DNA from: Tetramitus jugosus
Lineage: Eukaryota; Protista; Heterolobosea
Reading direction: 5' to 3'
Assembly: GCA_937625935.1 (NCBI GenBank)
Contig: OW569383.1
Coordinates: 124,001 to 188,000, forward strand
DNA: 64,000 nt
Shown here: piece by piece, positions 1 through 64,000 of the stretch
Layout of the letters: every line of letters starts with the position of its first letter
How positions within the stretch are numbered: the stretch's first letter is position 1
The notes under the pieces: generated by a model
What the model saw: only the letters and a program-made list of their open reading frames with translations
Databases searched by the model: none
What the model was told of the DNA's origin: nothing
Program-made: the position numbers and the translations under genes

Positions 1-104
1 GGGGCATAGGTGTGCGGGAGGATGCCGCACGTAAAATGGATCCTTCACAATGGAGAGGCAAGAATTGGCTTGGTCTGGAGTTGACCCGAGTAAGAGATGA
101 TTTA

Positions 105-1309
105 TTAAAGTTGCGACAATAAACGAGTTCCAATAAAATTACAATTGTATGTAACTTTTATTGTGTTGTCACCTTCGCGAATCACGTTGGGGTTGCATAT
201 GTCTAGATTCAGTTTGATTGTTGTCAAAAGGACTGACTTGAAGTGAAAACGTGATCGGATTGAGACCCCGATTGTGATGAAATAGATGCATCCTTGACCA
301 ACGCATTCTCGGGCAATGATCGATGAATCTTTGACTTTGTTGTGTTCGTGTTCATGTCGTGAACACTGAACATGTTCTCTCCTACGCAATCAGATCTGAA
401 CTCTACCACAATATATCTACTCCATTCCACTTCGTCCAGAGGAGAAAGCAAAGTATCTTCTTGCACAATGGATCTTCTCCTCTTTTGTCTCATCTTGCTT
501 CGAACGTGTGAACCGACTTGAAAATCGGGTGAATCCATTGAGGAGAACACCAGCGAGCGACGCCTCTGTGAATTGTTGTAATGTTGAGAACTGACTGCGT
601 TCAGATGACCAACAAAGGCACAATCATTTGGCCAGACCATTCTCTTGAATTTTGCAACACATGGCTCACTCTGCTCCACGATATTAAAATCCTCCACATG
701 TTCCTTTGCTCCTTCATTTTCCTTCATGTTTTCATCTTCGAGCCACCTGTTCCAATGTTGACTAAAATGAACCAGCATCCGATAAAAATGACCTTCGCAA
801 CCAGGCTTGCACTCACTTTGATTACTATGGGTTGTATCGTGAACAGGAACAACAATCCACTGATTCTTCAAATCAGTCCAATCCACAAATTCCTTCATAT
901 TTTTCAATTCTTCGTGCTCAGTGTCGAATTTGAAAGCTTTCGCACGGTATTCGATGGAACGACTCGGTGCTTTATAGAGAACAGTGAACGTGTAGCACGG
1001 AACATCTTCGTCAGACTTTAGTTTCTTCTGGCTATCATCATAGTCGTGTTCACATGTTTCAATCTGAGAAATCACAAAAGCTTCAGGGATCACCGCACGA
1101 AGGTCCTCCGGTAATTGAATCATTGAAATCTCTTTGATAATTTCTTCGCTTGTGGTGGTTGTTGTCACGGGCGTTCCTACTTCAATCGACTGTTCAATGA
1201 ATTTGCTCCTTTTCATTAGTCTGTGTTGTTGATCCACGTCTTCGTTGTCCTTTTGCTCCAGATTCAAGAGCTTTCTCTTGTTGTCTATTGCAGTGTCGGT
1301 TTCTACCAT
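105..1309 (-). CDS. Uncharacterised protein (~389 aa), 2 exons; predicted 35-nt intron 203..237
   Basis: ORF 224..1309 (361 aa). A GTCAGT...CTGAATCTAG intron (minus strand, 237->203) joins it in frame to the protein-like tail of ORF 105..389 (...NICNPNVIREGDNTIKVTYNCNFIGTRLLSQL*). No family recognised. Confidence 0.65.
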
Positions 1310-1804
1310 TGTGGTTTTGTTAGAAGTTTTCGTTTGCTGCAGTAGTGATTGTAATTGTGTCAGTTTTGACGGAACTGTTTAGATTTTGTACAATATGATT
1401 AATGTTCTTCAGAACAACAAATGATAAGTTTTTGGGATAAGGATTCTGTCACCTAATGTACCGTCACGTTTCTCTTTGTTGCTCGTACAATGATTTCGTT
1501 GGGTTGGTGAGCTGATTGATTCTGCAAAACTCCATCTTTTTTGAGATCTGGAAAGAATTAAAAATATGCCATCTTGGTTCCGAAAGTCTATTTTCTAGCG
1601 CAGGATTTCAGTCAGAATGGAAACAAATGATTCCACGAGTCCCAAACATGGGCTTGCAAGGAATGGCCAACTGGGAACCAAATGAGTGTTTGTGCAGAGA
1701 CTGTTAATCATCACGCCTTCCTTCTTGTATGAATCAATATGAAGAGGACAAAATAATTTGTATTCAAATACACTGAAGTGAAAAAAGCGAAAACTCCTCA
1801 AGCT

Positions 1805-2356
1805 TTACTCCTCTTGTTCAGTTTTTTTGTCTTGGAGCATCTTTTCGATCGTAAAGGCGCTGACCAACACAGCGGCGCTGAACGCACCCGTTATCCACTT
1901 GACACGATTTGACAGTGGTGCCTTCACCAACATAAAACCACCCAATGGCAATATTGGCAAGCTTGAACCAACCAATGCACCGACACTGGCCATTGCACCT
2001 TCAGGAATAGCAGCCACACCATCAGAGAGAACATTACCAACGGCAGCACCAATGATTGGTCCATATCCACGAGCTCCAATCTTGGAAGCGAGCCAAGCAT
2101 CAATACTCAATCCAAAAAGTGCACTCATGACAAGCATACTGCCATCAATACTTCCAAATCTCAAAAACCGAAACATGTTGGATTGGAAGAAGGATTGTTT
2201 GGACACAAAGGTCGTTTTAAATGTTTCATCCTCTGGGGCAAGACGAGGAGTTGTTGTTGTTGTTGTTGAACCAGTCACAACTTGAGATGTCTGTTGTTGT
2301 TGTTGGTGATGTTGTTCGTGATGCACCATTGTGTAGTTCGTCTGTGGTTGTGGCAC
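1805..2356 (-). CDS. Small multi-pass membrane protein, TMEM65/VIT1-like glycine-zipper type
   Basis: FLRFGSIDGSML and IGAAVGNVLSDGVA resemble TMEM65 motifs (FIGFGFLDNAIM, AAALGNLVSDLAG); 3-4 hydrophobic segments follow a low-complexity N-terminus. Confidence 0.55.
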   Translation of the reverse strand: MPQPQTNYTMVHHEQHHQQQQQTSQVVTGSTTTTTTPRLAPEDETFKTTFVSKQSFFQSNMFRFLRFGSIDGSMLVMSALFGLSIDAWLASKIGARGYGPIIGAAVGNVLSDGVAAIPEGAMASVGALVGSSLPILPLGGFMLVKAPLSNRVKWITGAFSAAVLVSAFTIEKMLQDKKTEQEE

Positions 2357-3214
2357 GTCGGTCTGTCTGTTGTGGCTTTTTTGTTTGTGTGAACTTGTAT
2401 TGGCGGGATTCTGTGTTTACCCACAAAAAGCGCGCTCAAAAGAGAAAGTCTCACTGGCCAGGAAGTGATACAAGGACAGCGAGGTGATCATATGTGAAAC
2501 TTTACAAAAGGATGGAAGAACTATGATCAAAGGTACTGTGTCATGTTTTGTTCACAAGTGATTGATCTTTTGCAAATCAAAAGAACCAATAGAGATCAAA
2601 TTGAACAAGAGGTGTTTGAATTTCACGCTTCGGAGGTGAACGAGTGAAGGGTCTTCACCCAAGTTGAGCCAAGCATACACATGGATATGAGGAAAGTGAA
2701 TGAGGAGATCCTCATTTGAATCAAGAACAAAAAGTTGAAACGGACAAAGCTAAATCACCGACCGTAATTTAACCGACAAAATCCGTTTTGTCTCGAAGAC
2801 AACCACAGACTTGTGAGTGAACAGAAATTCTGGTTACATGCAGTCACATGAACAGAAGACCTCACAAGCAAGAAGTTTTTGAGCCCATGCTCAAAACAAT
2901 TATTTCTTCTTCATTCTGTCGACACGATTGCATTTTTTCCAATGTTGATCCCGCTCCTTCGTTACAATAAGAGTCAACCGACGAGATTCGCCCGCCGTTA
3001 AACGATCAAAAAAAAACGATCACACACAGAAACCAAGTTACAACTAACCCACACAATTACCCAAAGTTCAACACTCGTCTAGAATACAAAAATCGAAATT
3101 TCTTTCTTCCAAAAAAACGAACTGAAAATTTTTCGTTTTTTTACATGAACTTGATCACATAATCAGACAAACAAATCACACATCAACAACACCACCGCAC
3201 GAATACACTGTAAA

Positions 3215-5513
3215 ATGTCAGAACAACCAACAACAGCAGAGACAACCATACCTGCTACTGAACAACAACAACAACCAGCACTCTTGAACGAAGAAGCAAC
3301 AACAACACCAACTCACACAACAAACTTTGACCAACAACAATCATCAGCCACAACCGTGAATGACAACAACAAGAGAGGTCGTGAATCTGAAGTCGAAGAA
3401 CCACAATCAACCAAAAAGCAACGAAGAACGAAATCATCAAAGAGCACATTAGACGATCACTCACCAGTCGCACCCAACACACCAGTCACACCAGCCACCA
3501 CTGGCAAGTCTAAACGAGCACGCAAACCAAACACTAAATATGCCGATGATCTTCCACCTATTGCAAGTCCGACTACCACTACCCCAACAACAACAACAAC
3601 AACATCAGCAGCTGCAACCACAGTAACAAGCCATGGTGCTCAAGGACTTGTCAATCCTACACTTGCTCTTTCATCGTCCAACAGTTCAAAGGGACCAATG
3701 GAAAAACAAGCACATCGCACATGCTTCAAACTATTAACAGCATTGAAGGGGCATCGTTGGGCATGGCCATTCAATCAACCAGTCGATCCAGTCTCACTAA
3801 ACATTCCAGATTATTTTACCATTGTGAAACAGCCAATGGATCTGGGCACCATTGAAAAGAAGATGATTGATGATTCGTACAAGACGATTCATGAGTTTGC
3901 TGCTGATGTGCGGCTCGTTTGGTACAATTGTCTCATTTATAATCAACCTGGTAGTGATGTCGTGAGAATGGCAGAGGTGCTGAGAGACTTTTTTGAGGCA
4001 AAGTTCAAGGTGATTGAGAGTCGATATGACACTCCATTGACTGCCACTGCTTCTGCTGTCGGTGATCAAACTACTTCACAACAAGAAGTCACCACTGGTG
4101 CCACAACAAGTGCGACTACTGCTCCTGCTGCTGCAGTGACACCAGCCACTACACCAAACAAATCACTTCAGAACAAACTAAGCAAACTCACATCCGGTAT
4201 TCCCACGACACCCATCTCCGCCCCACCGACTCCACTATCTACCACCACCACCGCCGCCGCTACTACTCCCATCTCCTCCACAGCATCGTCAACAAAGGGA
4301 CGATTGTCACCTACGACTGCTACACCTGCTTCAGTCACACCATCTGTCGCCAACAACAAGAGACGTCCATCCAATGCTGCTTTAACAGCCTCATCATTGG
4401 ATGCAAACATTGATTCGAGGCCAATGACCTATGACGAGATGGCTGAATTGAGTAAGCAAGTAGAGCAGTTGACCAGTCCAGATTTGGCCAAAGTGGTCGA
4501 TATTATCAGATCTAGGGCACCAAGAGCATCCTCTCAAGCAAGCAACTCTGAAATTGAAATTCATTTGAATGTTCTTGATCCTGTCACATTGAGAATGTTG
4601 GAGGCATTTGTCAAGGATTGTATAGCAGTGAGAAGACAGAAGGCAGAAGCGAGATCACGTGCTGCTGAACGAGCCGCAGAAACGAGAAGAATGAACCGAT
4701 TGAAGAAGGAACAAGAGAGTGGACTATTAAGTGCAAATAATAATAATAATAATCATGGTGAAGACGATGACAATAGCACCGCCGCCGCTATGAATACGAG
4801 CAATGTGAAGGAAGAGAGCGGAAGTGACACTGCAGAGAGTGGAAGTGATACAGAGAGCGATTCTAGCGATAGCGACTCTGATAGCGAGAGTGACAATGAG
4901 AAGAATATTCAACCATTGAGCGCGCAAGTGCAGAATGGGTCAATTGCAACCAATGCCGCTGCTTCCTCTGCAGGTAAATAAACCCATTTTTATGTGTACT
5001 CTATTTATGTGTTTTTAGCTATCTCCAATAGTACTGTTTCTTTTTTGTCATTGTCACATCATGATCATTGACACCAGTTTTCTTTGTATCGCAGGTGCAG
5101 ACGTTGTTCAGATTTCTCACATCGATGCGTGGAGCAAAATGAGCCAGAATGAGGAGCAAGCCAAGTTGTCACAGAACTCCAATGCAGGCAGCAATAGCTC
5201 TTGGCTCCAGTTCAGAGAAATGTCAGAGAATCAAAAGAAGAGAGAACAGGAGTTTGAGAACCTGAAGAGAGTGAAGGAGGAAGAGAATGCAAAGAAGAGA
5301 GAAATGGAGCTCCAAAAGATGAGAGAAAAGAGCAGCCAGCAACAACAACAATACAGTCAAAGTCAACAACATCCACAGCAATCCTACGACGAGGAAATTT
5401 CCTATCAATCCCAGAGAAGACAGAGCTTGTCAGAGGAAGAAGTCAGTGGTCAAGAAATGGTCGAAGTGAATCCTTATGGCAGCTTTGCGTCCTCTGGCAG
5501 CTTTGGCATGTAA
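3215..5513 (+). CDS. BET/GTE-family bromodomain and extra-terminal (ET) domain protein (~725 aa); intron 4974..5094
   Basis: Bromodomain (WAWPFNQPVDP...DYFTIVKQPMDLGTI...NCLIYN), ET domain (PMTYDEMAELSKQVEQL...EIEIHLNVLDPVTLRMLE) and an acidic Ser/Asp tract. A GTAAAT...TCGCAG intron joins it in frame to ORF 5061..5513 (coiled-coil C-terminus). Confidence 0.9.
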
Positions 5514-5694
5514 AGCATTTTTAACAACAATGAGCTGGCAAGCATACGTCGATCCAAACTTGGTCAATGAGGAAAGTGGGCAGCTGCCTCACTGCTGGAT
5601 TGATTGCCTGAAACCATGTACTATCTAATAAATTCACTACAATAACTAAAATTCGAACAAGTTTTATTTGGTATTATTTGGTGAAAACAACAGC

Positions 5695-6429
5695 TTAGGC
5701 AGCCTGAGCCAACGCAACCAAACTCCAATTCAATGCGTCACTCGTGTTCACTTCCATGTACTGCTTCACAACACGCACAGTGTCTTGCAAGACTGTTGCA
5801 GGTGAACTGGCACCATGATTCACTGGGTTGGGTCTTCTGCCATCCAACTCGTACAAGTGTCCATCTTTCTGAACAAAGCAAACAAAGTGCAAATTCGTGT
5901 CCATATCAATATTACCACTGCCTTCACTGGCACTCTCGGAATGTGCCACTTCAACCTTGTCGTCCCTCTCGAGCAACACTGCTCTCTCAGCAGGATCACT
6001 CGAACTGCTCTGATTCATGAATTGACTAAAGAAACCATCGCGATCAAATTCAATCTGATCACTATTGTTTGCAATGGCATGAATGATACCAACAGTACCA
6101 CATGCATTGCCAATCGTCTGCTTCATAAAATACAAGTCCTTGCTCACGTGTTGACCATTTTCGGTGATGGAGAGGTCGCGGGTTCGATTCACCTCTTCGC
6201 TCTCCTTTGTCAACGGATAGAGCAACAAGACAGCAAGCACTGGCTGTGGTACCATCATTAACAACTCATCATCCAATCCAAACACATCTGTAAAGCAGAA
6301 TTGATCCGTATTCTTGACACCTAGCTTTGCAATGTAATTGTTCATGATATCAGGGTTGGACTCAAGTGGAAACCAGTGCTTGTTTCTTCCTTGTTGTTGT
6401 TCTTGTTCTTGTTGTTGTTGAGAGGCCAT
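5695..6429 (-). CDS. UCHL3: Ubiquitin C-terminal hydrolase (peptidase C12, UCH-L1/L3 type)
   Basis: WFPLESNP, catalytic QTIGNACGT, and HFVCFV...LYELDGRR. First ATG at 6429. Confidence 0.93.
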   Translation of the reverse strand: MASQQQQEQEQQQGRNKHWFPLESNPDIMNNYIAKLGVKNTDQFCFTDVFGLDDELLMMVPQPVLAVLLLYPLTKESEEVNRTRDLSITENGQHVSKDLYFMKQTIGNACGTVGIIHAIANNSDQIEFDRDGFFSQFMNQSSSSDPAERAVLLERDDKVEVAHSESASEGSGNIDMDTNLHFVCFVQKDGHLYELDGRRPNPVNHGASSPATVLQDTVRVVKQYMEVNTSDALNWSLVALAQAA

Positions 6430-7004
6430 TGTTTTTTCCAAAAAGTTGTTCAAGTTGTTTTTTGATGTCTCTCTCTTCAGTTTTGGTTTTGTAGTTGTTT
6501 GGTTTCAACAGAGAAAATCTTGCCAAAAATAACAAAAATTTCCAGGCTTTGTTCGAAAGAGGAGGAACATGAAGTTGGGCAACCACATTGGGGAAGGTTT
6601 TGTATTGCTCGAATACAATGGCTCTGCAAGGATCATTTCAACCAAGTAGAAGAAGTGCATGATGGAACGATTGGAATCTGGGCAGGGATAAATATAGGGT
6701 CGTTTTTAGTGGTGGGCCAAGAATGGTTCCGTGGGACGAGATTTTGAAAAAAGAATACTATTTCTCTTCTAATTATCTCTTATGGTGAGGACACCACCAC
6801 GCAACATATTCACCATTCCTCTTCCATAACAAAAGAATCAATCACTTTCTCCAAGAGTATTATCACCCCAGTACAATCTTAAAGAGTTTACTCACAGAAC
6901 AAACATAGCCGTCATTGGTTTCAAGTGCAAGACTCACAAACAATTTCAAAAGCAACAGCTCATACACTTGTAATTTAAAAAAATTGTAAACAAAGCAATC
7001 AACG

Positions 7005-7520
7005 ATGGTAGAAACAAGCATCCAAAACGACAATAGCCCCACCAGCAGCAACATTATCAAAGATGACACATCTGACCTCCTGAGTTTCAATACTGGCTTC
7101 GCAGAACAAAAGAAGAAGGAGATTCAAGATCGAATCCAAGAACAATTTCAAAACAACACACTAGTGGTGCACGTCGAGAGTCCATCCGATGCCAAAGAAA
7201 TTGAGGAACTCGAGAGAGAAACAGAGCTAAAGTATGCCGCATCTTCACCCAGTGACTTTGAAGACGGTCATGAACCCTCGCGCTCCAAGAACCACATCAT
7301 GCATCAACAACAACAGAATCAACAAGCGTACAGCACTGTTGACTTGGACGGAGGATACGATGCAGAGATGCTACTAGAGGAGGGAAGGGCAAAGCATGAA
7401 GAGAACACTCATTCAATCAGTTCTCGTTCTAGAAAGAGAAAGTATCTGTTGGCTTCTCTGATTTCTGTTGGCATCTTCTTGCTCATCATGTTCTTTGTGT
7501 TCATCGTGACCTTGGCATAA
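7005..7520 (+). CDS. Uncharacterised tail-anchored membrane protein (171 aa)
   Basis: Acidic hydrophilic body, then a basic patch (RSRKRK) and a single hydrophobic helix at the C-terminus (YLLASLISVGIFLLIMFFVFIVTLA*). Confidence 0.7.
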   Translation: MVETSIQNDNSPTSSNIIKDDTSDLLSFNTGFAEQKKKEIQDRIQEQFQNNTLVVHVESPSDAKEIEELERETELKYAASSPSDFEDGHEPSRSKNHIMHQQQQNQQAYSTVDLDGGYDAEMLLEEGRAKHEENTHSISSRSRKRKYLLASLISVGIFLLIMFFVFIVTLA

Positions 7521-7934
7521 AACGAATCGTTATCCCCAATGGACCCATCACATGACATGGATGGAATAGGTCCTTGTTGGAACAGTAAAATTCAAATGAA
7601 CTCTTATATTAATTTGTTCCATTATGGTGGAATCGATTAGCCCAATGTCCAATTGTGACCTACCCAATACAGTTCAATGCTTGGTTTGTGGGGTATGTTC
7701 CACTTCCCCCCATTCTAAGCTGTGATATCATCAACAATTCGTTTTTGGTCATGCAACGATGTAATGGCTAAAATATGTCCAAATAAAGCCTTCCAATACG
7801 AATCTTTGGTTATTATGATTTGAATTTGATGACTAGTCATTGTTTGAGTGCGATTGTTTATGATTGATAGAAGAACTGGTGTCAACAAAAAAGTGGAACT
7901 TCAACAACACGAATAACAAGCAACACACGAACAA

Positions 7935-10700
7935 ATGAATGCACAAGTCAATTTTGATCCAAGTATATTGGTATTCACAAGAGTGAATGACATTCATTAC
8001 TTCAATCTGACAAGTCTCATTAAGAACTACTGCACTAGAAGTGACAAGAAGCCGAAGAATTTCAAACCACAACAAAGTGCAGCATATAAACCAGTTGGTA
8101 TGATGATTGGCAATCATAAATACGTGGATAAAAAATGGTTACATCAATTCTTGCAGAGTGAATTGTGCTCAGTTCGTGATTCATATATAAGCTATCTTGT
8201 TTCAATTATGACCGAAAAGTTAAATGAAGATAATTTAGTGAATTCAAACAATTCAGAAGCAACTGGATCTGCTATTCCACTTGGTCATGTAGACATGAAG
8301 AAGTTATTCAATTTAAACTGTGCCAAATGTAACAATCATACTGTATCACCAACGAGCGGCAGAAGACCTTACAAATTAGTTAAAGAAATGGATGATGCAG
8401 GTCATAAAAAACAAACAGTTACTCGTTTGATGTGCGGTGTCGTTGAACTTTTAGAGTCGAATGGCCAATAATTGGAAGCCATTCTTGAACTATATTTTCA
8501 ATATCATCCAGAAATTTTCTATAAGATCATCGATAGTTTCATCAGAGATCAAACTGGAAAGGTGTCCAAACGATCCAATAGGTATTCAACTATCAACCAG
8601 ATTTTGAAAGAAGCAAATCCACTAAGAACAGATAAGTTTTCAATTTTGTATATGAAAGACCATTATATGATCAGCGATGGTTTACTGCAGGGTGTTCGAG
8701 GTTATACTAATTTGAATGATATACCTCATGAGTCAACGCTCAAGCGAACGAGAATTAATGTGAATAATGAAATAGAGGAAAAGTATAGTGTCACAAAAAT
8801 TATGGATGGACTACAGATTGAACTAGACAAAGCAATAGCTGATATGCACAAAATTCATAAAAGAGCATTGAAAGAACTGCAGCAGGTGCGTCACACTCAT
8901 TCTGATAATTGTTGTACCAGTTCAAACAAGCACCAGAGACATCACATTCATTCTGCTATTTGTTGTTGTCACAGAGATTCTATGTATACTCCAGATGGTC
9001 CAAGAGAAGTGTCTATTGAAGGAAAGCTGTCATTTGATGGTGGAGCAAACGCATATACGACAATGACTTTCACGCCATTGAACCTCTCTACTTTTGCAAC
9101 TCAATCAAGAGACTCGTGTATTTGCTGCGCCTCGTATGTTGGATCAGAAACTGAGAAGGATGTGGACACCAGGTTCAAGCCTATATTCGAACAAATTCAG
9201 AAGTGGATAGAAAATGGATTCACTCAAGATCAAGTTGAATTCAAGTTAAAGTTATTTTTAGTTAATGATCTGAAGGCTCTATCTCTTATATCTGATGTGT
9301 TCAAGAATGGTCTGTTCTGTCCATTTTGCATGTGCAAGAAAGCTGAAAGACATTTATTTCAAAAGGATCACGCAGCTAGAATGTTGAATATGAAATACAA
9401 AATGGATGTCGTTATTATGATCTGTATTCTACATTTGAAGATGAGAACTGTATGCAATCTTCTGTCACAAATTCTGTTGAGATCTCGTGAGGAGCAACCA
9501 TTGCATGAGCAGCTGAAAGAGAACATCAGAAAGTTAAATGGATGTTCGCAGTTTGATTTTCGTGCTCGAGAGAATGATCCAGATGATGATGACTTCGATC
9601 AGAGCAACATCAAGTTACCATATCTGAATGGCAGTCAAGTGAATGAGATTCTTCATAACTTTGAGAGTGTGCTGGATGGTATTGCAGATCCAGCGGAGCT
9701 TACAATCTGGAAAATTCATCGATATGTTATGTACAGATATGTAGAGGCATCTAGCAAAGAGATTGAAGAGTTAGACATGGAGCTTCTGCAGCAACTGCTC
9801 AAAACACTCGGAAGTCTCCTCAGATTCAGATATCCAGCGAGCAAATTTGCCTATTACTTTCATATTATGATCAAACATTTGCCGGAATTGCTGGTGCAGC
9901 ATGGATCTTTGTGCAGATATTCGAATGAAGGAACAGAGAATGTCCACTCTATGCACATGAAAGCCAAGACACGAGCTACAAGTGCAGGTGGTAAAGCTGC
10001 AAAGAGTGGCGTTGCTAGAAAGACTCAGTTTGAGCAAACATTCTATCAAGGCCTCAGAAAGATATATCTACCAGCACAGCATGAACATATAAAGTGGCTG
10101 GGCAAACACTCTGAATATATGGAGCCTATAGATGATAATGGTAACAGCGATGACGAATTCGTTGATGAAACAGATGAAACTAACAGCAAAAAGAAGAAGA
10201 ATGATCCACGAAAGCTCCTATTGAACAAATTGGAGAACTGGAAATTGATTGTACTACTGGATTTGCTCCAGATGGGTGATGATATAGAGGGATATATGCA
10301 ACAATATGTATCTGAACTACCACAATCAACAGAGAAGGCATATGTACCAATTGGAAACAGTACCAGCATTGATTCGTCTCAACAGAATGGCCCTATTCCA
10401 GAAATGAATAATCCATTTGTTCCACAGATGCCACCACAATTCCAGCAGCAGTATCCATTGATACAATACGGATCTCAACAGTACTCAACACAGCAGTTCC
10501 AGCCACAACTTGCACCAGTTGTGCAAGAGCAACAACAGTTCCAGCCACAGTATCCATTGTATGTGACAACTGACAATAACTCTAATAAGAGGCAGAGAAT
10601 TGATCCAGATTTGATGAGAAACACACGTGCGTATAGTGGAGCTAATGATTCTTTCCTACAGACGCTTATTGGCAACATCAATAATGCTCGAAGTGTATGA
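7935..10700 (+). CDS. RAG1/Transib-like DDE transposase (~920 codons) interrupted by one in-frame TAA at 8469..8471 (possible pseudogene)
   Basis: ORFs 7935..8471 and 8472..10700 are one frame. Motifs in RAG1 order: SGRRPYKLVKEM (NBD/GRP-like), KLSFDGG (D, 9036), LVNDLKAL (D, 9267), FCPFC, CILHLKMR, YYFHIMIKHLPELLVQHGSLCRYSNEGTENVH (HxxxxH and catalytic E at 9936; compare RAG1 [31 protein letters not shown]). Confidence 0.82.
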
Positions 10701-10754
10701 GTATATAATTACATTGCAGAAGTTGAAAAATGAATTGTTTACAATTAGTCCATA

Positions 10755-11687
10755 TTATGCAGTATCTATCCAACGATCACAAAATTTGAATTGTGACACT
10801 TGAGAGTACTTGCATGTAACTCTATCATCTTCTTCATTAATAATTAATACAATGGATTGGTACATGGATCTCATTTCTGCACTCCAGTCAACAACATTTC
10901 CATGATCACGAATGTGCCATCTGGATCCAAAATCAGGAAGAGTATTATTGAATCTATAATAATGCTTTGTGACATTCACTCTCACTCCATCTCTGATTGG
11001 GTGGAAAACTTTGGTTGTATGCTTACAATTGCTCTGTAGAGACATAAAATAATTGAACAGATAAAATGGACATTGACCTAGATGTAGATTGGTTCCATTC
11101 TTCGCAAAGCCAGGTTGCAATCTATTATTAAGGATCTTGGTTGCTGAACCTAGAAATTCTTGGATTCTGTGACAATCATACAATTTCTCAAACTCACCAC
11201 GAGTAATATTACATGCAGTGTTCTCTGGTTGAAAACTAATAGACTGGGTACGTGCTTGCTTCACTCTGCTCTTCAATACTTTCAAAGCACATGACACTTC
11301 AAAATATGCAATGCTTGGATCAGAATCATCAGATTGCTCAATGTAATTATCAATCTTCTGCTCAACAGATGCCATATTAACAGGTGCAACAATAGAAATT
11401 GGAACTGCACTTGATGCTGTATTATGGTTCATAGAATTGTTCAGGTACATGGAAGCGAAATATTGTTTGTAGTGAACTAGTTCCAGTTGGAGTTTGGTGA
11501 CACTTTGGTTCAATAACTGAATCTTCTTATTTGCAATTGATAGCTTCTCTTCAAGAATCTTCGTTGTAGTACGACACACAATCTTCTGTGATGTAGAGGA
11601 GACACGACCTCCCACACCCTTGCTCCTATGATCACCATTCAAGTTGGAAGTGTGTGCAAATGTCGTAGTGCTGTTTGATGCTGTCAT
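10755..11687 (-). CDS. Orphan protein (~310 aa from first ATG) convergent with the transposase; N-terminal coiled coil and globular C-terminal domain
   Basis: Long open frame. ATG at 11687 is preceded by the CAACA-rich leader seen before other genes here. Heptad segment LEEKLSIANKKIQLLNQSVTKLQLEL; no Kelch or PHD pattern visible. Confidence 0.7.
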   Translation of the reverse strand: MTASNSTTTFAHTSNLNGDHRSKGVGGRVSSTSQKIVCRTTTKILEEKLSIANKKIQLLNQSVTKLQLELVHYKQYFASMYLNNSMNHNTASSAVPISIVAPVNMASVEQKIDNYIEQSDDSDPSIAYFEVSCALKVLKSRVKQARTQSISFQPENTACNITRGEFEKLYDCHRIQEFLGSATKILNNRLQPGFAKNGTNLHLGQCPFYLFNYFMSLQSNCKHTTKVFHPIRDGVRVNVTKHYYRFNNTLPDFGSRWHIRDHGNVVDWSAEMRSMYQSIVLIINEEDDRVTCKYSQVSQFKFCDRWIDTA

Positions 11688-12257
11688 TGCTTCGTTTGTG
11701 TGTTGTTTTGTTGTTGTTGCTGTTATTATGAGTCTTGCATCATCTTCATTTGTATCGTTGTTTATGGATGATTTTCGTGTTTGGAAGGCGGATAACTTAC
11801 AAAAATAGCGAAGAGAACAATTTACTCTAGTCTCATAGTCTGTGCTTTGAGTACATATGCCACTGGATTGCGTATCTCCTCCGCCGCACAAACCTTGGGC
11901 AGGGGATGCGTAGTGACATGCATGATTTTTCTCCTCATTTCACATTTCTACTTCCACAGCTGATCCTAGAAAATGAAACACGAACATCCGCACACAGCGG
12001 TCACTGTCACAGCACCTACTTGAGTGGTGGGGTAGGACAGGAAAGGAAATGTGCTCAACAAAACAAGGCTCACGCTGACAAGCTCACGAACAAAGATACT
12101 TCTCAAACAAAGCAATCACATCTACACTTGTGTCTAGTATCACCATTCACATCATCACTTTCTGCATTTGTGAGTTTTCAGAACGAGCAGTGTGTCCCAC
12201 TCAAATCTCAAGATTGATTTTAGGTTATTGTTGTTACTGTCGACATACCACTACAAA

Positions 12258-12824
12258 ATGATTGGAAAGCAACACAAGAAGAAAGGCAGCCAAGTAAAGA
12301 GAATTGCCCAGCAAGATATTCGCCTCCACCCAAATCCAAAGTGGATTGCCTATGAACCCACCACACCCACCAGTGCATCAAGTTCTGAGGCAGCAAGTGA
12401 TGAGGTAGGAGCAGCAGCCGTAAAGAAGAGGAGTCCTTCTTCATCCCCAATTGTACAAACAAGAGAACGTAGGTCTCCTTCTTCATCTACCGAGGTGACT
12501 GAGATTCGAGTAAGGTCGAATCATTTTGGTTCGAGCTCTCCCTTTCACCGGGGCAGGGAACTAGGGGAATTTGAGCGTGGGCAGCAGGTATTATCGACAA
12601 GAAACGAAAGTCAACAAGTTTACTTTAGAGACACCACATATCAGCAAACCACTTCGCCCAACAGAAAACAGAGTGAGAACAGGATGCCCATGAGGTATTT
12701 ACCCTCCCTAGAGCTCGAGAGAAAGAAGAGAAATTGTGAGAGAATATCGATTCCAAACCTCTTGTGCCACGAGTCAACAGCACCACATGACATAAATGAT
12801 GGAGAACATCACATGCCATGGTGA
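12258..12824 (+). CDS. Small disordered, probably nuclear protein with a C-terminal RISIPNLL motif
   Basis: ATG at 12258, basic N-terminus (KQHKKK), Ser/Pro-rich body, and RKKR plus ISIPNLL near the C-terminus. Confidence 0.55.
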   Translation: MIGKQHKKKGSQVKRIAQQDIRLHPNPKWIAYEPTTPTSASSSEAASDEVGAAAVKKRSPSSSPIVQTRERRSPSSSTEVTEIRVRSNHFGSSSPFHRGRELGEFERGQQVLSTRNESQQVYFRDTTYQQTTSPNRKQSENRMPMRYLPSLELERKKRNCERISIPNLLCHESTAPHDINDGEHHMPW

Positions 12825-13392
12825 TGGACAGTGTAATGCATCTCCCATCCACCGAACATCACACAAGCCGAATCAATTCTATTGAAATTTTGAACCCTAT
12901 ACATAAAAGGCCTCGAGTAATGAATACCCTGCTTCACTTGTTGTTTCGACCCGGACGATATGGATCTTCTTCTGAACCTGTGTCTTGAGGGTTCCAGCGA
13001 AAGGACACTCACAAAATTCCTATTCAGTTTTCTGTCCCCTTTCACAATTCATGAAAAGCGGGACAAACTTCCTCGCTCCCCAACAACGCGGATTATGCGT
13101 TCGTCCCACAGATCAAGTAGAAGCATGCAGAACCCGCAAGGTTTGCGGGTCAAGAAAATCTTTGTACGTCTCTTTCATCGAACCCAATGATATTTTTCCC
13201 AAAGGAAACTACGTTCAAGCGTTGTCGACAATCTGTAAAACTCTTCGTGGAATTGTCAAATTTTTGCCGACTGAGACCAATGTCATCCGTCACATGCCGA
13301 ACTGTCTTTTGTCTTCTCTGACGGATCCACAAAAACATACAAGATAAAAAACAAGGCCGTGACAAAACAAGAAATAAAAAGAGAGAGAAAAG

Positions 13393-14970
13393 ATGGATGA
13401 CGAATATGACAATTCATCATTCTGTACATTAACCATCCCAGAGCAACTATGTCTCATGTGTCTCTACAACAAGGGCATACTCAAATTGAGTTTGGATCGC
13501 AAACAATACACTCGTGCACTGTACTTGGCAGTGTTGTGTGAAATGATGATTCAGAATGACATGTTACTATCAACAACAACAACATCATCAAATTCAGTTG
13601 AAACATCAACTGCGGCAGTAGAGAATAGTGTTCAAATGGACTCTTATTTTGATTATGATAATCCATCGTTTGAGAATCATAATAACAATCATAATAATCG
13701 ATACAAGAGTAGTAGTAGTAGTAGTAGAACAAGTACAGGTAATAGTAATAGTAGTGGAGCAAGAAGAAGCAATAGTCACAATAATAATAATAACAATAAC
13801 AACAACAACAACAGGAATAATAACAAGAGTGGTGTTGGTGTTGTTCTAGAAGAAGAGAATGATTTTTATTTTCGATTTGATTCCCATGTGGAACTATTGG
13901 ATCAATTCACCACCCATTCATCATCATCATCATCAGCACAGCAACATCAACAGTCATACAATAATGATGATGATGATGATGATGACCATCATCATGACAA
14001 TTTGGACTCTGACAATAATGACTATCATGACTATCATGACGATAATAATGATGAATATGAATTGAATGACAAGAATACAAAAAAAAACAAATCACTACGA
14101 CAACAACAACAACAAATCAATCACCATACGAGGAGTAAAAACAAGCGCGAAGAAGCTGGTCGTCGTCAGAAAGACAACAATGACAACAAGGATGACAAAG
14201 ATGACAAAGATGATGAAGGAGAAATGAACCCATGTCTCATGTTTAGTGGTGAATCCGAAATGACCTTTTTCATTCGACGGTTCATGACTGTTGCCAGTGA
14301 ACAACAATCATTGCACAACTATAGACTATTGTCGTTTGTTCGCAACATTCTGTGGAGCAATTCCAACACGATGCAAAACTCAATGGAACAACAAGTCATT
14401 TACAATATCGATAGTCATATTGGTATCATGTTGAGCAAGAACAATCGAACTGTCGAGTTCAAATCATCATGGTTGTTTGGCACGTGTCGATTCCCCATTG
14501 TCAACACCCGTGTCAAACAACAAATCAAGCACTATGTCCTACAAATGATTGAATGCTATGGCACAAAAAGAGAAAAGGTGATTGATCGCAGGGGATTTGC
14601 ACTGTTGGCCTGTCTCAATCTCATTGATACCATACTGATCAAGGAGATTATTCAGAAGAAGCAGGAGATTGTGTCTGAATTGTCTTGTGATGCATCCACC
14701 ACCACCACATCATCACCCTCTTTTCTGATGAACAATGGTCGCAATAACAGTAGTAGTGGTGGTAGTGGTAGTAGTGGCAGTAGTGGTGGTGGACTTCTGA
14801 ACAGTGTGAGTTCAATGTTTGGTGGTGGTGGTGGCAGTGGTAGTGCCATAACTGCAGACGAGAGAGCAAAACAGGAGCAATTGAGAAAGAAGGCAAGAAC
14901 CATTGTGTTGAACGGAAAAGTGGATCATCCAGACGACATTTATTATCACTTTTTCCAATATTTGATATAG
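13393..14970 (+). CDS. GOLPH3/Vps74 (GPP34)-like protein with long low-complexity insertions
   Basis: LTIPEQLCLMCL...ALYLAVLCEMMIQ, KSSWLFGTCRFPIVNTRVKQQI and DRRGFALLACL match the GPP34 pattern (LTLMEEVLLLGL, NFLLFDMTTHPL, DRRLLAL). Confidence 0.7.
   Translation: MDDEYDNSSFCTLTIPEQLCLMCLYNKGILKLSLDRKQYTRALYLAVLCEMMIQNDMLLSTTTTSSNSVETSTAAVENSVQMDSYFDYDNPSFENHNNNHNNRYKSSSSSSRTSTGNSNSSGARRSNSHNNNNNNNNNNNRNNNKSGVGVVLEEENDFYFRFDSHVELLDQFTTHSSSSSSAQQHQQSYNNDDDDDDDHHHDNLDSDNNDYHDYHDDNNDEYELNDKNTKKNKSLRQQQQQINHHTRSKNKREEAGRRQKDNNDNKDDKDDKDDEGEMNPCLMFSGESEMTFFIRRFMTVASEQQSLHNYRLLSFVRNILWSNSNTMQNSMEQQVIYNIDSHIGIMLSKNNRTVEFKSSWLFGTCRFPIVNTRVKQQIKHYVLQMIECYGTKREKVIDRRGFALLACLNLIDTILIKEIIQKKQEIVSELSCDASTTTTSSPSFLMNNGRNNSSSGGSGSSGSSGGGLLNSVSSMFGGGGGSGSAITADERAKQEQLRKKARTIVLNGKVDHPDDIYYHFFQYLI
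13680..14220. repeat. Cluster of coding trinucleotide microsatellites (AAT/AAC/AGT/GAT/TCA/CAA)
   Basis: Runs encode poly-N, S, D and Q inside the GOLPH3-like ORF; representative of similar clusters in UGGT, the sirtuin, the 28.9-30.2 kb gene, the DNA-PKcs N-terminus and YAK1. Confidence 0.9.
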
Positions 14971-15037
14971 TTGTGCGTGTGTATATATATACATGAAACA
15001 ACCAACTACAGTTGTATTTATTATTATTAAATGTTTG

Positions 15038-18000
15038 TTAAGATTGGTTTGAGAGTGTTGATTCATAGCGACGTATCTCTTCATCGTATTCGGTCCATTC
15101 AGGAACAATTCTCTTGGCACTGGTCAACTTGTGCTCCTTTGTCTTTGGATTGTTGCACAGATCGATAGTCTTTGCCTTTGATTTCGACTCTTCACTGCAC
15201 CACGTCTCACACCACAACCAATTCTGTGGTAGACTGGTGATTGGAACAACATGTTGGGCATAATTTGGCAAATCTTGATCCAAATTACTGAGAGAGTTAG
15301 GATCCTTGGACAAGCTGTCATAGTACATGCGCAATTGATCTCCGTGATACTGTCTTCTGAATTGAGCAATATCAACTGCATAGAGCGCAGAGATGTGATA
15401 TGGCTTTCCTCTCAAATGTTGTTGCCAGTAACCTTGATTCCAGAATCTGAATCCTTCCATGTCCTTTCTGTCGGAGCAGAATGGAGTGTAAGCCAACGAG
15501 TTGCCCTTCATGTCAAAGTCCCACAGTTCAGTCATATCCGTGCGACACACCTGATCAGCATCCACAAAGATAATCTTCTTCACTTGTCTCAATGGAAATA
15601 GCACATCAAGGAACAATACCTTGTATGCCCAAATGATTCTCTGCTTTTGCTGTTGTTTGTGGAGCCAGTGAGGCCATGCATAACTGACGAGTCCATACTT
15701 AAAGCCATAGTGCTTGGCCAATTGAGGAAGAACAGTTTTGAATTGAGGGCTGAGGAACTGTTTGAGGAACCAGAATTTAGGAGTCGAGTCCTTCATGTTC
15801 TTTCTTACAGACTATCAAACAAAGAGATGGCAATTGTCATTGTGTTAGTGTTAAATCAAGCTCAGTTGTTATAAAGTGAAGTAATAATAATAATAATAAT
15901 AATACATACCAATATCATAATCTTCAACAATCGCTCGTACATGTGACCACTGGCAATGGAGAAAATGTGCACAGTTTTCTTTGGTGATGCTCCTCCTGTG
16001 AAGTAGCTGAGGAACGAGTTGTTGCTTGCTTCACCGGTATTATTGCTTTCCTCCAAGTCATTTTCCTGAACGTCGTCTGCTTCTGATCCCTCGGACAATA
16101 ACTCTTCCTTCTCCTTACCAGGATTTCTCTTGACAAACAATTGAATAAATGGACCATCAAAGCTGTCAACACTTATCCATTCGTTGGGACGATTCAATGC
16201 ATTGACATTGACTCGAGCACTTGCCAATTGTTGATCATAGAATGATGATTGCTTCCATCCAACAATGGAAAACAATTCAGAGTGTCTACCAGTCTTTGGT
16301 AGTTGAAGAGAGTGGAGAGAGCTAGTCTTGGCCTTCAATTGGAAGTAACCATAATTGGCCATCACGAGTGTAACATCCTTGTTCTTATCGACTTGTTCAT
16401 GATCCGATAGTTCCAATTGGAGACCACGAGGATACTTTTGCTCAGTCAAGTCCAAGCAACTACCAGTCACAACAATGTGCTCCAATTGATATCGAATGTA
16501 GCATTCGTTGCCCTGTGTGACTTCGCAGTCTTGAGCCAAATTTAAATTATCCAAATCGTACTGCGAGTACGTTAGTTCAACGAGCCATGACTCTGGTGTA
16601 TCCATGGCCACAGTGAAAATACCTGGCACTGATTCATTCAAGCGCAATTCCAACTTGTCTTGATCAATGAGGAATCGATACAGTGATTTCAGTGGAAGAC
16701 TCGATGTTTCAATCTGAGGATTCAAAATCACAGTCATCTTGAACAGTTTCAAACGATTGAGATATTGGAGGATAGAGCTGAACTTTTGAGCAAATTTGGA
16801 CAATGGATCCACAATGACCACAATCTCTGTCACGGCTCCTGTGATGGAAGACGATGGCAATGATGTGAATTGATACTTGTAATCCTTGAGATCGTGTGCG
16901 ACATTGACTCTATCCAAACCACCATCCATACTGTTCAACAGAGTACATGTACTGAACATTCGATCGGATCTGGTTTCAGAGTTGTCTTCTTCTTCCGTGT
17001 TGTCTCCCTTTGGAGCAAACAATTCAGAAGACTTCTCATAGAATCGACCGAATTTTGCATTGGCCTGATCCTTGAGAATGGAGAAGTGATCGAGCATGAA
17101 ATCAGCTTGATCTTGGACACTGGAGAATTGCATCAACTTTCCGTGTGGTGCAATGATACCACCAAGCAAGGATGGAATGTACTGCTTACAGAGAGTGGCA
17201 TCGTTCAGAATGATACGGGTAGATTCTGTTTGGCTCAAATATTCATCAATCATGGCCTTCCACTTGAGAGTTGGATACTGTGATTGACAAATGATGAATG
17301 TGTACTTGGCCAATGACTTTTTGTTCTGCAATAGATCCTTGGAGTAGGAGATGCGATCCTTGTCAACCAAGGAAGATGTGAGTTCCACATGTATATTCTG
17401 AGAGGATTGATCACTAAAGATCAATCGATTATATGATTTGAACGTCTTTGATTTCTCCAAAATCTTCTTCAACAAGTTCTTATCTGAGTCAACTAGTGCA
17501 TTACTGCGAATGAGATTCACTACGTGATCATACTGTTCTCTCATGGCAGTCATGAACAATCGATCAGGGGCTTCATCTGATGTCTCATACAGAGCACCAT
17601 TCATCAACAGTGCGCTGCTTACATCATCAGAGAGAAGGGACTTGGCTGCTATTCTGTATCTGTCCAACAACATTTTCTCTTGTTCTTGACTCATCTTCAA
17701 GTGTTGACTCTTGTGAACTTGTCTTGCAAACATTTCTTGCATGCACATTTGAATGCCCCGTTCTCTGCACAGCTTCTCAATGTACAGAATGTATTTGGCG
17801 CTTGATTCGTCCAGAGTAATTGATGATGATGATGATGGTACTTGATCATCAACAGATTGCTGACCACCAGTCACATCGACTTGAATGTGATGATTGTTTG
17901 CAGTAGTAGAAGTAGTGATCGATGGAATGAGAATCACACCAAATCGAATTGGATATCCTCTCCAGATAAAGGATAGCATGGTACTCAACTTGCTCATTGC

Positions 18001-20067
18001 ATCAGCATTGTTCTGCAATGGATTCAACACGAGAATCGCAGTCACTGCATTTCTTCGACTAAATCTCAGTTGACCATACATGGGAGGTTGCAACATGAAG
18101 CGCAATGATGGTGGGAAATTATTCGCATATCGATCATCCTTCTCAATATCGTTGATAAACAGAACATTGTTCGAAACGAATTGTTCGTCCGATAGGAAAT
18201 CGAGTCTTGGATGTTGATTGTTACCACCATTGTCATTCTTGTTGTTGTTGTTGTTATTCAAGTAATCGTACAATAGTGTGTGAATCATGGATGATGGCAC
18301 ACCATACTTGTTCACCAACACGTCCAACAAACTCTGTTCCTGGTGCAGCAATATTTGATAGAGCGAGTAGAGATTGAGCTTACTCGAGTCCAATAGTCTT
18401 CCATTGACATAGATGGCACTGCGTCTGATCATTTCACTTGGATTGTTCGGATCAGGCATATCAAAATAGGTTGACTTGTGTTGTTCATACTGTTGTTTCA
18501 ATTGATTGACCATGGTAGAGTAGTCTGATATGTCATCCTTGTCTCTATTGATGAGATCATAGACGTGCAATAGAAAGTTTTGAGAGTATTCTACCAATTG
18601 ATCCAATGATGAATCCATTTGATGATCATTTTCAACATTGTTGTTGTTATTATTGTTATTGTTATTATTATTGGTATTGGTATTGGTACGTTGATTGAAA
18701 ATGACATCGAGTGCCTTGATACCAATATCAGCAATCTGCCATGGTTGAATCTTTTTGATATCACGAGTCAATAGTTGATTATTACCACTACCACTGCCAC
18801 TGCCACCACTCGTCTTTTGTAAATAGTATTGAAATGCCAATAAATCTGATTCATACTGTGGATACTCATTCAACAACTTGTTGAATCGAATACCATTGAT
18901 ACTATTGTCACTATTATTATTATTACTAATGTTGTCATTACCAGTGGTCGTAGTATTAGTATTGGATGATGATTGTTTCATGGATGAAATATCCAACTGT
19001 TTGTATTCCATGTCTTTCAACTGCAATTGAACACCATATCCTCTCACTGATTGCAATTCATTCAATACTTGATTTTCTCTAATCATGTAATAATAATTGT
19101 TATTATTATGATTATTGTTATGATTGTTATGATTCTTGTTCATGAGATGATGTTTGAGACTGTGGAGTGAAAATTGTCTGAGAATCACTTGTTGTTGATT
19201 GCAATTGTCATTGTTATTATTGTTATTACTAGAATGAGTCAAGTATTGATTCAATGCACTTCTACCTTGTTCACACATCATGTCCACATACACTACTTGA
19301 TTCTCACTACTTGCTGGTTCATGATGATGATGATGAGCACAAGTATTCTTCTTCTTCAAGTATAAATCATGTGGATTGTGTGCTTCCATACTATCACTAC
19401 CACTATGACTAGATGATGTTGTTGTTGTTGTTGTATAAAAACATTGTTCATCATCATCTGTTGTTGTTGTTGTTGTTAGTAGTAGTGATTGAGAGGCATA
19501 GGATGTTTGTAAATGAACTAGTGGAGAATAGTAGCGAATAGAGAGTGCAAATCTCAATCGTTGAATCAACACTGGATCATTCAATTGATGTGATGATGAT
19601 GATGATGATTCATGAGAAGAGAGAAGTTGAATCAATGAATCAACACTCTCCTTTTCATTCATTTCATTGATGAGTGATTGAGGAGTAGCAGTAGCAGTAG
19701 CAGTTGTGATGAGTTGTAGATAGGGAATCAATAGAGATGGATATTCTTTTCCAAAGAATTCACTAGTGTGTGTTCGTTATTCAAAGTATTGTTATTGATG
19801 ATGTGGTGTGAGTTCGATCGAATCAAACAAGTGAGATCTAGAGAGAACAAGTGAAATGGAGTCTGTTGCAGGCTGTAGTTGGTGTTGTTATACATACACA
19901 CTCTCCCTGATCATACTCGTCTTATTCCAATTGGCCTTTGTTTCAATGGATGCATGAATTTTGATGGTGGCAGCATCATTGCTTGCTGTTGTTGTTGTTG
20001 TTGTTGCAAATGTTGTGGACAACAGCAACAACAAGACACATACAAGAATAGAGAATAAAAATTTCAT
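15038..20067 (-). CDS. UGGT: UDP-glucose:glycoprotein glucosyltransferase (~1598 aa), 3 exons; introns 19763..19897 and 15812..15909
   Basis: Signal peptide [20 protein letters not shown] at 20067; [14 protein letters not shown]; [11 protein letters not shown]; GT24 domain [53 protein letters not shown]. Both GTATGT...TAG introns keep the frame. Confidence 0.95.
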
Positions 20068-20199
20068 TATTGTTCCTCTTATTGGACGTTGACAATGATC
20101 GTCTCTCTCTCAAGTGCAAGTGTTGTGATTCTCTTTTTTTTTTTGATCTCCACAACACGCACAAACAGAAACAGAGAAACAACGATACAATAACGTAGA

Positions 20200-20935
20200 A
20201 TGGAAGAAGAATCCATATCGAGCATTGGAACCAACAATAATCCATTAGATCTTGTTGCCAATCAACAACAACAAGTCATCGAAACTACAGCACTGACTAC
20301 AGGTGACAATCACAACAACAACAACAATCATCGTCCTTCTAGAAAACGAAAGTATGACTCATCATCTTCATCTAGTAGTAGTAGTAGTAGTAGCAGTTAT
20401 CTGAATCTGATGGAGAGAGTGCAGAGAGAGCAGACTGTTCCTCAAGACACGCTTGCCTATTCAAAGTGTGATGAGAAGATTGAGATATTGTTGCAGCAAA
20501 AGAACAAGTCGTAGTAGTAGTAGTAGTAGTAATAGTCGTCGTCAAAGTAGTAAAAGTGGAAACCACAAAGAAGATGATAAAAGTGTGAGAAGAGGAAGCA
20601 GCAGCAGAAGAAGAAGCAGATTATATGATGATGATGATGATGAGAATCGAGATCAAGATTGGAATACTTCTCAACCAACAAGTCACCACCAACACCACCA
20701 CCGCCACCACCACCACCAACAACAACAACAACACTACGACCACCACCGTTCGAATCGATTCAATCATGATCATCATGAAGACAGATATCATCCATACACG
20801 AGTACAACGAACACTCGAATAGGAGATCACAGAGAGCATCCACAGCAGCAGCAGCAGCAGCACGAGAGGAGAGTGTATCGAGGCAGAGGAATGATGAGAT
20901 ATAGAACTCCTCCTCCTATTCTACACCACAGTTGA
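20200..20935 (+). CDS. Low-complexity Ser/Arg/His-rich protein, split over two frames (31-nt intron 20466..20496 or an indel)
   Basis: Overlapping ORFs 20200..20514 and 20453..20935 both have host-like composition. Removing GTGTGA...TTGCAG joins them in frame. NLS-like SRKRK. Confidence 0.5.
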
Positions 20936-20974
20936 TTCAAAGGCATCTCATGTTCACAAATAAATGGTTGTTAT

Positions 20975-22423
20975 TTATACAAATAAATCTGCACAATGCA
21001 CACATTCATCATGAGCTTTTCCCGCCAGTGTTGGGAAAGAGATGGACCGGTCCACAGTCTTGTTCTGTCGCTTACGCAAGAGTGCAATGCTTCGAGCCAC
21101 AGTAGAACGAACATTGCCAACAAAGTACTGTGCAGACACTGCAGCTGCCATCTCCAATGCAAGCACTGCATTCACGTCTCGTTTCATCCTCTCTGGAACA
21201 GACTTGCTCTGTTCAATCAAATCGCTACATAGGTACCAATGAGGGTGCTTGTCAATAATTGCAATCGTAGGATCAGTTTGTCTCTGGTGTTCCGGAATGG
21301 GATTCGTCATGATAATCACATGTTTCGCACCAGTAGTGCTCTGAAGCCGTAGAATATGAGGTTCCACCCGACGCATGTCAAAGTAGCAATCATCGGTCGA
21401 TGCAGCACAAAAGTCTCCCAATCTCAAATGAACCATGATGCTTGACTCTCTCATGTCACTAATACTGTCGTTTGGCAGTGAGCGGAACGTTGAGTACATC
21501 ATTTCGTAGAGAGACGGCTGTATATCAGGCACATTCTCCACTCCCAATGACTTTAGTGCCAACCGATGCAGAACCACCACTCGTTGAGTCTGATGATTGT
21601 TGTTGTTGTTGTTGTTGTTGTCTCCTTGTTGAAAATGGTTGTTGATACATGTGATAAAGTGGTTCAGCTTCTGTTCTGGGCCAATGTCCGTTCTCATTCT
21701 GCAGTGACCCACTCTGAATGGAGGAGTGACAACATCAGCAGAAGCAGCAGAAGCAGCAGCAGCAGATGATGATGATGATGATGATGCTCTCTGTTTGCTG
21801 CTCAATTGACTCAACAGAGATGGAGTTGCCATTTCAATATTCAATCGGGCAAAGTTACGAGTGACAACTGTAGTCGCTGTTCCATTGTTGAAGTGAACAG
21901 TCGTGTGGAAGGATTGATTGGGAATGTGAAACAAGTCCGAGAAGGGAACAACACTGTGGTCAATCTTCTCTCGGAATTGAACATTTCCTTGATTGTCAAC
22001 AGAGAATGCTCTCGAAGTGGAGTGGGCATTCTGTATGTTTGGGTGCACGAGCAGTGTCAGATCAGTGTTGTTCATTCGAGCCAAAATGTATGCTGCATCG
22101 GCCAACGCCCTGATATAATTGTTCAATCCTGACTCGTGCACCGCAATGACGTATTTCTTGCTGTTGCTGTTGTTGTTGTTGTCGTTCTCACTACTACTAC
22201 TACTACTTCTATGCCCATCATCATTATTTGTTTCTTGTTGTTGTTGTTGTTGTTGTTGCACTTTGACTTCTGACCTGATGGTCGCGGCGATTGTTGATTG
22301 AGGTGTATCTATCGACATATCTCTCTGGACATGTCTTGGCTGTCGAAACATGATTGTGAAGAAGAGCACTCCTTGGAGCACAATGAACATCGCAATGGCA
22401 AATTTGGCTCTTGGGCGGAGCAT
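20975..22423 (-). CDS. Type II membrane GDP-fucose O-fucosyltransferase-family (GT-B) glycosyltransferase
   Basis: N-terminal TM anchor and stem; SGLNN, MVHLRLGDF and LEMAAAVSAQYFVGNVRSTVARSI motifs typical of O-FucT/POFUT-like enzymes. Confidence 0.8.
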   Translation of the reverse strand: MLRPRAKFAIAMFIVLQGVLFFTIMFRQPRHVQRDMSIDTPQSTIAATIRSEVKVQQQQQQQQETNNDDGHRSSSSSSENDNNNNSNSKKYVIAVHESGLNNYIRALADAAYILARMNNTDLTLLVHPNIQNAHSTSRAFSVDNQGNVQFREKIDHSVVPFSDLFHIPNQSFHTTVHFNNGTATTVVTRNFARLNIEMATPSLLSQLSSKQRASSSSSSSAAAASAASADVVTPPFRVGHCRMRTDIGPEQKLNHFITCINNHFQQGDNNNNNNNNHQTQRVVVLHRLALKSLGVENVPDIQPSLYEMMYSTFRSLPNDSISDMRESSIMVHLRLGDFCAASTDDCYFDMRRVEPHILRLQSTTGAKHVIIMTNPIPEHQRQTDPTIAIIDKHPHWYLCSDLIEQSKSVPERMKRDVNAVLALEMAAAVSAQYFVGNVRSTVARSIALLRKRQNKTVDRSISFPTLAGKAHDECVHCADLFV

Positions 22424-23049
22424 GATCGTTTCTTTGCTGTGACAGGTGTTGAAATATTATTCTGTGGATGTGATGTTCCATCAACATCAAAAGGCGCCAA
22501 ACAAAGAAAGTGCCGCAAACCACCTATATTTGCCACATACAACGAACCAACTCGGAACAAGGCCGAAGGCCGAGCAAAGATTTTCAGCAACAGGAGAACG
22601 ATCTCAAGAGGAAACTTGGAGTTTGATTTAAACAAGACTTTTGATTTATAATCGAATTAAAAATTACTTAAATTAAATATTTGGAGACGATGCATCTATT
22701 CTAAGATCTCCCTTATTTTAAATTATTCCTTAGTTTGATAACACCATTATTTTACAGACTTTATTTTGTGCTGTCTTTCCTCAATACTTTTTTGTTTACA
22801 CATTATGCATGATCTGTATTCCATCCAAGGGAAATATGCACAAATGTCCTTTGCCCAGTCAAAACAAAGCCGCTCTGAAAACCAACAATCTGTGGCTTGG
22901 GTTGTTATGCTAGTCCACTGTTGAATGTTCGATTTGAGATGGGACGAATTTAATTTGTATTTCTGTATTTGTCAGATTCGCGGACATTGGACTGGTTGAG
23001 TTGACTTCTCAAGAGCCCAACAGATCGTGAAACACACATCATAGCAACA

Positions 23050-25236
23050 ATGATCGAGGAAGGAAAAGACCCTCCTCGCACACATGGTTGTATTCTATCG
23101 TGCATCAGAAAACTATGGTCATTTTCGGTTGTGCTGTGTGCTGTCATGTTGCTAGCAGTTGCATGCACAGCTGCTAGTGTGTGGTCAGTCAACTACGCCT
23201 ATGAAGTGAAGGCAGTGAATGCACTTGCCAATTTGGAACGAAGTCACATTTTGTCATCGGCAGTCAACCAAGTGAATCAAACATTGAATAATTATGTTCA
23301 AGAGTTGCAACAGACCTTTGATGCGTTTCGATATCATGACTTGACAAACGCAGGTGTTTCAGAGACCAACCGCATAGAAGATGATCGAAAAACAATCTAT
23401 GCTACACTCGTGTCTCAGTTGCTCCATGGTTCATCGCCATTCTCTGCCATGCTCTATGGAACACTGGACAATCGTACGACGGGAGTGAGCCACGCAAACA
23501 ACAACACTTTTTTTTCCTTTACATCGAACGGCGACGGACTTCTCGAACAACGGACATTGTTCATTTCTAATTTTACAACGGATCCACCAGTTCTGAAAAT
23601 CATTACAAATTACCATGTGACACAGAGAGCTTTGTTCACAGGCGTGCAAGCGTCTCAGAAAACCACCTTCTCAACACCGTTTCTCAATCTAGGGGCACGA
23701 AATTACTATGGCTTCACCGTGGGCACGCCCTACTTTAACATGAGTACCGGAAAGTTCGCTGGTGTGATTAGTGGTTCTGTTGACTTGCAAGTGTTTGACC
23801 AATTGCTGACATCATTGAAAACAATGAAGAATGAACGAATCATTGTCCTTGATCGAACATCTGGTGACTTGTATGGTACATCGAATGGTCAAACGTACAA
23901 TTACGTGACTGTGAACGGAACAGTGACTCCTCAGTTGACAACTGCAAAAACCAATCCTGATCCTCTCGTGAGAGAATCGATTCAAATGATGAACAAACGA
24001 TTGCTCAATTTGAGCACGTTGAGCACAACATCCAAACTACAATTCTCGTACGGTCACGGAGCAAATGCCAAGATTGTTCAAGTGAGACGTCTCGTGAATC
24101 CCTATGGTATTGACTTGTTGCTGTTGGACGTTCAAGTGCAATCTGATTTACTGGGTTCAGTGTATATGGCCAACAAGGTGAATGCTGCCATATGTGCCAG
24201 TATTCTATTCATTACCGTTCTGTTGGCCCTACTGATTGGTTGTGCCCTTTCGATGCCTCTGCATCAAGTGAGTAAGGAAATGAACCATGTTTCCAACCTC
24301 AATTTCGATACCAAGAACCATATCCACAGTAGCGTCGGACTGTATGAAGTGAGCAAAATGACTCATGCACTTCAGCAAATGAAGTTTGGGATCAAAGGAT
24401 TTTCAAAGTACGTTCCCTCTGATATCGTACGGGTGGTTCTCAGTTCCCACAAGCAGGTGAATCTTGGAGTCGTACCCTGTTATATCACAGTGATGTTTGT
24501 CGATGTTCGCAACTTTACTAGTATTTGTGAATCGATACAAGCAGATGCTCTCGTGCAACTGATGAACCTATTTTTCACCATGATGAGTGAGATTATTTCA
24601 AAGCATGAGGGTGTAGTGGACAAGTACATTGGTGATGGGATCATGGCCCTGTTCAATGCACCTCTTCCGGTAGAGAATCATGAAGACAAAGCTGTTCGTT
24701 GTGCCATTGAAATGCAAAATCAGCTTGAAACTCGCAGAAACGAGTTTGAAGACAAGGGGTATCCATTGTTGCACATTCGAATAGGAGTGAACTCTGGTAT
24801 CTGTCTCGTTGGTAACATTGGTTGTTCCAATAGGATCAACTACACTGCAGTAGGTGATGGTGTCAATATAGCTTCGAGGTGCGAAAGTCTCAACAAAGAA
24901 TACAGTACGAGGATTATCATCACTGGCAGCACCTATTCTGCTTGTAAAGAAGATATTCTGTTCAAATGGCTCGATTTTGTGACTCTGAGAGGAAAATCGA
25001 AGCCTGTTCAAGTGTACGAAGTCGTTGGCTTCAGATCAGAATCTACAGAGGAACAACGGGAGATGTGTGAGCTGCATGACAAGTTGAAAAATGAATGGAT
25101 GAAGGGAGATGTGCGAAATTTCTTCTCCATGCTCAGCGATTGGCTCAAGTTGGACCCAAACAATACTGTGGCACAGGACATTCGGAAACGATACAAGGTT
25201 AATGGCGATGTCGTTGCAGCGAGTTACGGAGGATAA
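23050..25236 (+). CDS. Membrane class III adenylate/guanylate cyclase with extracellular Cache-like sensor and HAMP linker
   Basis: TM - sensor - TM - HAMP (SMPLHQVSKEM...YEVSKM) - cyclase (MFVDVRNFT, VDKYIGDGIMALF, RIGVNSG, YTAVGDGVNIASRCE). The K/T specificity residues suggest ATP as substrate. Confidence 0.92.
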   Translation: MIEEGKDPPRTHGCILSCIRKLWSFSVVLCAVMLLAVACTAASVWSVNYAYEVKAVNALANLERSHILSSAVNQVNQTLNNYVQELQQTFDAFRYHDLTNAGVSETNRIEDDRKTIYATLVSQLLHGSSPFSAMLYGTLDNRTTGVSHANNNTFFSFTSNGDGLLEQRTLFISNFTTDPPVLKIITNYHVTQRALFTGVQASQKTTFSTPFLNLGARNYYGFTVGTPYFNMSTGKFAGVISGSVDLQVFDQLLTSLKTMKNERIIVLDRTSGDLYGTSNGQTYNYVTVNGTVTPQLTTAKTNPDPLVRESIQMMNKRLLNLSTLSTTSKLQFSYGHGANAKIVQVRRLVNPYGIDLLLLDVQVQSDLLGSVYMANKVNAAICASILFITVLLALLIGCALSMPLHQVSKEMNHVSNLNFDTKNHIHSSVGLYEVSKMTHALQQMKFGIKGFSKYVPSDIVRVVLSSHKQVNLGVVPCYITVMFVDVRNFTSICESIQADALVQLMNLFFTMMSEIISKHEGVVDKYIGDGIMALFNAPLPVENHEDKAVRCAIEMQNQLETRRNEFEDKGYPLLHIRIGVNSGICLVGNIGCSNRINYTAVGDGVNIASRCESLNKEYSTRIIITGSTYSACKEDILFKWLDFVTLRGKSKPVQVYEVVGFRSESTEEQREMCELHDKLKNEWMKGDVRNFFSMLSDWLKLDPNNTVAQDIRKRYKVNGDVVAASYGG

Positions 25237-25417
25237 TTCGCGCATCTCCACCTAGGTTAGTTAGGATACGATTCAAATTTAATGGCGGACGGATGGGGGT
25301 TACCGTAAAAGAATCCGGAGAAATTACCTGGAGAAAAAAAACTGATACAACGAAAATTTCGCTAAAAATGACAAGGATCAAGAAGAGCCAATTTATCGAA
25401 GAGAAGTATGAAGAAAT

Positions 25418-27292
25418 ATGAAGAAAATTTTGTTATTCTTTTCAATCTTGTTCACAATAGGTGTGCTGCACGCGATCACTCGTATCCCAGCAACATCCAT
25501 ACCCAGCAGCAGCAGCACACTTGACTGTCAACAAGCTTACAAGACACAATTCCATGAAGCTTATCGATGTTTGCATTCGTTTTGGTACTCGAGAGCGATT
25601 GACCTTTTTCTGTACATTATTCAAAAATCTCCTTCTTGTGCCATGGCGCATTGGGGAGTTGCCATGTGTCATTGGTATCCATTGTGGGTCGATCCAAGTC
25701 CAGAGCACATTTCTGCTGCGAATCAGTCCATGACCCTGGCCATTCAATATGCCAGAACGATAGAAGAATTGAACTTTATGCGGCCACTTGCACAATTCTA
25801 CCAATCGTTTTCTATTGAGAATCGCGTCTCCTCCATTGGTAGTTATCGGTCAATGATGAAAGAACTGTGGTGGTGGCAATCCAAATTATATGATGAAGAT
25901 GATAACGATGATGATGACAGTGCATACTTGACAGCACTGTACTCTTTGGCCAATTTGGCCATGATCAAAGCCATTACCAATACAAGTGAACAAGATTTGC
26001 TCAGGAATGAAACAGGTGTCATTCTCAAATCAGCTCTTGTGAGATTTGATGAGACGACTCATGTCGGTTTGTTGCACTACTTGATCCATGCCTACGACCA
26101 TCCTCACTATGCTCATTTGGCACTTTCTGAATCTCGATTGTACAGCACTATTGCACCAGATATCCCTCATGCATTGCACATGCCTTCACACACGTATCAA
26201 CACTTGGGATCGTGGAGACACTCGATTGAATCCAATGTTCGATCCATATCATCATCATCATCATATGAAGACTTCAACTATCCAGGTCAGTTGCATTCTC
26301 TCGGCTTCCTTGTCCATGCTTTGTTGCAGAGAGGTCAAGTGTCATTCGTGAAGGAGTACATTGACTATATACAACAAAGACCTATTCAGTTTGGACTGAT
26401 TGGTATATCTGAAGTGTTTGATTTGATTAGCATTCCCATGAAGTATGCGTTAGAGACACGTGACTGGAAATATGGCATCCGATTGAAGTTGATGCCAGAA
26501 TCACCCAATTGGGAGATACACTCTTGGATTCGCGTTTACCAATATTTTGCACAACTGGTGAGCTCCCTATTCTTGCAGGAGCAACTACCAAATGGGATTG
26601 AACAACGGCATGACCTGTTGTTAAAGGCATTTTCGAATGGAAAAGAAAGTATCGGCTGGCCATATGTACCTGCTGATATGAGAGTCGAGATTGACAAAAT
26701 GATAAATGTGTCTGGTGCCCTGGTACAGTTTGTCCAAGGAAACAAAGCTCGTGCACTCCAATTACTGAATGACAGTTTGAATCATTACATTCATTCATCC
26801 GAATTTATGATTGTGCCACTCTATGAAATTGTGGCCGACTTGTTGGTGACAAAGGAACATGCTCATCGAGAGGCTCGACGCATTTATCAACATCTTCTGA
26901 CCTTGTATCCCAACAGACTGAATAGCTTGTATGGAGTTGCCGTCACGAGTCGAGCATTGCATGACAAGACAACAGCTCATCAATTCTTTCGTCAGGTGGT
27001 TTCCTTATGCGATGCAAATGAGATGTATGTTTGTCCCACTGAAATGTGTCAATCCAATGGAACCCAATACAATTGCCAAGAGAGAAAAGAAATGATCGAT
27101 GCCCAACAATACATAACCAAACGACCATGGATAGCTATAGTTTCGGGCATTGTACTTGTCATCATTGCATGTCTGTCATGCCAACGACTCGCCTATGGTT
27201 GTCTCCTCCTCCGAACCAACAAGCAAAACAGAAGTGGTTACGAGAGGATTGGGGGAGGAGATTATGCAGGACAACAAATTTCCTTTCCATGA
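25418..27292 (+). CDS. Type I membrane TPR-like helical-repeat protein of a mainly bacterial/fungal family
   Basis: Signal peptide; LHSFWY...PSCAMAHWGVAM; HVGLLHYLIHAYD; APDIPHALHMPSHTYQHLGSW; YPNRLNSLYGVA; C-terminal TM helix and short tail. Confidence 0.72.
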   Translation: MKKILLFFSILFTIGVLHAITRIPATSIPSSSSTLDCQQAYKTQFHEAYRCLHSFWYSRAIDLFLYIIQKSPSCAMAHWGVAMCHWYPLWVDPSPEHISAANQSMTLAIQYARTIEELNFMRPLAQFYQSFSIENRVSSIGSYRSMMKELWWWQSKLYDEDDNDDDDSAYLTALYSLANLAMIKAITNTSEQDLLRNETGVILKSALVRFDETTHVGLLHYLIHAYDHPHYAHLALSESRLYSTIAPDIPHALHMPSHTYQHLGSWRHSIESNVRSISSSSSYEDFNYPGQLHSLGFLVHALLQRGQVSFVKEYIDYIQQRPIQFGLIGISEVFDLISIPMKYALETRDWKYGIRLKLMPESPNWEIHSWIRVYQYFAQLVSSLFLQEQLPNGIEQRHDLLLKAFSNGKESIGWPYVPADMRVEIDKMINVSGALVQFVQGNKARALQLLNDSLNHYIHSSEFMIVPLYEIVADLLVTKEHAHREARRIYQHLLTLYPNRLNSLYGVAVTSRALHDKTTAHQFFRQVVSLCDANEMYVCPTEMCQSNGTQYNCQERKEMIDAQQYITKRPWIAIVSGIVLVIIACLSCQRLAYGCLLLRTNKQNRSGYERIGGGDYAGQQISFP

Positions 27293-27417
27293 ATTTGCTG
27301 GTAACTGGTGTGAACTCGGTCTGAACTCGTTTGTGGAAGTCCAAAGATTCCTGAAAAACCAAAGAAACACATAAAACATAGAAAAAAAAACACCAACACC
27401 AAAAACATTCACGAATA

Positions 27418-28836
27418 ATGATGATGGATCCTTCTATTGACAACAAGGAACAGAATAGAAGACAACAAAATGAACCAGAAGAAGAAGAAGATGAACAAGT
27501 GGTACGAGTAGACTCATCATCAACAACAACAACAACAACAACAGTCATTGATCAATTGACTTCTCATCTCGCATCCACTCACATCAACAACAATCACAAT
27601 GTGAGTAGTCATAGTCATAGTAGTAGTAGTAGTGAACAATCAAATAATGATGATGATGAAGATGATGAAGAAGACAATATTGACAATTTCAAGCGCCGTA
27701 TTCAACGATTTGCCCAACGCATTCTCAATGGTCAAATCAAACGAATGCTATTGATTACGGGTGCTGGATTGAGCACTGCTGCAGGCATACCTGATTTCCG
27801 CACACCTGGCACCGGTCTCTACTACAATCTACAAAAGTATAATTTGCCTAATCCGACCAGTATTTTCGAATTGAGTTACTTTATGAAGAATCCAGAACCA
27901 TTCTTCTTGTTGAGTCAAGACTTTTTGGATATTGAGAATAGGTATGAGCCAACTGATGCTCACTACTTTATTCGACTGTTGCACGACAAGGGTCTCCTAT
28001 TGAGAAACTATACACAGAATATTGATGGATTGGAATTTTTGACCCGCACAAGCATAGAAGCACAACAGGAAGAGACTTCTTCTACTGCTGCTGCTGCTTC
28101 TTCATCATCATCATCGTTTGATGATGTCATTCTCCAGTGTCATGGTTCTTATCGCACAGCTCACTGTGTCCAATGCAATCACTTGTACACGAATCAACAA
28201 GTGAAACAAATGATGAACATGAACAACAACAATAGTAGTAGTAGTAGTCGTAGTAGTAGTAAGGAGAATGTTGTTGTTCCCTATTGTACACACTGCGACA
28301 AGAAGAACAATATCATTAAACCAGATATTGTCATGTTTGGTGAATCGTTACCAGACAAGTTTGAAAAATGTTTGAAGAGCGATGTAGAGGAAGCAGATTG
28401 TGTGCTGATCATGGGAACGAGTCTCACAGTGTATCCTGTGGCTGGCATTCCAGAACTCATCATCAACAAGCACAAGAAGAAGAAGAAGCACTCTGGTCAG
28501 AATGATGTTGAAGAGAATGCAAGAGTCATGACACACATGTTGTTCAACAGAGAACGCGTCGGTCCATTTGATCCTCTCATGTCCACACTCTTGTACGATG
28601 GTTGTGGTGTGAGCAGAAGCAGCAGAAGAAGAATGAATCGTGCAAGAGACAGTGTTCAGCATGAATTCATGTTTGTGGGTGAACCGTATTCCATTGACGA
28701 TGCAGTCAACATGCTAGTGGATGAACTTGGATGGAGAGAAGAATTCAATGCCCATCGACCACCTACTTCTTCGTCCATCAACAACAAGAAGAAGAACAAC
28801 ACTAAGAACAACTCCAAGAATCGCTGTACGATATAA
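27418..28836 (+). CDS. Class I sirtuin (SIRT2/3/Hst2-like NAD-dependent deacylase)
   Basis: GAGLSTAAGIPDFRTPGTGLY, YTQNIDGLE, CHGS, zinc ligands CVQC/CTHC, KPDIVMFGESLP, MGTSLTVYP. Confidence 0.95.
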   Translation: MMMDPSIDNKEQNRRQQNEPEEEEDEQVVRVDSSSTTTTTTTVIDQLTSHLASTHINNNHNVSSHSHSSSSSEQSNNDDDEDDEEDNIDNFKRRIQRFAQRILNGQIKRMLLITGAGLSTAAGIPDFRTPGTGLYYNLQKYNLPNPTSIFELSYFMKNPEPFFLLSQDFLDIENRYEPTDAHYFIRLLHDKGLLLRNYTQNIDGLEFLTRTSIEAQQEETSSTAAAASSSSSSFDDVILQCHGSYRTAHCVQCNHLYTNQQVKQMMNMNNNNSSSSSRSSSKENVVVPYCTHCDKKNNIIKPDIVMFGESLPDKFEKCLKSDVEEADCVLIMGTSLTVYPVAGIPELIINKHKKKKKHSGQNDVEENARVMTHMLFNRERVGPFDPLMSTLLYDGCGVSRSSRRRMNRARDSVQHEFMFVGEPYSIDDAVNMLVDELGWREEFNAHRPPTSSSINNKKKNNTKNNSKNRCTI

Positions 28837-28871
28837 AACGATTCTAACGACATTGAATAAAATGTATTGAA

Positions 28872-30164
28872 TTATGAGGATGAAAACAAGCGTTTCCTAA
28901 TCTTGTTCACACCATTGCTCACAACAGCACCCGTATTCAGTTGTTGTTGTTGTTTGTTATGCTTCTTGTCTTTGGATGCTGTTGTTGTTGTTGTTGATGA
29001 TGAAACATCTGAGAATTGAGACTGTACTTGATGAAACAGGTGAATGACAAAGTGATAGACGACACAGAGATAGAACCACAGGAATGAAAAGAAGACTTGT
29101 ATGGCATTCATCATCACAATGAGAGAATCATCCAGGTCATTGTTATTTGTTGTTGCACTGTTATTCTTCTCATCCGTGTCCTTTTGTTTCTTTTTGGTCC
29201 AATTGGTGGATAGCAGGAATGGTTTCATCATTTTCATCACCAACGATTTCTTTTGCTTCTTCTTATCTGATTGATCATTGTGATTATTACTTGTTGTTGT
29301 ACTAGTAGTTGTTGTTGTTGTAGTTGTCGTACTAGTACTCTTTTTATCATTGATATTAGTAGTTGTAGTAGTAGTCGTACTAGCAGATGATTTAGGTATA
29401 GATGATGATGATGATGATGATAATTGTTGTTGAGCCAATTGTATCCATGTTTTTTGTTTCTTTTGAATGAATTGTTGAATGGTGGATTGGAACATGGGAA
29501 TCCAATTGGCAGTCGAATGATTCAATCGACCATGACTCTTCATATTCACAATCATTGTATTCTGATTATTGGTGAGTGTCCATTCCAATTGAACATCAAA
29601 GAATGTAACAAATGATAAATCATCATGACTACTAGCGGTACTGTTGCTGAATGTGATGGGACATTTGATTTGAATTGTTGTTGCATCTATTGTTGTTGTT
29701 GTTGTTGTTGTTGTTTGAAATTGCATATTGACATCAATAATCACCTCCTCTTTTTTATCATGACTTGATTTTGTTGTTGTATTGTTATTATTGTTGTTGT
29801 TGTTGGATGATGATGATGAAGATGATGAAAAGAGAGAGGAGAATAATTTAGGGATGGGTAGATTCACTAGTTGGAACGTGATGCGTCTCTCTTCTTCTAT
29901 TGTTGTTGTTGTTGTTGTTTTTGATGATGATTTTTTTGTCAACCATGGTTGAATTTGAATATTGCGAACGACATCCTGTTGCACTTTTTTTGTATCCGTA
30001 TTGGTTGATGATGATGATGTTGATGATGATGGAATGAGTTTGTGAATAAATGGTTTCATAATGTGTTCATCCTTGTGAAACAACAAGTGATAGAGTTCAT
30101 GAATGGATGGTACTTGTTTTGATGTGGGTACTTGAATGGATGAGTCTGATGATGATGGTGCCAT
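28872..30164 (-). CDS. Membrane-anchored protein with a possible VASt/StART-like lipid-transfer domain
   Basis: IHELYHLLF...RRITFQL...FFDVQLEWTL...IQQFIQKKQKTWIQLAQQQL pattern followed by a TM helix (AIQVFFSFLWFYLCVVYHFVI); heavily interrupted by poly-S/T/N. The domain call is tentative. Confidence 0.5.
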   Translation of the reverse strand: MAPSSSDSSIQVPTSKQVPSIHELYHLLFHKDEHIMKPFIHKLIPSSSTSSSSTNTDTKKVQQDVVRNIQIQPWLTKKSSSKTTTTTTIEEERRITFQLVNLPIPKLFSSLFSSSSSSSSNNNNNNNNTTTKSSHDKKEEVIIDVNMQFQTTTTTTTTIDATTIQIKCPITFSNSTASSHDDLSFVTFFDVQLEWTLTNNQNTMIVNMKSHGRLNHSTANWIPMFQSTIQQFIQKKQKTWIQLAQQQLSSSSSSSIPKSSASTTTTTTTNINDKKSTSTTTTTTTTTSTTTSNNHNDQSDKKKQKKSLVMKMMKPFLLSTNWTKKKQKDTDEKNNSATTNNNDLDDSLIVMMNAIQVFFSFLWFYLCVVYHFVIHLFHQVQSQFSDVSSSTTTTTASKDKKHNKQQQQLNTGAVVSNGVNKIRKRLFSSS

Positions 30165-30305
30165 GTTGTGTGTGCGTGTGTATGATGATTGAAGGTTCTT
30201 TTTTCTTGAATTAAGTTCTCTTCAAGCTGCTTTCTGCGGACTATTTTCCACGGTCCTGGACCGTGAACCTAGTTCATTCGTTGAACCTATAATCCTCCGT
30301 CTTGG

Positions 30306-30317
30306 TTTCGCGCCAAA
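30306..30317. promoter_or_regulatory. Overlapping double E2F-type site TTTCGCGCCAAA in a bidirectional promoter
   Basis: Matches TTTSSCGC on both strands, within the 313-bp gap between divergent start codons (30164 and 30478). Confidence 0.5.
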
Positions 30318-30477
30318 AAGTGCTCACTTCCAGCCTGGTCTCGAATTTCACCACTCTTCTGTCAAGAAAGAAAAACAAGATCATCGCCACCACTGAGCAA
30401 TCATCATCATTATTTATTAGCCATTCAGTGGTGTGTTCTGAAACAAACCAATCAAACAACATAACTACAACAACAAC

Positions 30478-33400
30478 ATGCAAGCACTTGAAAGAAACTT
30501 TCAATTGCTCTTTTCTATCATTGGTCACAACAATAACAACAATAGCAACAATGATATTTCAAACAATGAAACCAGTAGTAGTAGTAGTAGTGATCACATG
30601 AATCGAATTGTTCTATTGAATCCAATCAATATCATATCTGATATGAATGATCAAATCTCTCGCTTAACCATTGACATGAACAATAATAGTCACAACAACA
30701 ACAACAACAACAATAATGATGATGATGTGAGTGGTGCCATCTCTCACATGTTATTCAATGAACAAAAAAGCATTTTTCACATTGTGGATCACTTGTTAAA
30801 AATGAGACATTCACTGCAGTTCAGTGATGAGAATAAGAAGACTTCGATTTATACGAGAAAGGCCATTTTGGATCTCGTGAACAATTATATGAAAATTATT
30901 TTGAGTCGTCATCATCACAATAGTAGTCATAGTGGTAGTAGTAGTAGTAATAATAATAACAATAATAATAATAATAGTGGACTCATTGATTATGCACATC
31001 ATATTCAAGTGTGGTGTTTTCAAATATTGAGACGTGATGATAGTAGTGTTGTGCGTGTTTCGGCCATTGCACCTCTCATTCAACTCGTTGAACATGACTT
31101 GTTGAATCAACAACAACAACAATCAACTTTTACTACCAATAACAATAATGCCGCTAGTAGTAGTAGTAGTAGTACAAGTAGTAGTAGCAGCAGCAGCAAT
31201 GATAGTTCTTCCATGATGATGATGACGACGAATGCAGGTCACATATTTGATGTGTTGATGCCACTGTTGAAGAAAAAGGTGGGTCGGAGCAGTAGCAGTA
31301 GTAGCAGTAGTGGTGGCCTGTCCAACACACTCTTCTCTCAGATGCTCATCTTATTGGCCAAACTGTGTCAATACTATCCAAGTGAAATGACTACGAACAA
31401 TCGATACCGACAATTGTTTCAAGTGATGATGGAAACGTTGAATCATCAGTCGAATAAGGCACTACCTGATTCTCAATTGATTGTTGGTGCGTTCAAGGGC
31501 ATTGAGTGTTACTTGTATCAGTTTGAACCATTTGATACGACAATGACAAACACTAGTGGTGTTGTATCATCATCATCATCATCATCATCAGCAGTAGCTA
31601 GTACGAGTCGTAGTAGTAGTAGTAGTACAGGTAGTTCATTGGGAATGCTGTATTCGTACATGACCATCTCACTCGAGAGAACAGATGCATCGAGACATGA
31701 TATCCCGAAGGCTGCACTCTCCCTATTGGCCACTCATGCCTATCCGTTTCGAGAGTACTTGACCGTCGATGCAGAAAAGATGTATGAGCGCATGAAACTG
31801 TTGTGCAATCATAGGAATGACAAGGTGAGGAAACATGCGTTCAGAGCACTGGATGCCTACTTGTCCCATGTGGCCCACGAACTAGTCATGAGCAGCAACA
31901 CTGTCGGTGAAGGCAGTCAACGAGTCAGAAGCGTTGAATTGAATCAGAGAGCATTCTTTATCCTGTTGGATCAGTTCAAACAAATGTTGGACCTCAAGAA
32001 GAACAACAATAGCAACAACAATGGCAGCAATACCAGCAGTCCACAATTGTGGAACAACAAGAACACGTTGAGTATGGCAATTCGATCATTTGGACAGTTT
32101 GCTGCACCCATGAGTCGATTTCTCGGTCAAGCGGACACAAAATTAATCTTGTTAAAGTTGTTGAAGATGAGTGATCAGTTGTTGACGCGATCTCAGGAGG
32201 AACTCGAAGAATCCATCTCTCATTTACCCAGTTTCCTCTCAGTATTCGCCAACTTGATACTTCAGTTGGATACAGTTGATGGTTGGGTCATTGATCACCT
32301 GGAGCGCATTTTTGGTGTTTTGTTTCTCGTGTATCCAAAACAATTCCTATTCCCAAAGTACCGCTATGCCAACTACATATCGGTCATGAAGCTGTTTGTG
32401 GCGCTATATCTGAAACAGAATTCATTGGATTTGCTCTTGTCTCGCATCGTGTTCCAAGGCCTAACATTAACCATATCGAATTCCACCTCTTCATCCACAG
32501 CAGCAACACCTTCAGCTGATGAGGAGGAATCTGTACAAGCACAATCCATGAATGACAGTGACAGCTCTGTGCCACTCCATGTACAATACTTAGACCTATG
32601 GAGCAACATGTTGAACCCGAAGAACATTCAACTCGTCAAATGGAATTTTCCATGGGTCCAGTTAAACTTTGGTACAGATCTCCAGGACCACATGTTCTCA
32701 GTCATTTATGATCGAGTTCTCAACTCCATCATTGACATGATCAACAAGTTGGATGTCAGATGCAAGGTTGTATCGATCTCGAATAACAACGCAGCAGAAA
32801 AAAATGCCGAGAATAGCGAATCAAGCAACATTACTGATATAAGGCCAGCCAATCCAAAGGATTATGAACTGTATTTGAACCTGGTTGAGTTTAGCAAAGA
32901 ATTCTTGCGCAAATGTCAACCAAGGCACTGTACGCGATGGGTGTACATTCTGTCCAAGGTTCTCATCGACAAGGTTCAAAGGTTTCCTCACGCGAGCGGC
33001 TTCTTCAAAATTCTAACCATTGTGATGAAAATTAGTGAGCAGTTCAACTACTTTGAAGGCATCACAGAGAAGTCTCAGATTTATGATGTCATCATATCTT
33101 CTCCACCGGACAGTACTGCAGAAACTGGCAACCAACTATATCAACAGTTGTTTGTTCCAGATGACAAGACAAGGGTTTCTTGCTTCCATTTACTGTCCAA
33201 ATTTTGTAAGAGTACAATCATGGGCCTGCATGAGCAAAAGGGAGACATGCTCGCGGCTAGCCTATGTTTCATTTTGGCAATGCCAAAGCAATTCATTAGC
33301 ACAGAGTTGTTTGTTCTCCCACTTAACATTGCTTTTGAAATGGGACGTAGTTATCTACCCTTGGCTTCTGTCGGTTTAACAGCTCTAGAATACTATATGA

Positions 33401-36400
33401 AGGTTCTATCTTACGACTCACTCAAGGTTTTTCTGCCTAATATTCTTCCTGTTCTTGGACAGTATCTCACCGTTCGCAGCTCCGTCGATGATGACATGGG
33501 TGGAGGAATCAGAGATGTGAACAAGCAACTGAAATCAAAACATAGGAACACTATCCAAAAGCAGGATCTTGACAATGAGAGACGTAAGGCCAAGGAAGCT
33601 TCAAAATTATTTAAAGATATTGACAATATTTCGTTGAGAAGTGTTCAGTTGCGCATCATTCGACTTCTCGGAAAGCTAGGTGGAGAGAATGCGTTAATAC
33701 TGAGCGACGAGAAGGAAGAGAACAAACAAGCAATTGCTTGGGACACAAAGGAACGTGTTCAGTTCTCTCTTCCGTTTCGTGATGTAAAACCGGAGATATT
33801 CTACGATCCTATACTGCCTCGGGTCGTTGAGTTGGCTGAATCCTCGAGTGATAGGCAAACTAAGATTGCTGCTGGTGAGTTCTTGCATTCGATCGTTATT
33901 TACATGATTGGAAGGAATGCGTACAGCCCCCAAGCAAGACAAAGAGCACAGCAGAAACTTCAGGAAGAACAAGAAGCACAACGCAGAAGAGAACAGAGTC
34001 AATCAACAAGTGAGACCTCTGAGAACAAAGTAGGTGAGACCTTGTCTGAACCAACTCCGTTTTATCAAATATATGTTCACATCTTCCCTTCGCTTCTGAA
34101 ACTGGCAGTTGATATGGAGGTGGTAACAAAGCAGCTGTTTGAGCCATTGATTTATCAGTTAACTCATTGGCTCACGCAGAATATGCACTATGAGAACAGA
34201 GAAACCATGGCTCTGTTAGATTGCTTGATCGAAGGAGTGTCGAATGCCAAAGATGGTGCATTGAGGGATCTTTGTGCCAATCTATTGAATGAATTTTTGC
34301 GTTGGTCGATAAAGCACGACAAAACTGGAAAGTACGTGAATGCAAAATCTCTATTCCAACGTCTATACAGTCAACTACACCATCCGAACGCTCACAAACG
34401 ATTGGGAGCAGTCTTGGCATTTAATCGCATGTACAGGACCTTCAGAGAAGTGGAGGCCATTGTTGACAAGCATGTTCTAGAGTTGTTGTACAATACTCTC
34501 ACTAGTTTGCGCATTGCAAGTAATTCTGAAGAAGATTTACAAGCGGTCAATTCAGTAATGAATTCATCAGGTAACAACAGTAGCAGCAGTAGTGGCATCG
34601 TGGAGAGAACCAATGAGTTGGTTGAGCACATCGAGAAAGTGATCTTATACAAACACAAATTGTTATCTGTTCCCAAGAGTGACCGAGGGGTGATAACTTG
34701 CTTGAGAGATATGGTTGAATGGGTGTTTGTTCATTGCTCTAGCAATCAAATACTATTGAGAAAGCAATGCATGAGACTCTTTCCAGTATTGTGTATGCAA
34801 TTAGAGGACTTTGATACGGAGGATGGACCAAAGAGATGGGTGTACATGATGACAAAACAGAAGTCAATTGAATTCGTTGTTGGAAACGTTCATCGAGAGT
34901 TGTCAACTATGGAAGGAATACTCAACATGATGGAAGAAAAGAAGACAACTAGTGGACAACTGAATCATTTGCTATTTTGGATGGGTAGCTTAGAAGCCTA
35001 TGTGGACTATCTACTATGGTTGTTCAACGCTCAGATCATGTATCCTCACAGTATTTTCCAAGGACATAATGTTCAAAAAACGGAGAGTGCCGCGAAACGA
35101 ATCAAGTTGTCTGACGGAAACCAAGAAGCGTCCGCGTCTTCAACTGAGGCCCCTACAAATATTCATCCATTGTTTAGTCACATTTTTAAATTTATGAAAG
35201 ATTACGCTTGGAAGAAACCGTTGCAAATCCTGGGATCGATCACTAGCGCAGAGGAAGAGAGATTAAATGCGAAAAAATGTTCGACATTACTAAAAGTGAT
35301 TGACTTCATGGTGTTAATGACAGAAAAGTTTAGTGATACACTCATCAAGCAAGAACTGAAGATTGTAAATACTCGTTTCTTTGGTCTCATACTGACATGC
35401 CTTCTCAATCCCGAACGAGTTGGCTTAAGCACCACCCAAGAGAGTATTCAAGTGGTGCTTCCAAGACAAATCAAGAAAATATTGTATGCTGTGTTGCATG
35501 ATAAGAAACTAAAGGATGGAGGATATGCAACAACGATGGTGGCCACTCTCAAGAAATTGTTGAACAGTGATGGGCGAATCAACTTGAATCGCTTCTCACT
35601 CTCTGATCTTAATTTGAATCTGGACGATGCTACCTTTTTATTTAGAGGCTATCGCTTGATTCACATGCTCAATATACTAGAGGGTAACATTGCCACCAGC
35701 ACACCACAAATGTCAGTCAAGTTGGGAACAATGATCTTCAATTATGAGCAAACTCTGTCTCCAGTGCAATTACAAATATCGAAAGAGCTCTGGGAGCTTT
35801 GTTTTGAATTTGGTTTTCCTCCGCGGTTACTGCTGCAATTTTTGTTGGATGAAACACGTTGCAGTCAGAGTGACTATCTCTCTCAAAGACTCACTCAGAT
35901 TGACGTACAAAGGAATGAGCAATTGAGTAACACAATCACTGTTCTTCCAACAAAGGGTTCCTTGTTCTACAAAAACTTCAAACGAGAAGTCCTATCCTAT
36001 ATTTTGAAACGAGTCGATCTGTTTATCGGTGAGATGGTTGAACAATCAGCACGCTATCATTCTCTAATCGATATCATGTTGGATATCGCTCAGCATCTGA
36101 TTCGTGATTCTAAGCTCGAACGAACGCCATTCGTTGCGAGCATGGCCAAAAATCTTGGTGTGTTGGTCCATAATGTCCTCGTAGGGAAGGAGGATATGTT
36201 TGAATACAACCTTGGTGTGTGCAAGTTGGTCGAGAAACTCTTGATATTGGATACGACGAGCATCACTTGTCAACCCGATACGATATCTATCATATGCAAA
36301 ATGGTTGAGCACGCATTGAAATCCAGGAAAGATGTACACAATCCAACCATGGATTTTAAGCTCCAAGGCATTCGTGTTGTTCCACTTGTTTTACACAAGT

Positions 36401-39400
36401 TACAATCGTCTGATTCTGCCAAACAAACAACTATTCTCTATCAAGTGAGACACATCGTAGTCAACGATTTTCCCTTGTCATATACAGAACTGCAACCGAA
36501 TAGTGCTGCCTACGAAGATCATATCGCTCTTCTAGAGGAACTACTAACTGCAATGTGTAGTAGCAAATCTGTTGAGTTTATGGAACAAGTGTTGCCAATC
36601 TTCAGATGGAAGGACCATCCGATGAAACACAAGATTTCGACTCATTTGAAGCGATTTATCGTTGCACTTCCATCAGAGCAAATCTTAATTTGCATGAATA
36701 TGTGCTTGAAAACCTTATTCAACGAGACATTACCAATGGATATTCGACAAAACATTGTTCAGTGGGTTTGTCTTCTCTGTGCACAGACTATTCATCCATC
36801 AGTCCTAACCAAGTTCTTTGAGCAGAACATTAAGAAAATAGCTCAATCCATCACAACCACAGTGAATTATGATCCCACAGTCATAAATCAAGATGATATG
36901 AGAGCTGTGTACGTCACTAAAACTTGTTGCTTCAATTTGATTGAAGCAATGTATCGGTTATTGCCAGCGATCACAGTTAAAGATTCCATTAATAAGATTT
37001 TCGGTGACAACAAGGATGGTTTATCTGGAAAGGAGCTCACTGAGAAAGTGATGCGTGCAGCGTACACTGCGCGTTCATTCCGTCCATCCGATGAAGAGAT
37101 GAGAGTAGTGGGATATTCGTTGATGATGGAGTATCACACATCAGCATACAATGCACTTGCTGGAGCTGTTAAGTGTACTCAAACGCAAGAAAAGTTCTAC
37201 ACCGGTTTCCTATTTAAGGAGAAGAATAATGACTTGTGGAACAATATTGTTGATATCCAAAAGAAGTATGACTTCCAAATTGAAACAAACTTCTCGCTGT
37301 ACAACAAAGCCGTTCAAGAGCTTCGCATCGACACGACAAAGACCAGCGAAGATCGAGGAAACTTCCGTCTAAAGTATTTATCATCTCAATACTTGTCGGA
37401 CAGTAGTCTGAGCTCAGATATTCCATATATTGGTTCCTTTTTCGTTCCGGGAAGTCGGTACGCGACAGCCGCTGTAGTCGATAATAAGTCTGATGAGGAG
37501 AGTAGCGCATCAATGACCAACGATTCAAACAAGGAGAAGCCTGATATTGAAAGTGAAGAAACACTCGAACTTGATGAAGTCAATTCCAACCCATGTATGG
37601 TAACCATATTACGTATAGTGGACTATCTGACTCATACGTTCAAACCGGACAAAAAAGTAATGCCAAGTTGGATGAATGAACTGTTTAATACGTTAGATGA
37701 TGAAACAACACATCCAAATGTTAAAATATTTATTGCCAAGATTATTATCAACAAGTCATCGGTTTTTGAACCATACGCGACGAAGTTGTTTGCACCATTG
37801 ATTCGGTTGGTCATCTCAAAGGACAATGGTGGCACTGGCATCCACTATTTTGTGAGAGACATGGTCGTACTACTGCTCAAGTGGAAAGATATGATGCCCT
37901 CTGATACAACAGAAGATAGAAGTCTTGCATCAGCTCTTGTTGCCTATTTGATGAAACACTGCGCTCACCAAAAACGTTTGATTCTCAGATCTAATCTCGA
38001 ATTGATCAAATTTCTTGTTGAGAAGTGGCGCAATCGAATCTCAATCCAAAAGAACATAATTCTCGGTTGGATATGCTTCGATCAACAGTCTGCATCGGCG
38101 AAATTAGCCAGAACAACTGGCCTTCAATTACTGGGTGTCATACTTGCGAATGATATCGCTGCTTATGACCATGAATTGGATATTTCAATAATCGCAGAAC
38201 AAAAATTCTATGACAAAATTATTGAGAACTTGAAATTCCAAAACAAAGACGTGTATGAATCAGCGGCTGAAGTCGCAGGTATGCTTCTCAACCAACTGAT
38301 GAATACCAATCAAGCAGAGGAGCGTGTCGATCAGAGTATACAAATGTTTGAGCAAACACTGTTGGCAATGCTAAATTCTTTCATATATGCTAAACAATAT
38401 GACCGCTTGCTAAACTGCCTCAACAAGATTGGAATTCATTGCACAACATTTTTGGACCACTTCCTACCGACAAAAATTCTGGACATTATGCCTCATCTGT
38501 ATGGTGTATTTAAGAAAATTGCACTGCAAATTATTTGTTGGAGAGCTGAAAATATTGAAAATTTGTATCTTCACTTGAAACCTTACATTCCGCAATTTCT
38601 GCATCACCAAGAAGAGACAACTCAACTGCTGGTCCTCCAAATCATCCTCAAGTTAGCAAGAACAATGACAAAAGATGATGTTTTTCATTTTGTGCGAGTA
38701 ATTAAGGAGCAACTTCATGAGAATGAGGAAGTGTTTCACTCCACATTTTCCGAAGAAAGTAGAACTCTTTATTACAACATTCTCATATGGCTATTTGATA
38801 ACAAGGAAGGATTCAGAAATGAGGAGATTATTCGAACAGAATTATTGAAAGGATTAAACGATCAATCCGAACCAATCAGGAGAAAGATACTAGAGTTCTG
38901 GGATCAAGAATCAAGATTATCTGTCCAATCGATCAATCGGTTAGAACAAATGTTTACCATGCTATATTCCCAGAAATCAGGAGAACAATGGTTAAACAAT
39001 GCCTCTTTTCTTTTATTGCAACTGCTTCATCGCAGCCCTGATTTCACTGACTCCAAGGCTCTCTTCTCGGAGAGTCTCTCGGATTGTGAGTTTAAGGAAT
39101 ATCAGGTTGATCTCTCATGGCAGAGCAGAAGCTTGCCAATGACTCCTCTCTTCTCATCGCATCAAGGCTCTGATCCAATCATGAATTCATACTCATCTCT
39201 CCAATCATTTAGTGCATCCTACAACCCAGACGCGATTGTCAAGGTAGAACCAAACGACAATGAAGATCAAAAAGGGAACATGAATCGATCGGGAGTTATC
39301 AAAGCAACTCAAACAGCTCAATTTTCCTTAACCCAATTCGGTTCTTCTATTCGAGAGTCTCTCTCTGATCCGACTTTGACCCAAACGAGTCTTCTCTTCA

Positions 39401-42400
39401 CTCCCTTTAAAAGAATCTCGACCCAAACAAGCAATGAAGCGATGGAACAACCTGGTCACAGTACTGGTAGTAATCTGCGGTTAAGAAGAAGATTCTTTGC
39501 TCTAAAAGACACACAGTCTACTCTAAATCAAGCTAAGCGAGCCGTTCGCATGAAAAAAGAACGAGAAGCTTGGGAAGCGAAACAAAAGATGCAGAGAAGA
39601 AATAAGATTGAGCTGTACAGAACATATCGTACAGGAGAACTACCGGATATTCAGATTGCTGTCAGAGAACTTATTGTTCCCCTACAAGCATTATGTTTAA
39701 CAGATATGAAGATAGCGAAGGATACCTTTATTTCTTTATACTCTGCAATTCATCCATCTCTCACATCGAGCGAAAATCACACTACCATCGAGAATATTAT
39801 GCGCTACTTTGAAACAATGATGTCACAATCAAAGGACTGTCCCCTGCTTATATCTAGTCTGTTGTCTCTGTGCTTGAAGCACCCGGATATAATCAACTCT
39901 ACCGCACAATCTATTTCTCCCAACCTGATCAGGGAGGCCAGCTTGCAAAGTCGCAATGTCGAACTAGGTGTACTTGTATTGGAGAAGTACATATCATCAA
40001 AGTTCTTACAAGAGAAAGATGTCAGCAATGACGAAGACCCGATGTCGGACGATGAAGAAAATGAACAAAAGAGTAAGCTCAATTCTATGGAAGCAAAACA
40101 AAGACTAGATTGTTGGATCGAACTTGGTAAGTTATACAAAGCCGTGAAGGATGATGATGTGGTTCGATCAATATTTGAGAATAATGTGTCCGATCAAGCA
40201 ATCACCCACAAGAGTTTGAATCATGAACTGCAAGGAGAATTCAATGAAGCAGCCAAGATTTACATGGAAGGAACGAAGGATTATTTGAACGGATGGAAGG
40301 GTAAGGATGAGCCTCGCCCACACAAGCAAGAGGTAGAATTCTGGAGAGAAAGGCAACTGGAATGCTTCCGTAAACTTTCCATGTGGGACAAACTCTCTGA
40401 ATGTATCAGCAGAGATGTGAAAGGTGACGACAGCAACAATTCTATAATGCATATTTGGAATATGAAGAATACTGATACACTGTTGCCACTCTACATTGAG
40501 AGTCAGCTCAAATCATCAACAGATCAGTCTGAGTTCCAGCAATTTTTGGCTGAAAGTTTTGAAGATGAGACGCGAAGAAGCATCTTGGAATTACGATTCA
40601 GTCCCGAGCTCGCTGCTTATTCCATCATGATTGGACAGAATGAAAAAGCGAAATCGCATGTCATTGATGCATATGGACAATTCGTTGTGAGTTGGTCCTC
40701 TCTAAATAGTTTATCGAAGACAGAGAGACATTCTCTGCTTCAAAAACTACAGAGATTAGTAGAAATTGAGGAGTATGTGAATTTCTTGCACATTCCTCCT
40801 CAATCTAAAATGAATGGCTTCCTCAAACTGATCAACACATGGAAGTATAGAACACCGTCAATGACTCTCGACGATATACATGTGTGGGATAATATTGTTT
40901 GTAACAGAGATAAGTTGCTTGACAACCTCGCAAAACAAGCCTTATCTATTGCTGTTAAGGTAGAAAATAATAGTTTTGCAAGAGTGATGGATGATGTGTC
41001 TCAGACCTTCAATCCTTCATCTTCTTCGTTGGATATAATGGATAGCCTAAATGTAACAGACATTGACTCAAACAAGAAAAACCACCTTGATGTGTCCTCG
41101 ATAGGGGAAATGATCACGAAAGAGCGAACAAGTATGTTTATTAAAGCTGCGAGAGCCGTACGGAAGCAATTCTATACGTCAGCAGCTCAAAAATATCTGA
41201 AGCAATCGAAAACGTCCAATGAGAGTTCAGAACTTGATTTTCAATTTTTCTCGTCGCTTGTGAAGCTGATGAATATTAAGGGTGTTAAACATCAGGAGTA
41301 TTGTACAAAGTTTGATGCAACCTTATCCTTCTTCAGCAAACAGGAAGAAAAATATTGCTCAGAACAAGCCTCGATAAGCACCAAAATCAAATTCCAATGT
41401 CTAAAGGCCAAGACCTATATTAAGTACGCTGAATCACTCGAAAGGCACGAAGAAAAATCAAACAAGTTTGGAACGGCATCACAGTTGTATGAAACCGCAC
41501 TAACAATACTTCAGAAAACAAGTCGAATTGCACGTGAGAATGCACTCACTACCGGCGTTACAGCCACAGGAAAAGTGTATATGACCTTTGGAACTTTGTG
41601 CGATAACCTCCTTAAAACAGAGTCAAACATAACCATATCTCCCACAAAGGAACAACTTGCTATCTCTGTGGTCAATAGTTTCTTGTCTGCCATGCAATGT
41701 GATTCCCAACAAGCCACAGCAAAGTTTCCTCGATTATTAGAACTATTGGAGAAATATTCTGACTCAAGAAATGAATTTAAGAGATTCATTAACGACAAAA
41801 CAATGTTAATTCCGAGCTACATGTTCATTCCATGGATATCTCAAATATTAGGACATTTGAATGGTGATGAAGCTTCGTATCTATTACCAATTTTGGACTC
41901 GATCGCTACAGCGTACCCAAATGCTCTCTATTTCCCTTTAAATATTAGTCGATCAGATATAACAAATCCGAACACAAACACTCAGGCGAAAATATCAAGC
42001 TTGGAACAAAGGTTGAGAAATCCAGTATTGGATCAAGTTATATCCTCTCTGAGAGATTTAGATCATCCCGAGCTGAGGTTCAAATCTTGGATCGACGAAA
42101 TCAAGTCCGTATACAAGCAATGCGCTCATAACCAAACACAGCTTCAAGCTGAGCTCAAATCAATTTGGGCCAAAACTTTTGATGATCTGTTTGATGTCAG
42201 TAAACCTTATTCTGGAGTCTATAATAAGCGATTTGCCAAGAATTGGTCTCCCATTATGAAGAAGGAGTTTGGAGGTCGAGATGGAGCAAAGATTATTCAA
42301 CTAGATGTGAGAAACTTTGAAAAGAAGGCTCTCAAATACATGATGGAGATGAGAAAGACAAAGGGTGCCTTACAACCTGGAAAGATGAAGCTTAATTATT

Positions 42401-43824
42401 TCTCTCAATACCTAGCAGACTTTGACTCCAGTTCTGATCCTAGCTTCTCTGCTATCGAAATACCTGGACAATATGGCACACACGAGAAACCTGATGTGGA
42501 GAACAATATTAAGATTGTTGGTTTTGATCCCTCTATTCTTGTCATGGGGTCTTTGAGAAGACCAAAGAGAATCAAGATTCATGGCACAGATGAGAAAGAA
42601 TACATGTTTCTTGTGAAGGGAGGTGAAGACTTGCGCCAAGATCAAAGAGTTCAACAATTATTCGAAGTGATGAACAACGTGTTACGCAGTGATCCTGTCT
42701 CTTGCAAGAGAAATCTTCATCTTAAAACGTACAGTGTTGTACCCATGGCTAAAGATGTCGGTATTATTGAATGGGTGGACAACACGAGACCGTTAAAAGC
42801 TCTAATCGAAGAGGAGTTGTCACGGAGCATCAACACACCGAATGCTGAGATATTGAGACATCCTACAACTATTATGCACATGAATATGCTGAAAAGTGTT
42901 CAACCAAAAGATGTTCAATTGAATCAAGCACAACAATATCTTTGTCTCTTCCAAAAGGGGAAGAGGGAGATGGTGGAAGCACTGATATCTGAGCAATATA
43001 AGCTAATTCCTCCAGATCTGTTAAAGAACAGTATCATGTCTCTGGCTTCTTCTGCTGAAGCATTCTTTACACTACGAAACAGGTATTCTAAGAGCTTGGC
43101 TGTGTTTAACACCTGTTCCTATATTTTGGGAATCGGAGATAGACATTTGGAGAACTTTTTATTGGATTGTTCGGATGGTCAAATACTTGGTATCGACTTT
43201 GGACATGCGTTCGGCTCTGCCACAGAGATACTTCCTGTTCCAGAACTCATGCCCTTCCGATTAACTCGTCAATTGCTTCATGTCATGCATCCGTTGTCTG
43301 CCTCCAATAATTTAACTATGTACCAACAGGATGGGATGGTGATTGGTGGCGGATTGTACAAAGAAAGTATGATCCATACGTTAAGCGCATTGCATCACAA
43401 TCAAGATATACTGCTGAATACGATGGATGTATTTATCAAGGAACCATTAGTCGATTGGCTCAAATTCGCCAACAGGAACAAGCAACAAAACAGCGAAGAG
43501 GAACAGTCATCATCGAATCAAAACTCAAGTGCCACCCAATCGTGGTATCCTCAACGAAAGATTCGATTGGCTGAACAAAAGCTCAGCCTGGTGAATCCTG
43601 TGCATATCACATTGGATGATGTCAACTCAAATCCTCATTTGAAACAAGTTCTCAAATACATTGAACAAGTCGTAAAAGGAGACGAAGGATTAAACATTCG
43701 AGCTCAGATACCTGTAAGCACCCCATGCAATTCAGTTAAGCAGCAAGTGGAATGCTTGATTGATATGGCCACAGATCCAAACATTTTGGGAAGAACCTAT
43801 ATTGGTTGGTGCTCTCACTTCTAG
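30478..43824 (+). CDS. PRKDC: DNA-dependent protein kinase catalytic subunit (4448 aa, single exon)
   Basis: SSDRQTKIAAGEFLHS, LYRTYRTGELPDIQI, FAT region, PIKK domain (FLVKGGEDLRQDQR, YILGIGDRHLENFL, IDFGHAFG, LPVPELMPFRLT) and FATC (DMATDPNILGRTYIGW). Confidence 0.97.
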   Translation: MQALERNFQLLFSIIGHNNNNNSNNDISNNETSSSSSSDHMNRIVLLNPINIISDMNDQISRLTIDMNNNSHNNNNNNNNDDDVSGAISHMLFNEQKSIFHIVDHLLKMRHSLQFSDENKKTSIYTRKAILDLVNNYMKIILSRHHHNSSHSGSSSSNNNNNNNNNSGLIDYAHHIQVWCFQILRRDDSSVVRVSAIAPLIQLVEHDLLNQQQQQSTFTTNNNNAASSSSSSTSSSSSSSNDSSSMMMMTTNAGHIFDVLMPLLKKKVGRSSSSSSSSGGLSNTLFSQMLILLAKLCQYYPSEMTTNNRYRQLFQVMMETLNHQSNKALPDSQLIVGAFKGIECYLYQFEPFDTTMTNTSGVVSSSSSSSSAVASTSRSSSSSTGSSLGMLYSYMTISLERTDASRHDIPKAALSLLATHAYPFREYLTVDAEKMYERMKLLCNHRNDKVRKHAFRALDAYLSHVAHELVMSSNTVGEGSQRVRSVELNQRAFFILLDQFKQMLDLKKNNNSNNNGSNTSSPQLWNNKNTLSMAIRSFGQFAAPMSRFLGQADTKLILLKLLKMSDQLLTRSQEELEESISHLPSFLSVFANLILQLDTVDGWVIDHLERIFGVLFLVYPKQFLFPKYRYANYISVMKLFVALYLKQNSLDLLLSRIVFQGLTLTISNSTSSSTAATPSADEEESVQAQSMNDSDSSVPLHVQYLDLWSNMLNPKNIQLVKWNFPWVQLNFGTDLQDHMFSVIYDRVLNSIIDMINKLDVRCKVVSISNNNAAEKNAENSESSNITDIRPANPKDYELYLNLVEFSKEFLRKCQPRHCTRWVYILSKVLIDKVQRFPHASGFFKILTIVMKISEQFNYFEGITEKSQIYDVIISSPPDSTAETGNQLYQQLFVPDDKTRVSCFHLLSKFCKSTIMGLHEQKGDMLAASLCFILAMPKQFISTELFVLPLNIAFEMGRSYLPLASVGLTALEYYMKVLSYDSLKVFLPNILPVLGQYLTVRSSVDDDMGGGIRDVNKQLKSKHRNTIQKQDLDNERRKAKEASKLFKDIDNISLRSVQLRIIRLLGKLGGENALILSDEKEENKQAIAWDTKERVQFSLPFRDVKPEIFYDPILPRVVELAESSSDRQTKIAAGEFLHSIVIYMIGRNAYSPQARQRAQQKLQEEQEAQRRREQSQSTSETSENKVGETLSEPTPFYQIYVHIFPSLLKLAVDMEVVTKQLFEPLIYQLTHWLTQNMHYENRETMALLDCLIEGVSNAKDGALRDLCANLLNEFLRWSIKHDKTGKYVNAKSLFQRLYSQLHHPNAHKRLGAVLAFNRMYRTFREVEAIVDKHVLELLYNTLTSLRIASNSEEDLQAVNSVMNSSGNNSSSSSGIVERTNELVEHIEKVILYKHKLLSVPKSDRGVITCLRDMVEWVFVHCSSNQILLRKQCMRLFPVLCMQLEDFDTEDGPKRWVYMMTKQKSIEFVVGNVHRELSTMEGILNMMEEKKTTSGQLNHLLFWMGSLEAYVDYLLWLFNAQIMYPHSIFQGHNVQKTESAAKRIKLSDGNQEASASSTEAPTNIHPLFSHIFKFMKDYAWKKPLQILGSITSAEEERLNAKKCSTLLKVIDFMVLMTEKFSDTLIKQELKIVNTRFFGLILTCLLNPERVGLSTTQESIQVVLPRQIKKILYAVLHDKKLKDGGYATTMVATLKKLLNSDGRINLNRFSLSDLNLNLDDATFLFRGYRLIHMLNILEGNIATSTPQMSVKLGTMIFNYEQTLSPVQLQISKELWELCFEFGFPPRLLLQFLLDETRCSQSDYLSQRLTQIDVQRNEQLSNTITVLPTKGSLFYKNFKREVLSYILKRVDLFIGEMVEQSARYHSLIDIMLDIAQHLIRDSKLERTPFVASMAKNLGVLVHNVLVGKEDMFEYNLGVCKLVEKLLILDTTSITCQPDTISIICKMVEHALKSRKDVHNPTMDFKLQGIRVVPLVLHKLQSSDSAKQTTILYQVRHIVVNDFPLSYTELQPNSAAYEDHIALLEELLTAMCSSKSVEFMEQVLPIFRWKDHPMKHKISTHLKRFIVALPSEQILICMNMCLKTLFNETLPMDIRQNIVQWVCLLCAQTIHPSVLTKFFEQNIKKIAQSITTTVNYDPTVINQDDMRAVYVTKTCCFNLIEAMYRLLPAITVKDSINKIFGDNKDGLSGKELTEKVMRAAYTARSFRPSDEEMRVVGYSLMMEYHTSAYNALAGAVKCTQTQEKFYTGFLFKEKNNDLWNNIVDIQKKYDFQIETNFSLYNKAVQELRIDTTKTSEDRGNFRLKYLSSQYLSDSSLSSDIPYIGSFFVPGSRYATAAVVDNKSDEESSASMTNDSNKEKPDIESEETLELDEVNSNPCMVTILRIVDYLTHTFKPDKKVMPSWMNELFNTLDDETTHPNVKIFIAKIIINKSSVFEPYATKLFAPLIRLVISKDNGGTGIHYFVRDMVVLLLKWKDMMPSDTTEDRSLASALVAYLMKHCAHQKRLILRSNLELIKFLVEKWRNRISIQKNIILGWICFDQQSASAKLARTTGLQLLGVILANDIAAYDHELDISIIAEQKFYDKIIENLKFQNKDVYESAAEVAGMLLNQLMNTNQAEERVDQSIQMFEQTLLAMLNSFIYAKQYDRLLNCLNKIGIHCTTFLDHFLPTKILDIMPHLYGVFKKIALQIICWRAENIENLYLHLKPYIPQFLHHQEETTQLLVLQIILKLARTMTKDDVFHFVRVIKEQLHENEEVFHSTFSEESRTLYYNILIWLFDNKEGFRNEEIIRTELLKGLNDQSEPIRRKILEFWDQESRLSVQSINRLEQMFTMLYSQKSGEQWLNNASFLLLQLLHRSPDFTDSKALFSESLSDCEFKEYQVDLSWQSRSLPMTPLFSSHQGSDPIMNSYSSLQSFSASYNPDAIVKVEPNDNEDQKGNMNRSGVIKATQTAQFSLTQFGSSIRESLSDPTLTQTSLLFTPFKRISTQTSNEAMEQPGHSTGSNLRLRRRFFALKDTQSTLNQAKRAVRMKKEREAWEAKQKMQRRNKIELYRTYRTGELPDIQIAVRELIVPLQALCLTDMKIAKDTFISLYSAIHPSLTSSENHTTIENIMRYFETMMSQSKDCPLLISSLLSLCLKHPDIINSTAQSISPNLIREASLQSRNVELGVLVLEKYISSKFLQEKDVSNDEDPMSDDEENEQKSKLNSMEAKQRLDCWIELGKLYKAVKDDDVVRSIFENNVSDQAITHKSLNHELQGEFNEAAKIYMEGTKDYLNGWKGKDEPRPHKQEVEFWRERQLECFRKLSMWDKLSECISRDVKGDDSNNSIMHIWNMKNTDTLLPLYIESQLKSSTDQSEFQQFLAESFEDETRRSILELRFSPELAAYSIMIGQNEKAKSHVIDAYGQFVVSWSSLNSLSKTERHSLLQKLQRLVEIEEYVNFLHIPPQSKMNGFLKLINTWKYRTPSMTLDDIHVWDNIVCNRDKLLDNLAKQALSIAVKVENNSFARVMDDVSQTFNPSSSSLDIMDSLNVTDIDSNKKNHLDVSSIGEMITKERTSMFIKAARAVRKQFYTSAAQKYLKQSKTSNESSELDFQFFSSLVKLMNIKGVKHQEYCTKFDATLSFFSKQEEKYCSEQASISTKIKFQCLKAKTYIKYAESLERHEEKSNKFGTASQLYETALTILQKTSRIARENALTTGVTATGKVYMTFGTLCDNLLKTESNITISPTKEQLAISVVNSFLSAMQCDSQQATAKFPRLLELLEKYSDSRNEFKRFINDKTMLIPSYMFIPWISQILGHLNGDEASYLLPILDSIATAYPNALYFPLNISRSDITNPNTNTQAKISSLEQRLRNPVLDQVISSLRDLDHPELRFKSWIDEIKSVYKQCAHNQTQLQAELKSIWAKTFDDLFDVSKPYSGVYNKRFAKNWSPIMKKEFGGRDGAKIIQLDVRNFEKKALKYMMEMRKTKGALQPGKMKLNYFSQYLADFDSSSDPSFSAIEIPGQYGTHEKPDVENNIKIVGFDPSILVMGSLRRPKRIKIHGTDEKEYMFLVKGGEDLRQDQRVQQLFEVMNNVLRSDPVSCKRNLHLKTYSVVPMAKDVGIIEWVDNTRPLKALIEEELSRSINTPNAEILRHPTTIMHMNMLKSVQPKDVQLNQAQQYLCLFQKGKREMVEALISEQYKLIPPDLLKNSIMSLASSAEAFFTLRNRYSKSLAVFNTCSYILGIGDRHLENFLLDCSDGQILGIDFGHAFGSATEILPVPELMPFRLTRQLLHVMHPLSASNNLTMYQQDGMVIGGGLYKESMIHTLSALHHNQDILLNTMDVFIKEPLVDWLKFANRNKQQNSEEEQSSSNQNSSATQSWYPQRKIRLAEQKLSLVNPVHITLDDVNSNPHLKQVLKYIEQVVKGDEGLNIRAQIPVSTPCNSVKQQVECLIDMATDPNILGRTYIGWCSHF

Positions 43825-44224
43825 CTCAAGGTTCTTCGCAACCTTCCGATTCTACGCAGAATACGGTTTGGTAATCGTTCCCTCTCAACTCACTGAAAAC
43901 AAGAAACTCAGAGGATGGCACAGCGAGCTTTGACTTGTTGTCGACATGCATTGATTGAAGCCAATCTGGAAGGGAGGAAGATTATTATTCCAAAAAAGCT
44001 CCGGATGTCGTGTTCTGTCGACTGTTATTGGAGATTTGGATGAACCCGACATCGATTGTTCTTCTTTCCATTTGAAACCAAACGGAGATCTGTCAGATAT
44101 CCCCGTACACCCCTAGGGCAACTTTTGGAGGTTCCAACAGAGCAGTCAACTCAGTCGGAGAGCGACAAATTATTGGGCCAACATTCATAATATCATCCGT
44201 ATCAAAGAAGTCATAACAGCAATA

Positions 44225-47200
44225 ATGAAAAGTAAATTTGGAGTCTTGCTTGCCTTTTGCTTACATGCGTTCCTATTGTCATGCATATGTTCCATCTGTG
44301 CTGTTTCTGCAGCCATTTCATCCCCAAACATTCCAGTCAATTGGATTCAAGGCATGGGTGATGGTATCTCTTTTTCTTCCATGACAACTGTGGGATCAAC
44401 AAACGAAATTGTTGTCGTTGGAACATTGAATCTGACGTCGGCAGGTGGATCTCCAGTGATGGAAAATGTTCTGAACTCGGAACCATTCAGTGGTTCTTCA
44501 CTAATGGGATTTGTATCGGTGATGAGGAGCGACGGTAATCCCTCGTGGACAAGGTTACTTGATTTTTCCCCAAACACTGTGACTGAATGGACAGATCGAC
44601 TCTATGTCGCAGGATCGAAGAATAATAGTTCTGGTTCAATTCATCGATTTTCACTACAAGGAGATGTTGTCGGAACAACGTTGGAGGTACCGAACACCTG
44701 GTTCTATGGAAGTTCTGTTGATCCAGCAACAGACTTGCTGTATTTCACTGGAACAGAGATGGCGAATGATAAGTCGAGCGTAGCGGTATTTCTTTTAGAT
44801 TCAGGAGGAAGCCTCACTACTTTTTTGAGTTCATCTTATGGAGTAGGAAGAAATACAGGAAACAATATCGTTGTTCGAAACAATATTGTTGGTTTATCTC
44901 TAACTGTTGAGAGTTTGATTAATCTATGTGGAACAACACTGAATCCAAGTGGTGAGTCAAACTTCTATGCAATTATAGACTTACACAATCAAGCTATCTA
45001 CGACCTTCAGCATTATGGAAACAAGCCACACCTAGTGACCGCGAAACTATCAGGCACATTTTTCGGTCTTTCATTCGATGGGACTAAGTTTCATCAGTAC
45101 TCCAGTGGTGGAATCTTTCCCGTTTCCATGTTTGCCGACACATCCGCAGGTTCATTAGAAATATATGGACTGAATGGTGAATCAGCTCAATTTCTTGTCG
45201 TCACAGGCAAAGTTACTGGTTCAGTTCCTATCCTGGGGAAAACAACTATTGCGTCTAGCCAATTTCGTGTCCCAGACGGTTTTGTGTGTAAAATTGCATA
45301 TCCAATTGGTAGTAGTGTCGTTTGTGATCTTTTTGGAAGTGATCCTCTGGTTTCCAGTGGAAGATTGGTATCTGTGGATGCCGTTGGAAATATCATTGTT
45401 GCGGCTCAAGCAGGAATCTCACAAATGGGTTAATATTGTCCTTCCACAAGGGTATATTAATGTAATTACGAGTCTCGGAGCAATGTCAAATGCAACCATC
45501 ATTTTGTCACAACATCTGAAAGATAGTTCCACTCTTCTTGAGTCCAACTACCGATATCTCATTAACAGACCAATCAATGTGACAGGGTATTTTGTGTTAG
45601 TGTCTGCTGGTGCGGTATTGACGTTCAGTGAAAATGGAAGATTGAACCTCAAGTGGACTATTTTGACAATGGAAGGAAGTCCCACATCGTTCATTCAAAT
45701 CCGAAGCCTTGATGAAAACCCAATGGCAAGAATTATTTCAGACTCATCAAACATCAGAATGGACTACGTTGTCATTGGAAAGGGAATGAGCTTTGTTAAT
45801 GCACGACAAGGTTTATTATTCATTTCAAATTCTTTGTTTGAAAATGCAGGAGAAAATATGATTCAAGTTCAGGATGCCGCCAAAGTGTCTATCCTTTACA
45901 ATACTCTTTCTTCGGACAGGTCCTCTTTCACTCCAACTATTGTCATTTCGAAAAGTAGCTCCTTCACACTAACGGATGTTTCCGTCGTGGGTAATTCATT
46001 TCAGATGTCAGGATCTGCACCAATCTTGGAGGTGTCTATCAAGACTTCCGCATCAATCACCATAACCAACAATAGGTTTGTGGGAAAAGGTCGGGGTGCA
46101 TGGATCTATACATACACAGGTCAATTAACTGTTACTGAGAATACTTTTACAAGTCTAGGAGATCCATTAACTATTACTATCATTGATGATGCTCTATCAA
46201 TCGCAGCAGTCGACAGTAATCAATTTATAGAATGTACTGGGGCAGTTTCGGTTTTCAAAGAAAATGCAGGGAAATTGTATATAAGAGGTAACCTATTCAG
46301 AAGAAATAATGCCAGATACATTCTGCGCGTTGACAATATGGCTTTTTGTTCACGGCGATTATTGATCGAAGGCAATGTGTTTCATGGGAATACTTTATCT
46401 GATCAAGTTGTTTCCATGATGTTTCCAATGACTGGGTGTGCACTCTTTGATTTCAGGAGCAACACAATAGTGGACAATACTCTGCTTTCACCTTCTGCTC
46501 ACCTGCTGAATGTGAACGGAGAAATCAGAATCCACAGAAATATCTTTCAGTACTCTCCTAACTCACTCGTCAATCGTGGATCATCGATTTTGGATGTACA
46601 GTTCAACAATTGGGGAACAACTGACCCAGTCCAAGTGAGACTTGCTTCAGGTAACTCATCACCCACACTGAGGAGTGTAACTTCTCTTTACAGTCCATTT
46701 ATCGATCAATTCGGAAATGTGATGGAGGTAGACTTTTTCAATAAGACTGAAAAACGAAGTATCGTTGATTGCCAAAGTGTGAAAGATTTTTGGCCAAGCG
46801 CCCCTTCTGCCGTGTACAGAATCAATCCATATTGTCAATCAATGCTAGTATCTTGTAGAATGACCGACAAAGCTTCAATTGTTCTCCAGAGAAGACAACA
46901 TTTAGACACGAGTTTTACTGTTGGATGGACTACTTATGAAGAAGGATTTGGGAATTTGGATGGAGATTTCTTCTTGGGATTGAAAAAGTTTTATCTACTT
47001 ACGAAAACTACCAACAAGACAAAAGTAGAATATTGGGATGCTCAGTATAAGCATTATTTCATTAGTGGTGCTATGACGATTGGACCTTCTGACACAAACT
47101 ACGCCCTAACCACTGACATTGGTGAAATGAATCATTCGAAAATTTCTTTCGGAACTGCAGACCACTCTGATAGTGAATCTGTTGCATGTGCAAACAATCA

Positions 47201-50200
47201 ACTGTCAGGATGGTGGTTTGGAAATTGTTCGAGCCCCAATTCCTGGAATTTGAATGCGCCGATATCTTCTACTGCGAGTTTAGTGTATGTGGGACCAAGA
47301 AAGGACATCTTTGGGACTCATTGGGAACTAGAATGTTCATCAGATTATCGAGATACGATGGTTTGTAACTCATCAATAACATGTTTTAACCGAAATCAAA
47401 ATGATTCGGATGTTTGCTCAGGTAATGGTAATTGTGAAGGATTAGACTCTTGCGTTTGTTATCCGGGCTTTTCTGGAGATGATTGTAGCGAACTTTTAGT
47501 TTCGATTAGCTATTCGCAGAGCAAGTATTGTGAAGATATTGTGTTCTCAGTAAACACGTTCAAAGGGAATAGGAGTTACACGTACGTATGGTCAATGTAC
47601 AATGCTAACGGAATGAAACCTGGAGTCGAAGCTTATCTATCATCCCAAAACAATCATTCAATGATCTTACCTGCTTACTACATGAGTGTCTCTGTAAATA
47701 CTATTCAAGTTGATATTTTGGACGAGGGAATTAACATCGGGCAAGCACGCCAAGCATTTATGATGCCTCAGCCTGTTCTTGAGTCGAACAATATCGACAT
47801 CAGAGATTCTCATATTATTGTCAGACAATTTGAAGTTTACTCCTACATTCTGAGAACAAGAGACTTGCCAATTTGTGCCAACAGCGAGACCAAGATATGG
47901 ACAATTAATGGAAGAGAGTATCAAACTCTCGAAAACTCGGTTTCTCTCGATCTTGTTTCAACGCAATCAGAAACTCTCGACATTACTCTGAAATTATTAT
48001 CATCAGTGACACGAGCCAATGTTAGTGTTTCAATAATCCCAGCTCGTCCTGTGGCAATTATTTCGGGAGGAAATAGAATGGTAACTGCATTTCACAACCA
48101 CACTATTGATGCCTCAAGAAGCTATGATCTCACTGTATCTAGCAGCACCACTGCTCTATTCCATTGGAGTTGTGTCGGTTGCAAAAATTTGGTGTCATCC
48201 AATAGATCTACAGTTGTATTTAATGAAGATGTGGGAGTGTATTCGCTTATCGTTGTCTATTACCCTGATATCCTTGTCCCTTCTCGAAGAACAAGTTCAC
48301 AGGTGACGCTAACTGTGATTGATGACCTTTCTGATATGCCAATCCCACAAATAACTACTACGCTGCCAGATCTACTCGATGCACGTAACAAGCTACGTAT
48401 TGAGCCATCAGTTTCTAAGAATCGTCCAAATCATTTGCTTGATTATGAGTGGATAGTGTATATAAAGGAGAAGATTGAAACAACAGTGATCTCAGGGAGT
48501 TCATACAATGTTGTCCCCCTGGTTTTGTCACAGGGATTTCTCAAACCCAATAGCTCGTATGTATTCACATACCGAGTCAGATATAGAAACTTTACAAACA
48601 ATGGTGTAGTGTCTGTATCAGCAAAAACTGCATCTGCTTCACTCATTCAGACTATTTCATGTTCTCCATGTAATGGAACTGCACTGGAGACACAATTTGG
48701 ATTCTCCATCGTTGCTACAGATCTCATTGAATACTATCCATTGCAATATTCATTCTCATATTTTGATCCATCGAGCAAGAGATTCATCCCACTTCAAACC
48801 ATCTCTAACTCACCAACTGTTCAAACCATACTGCCAAATTTGAATTCTAACCATATCATTATCCAGGGAACTGTGATCAATTTCTTCGGAATTGAATCAA
48901 TGGCACAACTGAACATTAGTTTGACAGTAATGGATACGTCAACCGTTCTGCAAGATCTCATTTCAAATTTGAATCGAAATTCCTCGAATAATATTCTGAC
49001 TTCGATCACTGGTTCACTAAATACAATCAAAATGAACAATGACTCTAACAAGATTGTGGAATCAGTTCTGTATTTCATGTCTGATAGTTTGGATCGAGAA
49101 GCATCCAACTCATCCATTTCAATCAGTACTGCAACGCTCAATATTAATGCAATTGAAACGTTGACAGAGCTGACTGCCTCATCAATGAGCTTTAATCTCA
49201 CAAAAAACTCTCATTTGCTCGTGGATAAAATTATTGATCTATGTATTAAAGGAAACCTTGAATTGAGAGACTCGACAACAAATTCGTTGGCCAGAGCTGT
49301 TTCAAATTTGATGATGAGTTATGGTACTGATGAATCTCACCAAACTAATCCCATGATATCCTCCATCTCCAAGATTTCTTCCTGGGTTGCCAACTCCAAG
49401 TGGATCTCTGAAAATCAAACCAACATTGTCACCGATACATATCAATTGTCTGTTAAAAAGGAAACCGGTGATACTATTCGTGGAACAGACATTTACACAA
49501 ATGACGTTCAAGTAACTGTTCCAAGAAACATTTCTGTTTTTTCATCCAAGCAAGTATATGTTGTTCAGTCTATCAGTTTCAATCATACTTTCAATCCCTA
49601 TCTCCTTACAAGTTCAAATTTCAGCACTCCTATTGTTGATTTTGAAATCAAACAAGGTGATACCAAGTTTAAACTGATGGACTTGGAGTATCCATTGGAA
49701 ATTGTGCTGAATAAGGAAGTTGAGAAAGAGAATTCGTCATTCCGATTTGAATGTCGATTCATGGATGAGAACACCAACTCTTCATGGTTCACAGATGGAT
49801 GTTGGTTGTACAAAGAAGATGAAAAAAGTGTCACATGTCATTGCAGTCACACAACAAGTTTCAGTGCGATGATCATATATGATCCAAAGGCACCCAACAA
49901 GACATCAGATGGGCTGTATATCACCAGCATCATTGTTAATTCATTCTTTGCATTGATTTGCATATTTCTATTGGTTATGAGTGTTGTTTGGATGAGAAAA
50001 CAACCAATCAAGTCTCGTTTCCTTGCTCCTTACATAGGGTTGGGAGCCATTATTGTGGAGTGTGTTTTAAATGGAATCATCAGAAATTCATTGCTCATCG
50101 CAGCCAACAGCGAAAAGGATTATAGAGGGATCAACAGCATTGCCTACTTGATTCTGACAATTGTGAACCCAGTTGTTCTACTGTCACTATTTATTTACTT

Positions 50201-51374
50201 ATGGCAAATGCTTCGATACTTCTTCCTGAAGAACTTATATGCCATAATGGATGTTGAAAAACGAAACTTGAAGAAAATTCGCTTCTTAAAGATGTTATCA
50301 TCCAAGTTGGTCTATGTTGTTCTTGGCTCGCTGGTATTTGCTGCTTCTTGCACTTACTTTGTTGTCATTTCCATCCTGGAGGCAACAAATGTAATCAAAC
50401 CAAATGCGGCCTCGACTGTCAATGCCCTTTCATTCTCCCTCATGTCACTTCTGCTGGGTGCGTTAATTGTGGCAACATTTATTTGGGACTGCACCATCAT
50501 TTTGAGTCGAAAACTGTTTAGAAGAGAATTGAAGAAGATGTCTGAAGGAAATGCTGACGTTGAATACTTGAAGAGAATTGTGTGGACATTTGTGAATCAT
50601 TTTAAGTCGGATGATCCATTGATGTTCAGAATTGAGTCTATTTTCATGGTATCCGCCATGATTGTCATGACTGTGTCATATATTGTGGGTATTTCCGATA
50701 GATTCAATTCTAGATCATCTCCCAATTCAACTGCCAAGATCATTGAATTCTTGTTCGATATTCTGTACATCTCATTGAGAATATTGGCATTTGGTGGCTT
50801 GGCAACACTGGTTCGCTTCATCCAACGTGTTAAACTTCACAGAGAACATGAAGATTACTCTCGATTGAAGCAATACATGAGTGAATTGAAGACAGGCACC
50901 AGTACTATTGAATCTCAATTGCAAAACATGCTGAGAGATGAGTATGGTTATCTGGCAATCTCCACATATGCCAAGAAGGAATTTGCACTTGAGAACATTA
51001 TTCTTTGGAAGAGATTGGAAGATGTGAGAGCAGAGAGCATGACTGCATCTGTTGAAAAGAGAAAGAAATATTTACAAGACTTGTTTGATGATTGCATAGT
51101 CAGAGGAAGTCCGTATGAGTGCAATCTTCCCAGCAAAATTGTGAAAAATTATCGAAAGATATTGGCTCAACGAGATGAGATTACAGCTGCTGATGCGGAA
51201 GAGCTGTTCTTGAGCGTGTCCAATGAGGTACTGATCAACATTTGTGACACATTTACCAGATTTTCAGTCTCACCAGAATACGCGCAATACCAGCGTGTCA
51301 GAGGTATGGCCAAAGAGCTACACGATCGTAATTTCATTAACAGTGAACTTCCTCTCGATCCCAGTATGAAGTAA
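44225..51374 (+). CDS. Giant adhesion-GPCR/polycystin-like 7TM-RGS receptor (~2375 aa); frame junction near 45429..45450
   Basis: Signal peptide, propeller-like repeats, beta-helix repeats, fibrinogen-C motifs (LQRR...YEEGFGNLDGDFFLGL...SGWWFGNC), EGF (CSGNGNC...CVCYPGFSGDDC), REJ/PKD (IDASRSYD, GTALETQF), GPS (CRFMD...WFTDGC...CHCSHTTSF), seven TM helices, RGS (KEFALENIILW...DTFTRF). Confidence 0.85.
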
Positions 51375-51500
51375 CTGCACAATAGTAATTTAATAGATAA
51401 AGTCTCTCTACTCACCAAATATCATAAGAATCAACTTTCATTGTTTTTGAATACAACCAAAGAACCATCTAGTCGTTCATTACACGTGGCATTTTACTTT

Positions 51501-52280
51501 TTACATTAGAGAAGGATCAGGCAAATCCAGTCCTGTCGTAGTTGCTGTCTGATCCAAACTGCTCACATCAGGCAACACCGAAGTCAACACACTGTTCCGC
51601 TCCTGTTCCATCTTCTCTACATCTGGCAGTGTCAACTCGTTGTCACTACCACCAACACTATCCTGTCTGCTCTGTTGTTTATTCGCAATCATTTTTTGCT
51701 TTTGTCTGATTTGAACCAACTTTGGTTCAATCTTCAAATCACCATACTGCTTCATTGCATCCTCCTTCTCCTGCTCTGTCACTGGTGTACTGTCCAAAAC
51801 AGTCAAATTCTTCAATCGACTCAACACAAACAACCGATAGTCCGTGTACTGCTGTACCGTGCCTCCATTGAAGAAATTGGGACATGCTTGATTCTTCAAC
51901 ATGCTAAACATTTTGAGATTGGGACAACAGGCTGCAATCTTGTCAATCCACACTGCGAGATGCTTAATTTGACATCCATTGACCCACAACAACTCCAATC
52001 GAGGCAACAGTTTTCCACTGTTAAAGTTACTGTTGGATTGGAGACGATTGTTGTCTGCGACGAGTGATCTCAACTGGGGGAACCAGTCCAAGTTGGGCAG
52101 ATCGGTCAAGTAGTTGAATGAGAGGTCGAGTTCGGTGATTTGAGACGCCTTCTTTCCACCAATCACCGCGAATGGAATTTGACGCAATGATTTGTGGGCC
52201 AATGAACATCTGCCCTGTGCATCAATCTGTATATCTTTGCTGGATAGAATGGTACCACTGCCTCCTCCACTTGCTGACAT
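51501..52280 (-). CDS. Leucine-rich repeat protein, LRMDA (C10orf11)/U2A'-like with LRRcap
   Basis: LDLSFNYL, LVADNNRL, LWVNGCQI, SMLKNQACPN...YRLFVLSRLKNLTVLDSTPVTEQE. First ATG at 52280. Confidence 0.8.
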   Translation of the reverse strand: MSASGGGSGTILSSKDIQIDAQGRCSLAHKSLRQIPFAVIGGKKASQITELDLSFNYLTDLPNLDWFPQLRSLVADNNRLQSNSNFNSGKLLPRLELLWVNGCQIKHLAVWIDKIAACCPNLKMFSMLKNQACPNFFNGGTVQQYTDYRLFVLSRLKNLTVLDSTPVTEQEKEDAMKQYGDLKIEPKLVQIRQKQKMIANKQQSRQDSVGGSDNELTLPDVEKMEQERNSVLTSVLPDVSSLDQTATTTGLDLPDPSLM

Positions 52281-52761
52281 TTGTATTGTCCAATGTTGTT
52301 GTTGTTGTTTGTTGTTTTTGTCTGTCCTCACAGGGTGAGTTGAGCACTATTCTTGTTTTTTGTTTTTTCTGGATTGTTCCGAGTTTGAACGGAGGAGTTT
52401 CATTGGAAATTTTCGGCGCGCTGGAACCTCGGAGTTGGAGAATGACAGTTGATTGCAAGAATTAAATACAGCCAGTGGAGAAAGTGTGTTTGAATAAAAA
52501 TTTTTGTTTTTTAATATGTACACATAATTAAGGTGTGTATGGTGGTTTGGATTGATTACAGGGATGGATGGTTGTTGTTGGTTCAGTGGATAATGGTCGC
52601 TCTAGCAAAATTTGTTGTGAAGTAGATCCGGAGATGACACTCTTCGAATGACTTCCAACATTATCGATTCTTTCTCTCTAGTAAAGTGTGTGCGCGTTCG
52701 CAATCGATTGTGGTTGGAACTTGCAGGTTTCAGTTGATTCAGTAATCATCAACGATCACAC

Positions 52762-53754
52762 TTACTTTTGCTTCTTTGCTGGCTTTTCATCATCACCACC
52801 AGCTTCAGCCTTCTCAGCTTCTGCTCTCTTCCTCTTCTCAGCTGCCTTCTTCTTCTTGGTAGCAGCAGACATTGGAGCTCTTCTCTTCTTCTTGGTCTTT
52901 GCTCTTTCAGAGGCAGACATTGCCTTGGTACCTTCATCATCACCATCGAGGAATGCCAAAATTCTCTTGACCATCTCCTTCTTGTTTCCTCCAGTGATTC
53001 TACCGTTTTGCTTTAGGTAGTCCTTGAGTTGTTCAGTGTAGTATTGATACAAATCTTCAAAGGTGATTCCAGGCTTGATGTCTGAAACCTTTGGAGCATC
53101 AGCACGAGCTTCTTCCTTTGTCTTTCTCTTGCCAGAACCCTTTTCTTCCTCAAGAGCTTCCTTCAAGTGTGGATAACCACCAGAGAGAATACGATCAATG
53201 ACAACCTTTCTGGATCCAGATTTTGAGAGCTTCAAGTGAGCAGCGACTTCATCAATGAATGACTTTGCCATCGTTTCAAACATCTTTCTCAAACCAGCAA
53301 TGGTCAATTCTTCGCACAAGGCATCAATCTTTGCTTCCTTGTCGCCTTCTTCTTGGAATTCCATGCATGAGCAAATCTTGTCAAGAGAGTCTTCGTTCAA
53401 CTTTTCAAAGAACTTGTCAGGGGTGGCCTTCTTGAAGTGATCCTTGAATTGTTTGGCCATCTTGGACTTGTTGTCATGACCCAAGTCGTCAGTGTCTTCC
53501 AACAACAAGAGACAGCTCTTCATGGTGTCAGCATCCTTGGAAACAGAGGACAACAAGTGTTGTGATCCCTTCTCTTCGGCAACTTCCATAACGGCTTGGA
53601 CTTGCTTCTTCTTTGTTCCAGAGGACTTCTTTGCCTTGTTTCCAAGCAAGAGCTCCTTCAAGAGATCAGAGCTAAGTTTTTCGAGGACGACTTCAATGGT
53701 GACATCTTCTTGGTCGTCGTTTGTGGCTGTTGATGTTGATTCCTTCTTGGACAT
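52762..53754 (-). CDS. Multi-SAP-motif DNA-binding protein with Lys/Ala-rich tail
   Basis: SAP-like units LKELLLGNKAKKSSGTKKKQVQAV, LDKICSCMEFQEEGDKEAKIDAL, IDEVAAHLKLSKSGSRKVVIDRIL and LKDYLKQNGRITGGNKKEMVKRIL; C-terminal KPAKKQK. Confidence 0.75.
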   Translation of the reverse strand: MSKKESTSTATNDDQEDVTIEVVLEKLSSDLLKELLLGNKAKKSSGTKKKQVQAVMEVAEEKGSQHLLSSVSKDADTMKSCLLLLEDTDDLGHDNKSKMAKQFKDHFKKATPDKFFEKLNEDSLDKICSCMEFQEEGDKEAKIDALCEELTIAGLRKMFETMAKSFIDEVAAHLKLSKSGSRKVVIDRILSGGYPHLKEALEEEKGSGKRKTKEEARADAPKVSDIKPGITFEDLYQYYTEQLKDYLKQNGRITGGNKKEMVKRILAFLDGDDEGTKAMSASERAKTKKKRRAPMSAATKKKKAAEKRKRAEAEKAEAGGDDEKPAKKQK

Positions 53755-54790
53755 TCTTCAAAGTGGTGGGACTACGAGTGTGTTGGTTGGTTTAAGCTGT
53801 TCGTTCAGTTGTTGTTCTGTTTTGCTTTTGTTTCTTGAAAGGATCTTTCTGGTTTTCTCTGGAAATTTATAATAATTTTGGACGTCAGGTGCACAGACAC
53901 AAGGTAGAATCCGTGTCAGTGAAACTGAAACCAGATGCCACTGACCGACCATACAGCGGATACAATCCATGCGATAACGGCTCGTTCAAGCAAGTGTAGG
54001 ATGAGGGGAACACCTCGCCAAAGGATTAGTCGTAACGGTCAGTAACGATCGAGATCGAAAATTTTTGTCGGGTATTTTTTCGTTGTAACTGGATAAAAAA
54101 CATGGATTTTGCTGGGTCAACCTGATGGATGAAGTTTCAACAAGGTCGACAGTTACATGTTTACATGAACTCAACCACTTTGTTTGAGAGGGTTTTGACT
54201 TTGTATTCCCATATTATTGGTCTATGGCTCTAGTGTGCTTGATTCTTGAGGAGTTTTGTGAACTGACAAAAATGTTGCAATAGGTCGTTTGAACCATAAC
54301 AAAAAACATCCTCTGTTTTCACACCGCACATTCCACTACAGTCATTGTATTCCAACAACCTATTCCGTGTTCAGATATCAAACAAAAGAACTTTGAGAAT
54401 AGAATCTTCTCTTTTAAACTTGATGTCTTCTTGAAGAACAGGCGCTGCCAAGCTTGTTGGATCGATTCGTTGAATTTTTGGGCAAGGTAACCAACAAAAA
54501 AGAATTCCCAAGGAAGGCCTTCCAAGACCAAGTGACGTCTTAACGATTTTAGATGTTCCTGCACAATGAAAGGCAATTTTGAATTGGAACTCAAGGGTTG
54601 GGAAAGACCTTGACCACCGAAGTGAAACAGATACAGTTCGGGTGCACCAAGGTTTTTAGTGATCCGATGACATTAAAGCCCTTTTATTCTTGACCTCTTT
54701 TCCCGCCAGAGCTCCTTTTTACCGTTGCAAAGAACTACAGAAAAATGTCATTTTTCCACCGTGGATGCAAGAATCGGGAGAAAAGGTGAA

Positions 54791-57362
54791 ATGGATAAGC
54801 TCATGTAAGTGGCATTAGTTCAGCAACACTATTCTTTCAAATTTCAAGATCATAACTCGAATTTTATGTGAAACAGTGAAGAGACAGAGAGAAGATTTTT
54901 GTCCAAGTTTGGCGAGTCGAATGGGGAACTCGACATTGATGTTGACATTTATGTTGAAAGTGATCAACATGCTTTTACTCTCAACTCTCTTGTTGAAATG
55001 GACAATCATCTGATTAACGATACCCACTTTCAAGAGATGGTTCAAGATGTGGATCGCTATTGTTCTGAACACTTTTTCAAGGTATCCATCCTGATTAGCC
55101 ACCCATCAACCGTTGTATGTCTAGTACTATTCATAGTGATTAACCCATCGATAATAGAACATCAAGCAAGAGGATAAATATTATGTGTTTGTTTGTGGTT
55201 TATTGAGAGGACTCCTTAGGGAGTGTGTCTCTGTTTATGATCCCTTCGAGCGAAAACAAGTAATAGAGAAAGTTTATCGTTGGTATAGAGACAAAAGAAA
55301 ACTATTATTGGATTACAAGTTAAGAGTGTTCAAGAGACAGACATTGGGGAAGAAAGAAGAAAAGAAATCCCTTGTCGGATATGAAGACAAAGAGGAACAA
55401 AATGAAAACAATGAACTCGAGACAATTGATGAGTATTCAGACCTTAAAACACCGAGAGTTGATCCACATCAGCATGTTTCTATTGAATATTTGAGATCGC
55501 GATTGAAAGAGAAGATACAATCAGAGCAAGATGTTCTACCTGATCCGACCGATTACCAACAGAGGAAAGCGACACACTTTGATCCCAGGGTAGAGAAGCA
55601 CGATGTGTTAAGCGGTTTATCTAACGATCCTTCGATCCCCTTCTATATGAGCAACGAGAAGAAAAGGAAAGTATTTGTGCATCAAAAGTTAAAACAATAC
55701 AGCAAGAGGAATATCCAGAAAACAGAAGAACTACGACAAGCAAGCGCCGAAATGCTGCCCTCACAGATAAGCTCACCTACTTCGTCTATGTCGACATCTT
55801 TCTTTGGAAAGCAAACATCCAAAACCATTCCAGAGAAAAAGAAGAGACTAGCGGATGTGTATGCATACACGGAGCGGACCGACAAAGAGAAGGGTAAGAA
55901 TGTACAGAAAACATGGCTAATGCATCGAGTCAAAGAAGCAGAAGAGCATCTTGAGACCTTGGAAATGAATGATGTTGTTTCATCGTGGAGTAGCAATAGA
56001 GCTCGTATTCAAGAAGAAATATTCAGAAGACATGAGAGTTCTCAGTATTCAGCTCAAACTGGTTCTAGAATCCAGAACGTTATCAAAAGTAATGAGCTAA
56101 CGGCAGAAAAGAATAGAAGATTAAAGAGCTTAAAACTAAAGAGAAGGATAGTGAACAACTTTTTGGACAGCAGCAGCGATGAAGACTCCACAATCGATAA
56201 CTCCGTAGGAGATGAAGAAGGATTTGAAGTGAAGAATGAAAGAATGATAGATGTTTCGCACGAGGGAATACAGACTACAGGCATTGATGAACTCCCCGTA
56301 TTCCTGTCTCCTTACAACAACCTGAAAGAAGTGGGCCCAGTGAAGATTCAATCCTCTATGTATTTGGAAGATGTTGTGCAGGAACCTACTGCTGTGTTGA
56401 AAGGATTCCTTTCTCCAACTACTCATGCCAACATACCAAAGAAATCTAAACAAAGAGTTCTGTTGATGGATATCATTCAGAACAACACTCTTTCAAGATC
56501 AAATAGTATGAATAACTTGCAAAAAGCAGATTCAAAATTTAGTCAGGGATTGGACCACCTGATTCGACCATCTTCGACTAGCTCAACCCGTAAAGTCCAC
56601 AAGAGCAAAAGAAATTCATTAACTCCTACTTCTCCTTCAGCAGCAAGAGGGAAGGGTATCAGCGCCTCGAAGATTAGCTCCCTGGCAGGGCCTGAGATAG
56701 TGCCAGATATCCCAGAAATCACAAAACCGTCCTTTGGAAGATATCTAGATAAGGGTAAGGTTGTTATGCATAATGTGTATGAACTCTATGCAAATCAAGT
56801 GGTGAAACATAATGAAGTGGTGATCAAAAATATGAAGCCCAATCGAAATGGGGTTCCAACTACTCAAGGAAGCACTAAAACTATACAACGACCTCCCTCT
56901 CCGAAATCTCCTTCTTCATCTCGCCCAGTGTCCTCCAGAACAAGAGGAAACATATCAAATAGGATTGGAAGCTCTCATCCAAGTTTACCTGAGCCAAAAG
57001 AACCAATTTTCCAAACTTTGAGTGATTTTGGACATCCCCCATCGTTGTTGTATGGTGCTCAGATGGATGAGTGTGAAAGGATAAAACTTGAACTCTCCAA
57101 AAGGAAGATTCATATCCCTTCAAAAGTATTAGAAAGGAGCATCGTCATACCAGAAGATAAACCATTTTCAGTGTGCAAACGCGACCTTCCAAGTCCTTCA
57201 GCAGGTTTAATTGAAGATGTATCTCTCTTACCAGCTAGAAGGCGGCGACCGAGATCTGGAAGAAGCACCAGAACTCCAAGGAGTTCTTCCGGAAGCAGAC
57301 CGAATACAGGAAGGCCAAATTCTTCCAGGCTTCCTTCAAGCCGGGCATCCACTGCTAGATAA
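54791..57362 (+). CDS. Uncharacterised protein (~807 aa), 3 exons; introns 54805..54876 and 55082..55157
   Basis: ATG at 54791. GTAAGT...AACAG and GTATCC...AATAG introns join ORFs 54899..55177 and 55185..57362 in frame. Coiled coils and RPxS/T-rich basic tail. Confidence 0.72.
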
Positions 57363-57528
57363 CATTCGGGCAAATCGACATGGTCGTTGTAATAAATTTT
57401 GTAACTGCGAGCGCCGAAATTAATCGGGGTTCGAAGCAGATATCTCCAACACAATTCCACCTCTTTGATCCCAGAAAGCAAACAAAAATTTATCACCAAC
57501 ACATAGCAACACAGTAAATATAAGAAAA

Positions 57529-58460
57529 ATGGAGGATTTTTTAAACGAAGAAAACGCACAAGAGACTCAACAAGACAACAACTTTGATGATGACTTTGAT
57601 TTTGATGGTGAAAACACCCAACAACAACCAGAGAATGAAGAAGAAGAATTTGAAGGTGACAACAATGAACAACAGTTCGATCAACAAGAAGAACAAGCAG
57701 AAGAAGAACAAGGTGTTGTAGACCAAAACAATGATGATGACCAACATGATCAATTCCAACAACAAGATTCGTATGAACCAGCCTACAACTATGAAGAACC
57801 TGCCCAAACCAGCAAGACCACTCCAATTCAGTATGTTGTCCTCTTTTGCCAAAGCTCAAGAAACTTGCTTGTTAAATTTTCTTTTTGTTGCCTTCTCTGT
57901 TTACTAACTTATATTCTTTTCTTTCATCGTTTCATCATTTTACGTACTATTGACTACAAATTGTGCTGCACATGCAATAATAATAATACACTTGTGAACA
58001 AACTAGAGAATGGAGACAACAAAAGAACAAGTTGATTGAGGAGTTGGATGAGACAAGCAGATCCAAGAAGAAGCAAATTCGCCAAACCGCTGAACAATTC
58101 ATTGAACAATATTTGGCCGAACGTGAAGAGAAGAAGAGAAATCAACACAAGAAGAATGTGGAAGATGAAGAAATCTTTGCTCAAACGAACCAAGTAGCCT
58201 CTGACAATGTGTGGGAGAATGTGCTCAAGTATGTTGATATTCATGGTGCAAGCAAGAAGCAAGCAGCAAGCAATGAAGAAAGCTTGGACGATTTGGACAA
58301 GGTTGATCTCTCATTCAAGAAGAAGGGCAGCAAGGGTCAACCAGAAGACTTGGAGATTGACATTTCTGTTCGCCAAGCCGAGAACAAGGATGTCTCTAGA
58401 ATGAGAAAGATTTTGTTGACATTGAAGAACCAACCATTGCCAACCCAACCAACTGCCTAA
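57529..58460 (+). CDS. CLC1: Clathrin light chain (~251 aa); intron 57831..58006
   Basis: Acidic N-terminus, spliced PIQEWRQQKNKLIEELDE, WENVLKYVD, KDVSRMRKILLTLK. The GTATGT...ACTAG intron keeps the frame. Confidence 0.92.
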
Positions 58461-58559
58461 ATGATCACATGATCACTAGCATTTTGTACATCAATAAACC
58501 AGACAGTCACATATTAAACTAACAAAGACAATCACATTGCTGAGGAACAATTCATGAAT

Positions 58560-59725
58560 TTAATCGCCTCTGCTATCGCTCTTTTGAGAGACAATGTACT
58601 GAGCCAAGTGAGTCACGGCAACCTTGCCTATTGGATACTTGTCCTCATTTATGATAATGAGTCTGTTGACACGGGTGGCCTTCAACCTCTTGACAACCAA
58701 GTCAATGGTAGAATTAGGGAAACAAAAGATGAATGGATACTTGTCAATAGGTGACAATTGACGAACAGTGCTCAAAAAGTCCAAAACTGGCAAATTCAAC
58801 ATCTTGAATCCGTCTTGTCCGAGTGCCAACACATGGATATCACGTGCAGAAATGACACTGATCAATTGCTTGTCATCACCAATCACTGGCACAAAACTGG
58901 CTTGATTTTCTCTCATCAATCGGAATGCATCAATGGCCTTCTTGTCCTCAGTTACAATACTCTCCTTTGCAAGAGTCAAACCAACGTTCAATTGGTCAAT
59001 AGGAGCATCAAACAATTGTGAGCCCTTGTCATCAATCTATATATTATTATTGTTGTTGTTGTGATTGTTATTGGGATTATTATTGGGATCATCGCCACAC
59101 ACATACAAATCAGTATTGAATTCATTGTTGTTGTGAGTTACTTGTAATGCACAAAACACATGATGATCATACGATAACAATAACAACAAAAAAAAGCTTA
59201 CAAAACTCTCTAGAGATCACATACAGTTTGCTTCATCAGATTCATGACATCAGAATGAGTCACAATATTCACAAATTCCTTGTTGTCATTCTCCACAACG
59301 ACTCTCTTGTTTCCCTGTGCCAACTCATGCACAGCATCAAACGCAGTAGCATTCAATGAAAGTGTAGCAAACTTGTCAAGCTTTGAATAGTTGGCCACTT
59401 GACTCACAGGTGTTGACATGATGCTCTCCTGTAACTGTACATTTTCAATCGTAGATGGCAAAAAGGCGGCATCATTCTGTTGATAGGTATCAACGACAAA
59501 AGCAACGATATCGATAAAATCGACAAACACTTTTTGTGATTCAGCTGATGATGATGATGAGCTTAGAACAGGAGCTGATCGAATATCTTTTTGTTGGAGC
59601 TTCTTGATGACTTCAGAGATGGTCTCAGTTGGCTCAAGAGACAAAATGGTACGAGTAGGACCAACGAGTTGTTCAATGGATGTGGATTTGAACTGTTGGA
59701 CAAAGAGATCTCTTGGAGAAGACAT
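58560..59725 (-). CDS. Four-CBS-domain protein (AMPK-gamma/SDS23-like, ~325 aa); intron 59037..59224
   Basis: CBS motifs IRSAPV, FVDFIDIV, VNIVTHSDV, ISVISARDI and VNRLIII. The phase-0 GTATGT...ATAG intron joins ORFs 59210..59725 and 58560..59015. Confidence 0.88.
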
Positions 59726-60662
59726 GATGATAAATTGTGTAGTGGTTCCTATGTAGGTGCGTTGTTGTTGCTTGTGGAGGTTTGATTTTTTTTAAAAAGC
59801 TTTTTTTGAAAAAGTGGACGCTTGGGGGGTTCTTCCGAAACGTGATTGTATGCATACACTATCCTCATCTACAGGGGAGATGTCATTGTCTTCTGTGGTG
59901 TCAGGGACTGGAGAGGTCGTGCTTCTTCTTGCTGAAGGCGTATCTAGTTGGCCACAACAAAACTTGAACAACTTTGAGTAATTGAGGAATACGATTGTTT
60001 CGGGGTAAAAGGGTCAACCACATTAATGGGATTAGTTTTTGCGAGAATAAGCGATAGGGACTCAAATTCCTTGCGCTTCCTCTTTGAATTAATTTAAGCT
60101 CACAATCCCTTAAACTCAGGCTCGATTACACCCTCAACTCCAGCTAATTCGCATCAGCTGTAGTGTGAAACCACTCATCCATCAAGCAAGAGGAGTAATT
60201 CGAGAACCGCCAAATCAAAAAATTGTCAATGCCCGGTTCGAACAAAAGCAGAAGATAGGAAAAATAACAGCGACGATTAAAAAAAATCAGAAAAACGAAC
60301 AACAACATTCAACAAATTTCAAAGGCTTTTTTGGAGGAGAGGTCGATATACAACAAACAACAAACAAAGTCTCATTCGTCATCAATAACCCACAACAAAC
60401 ATTAGGACGACGAACCAAAAAACTTCCAAAAAATCATCATCCGCTTTTTTTTGTTGATTTTTTCCATCTTTTTCGAGTGAGACGACAAACACCAACCACC
60501 GCCACCACTATCATCGTCATCATCATTATCTACTCCACACTCAAGACCTACCCTACTCCTCCAACTGTTGCCTCTATTGACGACCAAAATCCATTCATAC
60601 ACTTTTGAATACAAAAAAAATATTTCTCACTGAGAACGCGGATCAACAATCAATCATCAACA

Positions 60663-63600
60663 ATGTCATCATCACTCAACTTGACAATCAACATACCCAA
60701 CAATGATATTCATTCAATGGACAATAATGGTAGTGGTGCCATACAACAACATGAAAAAGTGAAAAAAAAGAGTGCACTCAAAAAGAAAAAATCAGCATCC
60801 AAAAAAAAGAAGACGTCTTCTTCCTCACTCAGTGTTTCCACGAACACAACATCCAATCATCAAGGTGGCAATCATGAATTTCTATTTAAGCCATGTGAGG
60901 TTCATTTTAGACCCTACAGTGAACAACTTCAACAACAATCAACAATAACAACAAGCGATGAGAAGAATAATGAGACGATATCAACAACAACAACAACAAC
61001 AACAATGACAAGCAATGATGAAAATGGAATTACGCCGAGTGAAACAAGTGCTCAACAACAATTGGAGAGCATTCACAAATCAAACAACAATCACCATCAT
61101 CACCATCATCACTCCACAATTGTCTCCTCATTAACACTGTCACTCATGAAGAATTCAACAACAACGACAACAACATCATCACCCCATGCAGAACACAGCA
61201 ACAACAAGAAGAAAAATCTAGTCAAGAGTCTCACACATGATCTCGTCTCACAATACAAGCAATGTTCGTCAGAGTTCAAGTACACGAGTCCAAAGCGCAT
61301 TCTGACTCAACCATCCGATCCAGCATCCAACAATGGACTAGACAATGTCGATGGCAATTTAATCTTAGCGGTGGATGATGTGTTGGGAGAGCGGTACGTG
61401 GTCAAAGATGTTCTCGGTATGGGAACGTTTGGTCAAGTGGCTCGGTGTGAAGACACACAGAATATCGGTTCTCCGCACTTGGCAGTCAAAGTCATCAAGA
61501 ATAAGCGTGCTTATTTGAAGCAGGCTGAAGTGGAGACGCAAATTTTGCGGTTATTGTGTCAAAACTATGACCCAGACAATACGCATCACATTATCCGCAT
61601 GGATCACTACTTTTTTCATCAGAATCACTTGTGTATCGTGTTTGAAATGTTGAGCATCAATTTGTTTGAGTTGATTAAGCAGAATCGGTTCAGAGGACTG
61701 TCTACCAATGTGATTCGCGTGTTTTTGTCTCAAATGTTGGATGCGTTGTGCGTGTTGCAAAAGGCAAAGATTATTCACTGTGATTTGAAGCCGGAGAATA
61801 TTTTATTGACGGATTTGTCATCGCCAAAGAATTTGATCAAGTTGATTGATTTTGGAAGTGCTTGTTTTGAGAAGGAGACTGTGTATTCGTACATTCAATC
61901 GCGGTTCTATCGATCACCCGATGTCCTGTTCGGAGTAGAGTACAATTGTGCAATTGATATGTGGTCTCTGGGTTGCATCTGTGCAGAGTTGTTCTTGGGA
62001 CTGCCTCTGTTCCCTGGTGCCTCGCAGTACAATCAAGTGGCACGTATTGTGGAGATGCTCGGTATGCCACCTGCGTACTTGTTGGACACTGGTCGCACCT
62101 CACGAAAATACTTTAAACGAAAGCCGTACATGATGAATCCGAGTGATCATCCCTATGAGATGAAGACTGAGCAAGAGTACTGCCTGGAGAACAATGATAC
62201 ACCAAAAGAGTGGAAACGCTACTTTAACTATACAAAGTTGGACGATCTGATCAAGTATTACTCGTACAAGAATATTCCACAGGAAGAAGTGAAGAATGAG
62301 GAGTTGAATCGTGTTGCTCTGATTGATTTGTTGCACGGGTTGTTGCACTGGGATCCCAATCTTCGGTGGACGGCCAATCAAGCAAAGAATCATCCGTTTG
62401 TGACTGGTGAACCATTCACTGGACCATTTGTTCCAGAGATTGATGCTGAGAGAACAATGATACCGATCAAGACACAGCACGCTGTTCCCTATGCAACAGC
62501 ACCAGTTGCTACATCATGGGGCAACTCGTATCACAATCAACCAATGCCACAGCAACAACAACAGCAATCATTGGGCAAGAGGGTCATGTCTGGTGGTCTC
62601 AGTCAGCAATTTGTCACACCTAACTCCTGGGGTCCTCAGACTGGTTTCCTCGGCAGCAACGTCTCATTGGGCAATTTGGGACCAAGTCCCAATCCAATGT
62701 TTGGTTCCTACTCTCAAGCTCAACCAGTTGTTCAACAACAACAACAACAAGGAGCACAACAGGAGAAACAAGGTATTCCGATTGGACGTGGCAATCAACA
62801 ACAACAATCCTGGAATCAACAGTCCTATGGCAACAACTCTTATGGCTATGGCTCGTCACCCATGTACACCTCTCCCATGTCATCCTCCGGATCCTACATG
62901 GGATCATCGCTCAACATGCCTATGGTTCAGGGAACACCCACCAACAACTACAACAATAGTTATTCGAGTAACAGTGGTGGCCATTGGCAGGGAAGTCTTC
63001 CAAATTCATTCAACGGTGGCAATCACATGGCATTCTCCCCTCAACAACAACCACAACAGCAGCAACAACAAAAGTGGTCACAAAAGAAGTCATCCTATCG
63101 TGGAACCTTGTCAGAGCAATTCAATTCGATGCAACTCGACAATTCACCCAATGTTCGACAACGAAGCAGCAGCAGCGCTACTGCATCCTCCTACAACAAC
63201 AGTCCACGACAACAACAACAACAACAGCAGCAGCAACAGCAACAGCTTCAACAGTATGAGAACCACAAGGGCAGAGCGAGAAGAGAATCCTATGCTGGTC
63301 AACCACGATCGCACAAGTCTCAGAAACGACGACCATCCATTCAAGAACAAGAACCTGCCATGCTCAGTGCATCACTGCTCAATGATCCAGACTACTCTTC
63401 CAATGCAGCCAACGAACCTTCATCACCTCCATTCGATTCTGAAATGTCATCATCATCTGACAATTGGAATCCATTCTTCCCAGGAGAGGACTTGGAGTTG
63501 GACGATGCACCACCACCAGCATCATCTACTCATCACAACAACAACAATAGCAGTAATAATTGGTCCAATTCATCATATGGTAACTCTCAAAAGAATAACA

Positions 63601-64000
63601 ATTACAACAACAACAACAACAATAATACCAATAATAGTTATCAGAGTCATCAGGGACGCAATCGAAGCAGTTCATTTAACAACAAGAAGGGACAACACAA
63701 CAATGAAAAGGCATATCGGAACAACAATGGAGCTAGTGGTAGCAGTGTTGGATCATTCAAGCAATATCATGGCAATGGCTCATTTGTGAGCTCATCGTCC
63801 TACGATGGCAATTCCTATGATCCCTCCATGATGTATGGATCGTCTCCTGCGATGAACATGACTGGATTAGGATCATCACCCAGTTCCTACTCTAACATGA
63901 ACAACCCGAATAACAATAATAATAGCATATCGGGCAGTGGAAGCTATTCGCATCAAGCAGGTGGATCATGGCGCAATCATAACTCGAATCTCAACAGTTT
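60663..64000 (+). CDS. YAK1: YAK1/DYRK-family dual-specificity kinase (3'-truncated by the window; absent from the ORF track)
   Basis: Frame from ATG 60663: LTQPS...NNGLDN, LGMGTFGQV (~61413), AVKVIKNK, IIHCDLKPENIL, IDFGSAC, YSYIQSRFYRSP; Q/N/S/G-rich tail still open at 64000. Confidence 0.93.
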   Translation, partial: MSSSLNLTINIPNNDIHSMDNNGSGAIQQHEKVKKKSALKKKKSASKKKKTSSSSLSVSTNTTSNHQGGNHEFLFKPCEVHFRPYSEQLQQQSTITTSDEKNNETISTTTTTTTMTSNDENGITPSETSAQQQLESIHKSNNNHHHHHHHSTIVSSLTLSLMKNSTTTTTTSSPHAEHSNNKKKNLVKSLTHDLVSQYKQCSSEFKYTSPKRILTQPSDPASNNGLDNVDGNLILAVDDVLGERYVVKDVLGMGTFGQVARCEDTQNIGSPHLAVKVIKNKRAYLKQAEVETQILRLLCQNYDPDNTHHIIRMDHYFFHQNHLCIVFEMLSINLFELIKQNRFRGLSTNVIRVFLSQMLDALCVLQKAKIIHCDLKPENILLTDLSSPKNLIKLIDFGSACFEKETVYSYIQSRFYRSPDVLFGVEYNCAIDMWSLGCICAELFLGLPLFPGASQYNQVARIVEMLGMPPAYLLDTGRTSRKYFKRKPYMMNPSDHPYEMKTEQEYCLENNDTPKEWKRYFNYTKLDDLIKYYSYKNIPQEEVKNEELNRVALIDLLHGLLHWDPNLRWTANQAKNHPFVTGEPFTGPFVPEIDAERTMIPIKTQHAVPYATAPVATSWGNSYHNQPMPQQQQQQSLGKRVMSGGLSQQFVTPNSWGPQTGFLGSNVSLGNLGPSPNPMFGSYSQAQPVVQQQQQQGAQQEKQGIPIGRGNQQQQSWNQQSYGNNSYGYGSSPMYTSPMSSSGSYMGSSLNMPMVQGTPTNNYNNSYSSNSGGHWQGSLPNSFNGGNHMAFSPQQQPQQQQQQKWSQKKSSYRGTLSEQFNSMQLDNSPNVRQRSSSSATASSYNNSPRQQQQQQQQQQQQLQQYENHKGRARRESYAGQPRSHKSQKRRPSIQEQEPAMLSASLLNDPDYSSNAANEPSSPPFDSEMSSSSDNWNPFFPGEDLELDDAPPPASSTHHNNNNSSNNWSNSSYGNSQKNNNYNNNNNNNTNNSYQSHQGRNRSSSFNNKKGQHNNEKAYRNNNGASGSSVGSFKQYHGNGSFVSSSSYDGNSYDPSMMYGSSPAMNMTGLGSSPSSYSNMNNPNNNNNSISGSGSYSHQAGGSWRNHNSNLNS

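Follow-up and report, generated by a model that had tools for sequence, protein, structure and literature searches.

A two-gene transposon lineage with a RAG1/Transib-like transposase and no target-site duplication in Tetramitus jugosus and other protists

A mobile element with two convergent genes

The window analysed here, a 64,000-nucleotide stretch of the genome of the heterolobosean Tetramitus jugosus, contains a transposon of 4,206 bp (7665-11870, plus strand), the extent of which is set by five identical copies and by an empty allele that skips exactly 4,206 bases. A preliminary description of this locus had taken 7935-11687 as the unit, which covers both genes, and said nothing of termini, of the number of copies or of the absence of a target-site duplication (TSD). 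Both open reading frames are found at 100% identity on five contigs, that is, on five chromosomes of the T. jugosus assembly, and alignment of the copies shows that they agree over exactly 7665-11870 and have unrelated flanks beyond it. Chance can be set aside, because five 100%-identical copies have different flanks and the transposase has a fold matching RAG1/Transib; the segment is a real, mobile two-gene transposon. It is AT-rich and free of long homopolymers, as had been noticed (GC 37.5% vs. 40.9% in the window outside it; 0 A/T runs of at least 7 vs. 0.35 per kb elsewhere), and has few trinucleotide runs. An ordinary ubiquitin C-terminal hydrolase gene lies upstream (5695-6453, minus strand; Peptidase_C12, Pfam E 1e-63). 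The copy on C9 (L032 flanks) is inserted into a run of four short tandem paralogues.

The first gene encodes the transposase on the plus strand. Read in the frame starting at 7935, it has the motif order that had been reported, that is, a GRP/NBD-like segment (GRRP, 8358-8369) followed by SFDGG (9030-9044), NDLK (9264-9275), CPFC (9318-9329), ILHLK (9426-9440), FHIMIKH (9858-9878) and SNEGTEN (9921-9941). These hold the two catalytic Asp codons (9036-9038 and 9267-9269), a CxxC (9318-9329), the His of ILHLK, an HxxxxH (9861-9878) and the catalytic Glu codon (9936-9938), all of which show little or no variation across 12 relatives and correspond to the motif set of the CMCT clade. The single frame of ~920 codons in which these motifs were said to lie is in fact split into 178 and 742 codons by an in-frame TAA (codon 179, 8469-8471), which is common to all five copies and is probably a nonsense mutation. 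The 178-aa N-terminal piece (7935-8471) contains a CxxC (8319-8330) ahead of the GRRP segment and a weak KilA-N-like DNA-binding region, the latter being a lead only (Atlas 0.85; Pfam E 0.009 in one relative), and it shares 28% identity, over 173 aa, with the N-terminus of an intact related protein, P0002 (E 4e-25). The catalytic piece (8472-10700, first ATG at 8652) ends in a low-complexity tail. It also has, before the first catalytic Asp, a His/Cys-rich insertion of ~30-40 aa (window 8885-8990) that no relative has and that is disordered in the model.

Read most simply, the TAA is a nonsense mutation and the family non-autonomous. P0002 (827 aa, 47% identical) is continuous across the break, with an Asn (AAC) at the codon aligned to the TAA, the relatives on C26, C4 and C16 have long intact open reading frames, and the contigs of public runs X1 and X3 that cross this codon show neither an alternative letter nor a splice joint among the variants listed. 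An intron over the TAA was considered since frame-keeping GT-AG pairs exist, and was rejected because residues with aligned counterparts in intact relatives would be lost and the contigs show no such joint (the depth pattern of X3 is RNA-like, although the run is not on record as RNA). Pieces of both genes that are ~86-88% identical occur at low depth in X3 and X4 and are absent from the assembly; they point to a sister element that is a candidate helper. Most likely, the five copies owe their mobility to a transposase acting in trans, and this sister is a plausible source of it. That they are instead autonomous, the stop being read through or bypassed (by re-initiation at ATG 8652, or by two cooperating polypeptides) and serving to limit transposase dose, seems unlikely. 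In favour of this, all five copies have the stop, which separates the DNA-binding part from the catalytic one, and the assembly offers no intact copy that is closer (the best other is 32% identical); against this stand the sister pieces in the reads, the missing splice joint, the uninterrupted relatives with Asn at the aligned codon, and the loss of 60 conserved residues that re-initiation at 8652 would entail.

The second gene (10755-11687, minus strand) encodes the partner, a protein of 310 aa, and its stop codon is 54 bp from that of the transposase (10701-10754), both of which are as first described. Its N-terminal half is variable, with a coiled-coil-like stretch, and its conserved C-terminal domain (10758-11240) is an alpha/beta domain of ~160 aa, modelled over 161 aa with a pLDDT of 95 and represented by 115 clusters at 50% identity. 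No structural match to this domain was found in PDB, Atlas or viral searches, none of the matches was to a propeller, and no Pfam family was found in 86 members, which bears out the earlier view of an unrelated, non-Kelch protein: the partner is unrelated to RAG2. Several polar residues are kept and could be catalytic, namely R189, Q191, K196 (79/86), S274, Y276 (78/86) and R289; the alignment contains no invariant His, conserved His pair or acidic cluster.

Termini, junctions and an empty allele

Alignment of the copies with their flanks, which the preliminary description had called for, yielded terminal inverted repeats (TIRs) and no TSD. The TIRs are 9 bp long, imperfect and of the form CAA..TTG, with ends that start CAAT: the left one reads CAATACAGT (7665-7673, plus strand) and the right one, read on the minus strand, CAATCCAGT (11862-11870), an 8/9 match to the left. 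The same nine left-end bases start a related metagenomic element (L048), and left-end fragments are found in the host assembly on C20 (398 bp) and C3 (35 bp). Loose contig ends reveal further flanks of the element, both in the source runs and in another study's soil metagenome. In reads, the first 45 bp of the left end (window 7665-7709) are also followed by a few bases ending in ATTG, a possible 54-bp mini-element that is absent from the assembly. A genome-wide scan with an 11-base TIR pattern gave 215 matches with no visible pairing.

The five junctions are CTACC|CGTAT, GACAT|GTGTG, TAGTA|AATTA, CGAAA|ATTTC and ATTTT|CACTG. No repeat of at least 2 bp spans any of them, there is no cross-match of at least 3 bp between left and right flanks among the five copies, and the flanking target sequence varies with no fixed motif among the junctions. 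What this looks like before insertion can be read at the site in the window, where the last host base on the left (7664) is joined directly to 11871 in contigs of X1 and X4, skipping 4,206 bases. The depth of this empty allele in X1 is 21.7 of about 41, half the local depth, and the site is heterozygous. One record in X1 (record 5) comprises 45 letters of the left flank and 263 of the right, which make up its 308 letters, so no base was duplicated, lost or added at the joint. The empty allele has neither CAA nor TTG, which are therefore bases of the element and not of the target, and a host target of the Spy type (CAA|TTG or CAATTG) is thereby ruled out. Mis-joining during assembly is ruled out as the cause of the absent TSD, since the flanks have no cross-match of at least 3 bp and the empty allele pairs the site's own flanks. 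A paralogous site near the C9 copy was also considered as an empty site, and ruled out by indels over the junction. The empty allele, which was seen at this one site of the five, is most likely the pre-insertion state. Its haplotype is ~8% divergent from the inserted one, and identical copies on a much older haplotype split point to recent insertions. Right of the insertion (11871-12500), the haplotypes likewise differ by ~8% with several indels, as in a highly heterozygous diploid.

The same picture emerges from 17 bounded elements, which comprise the five identical copies and twelve others bounded by inverted repeats. Eight of the twelve are CAA-ended (on C26, two JGI/Logan contigs and GCA_041937235.1, two in Naegleria gruberi and two in Planoprotostelium) and four are CAC-ended, all of them in the T. 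jugosus genome; the ends are backed by a second copy with different flanks for C26/C32, C16/C50 and C24/C23, and by the repeat alone for the rest. Termini are thus CAA..TTG in 13 and CAC..GTG in four, and all fit the 5'-CA..TG-3' form of the CMCT clade. An exact TSD of at least 3 bp is found in 0/17, a 2-bp flank match in one (a palindromic GC) and a 1-bp match in nine, where about 5-6 are expected; two of the five identical copies lack even a 1-bp match. Two of three flanking positions match in three of the four older CAC-ended relatives, which could be a decayed 3-bp TSD. A 1-bp duplication in some insertion events is possible, though the empty allele at 7664/11871 keeps both C's. Since a TSD may have decayed in the old single copies, the strong evidence comes from the one empty allele and from the five copies that are identical.

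Gene pairing and kinship of the lineage

The partner gene lies tail-to-tail with the transposase gene in 14 distinct elements, including some in metagenomes and in Naegleria gruberi, where one lies on GG738882.1. Its position and orientation are constant across transposases that are only 23-57% identical, distances between transposases correlate with those between partners (Mantel r 0.81), and the partner tree follows the transposase tree. The convergent co-occurrence that the preliminary description had proposed to check holds for these 14, and does not extend to three TIR-bounded units with a partner and no detected transposase (C24, L056 and L063), or to two loci without clear TIRs (L046 and L058). 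The reading of the partner as an ordinary host gene was rejected, as no long locus that was checked had that look, although L046 and L058 have no clear TIRs. The unit on C24 (L045:3002-4315) is a non-autonomous element of 1,314 bp whose only gene is an intact partner; C45 has a copy of it in fragments (84-99%), and C23 a related end. In L056 (359-1843; Planoprotostelium fungivorum), the partner is intron-split, fused to a SAP DNA-binding motif and enclosed by 16-bp TIRs; its occurrence in Amoebozoa points to an ancient spread or to horizontal transfer.

The model of the catalytic piece (pLDDT 77) has the RNase H plus zinc-insertion fold that had been predicted, matching RAG1, HzTransib and BbRAG1L (E 1e-11 to 1e-6 for RAG1/Transib). 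Sequence similarity is far lower. RAG1 is the best PDB sequence match, a weak one around the H..H..E motif (E 0.003-0.011), the element's own two proteins have no match in a Pfam scan, and 12 family members give DUF1280 in four (best E 6e-5) and RAG1 in one, a slight lean towards Chapaev. Identity to RAG1, BbRAG1L and HzTransib is alike, at only 12-14%, whereas RAG1L and Transib cores are ~26% identical to one another (PMC9435367), which places this transposase much further from both than they are from each other. No transposase relatives were found among viral contigs.

How does this lineage compare with known systems? CMCT elements have TSDs of 2-5 bp (PMC12730594), which sets them apart from the elements described here in spite of shared motifs and CA..TG termini. 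Transib combines 5-bp TSDs, RSS-like CAC ends and a single gene (PMC10629977); here a RAG1-core-like fold is held in common with HzTransib (12% identity in structural alignment), but there is no TSD, most ends start CAA (CAAT in the present family) with CAC confined to a deep subclade, and elements that lack a second gene are rare or non-existent. ProtoRAG/RAGL elements (BbRAGL, AanRAGL) likewise have two convergent genes inside TIRs, but their partner is RAG2L, a six-bladed Kelch propeller with a PHD, in place of the ~160-aa alpha/beta domain, and neither their 5-bp TSD nor their bipartite asymmetric TIR is seen here. For Chapaev, whose transposase corresponds to DUF1280 (PF06918; PMC3985635), the most frequent Pfam match among family members although not of the protein in this element, a CxxC before the GRP-like segment is a likeness, whereas its N-terminal Chapa (NZD-like) double zinc finger is absent: judged from the alignment and not from fold, the N-terminus has one conserved CxxC and no Chapa/NZD zinc finger or RING pattern. 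No comparable partner gene has been described for Chapaev in the literature searched.

The only other TSD-less DDE group found in that literature is Spy (PHIS group), which is TIR-bounded and for which non-staggered joining has been proposed (PMC4122938). Spy belongs to the kin of PIF/Harbinger and IS5, with one open reading frame and an AAA|TTT target, as opposed to a RAG1/Transib fold, two genes and no fixed motif, and TSD loss is independent in the two. Conserved accessory proteins beside a transposase are known from PIF/Harbinger (a Myb partner) and ISL2EU (a YqaJ partner; PMC4122938), which differ in having an unrelated transposase group, unrelated partners and TSDs of 3 bp and 2 bp, respectively. 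No published description of the present lineage was found in the open literature searched, and an unnamed Repbase entry is possible. The data are best explained if these cut-and-paste transposons with two genes form a lineage of their own, so far undescribed, within the RAG1/Transib/Chapaev (CMCT) clade, with no TSD and no fixed target motif. It is possibly of superfamily level.

A working model and what it would mean

In RAG/Transib systems, TIRs are bound by the transposase, excision proceeds by nick and hairpin formation, and strand transfer is carried out by free 3' ends (PMC10629977). By analogy, (i) a transposase dimer would bind the short TIRs via its N-terminal and NBD-like regions, (ii) excision would occur by nicking and hairpin formation on the flanks, as the fold suggests, leaving blunt ends with free 3'-OH and (iii) both ends would attack directly opposite target phosphates, much as proposed for Spy (PMC4122938). 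With zero stagger, no gap would be filled and no TSD would arise. The partner would be a co-inherited putative cofactor in the position of RAG2, and would most likely bind either the transposase or target DNA. We consider zero-stagger strand transfer and a dedicated cofactor, taken jointly, to be probable.

A different origin of the missing TSD would be the partner itself, acting as an enzyme, either a nuclease or a factor that processes ends, and opening a blunt target break or trimming a stagger, with the transposase and host ligation finishing the joint; transposase geometry would then play no part. We regard this as improbable. It would fit the kept polar residues and the fact that two-gene layout and TSD loss go together throughout the lineage, and EndoU/XendoU nucleases come first in a language-model search (0.84-0.86). 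That score is below the tool's own threshold, however, and identification as EndoU, with its His-His-Lys site, is unsupported, as there is no EndoU among the fold matches listed and no conserved His pair; invariant His and acidic clusters are also missing, and capture by end joining would not typically leave ends and flanks so perfectly clean. Somewhat harder to defend is an ordinary Transib/Chapaev-type element, in which the transposase acts alone with a TSD of 0-1 bp and the partner is a passenger (anti-silencing or host-manipulating cargo). CMCT elements do often carry cargo, such as TET/JBP in fungi (PMC12730594), partner-only mini-elements exist (the 1,314-bp unit on C24) and 1-bp flank matches are in slight excess; exchanged cargo would not be expected to keep its position and orientation across such divergent transposases with concordant trees, two of the five identical copies have no 1-bp match, and a duplication is excluded at 7664/11871 by the empty allele. 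Finally, the two-component RAG1-like transposon of the preliminary description has stood up, but kinship with RAGL/ProtoRAG, or domestication as a RAG-like host recombinase, is very improbable despite the convergent layout, the GRP-like segment, RAG1 as best PDB match and CAC ends in a deep subclade, because the partner is no Kelch propeller, RAG1 identity is so low, the 5-bp TSD, Chapa/NZD finger and RING pattern are missing, the ends of this family are CAA and not CAC, and a multi-copy, heterozygous sequence broken by a stop is not a domesticated host gene.

The length of the TSD mirrors the geometry of the transpososome and serves to delimit superfamilies of DNA transposons; RAG, RAGL and Transib stagger by 5 bp and the wider clade by 2-5 bp, so that a zero-stagger enzyme with a RAG1 fold would make the determinants of stagger testable. 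There would be two cases of a RAG1-like core gaining a permanent partner gene, with a bearing on the way RAG1 got RAG2, and it can be asked whether a RAG2-like job is done here by a different fold. More tentatively, and with somewhat more doubt than conviction, we picture a superfamily-level branch of the RAG1/Transib fold over Heterolobosea, Amoebozoa and unassigned protists, with an accessory protein of new fold that enables blunt integration at arbitrary sites. If true, a RAG1-like core would have been joined to a partner subunit a second time, independently, and eukaryotes would have their first TSD-less DDE system that is sequence-independent. Assays are feasible, owing to intact natural copies (in Naegleria gruberi and metagenomes), among them the gene pairs of N. 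gruberi L054 and of P0002, and to a recently active, heterozygous family in a cultured amoeba. Insertion without duplication or target motif may be of interest to genome engineers, and annotation pipelines that depend on TSDs would miss such elements.

Variants of the basic plan are already apparent. A more distant transposase relative (L062:4044-6711), with no partner detected, sits beside bacterial-looking sugar genes on a metagenomic contig that is possibly chimeric. In a subclade formed by an N. gruberi copy (L055:6875-14719), with ~3.6 kb between the two genes, and a Logan contig (L057), a Zn2Cys6-like (Zn_clus) finger closes the transposase region. On C4, two distantly related CAC-ended elements (L036:3968-7849 and L037:1854-6042, the second with a frameshift in the transposase N-terminus), otherwise intact-looking, lie back to back with their partner ends facing each other, 4 bp apart.
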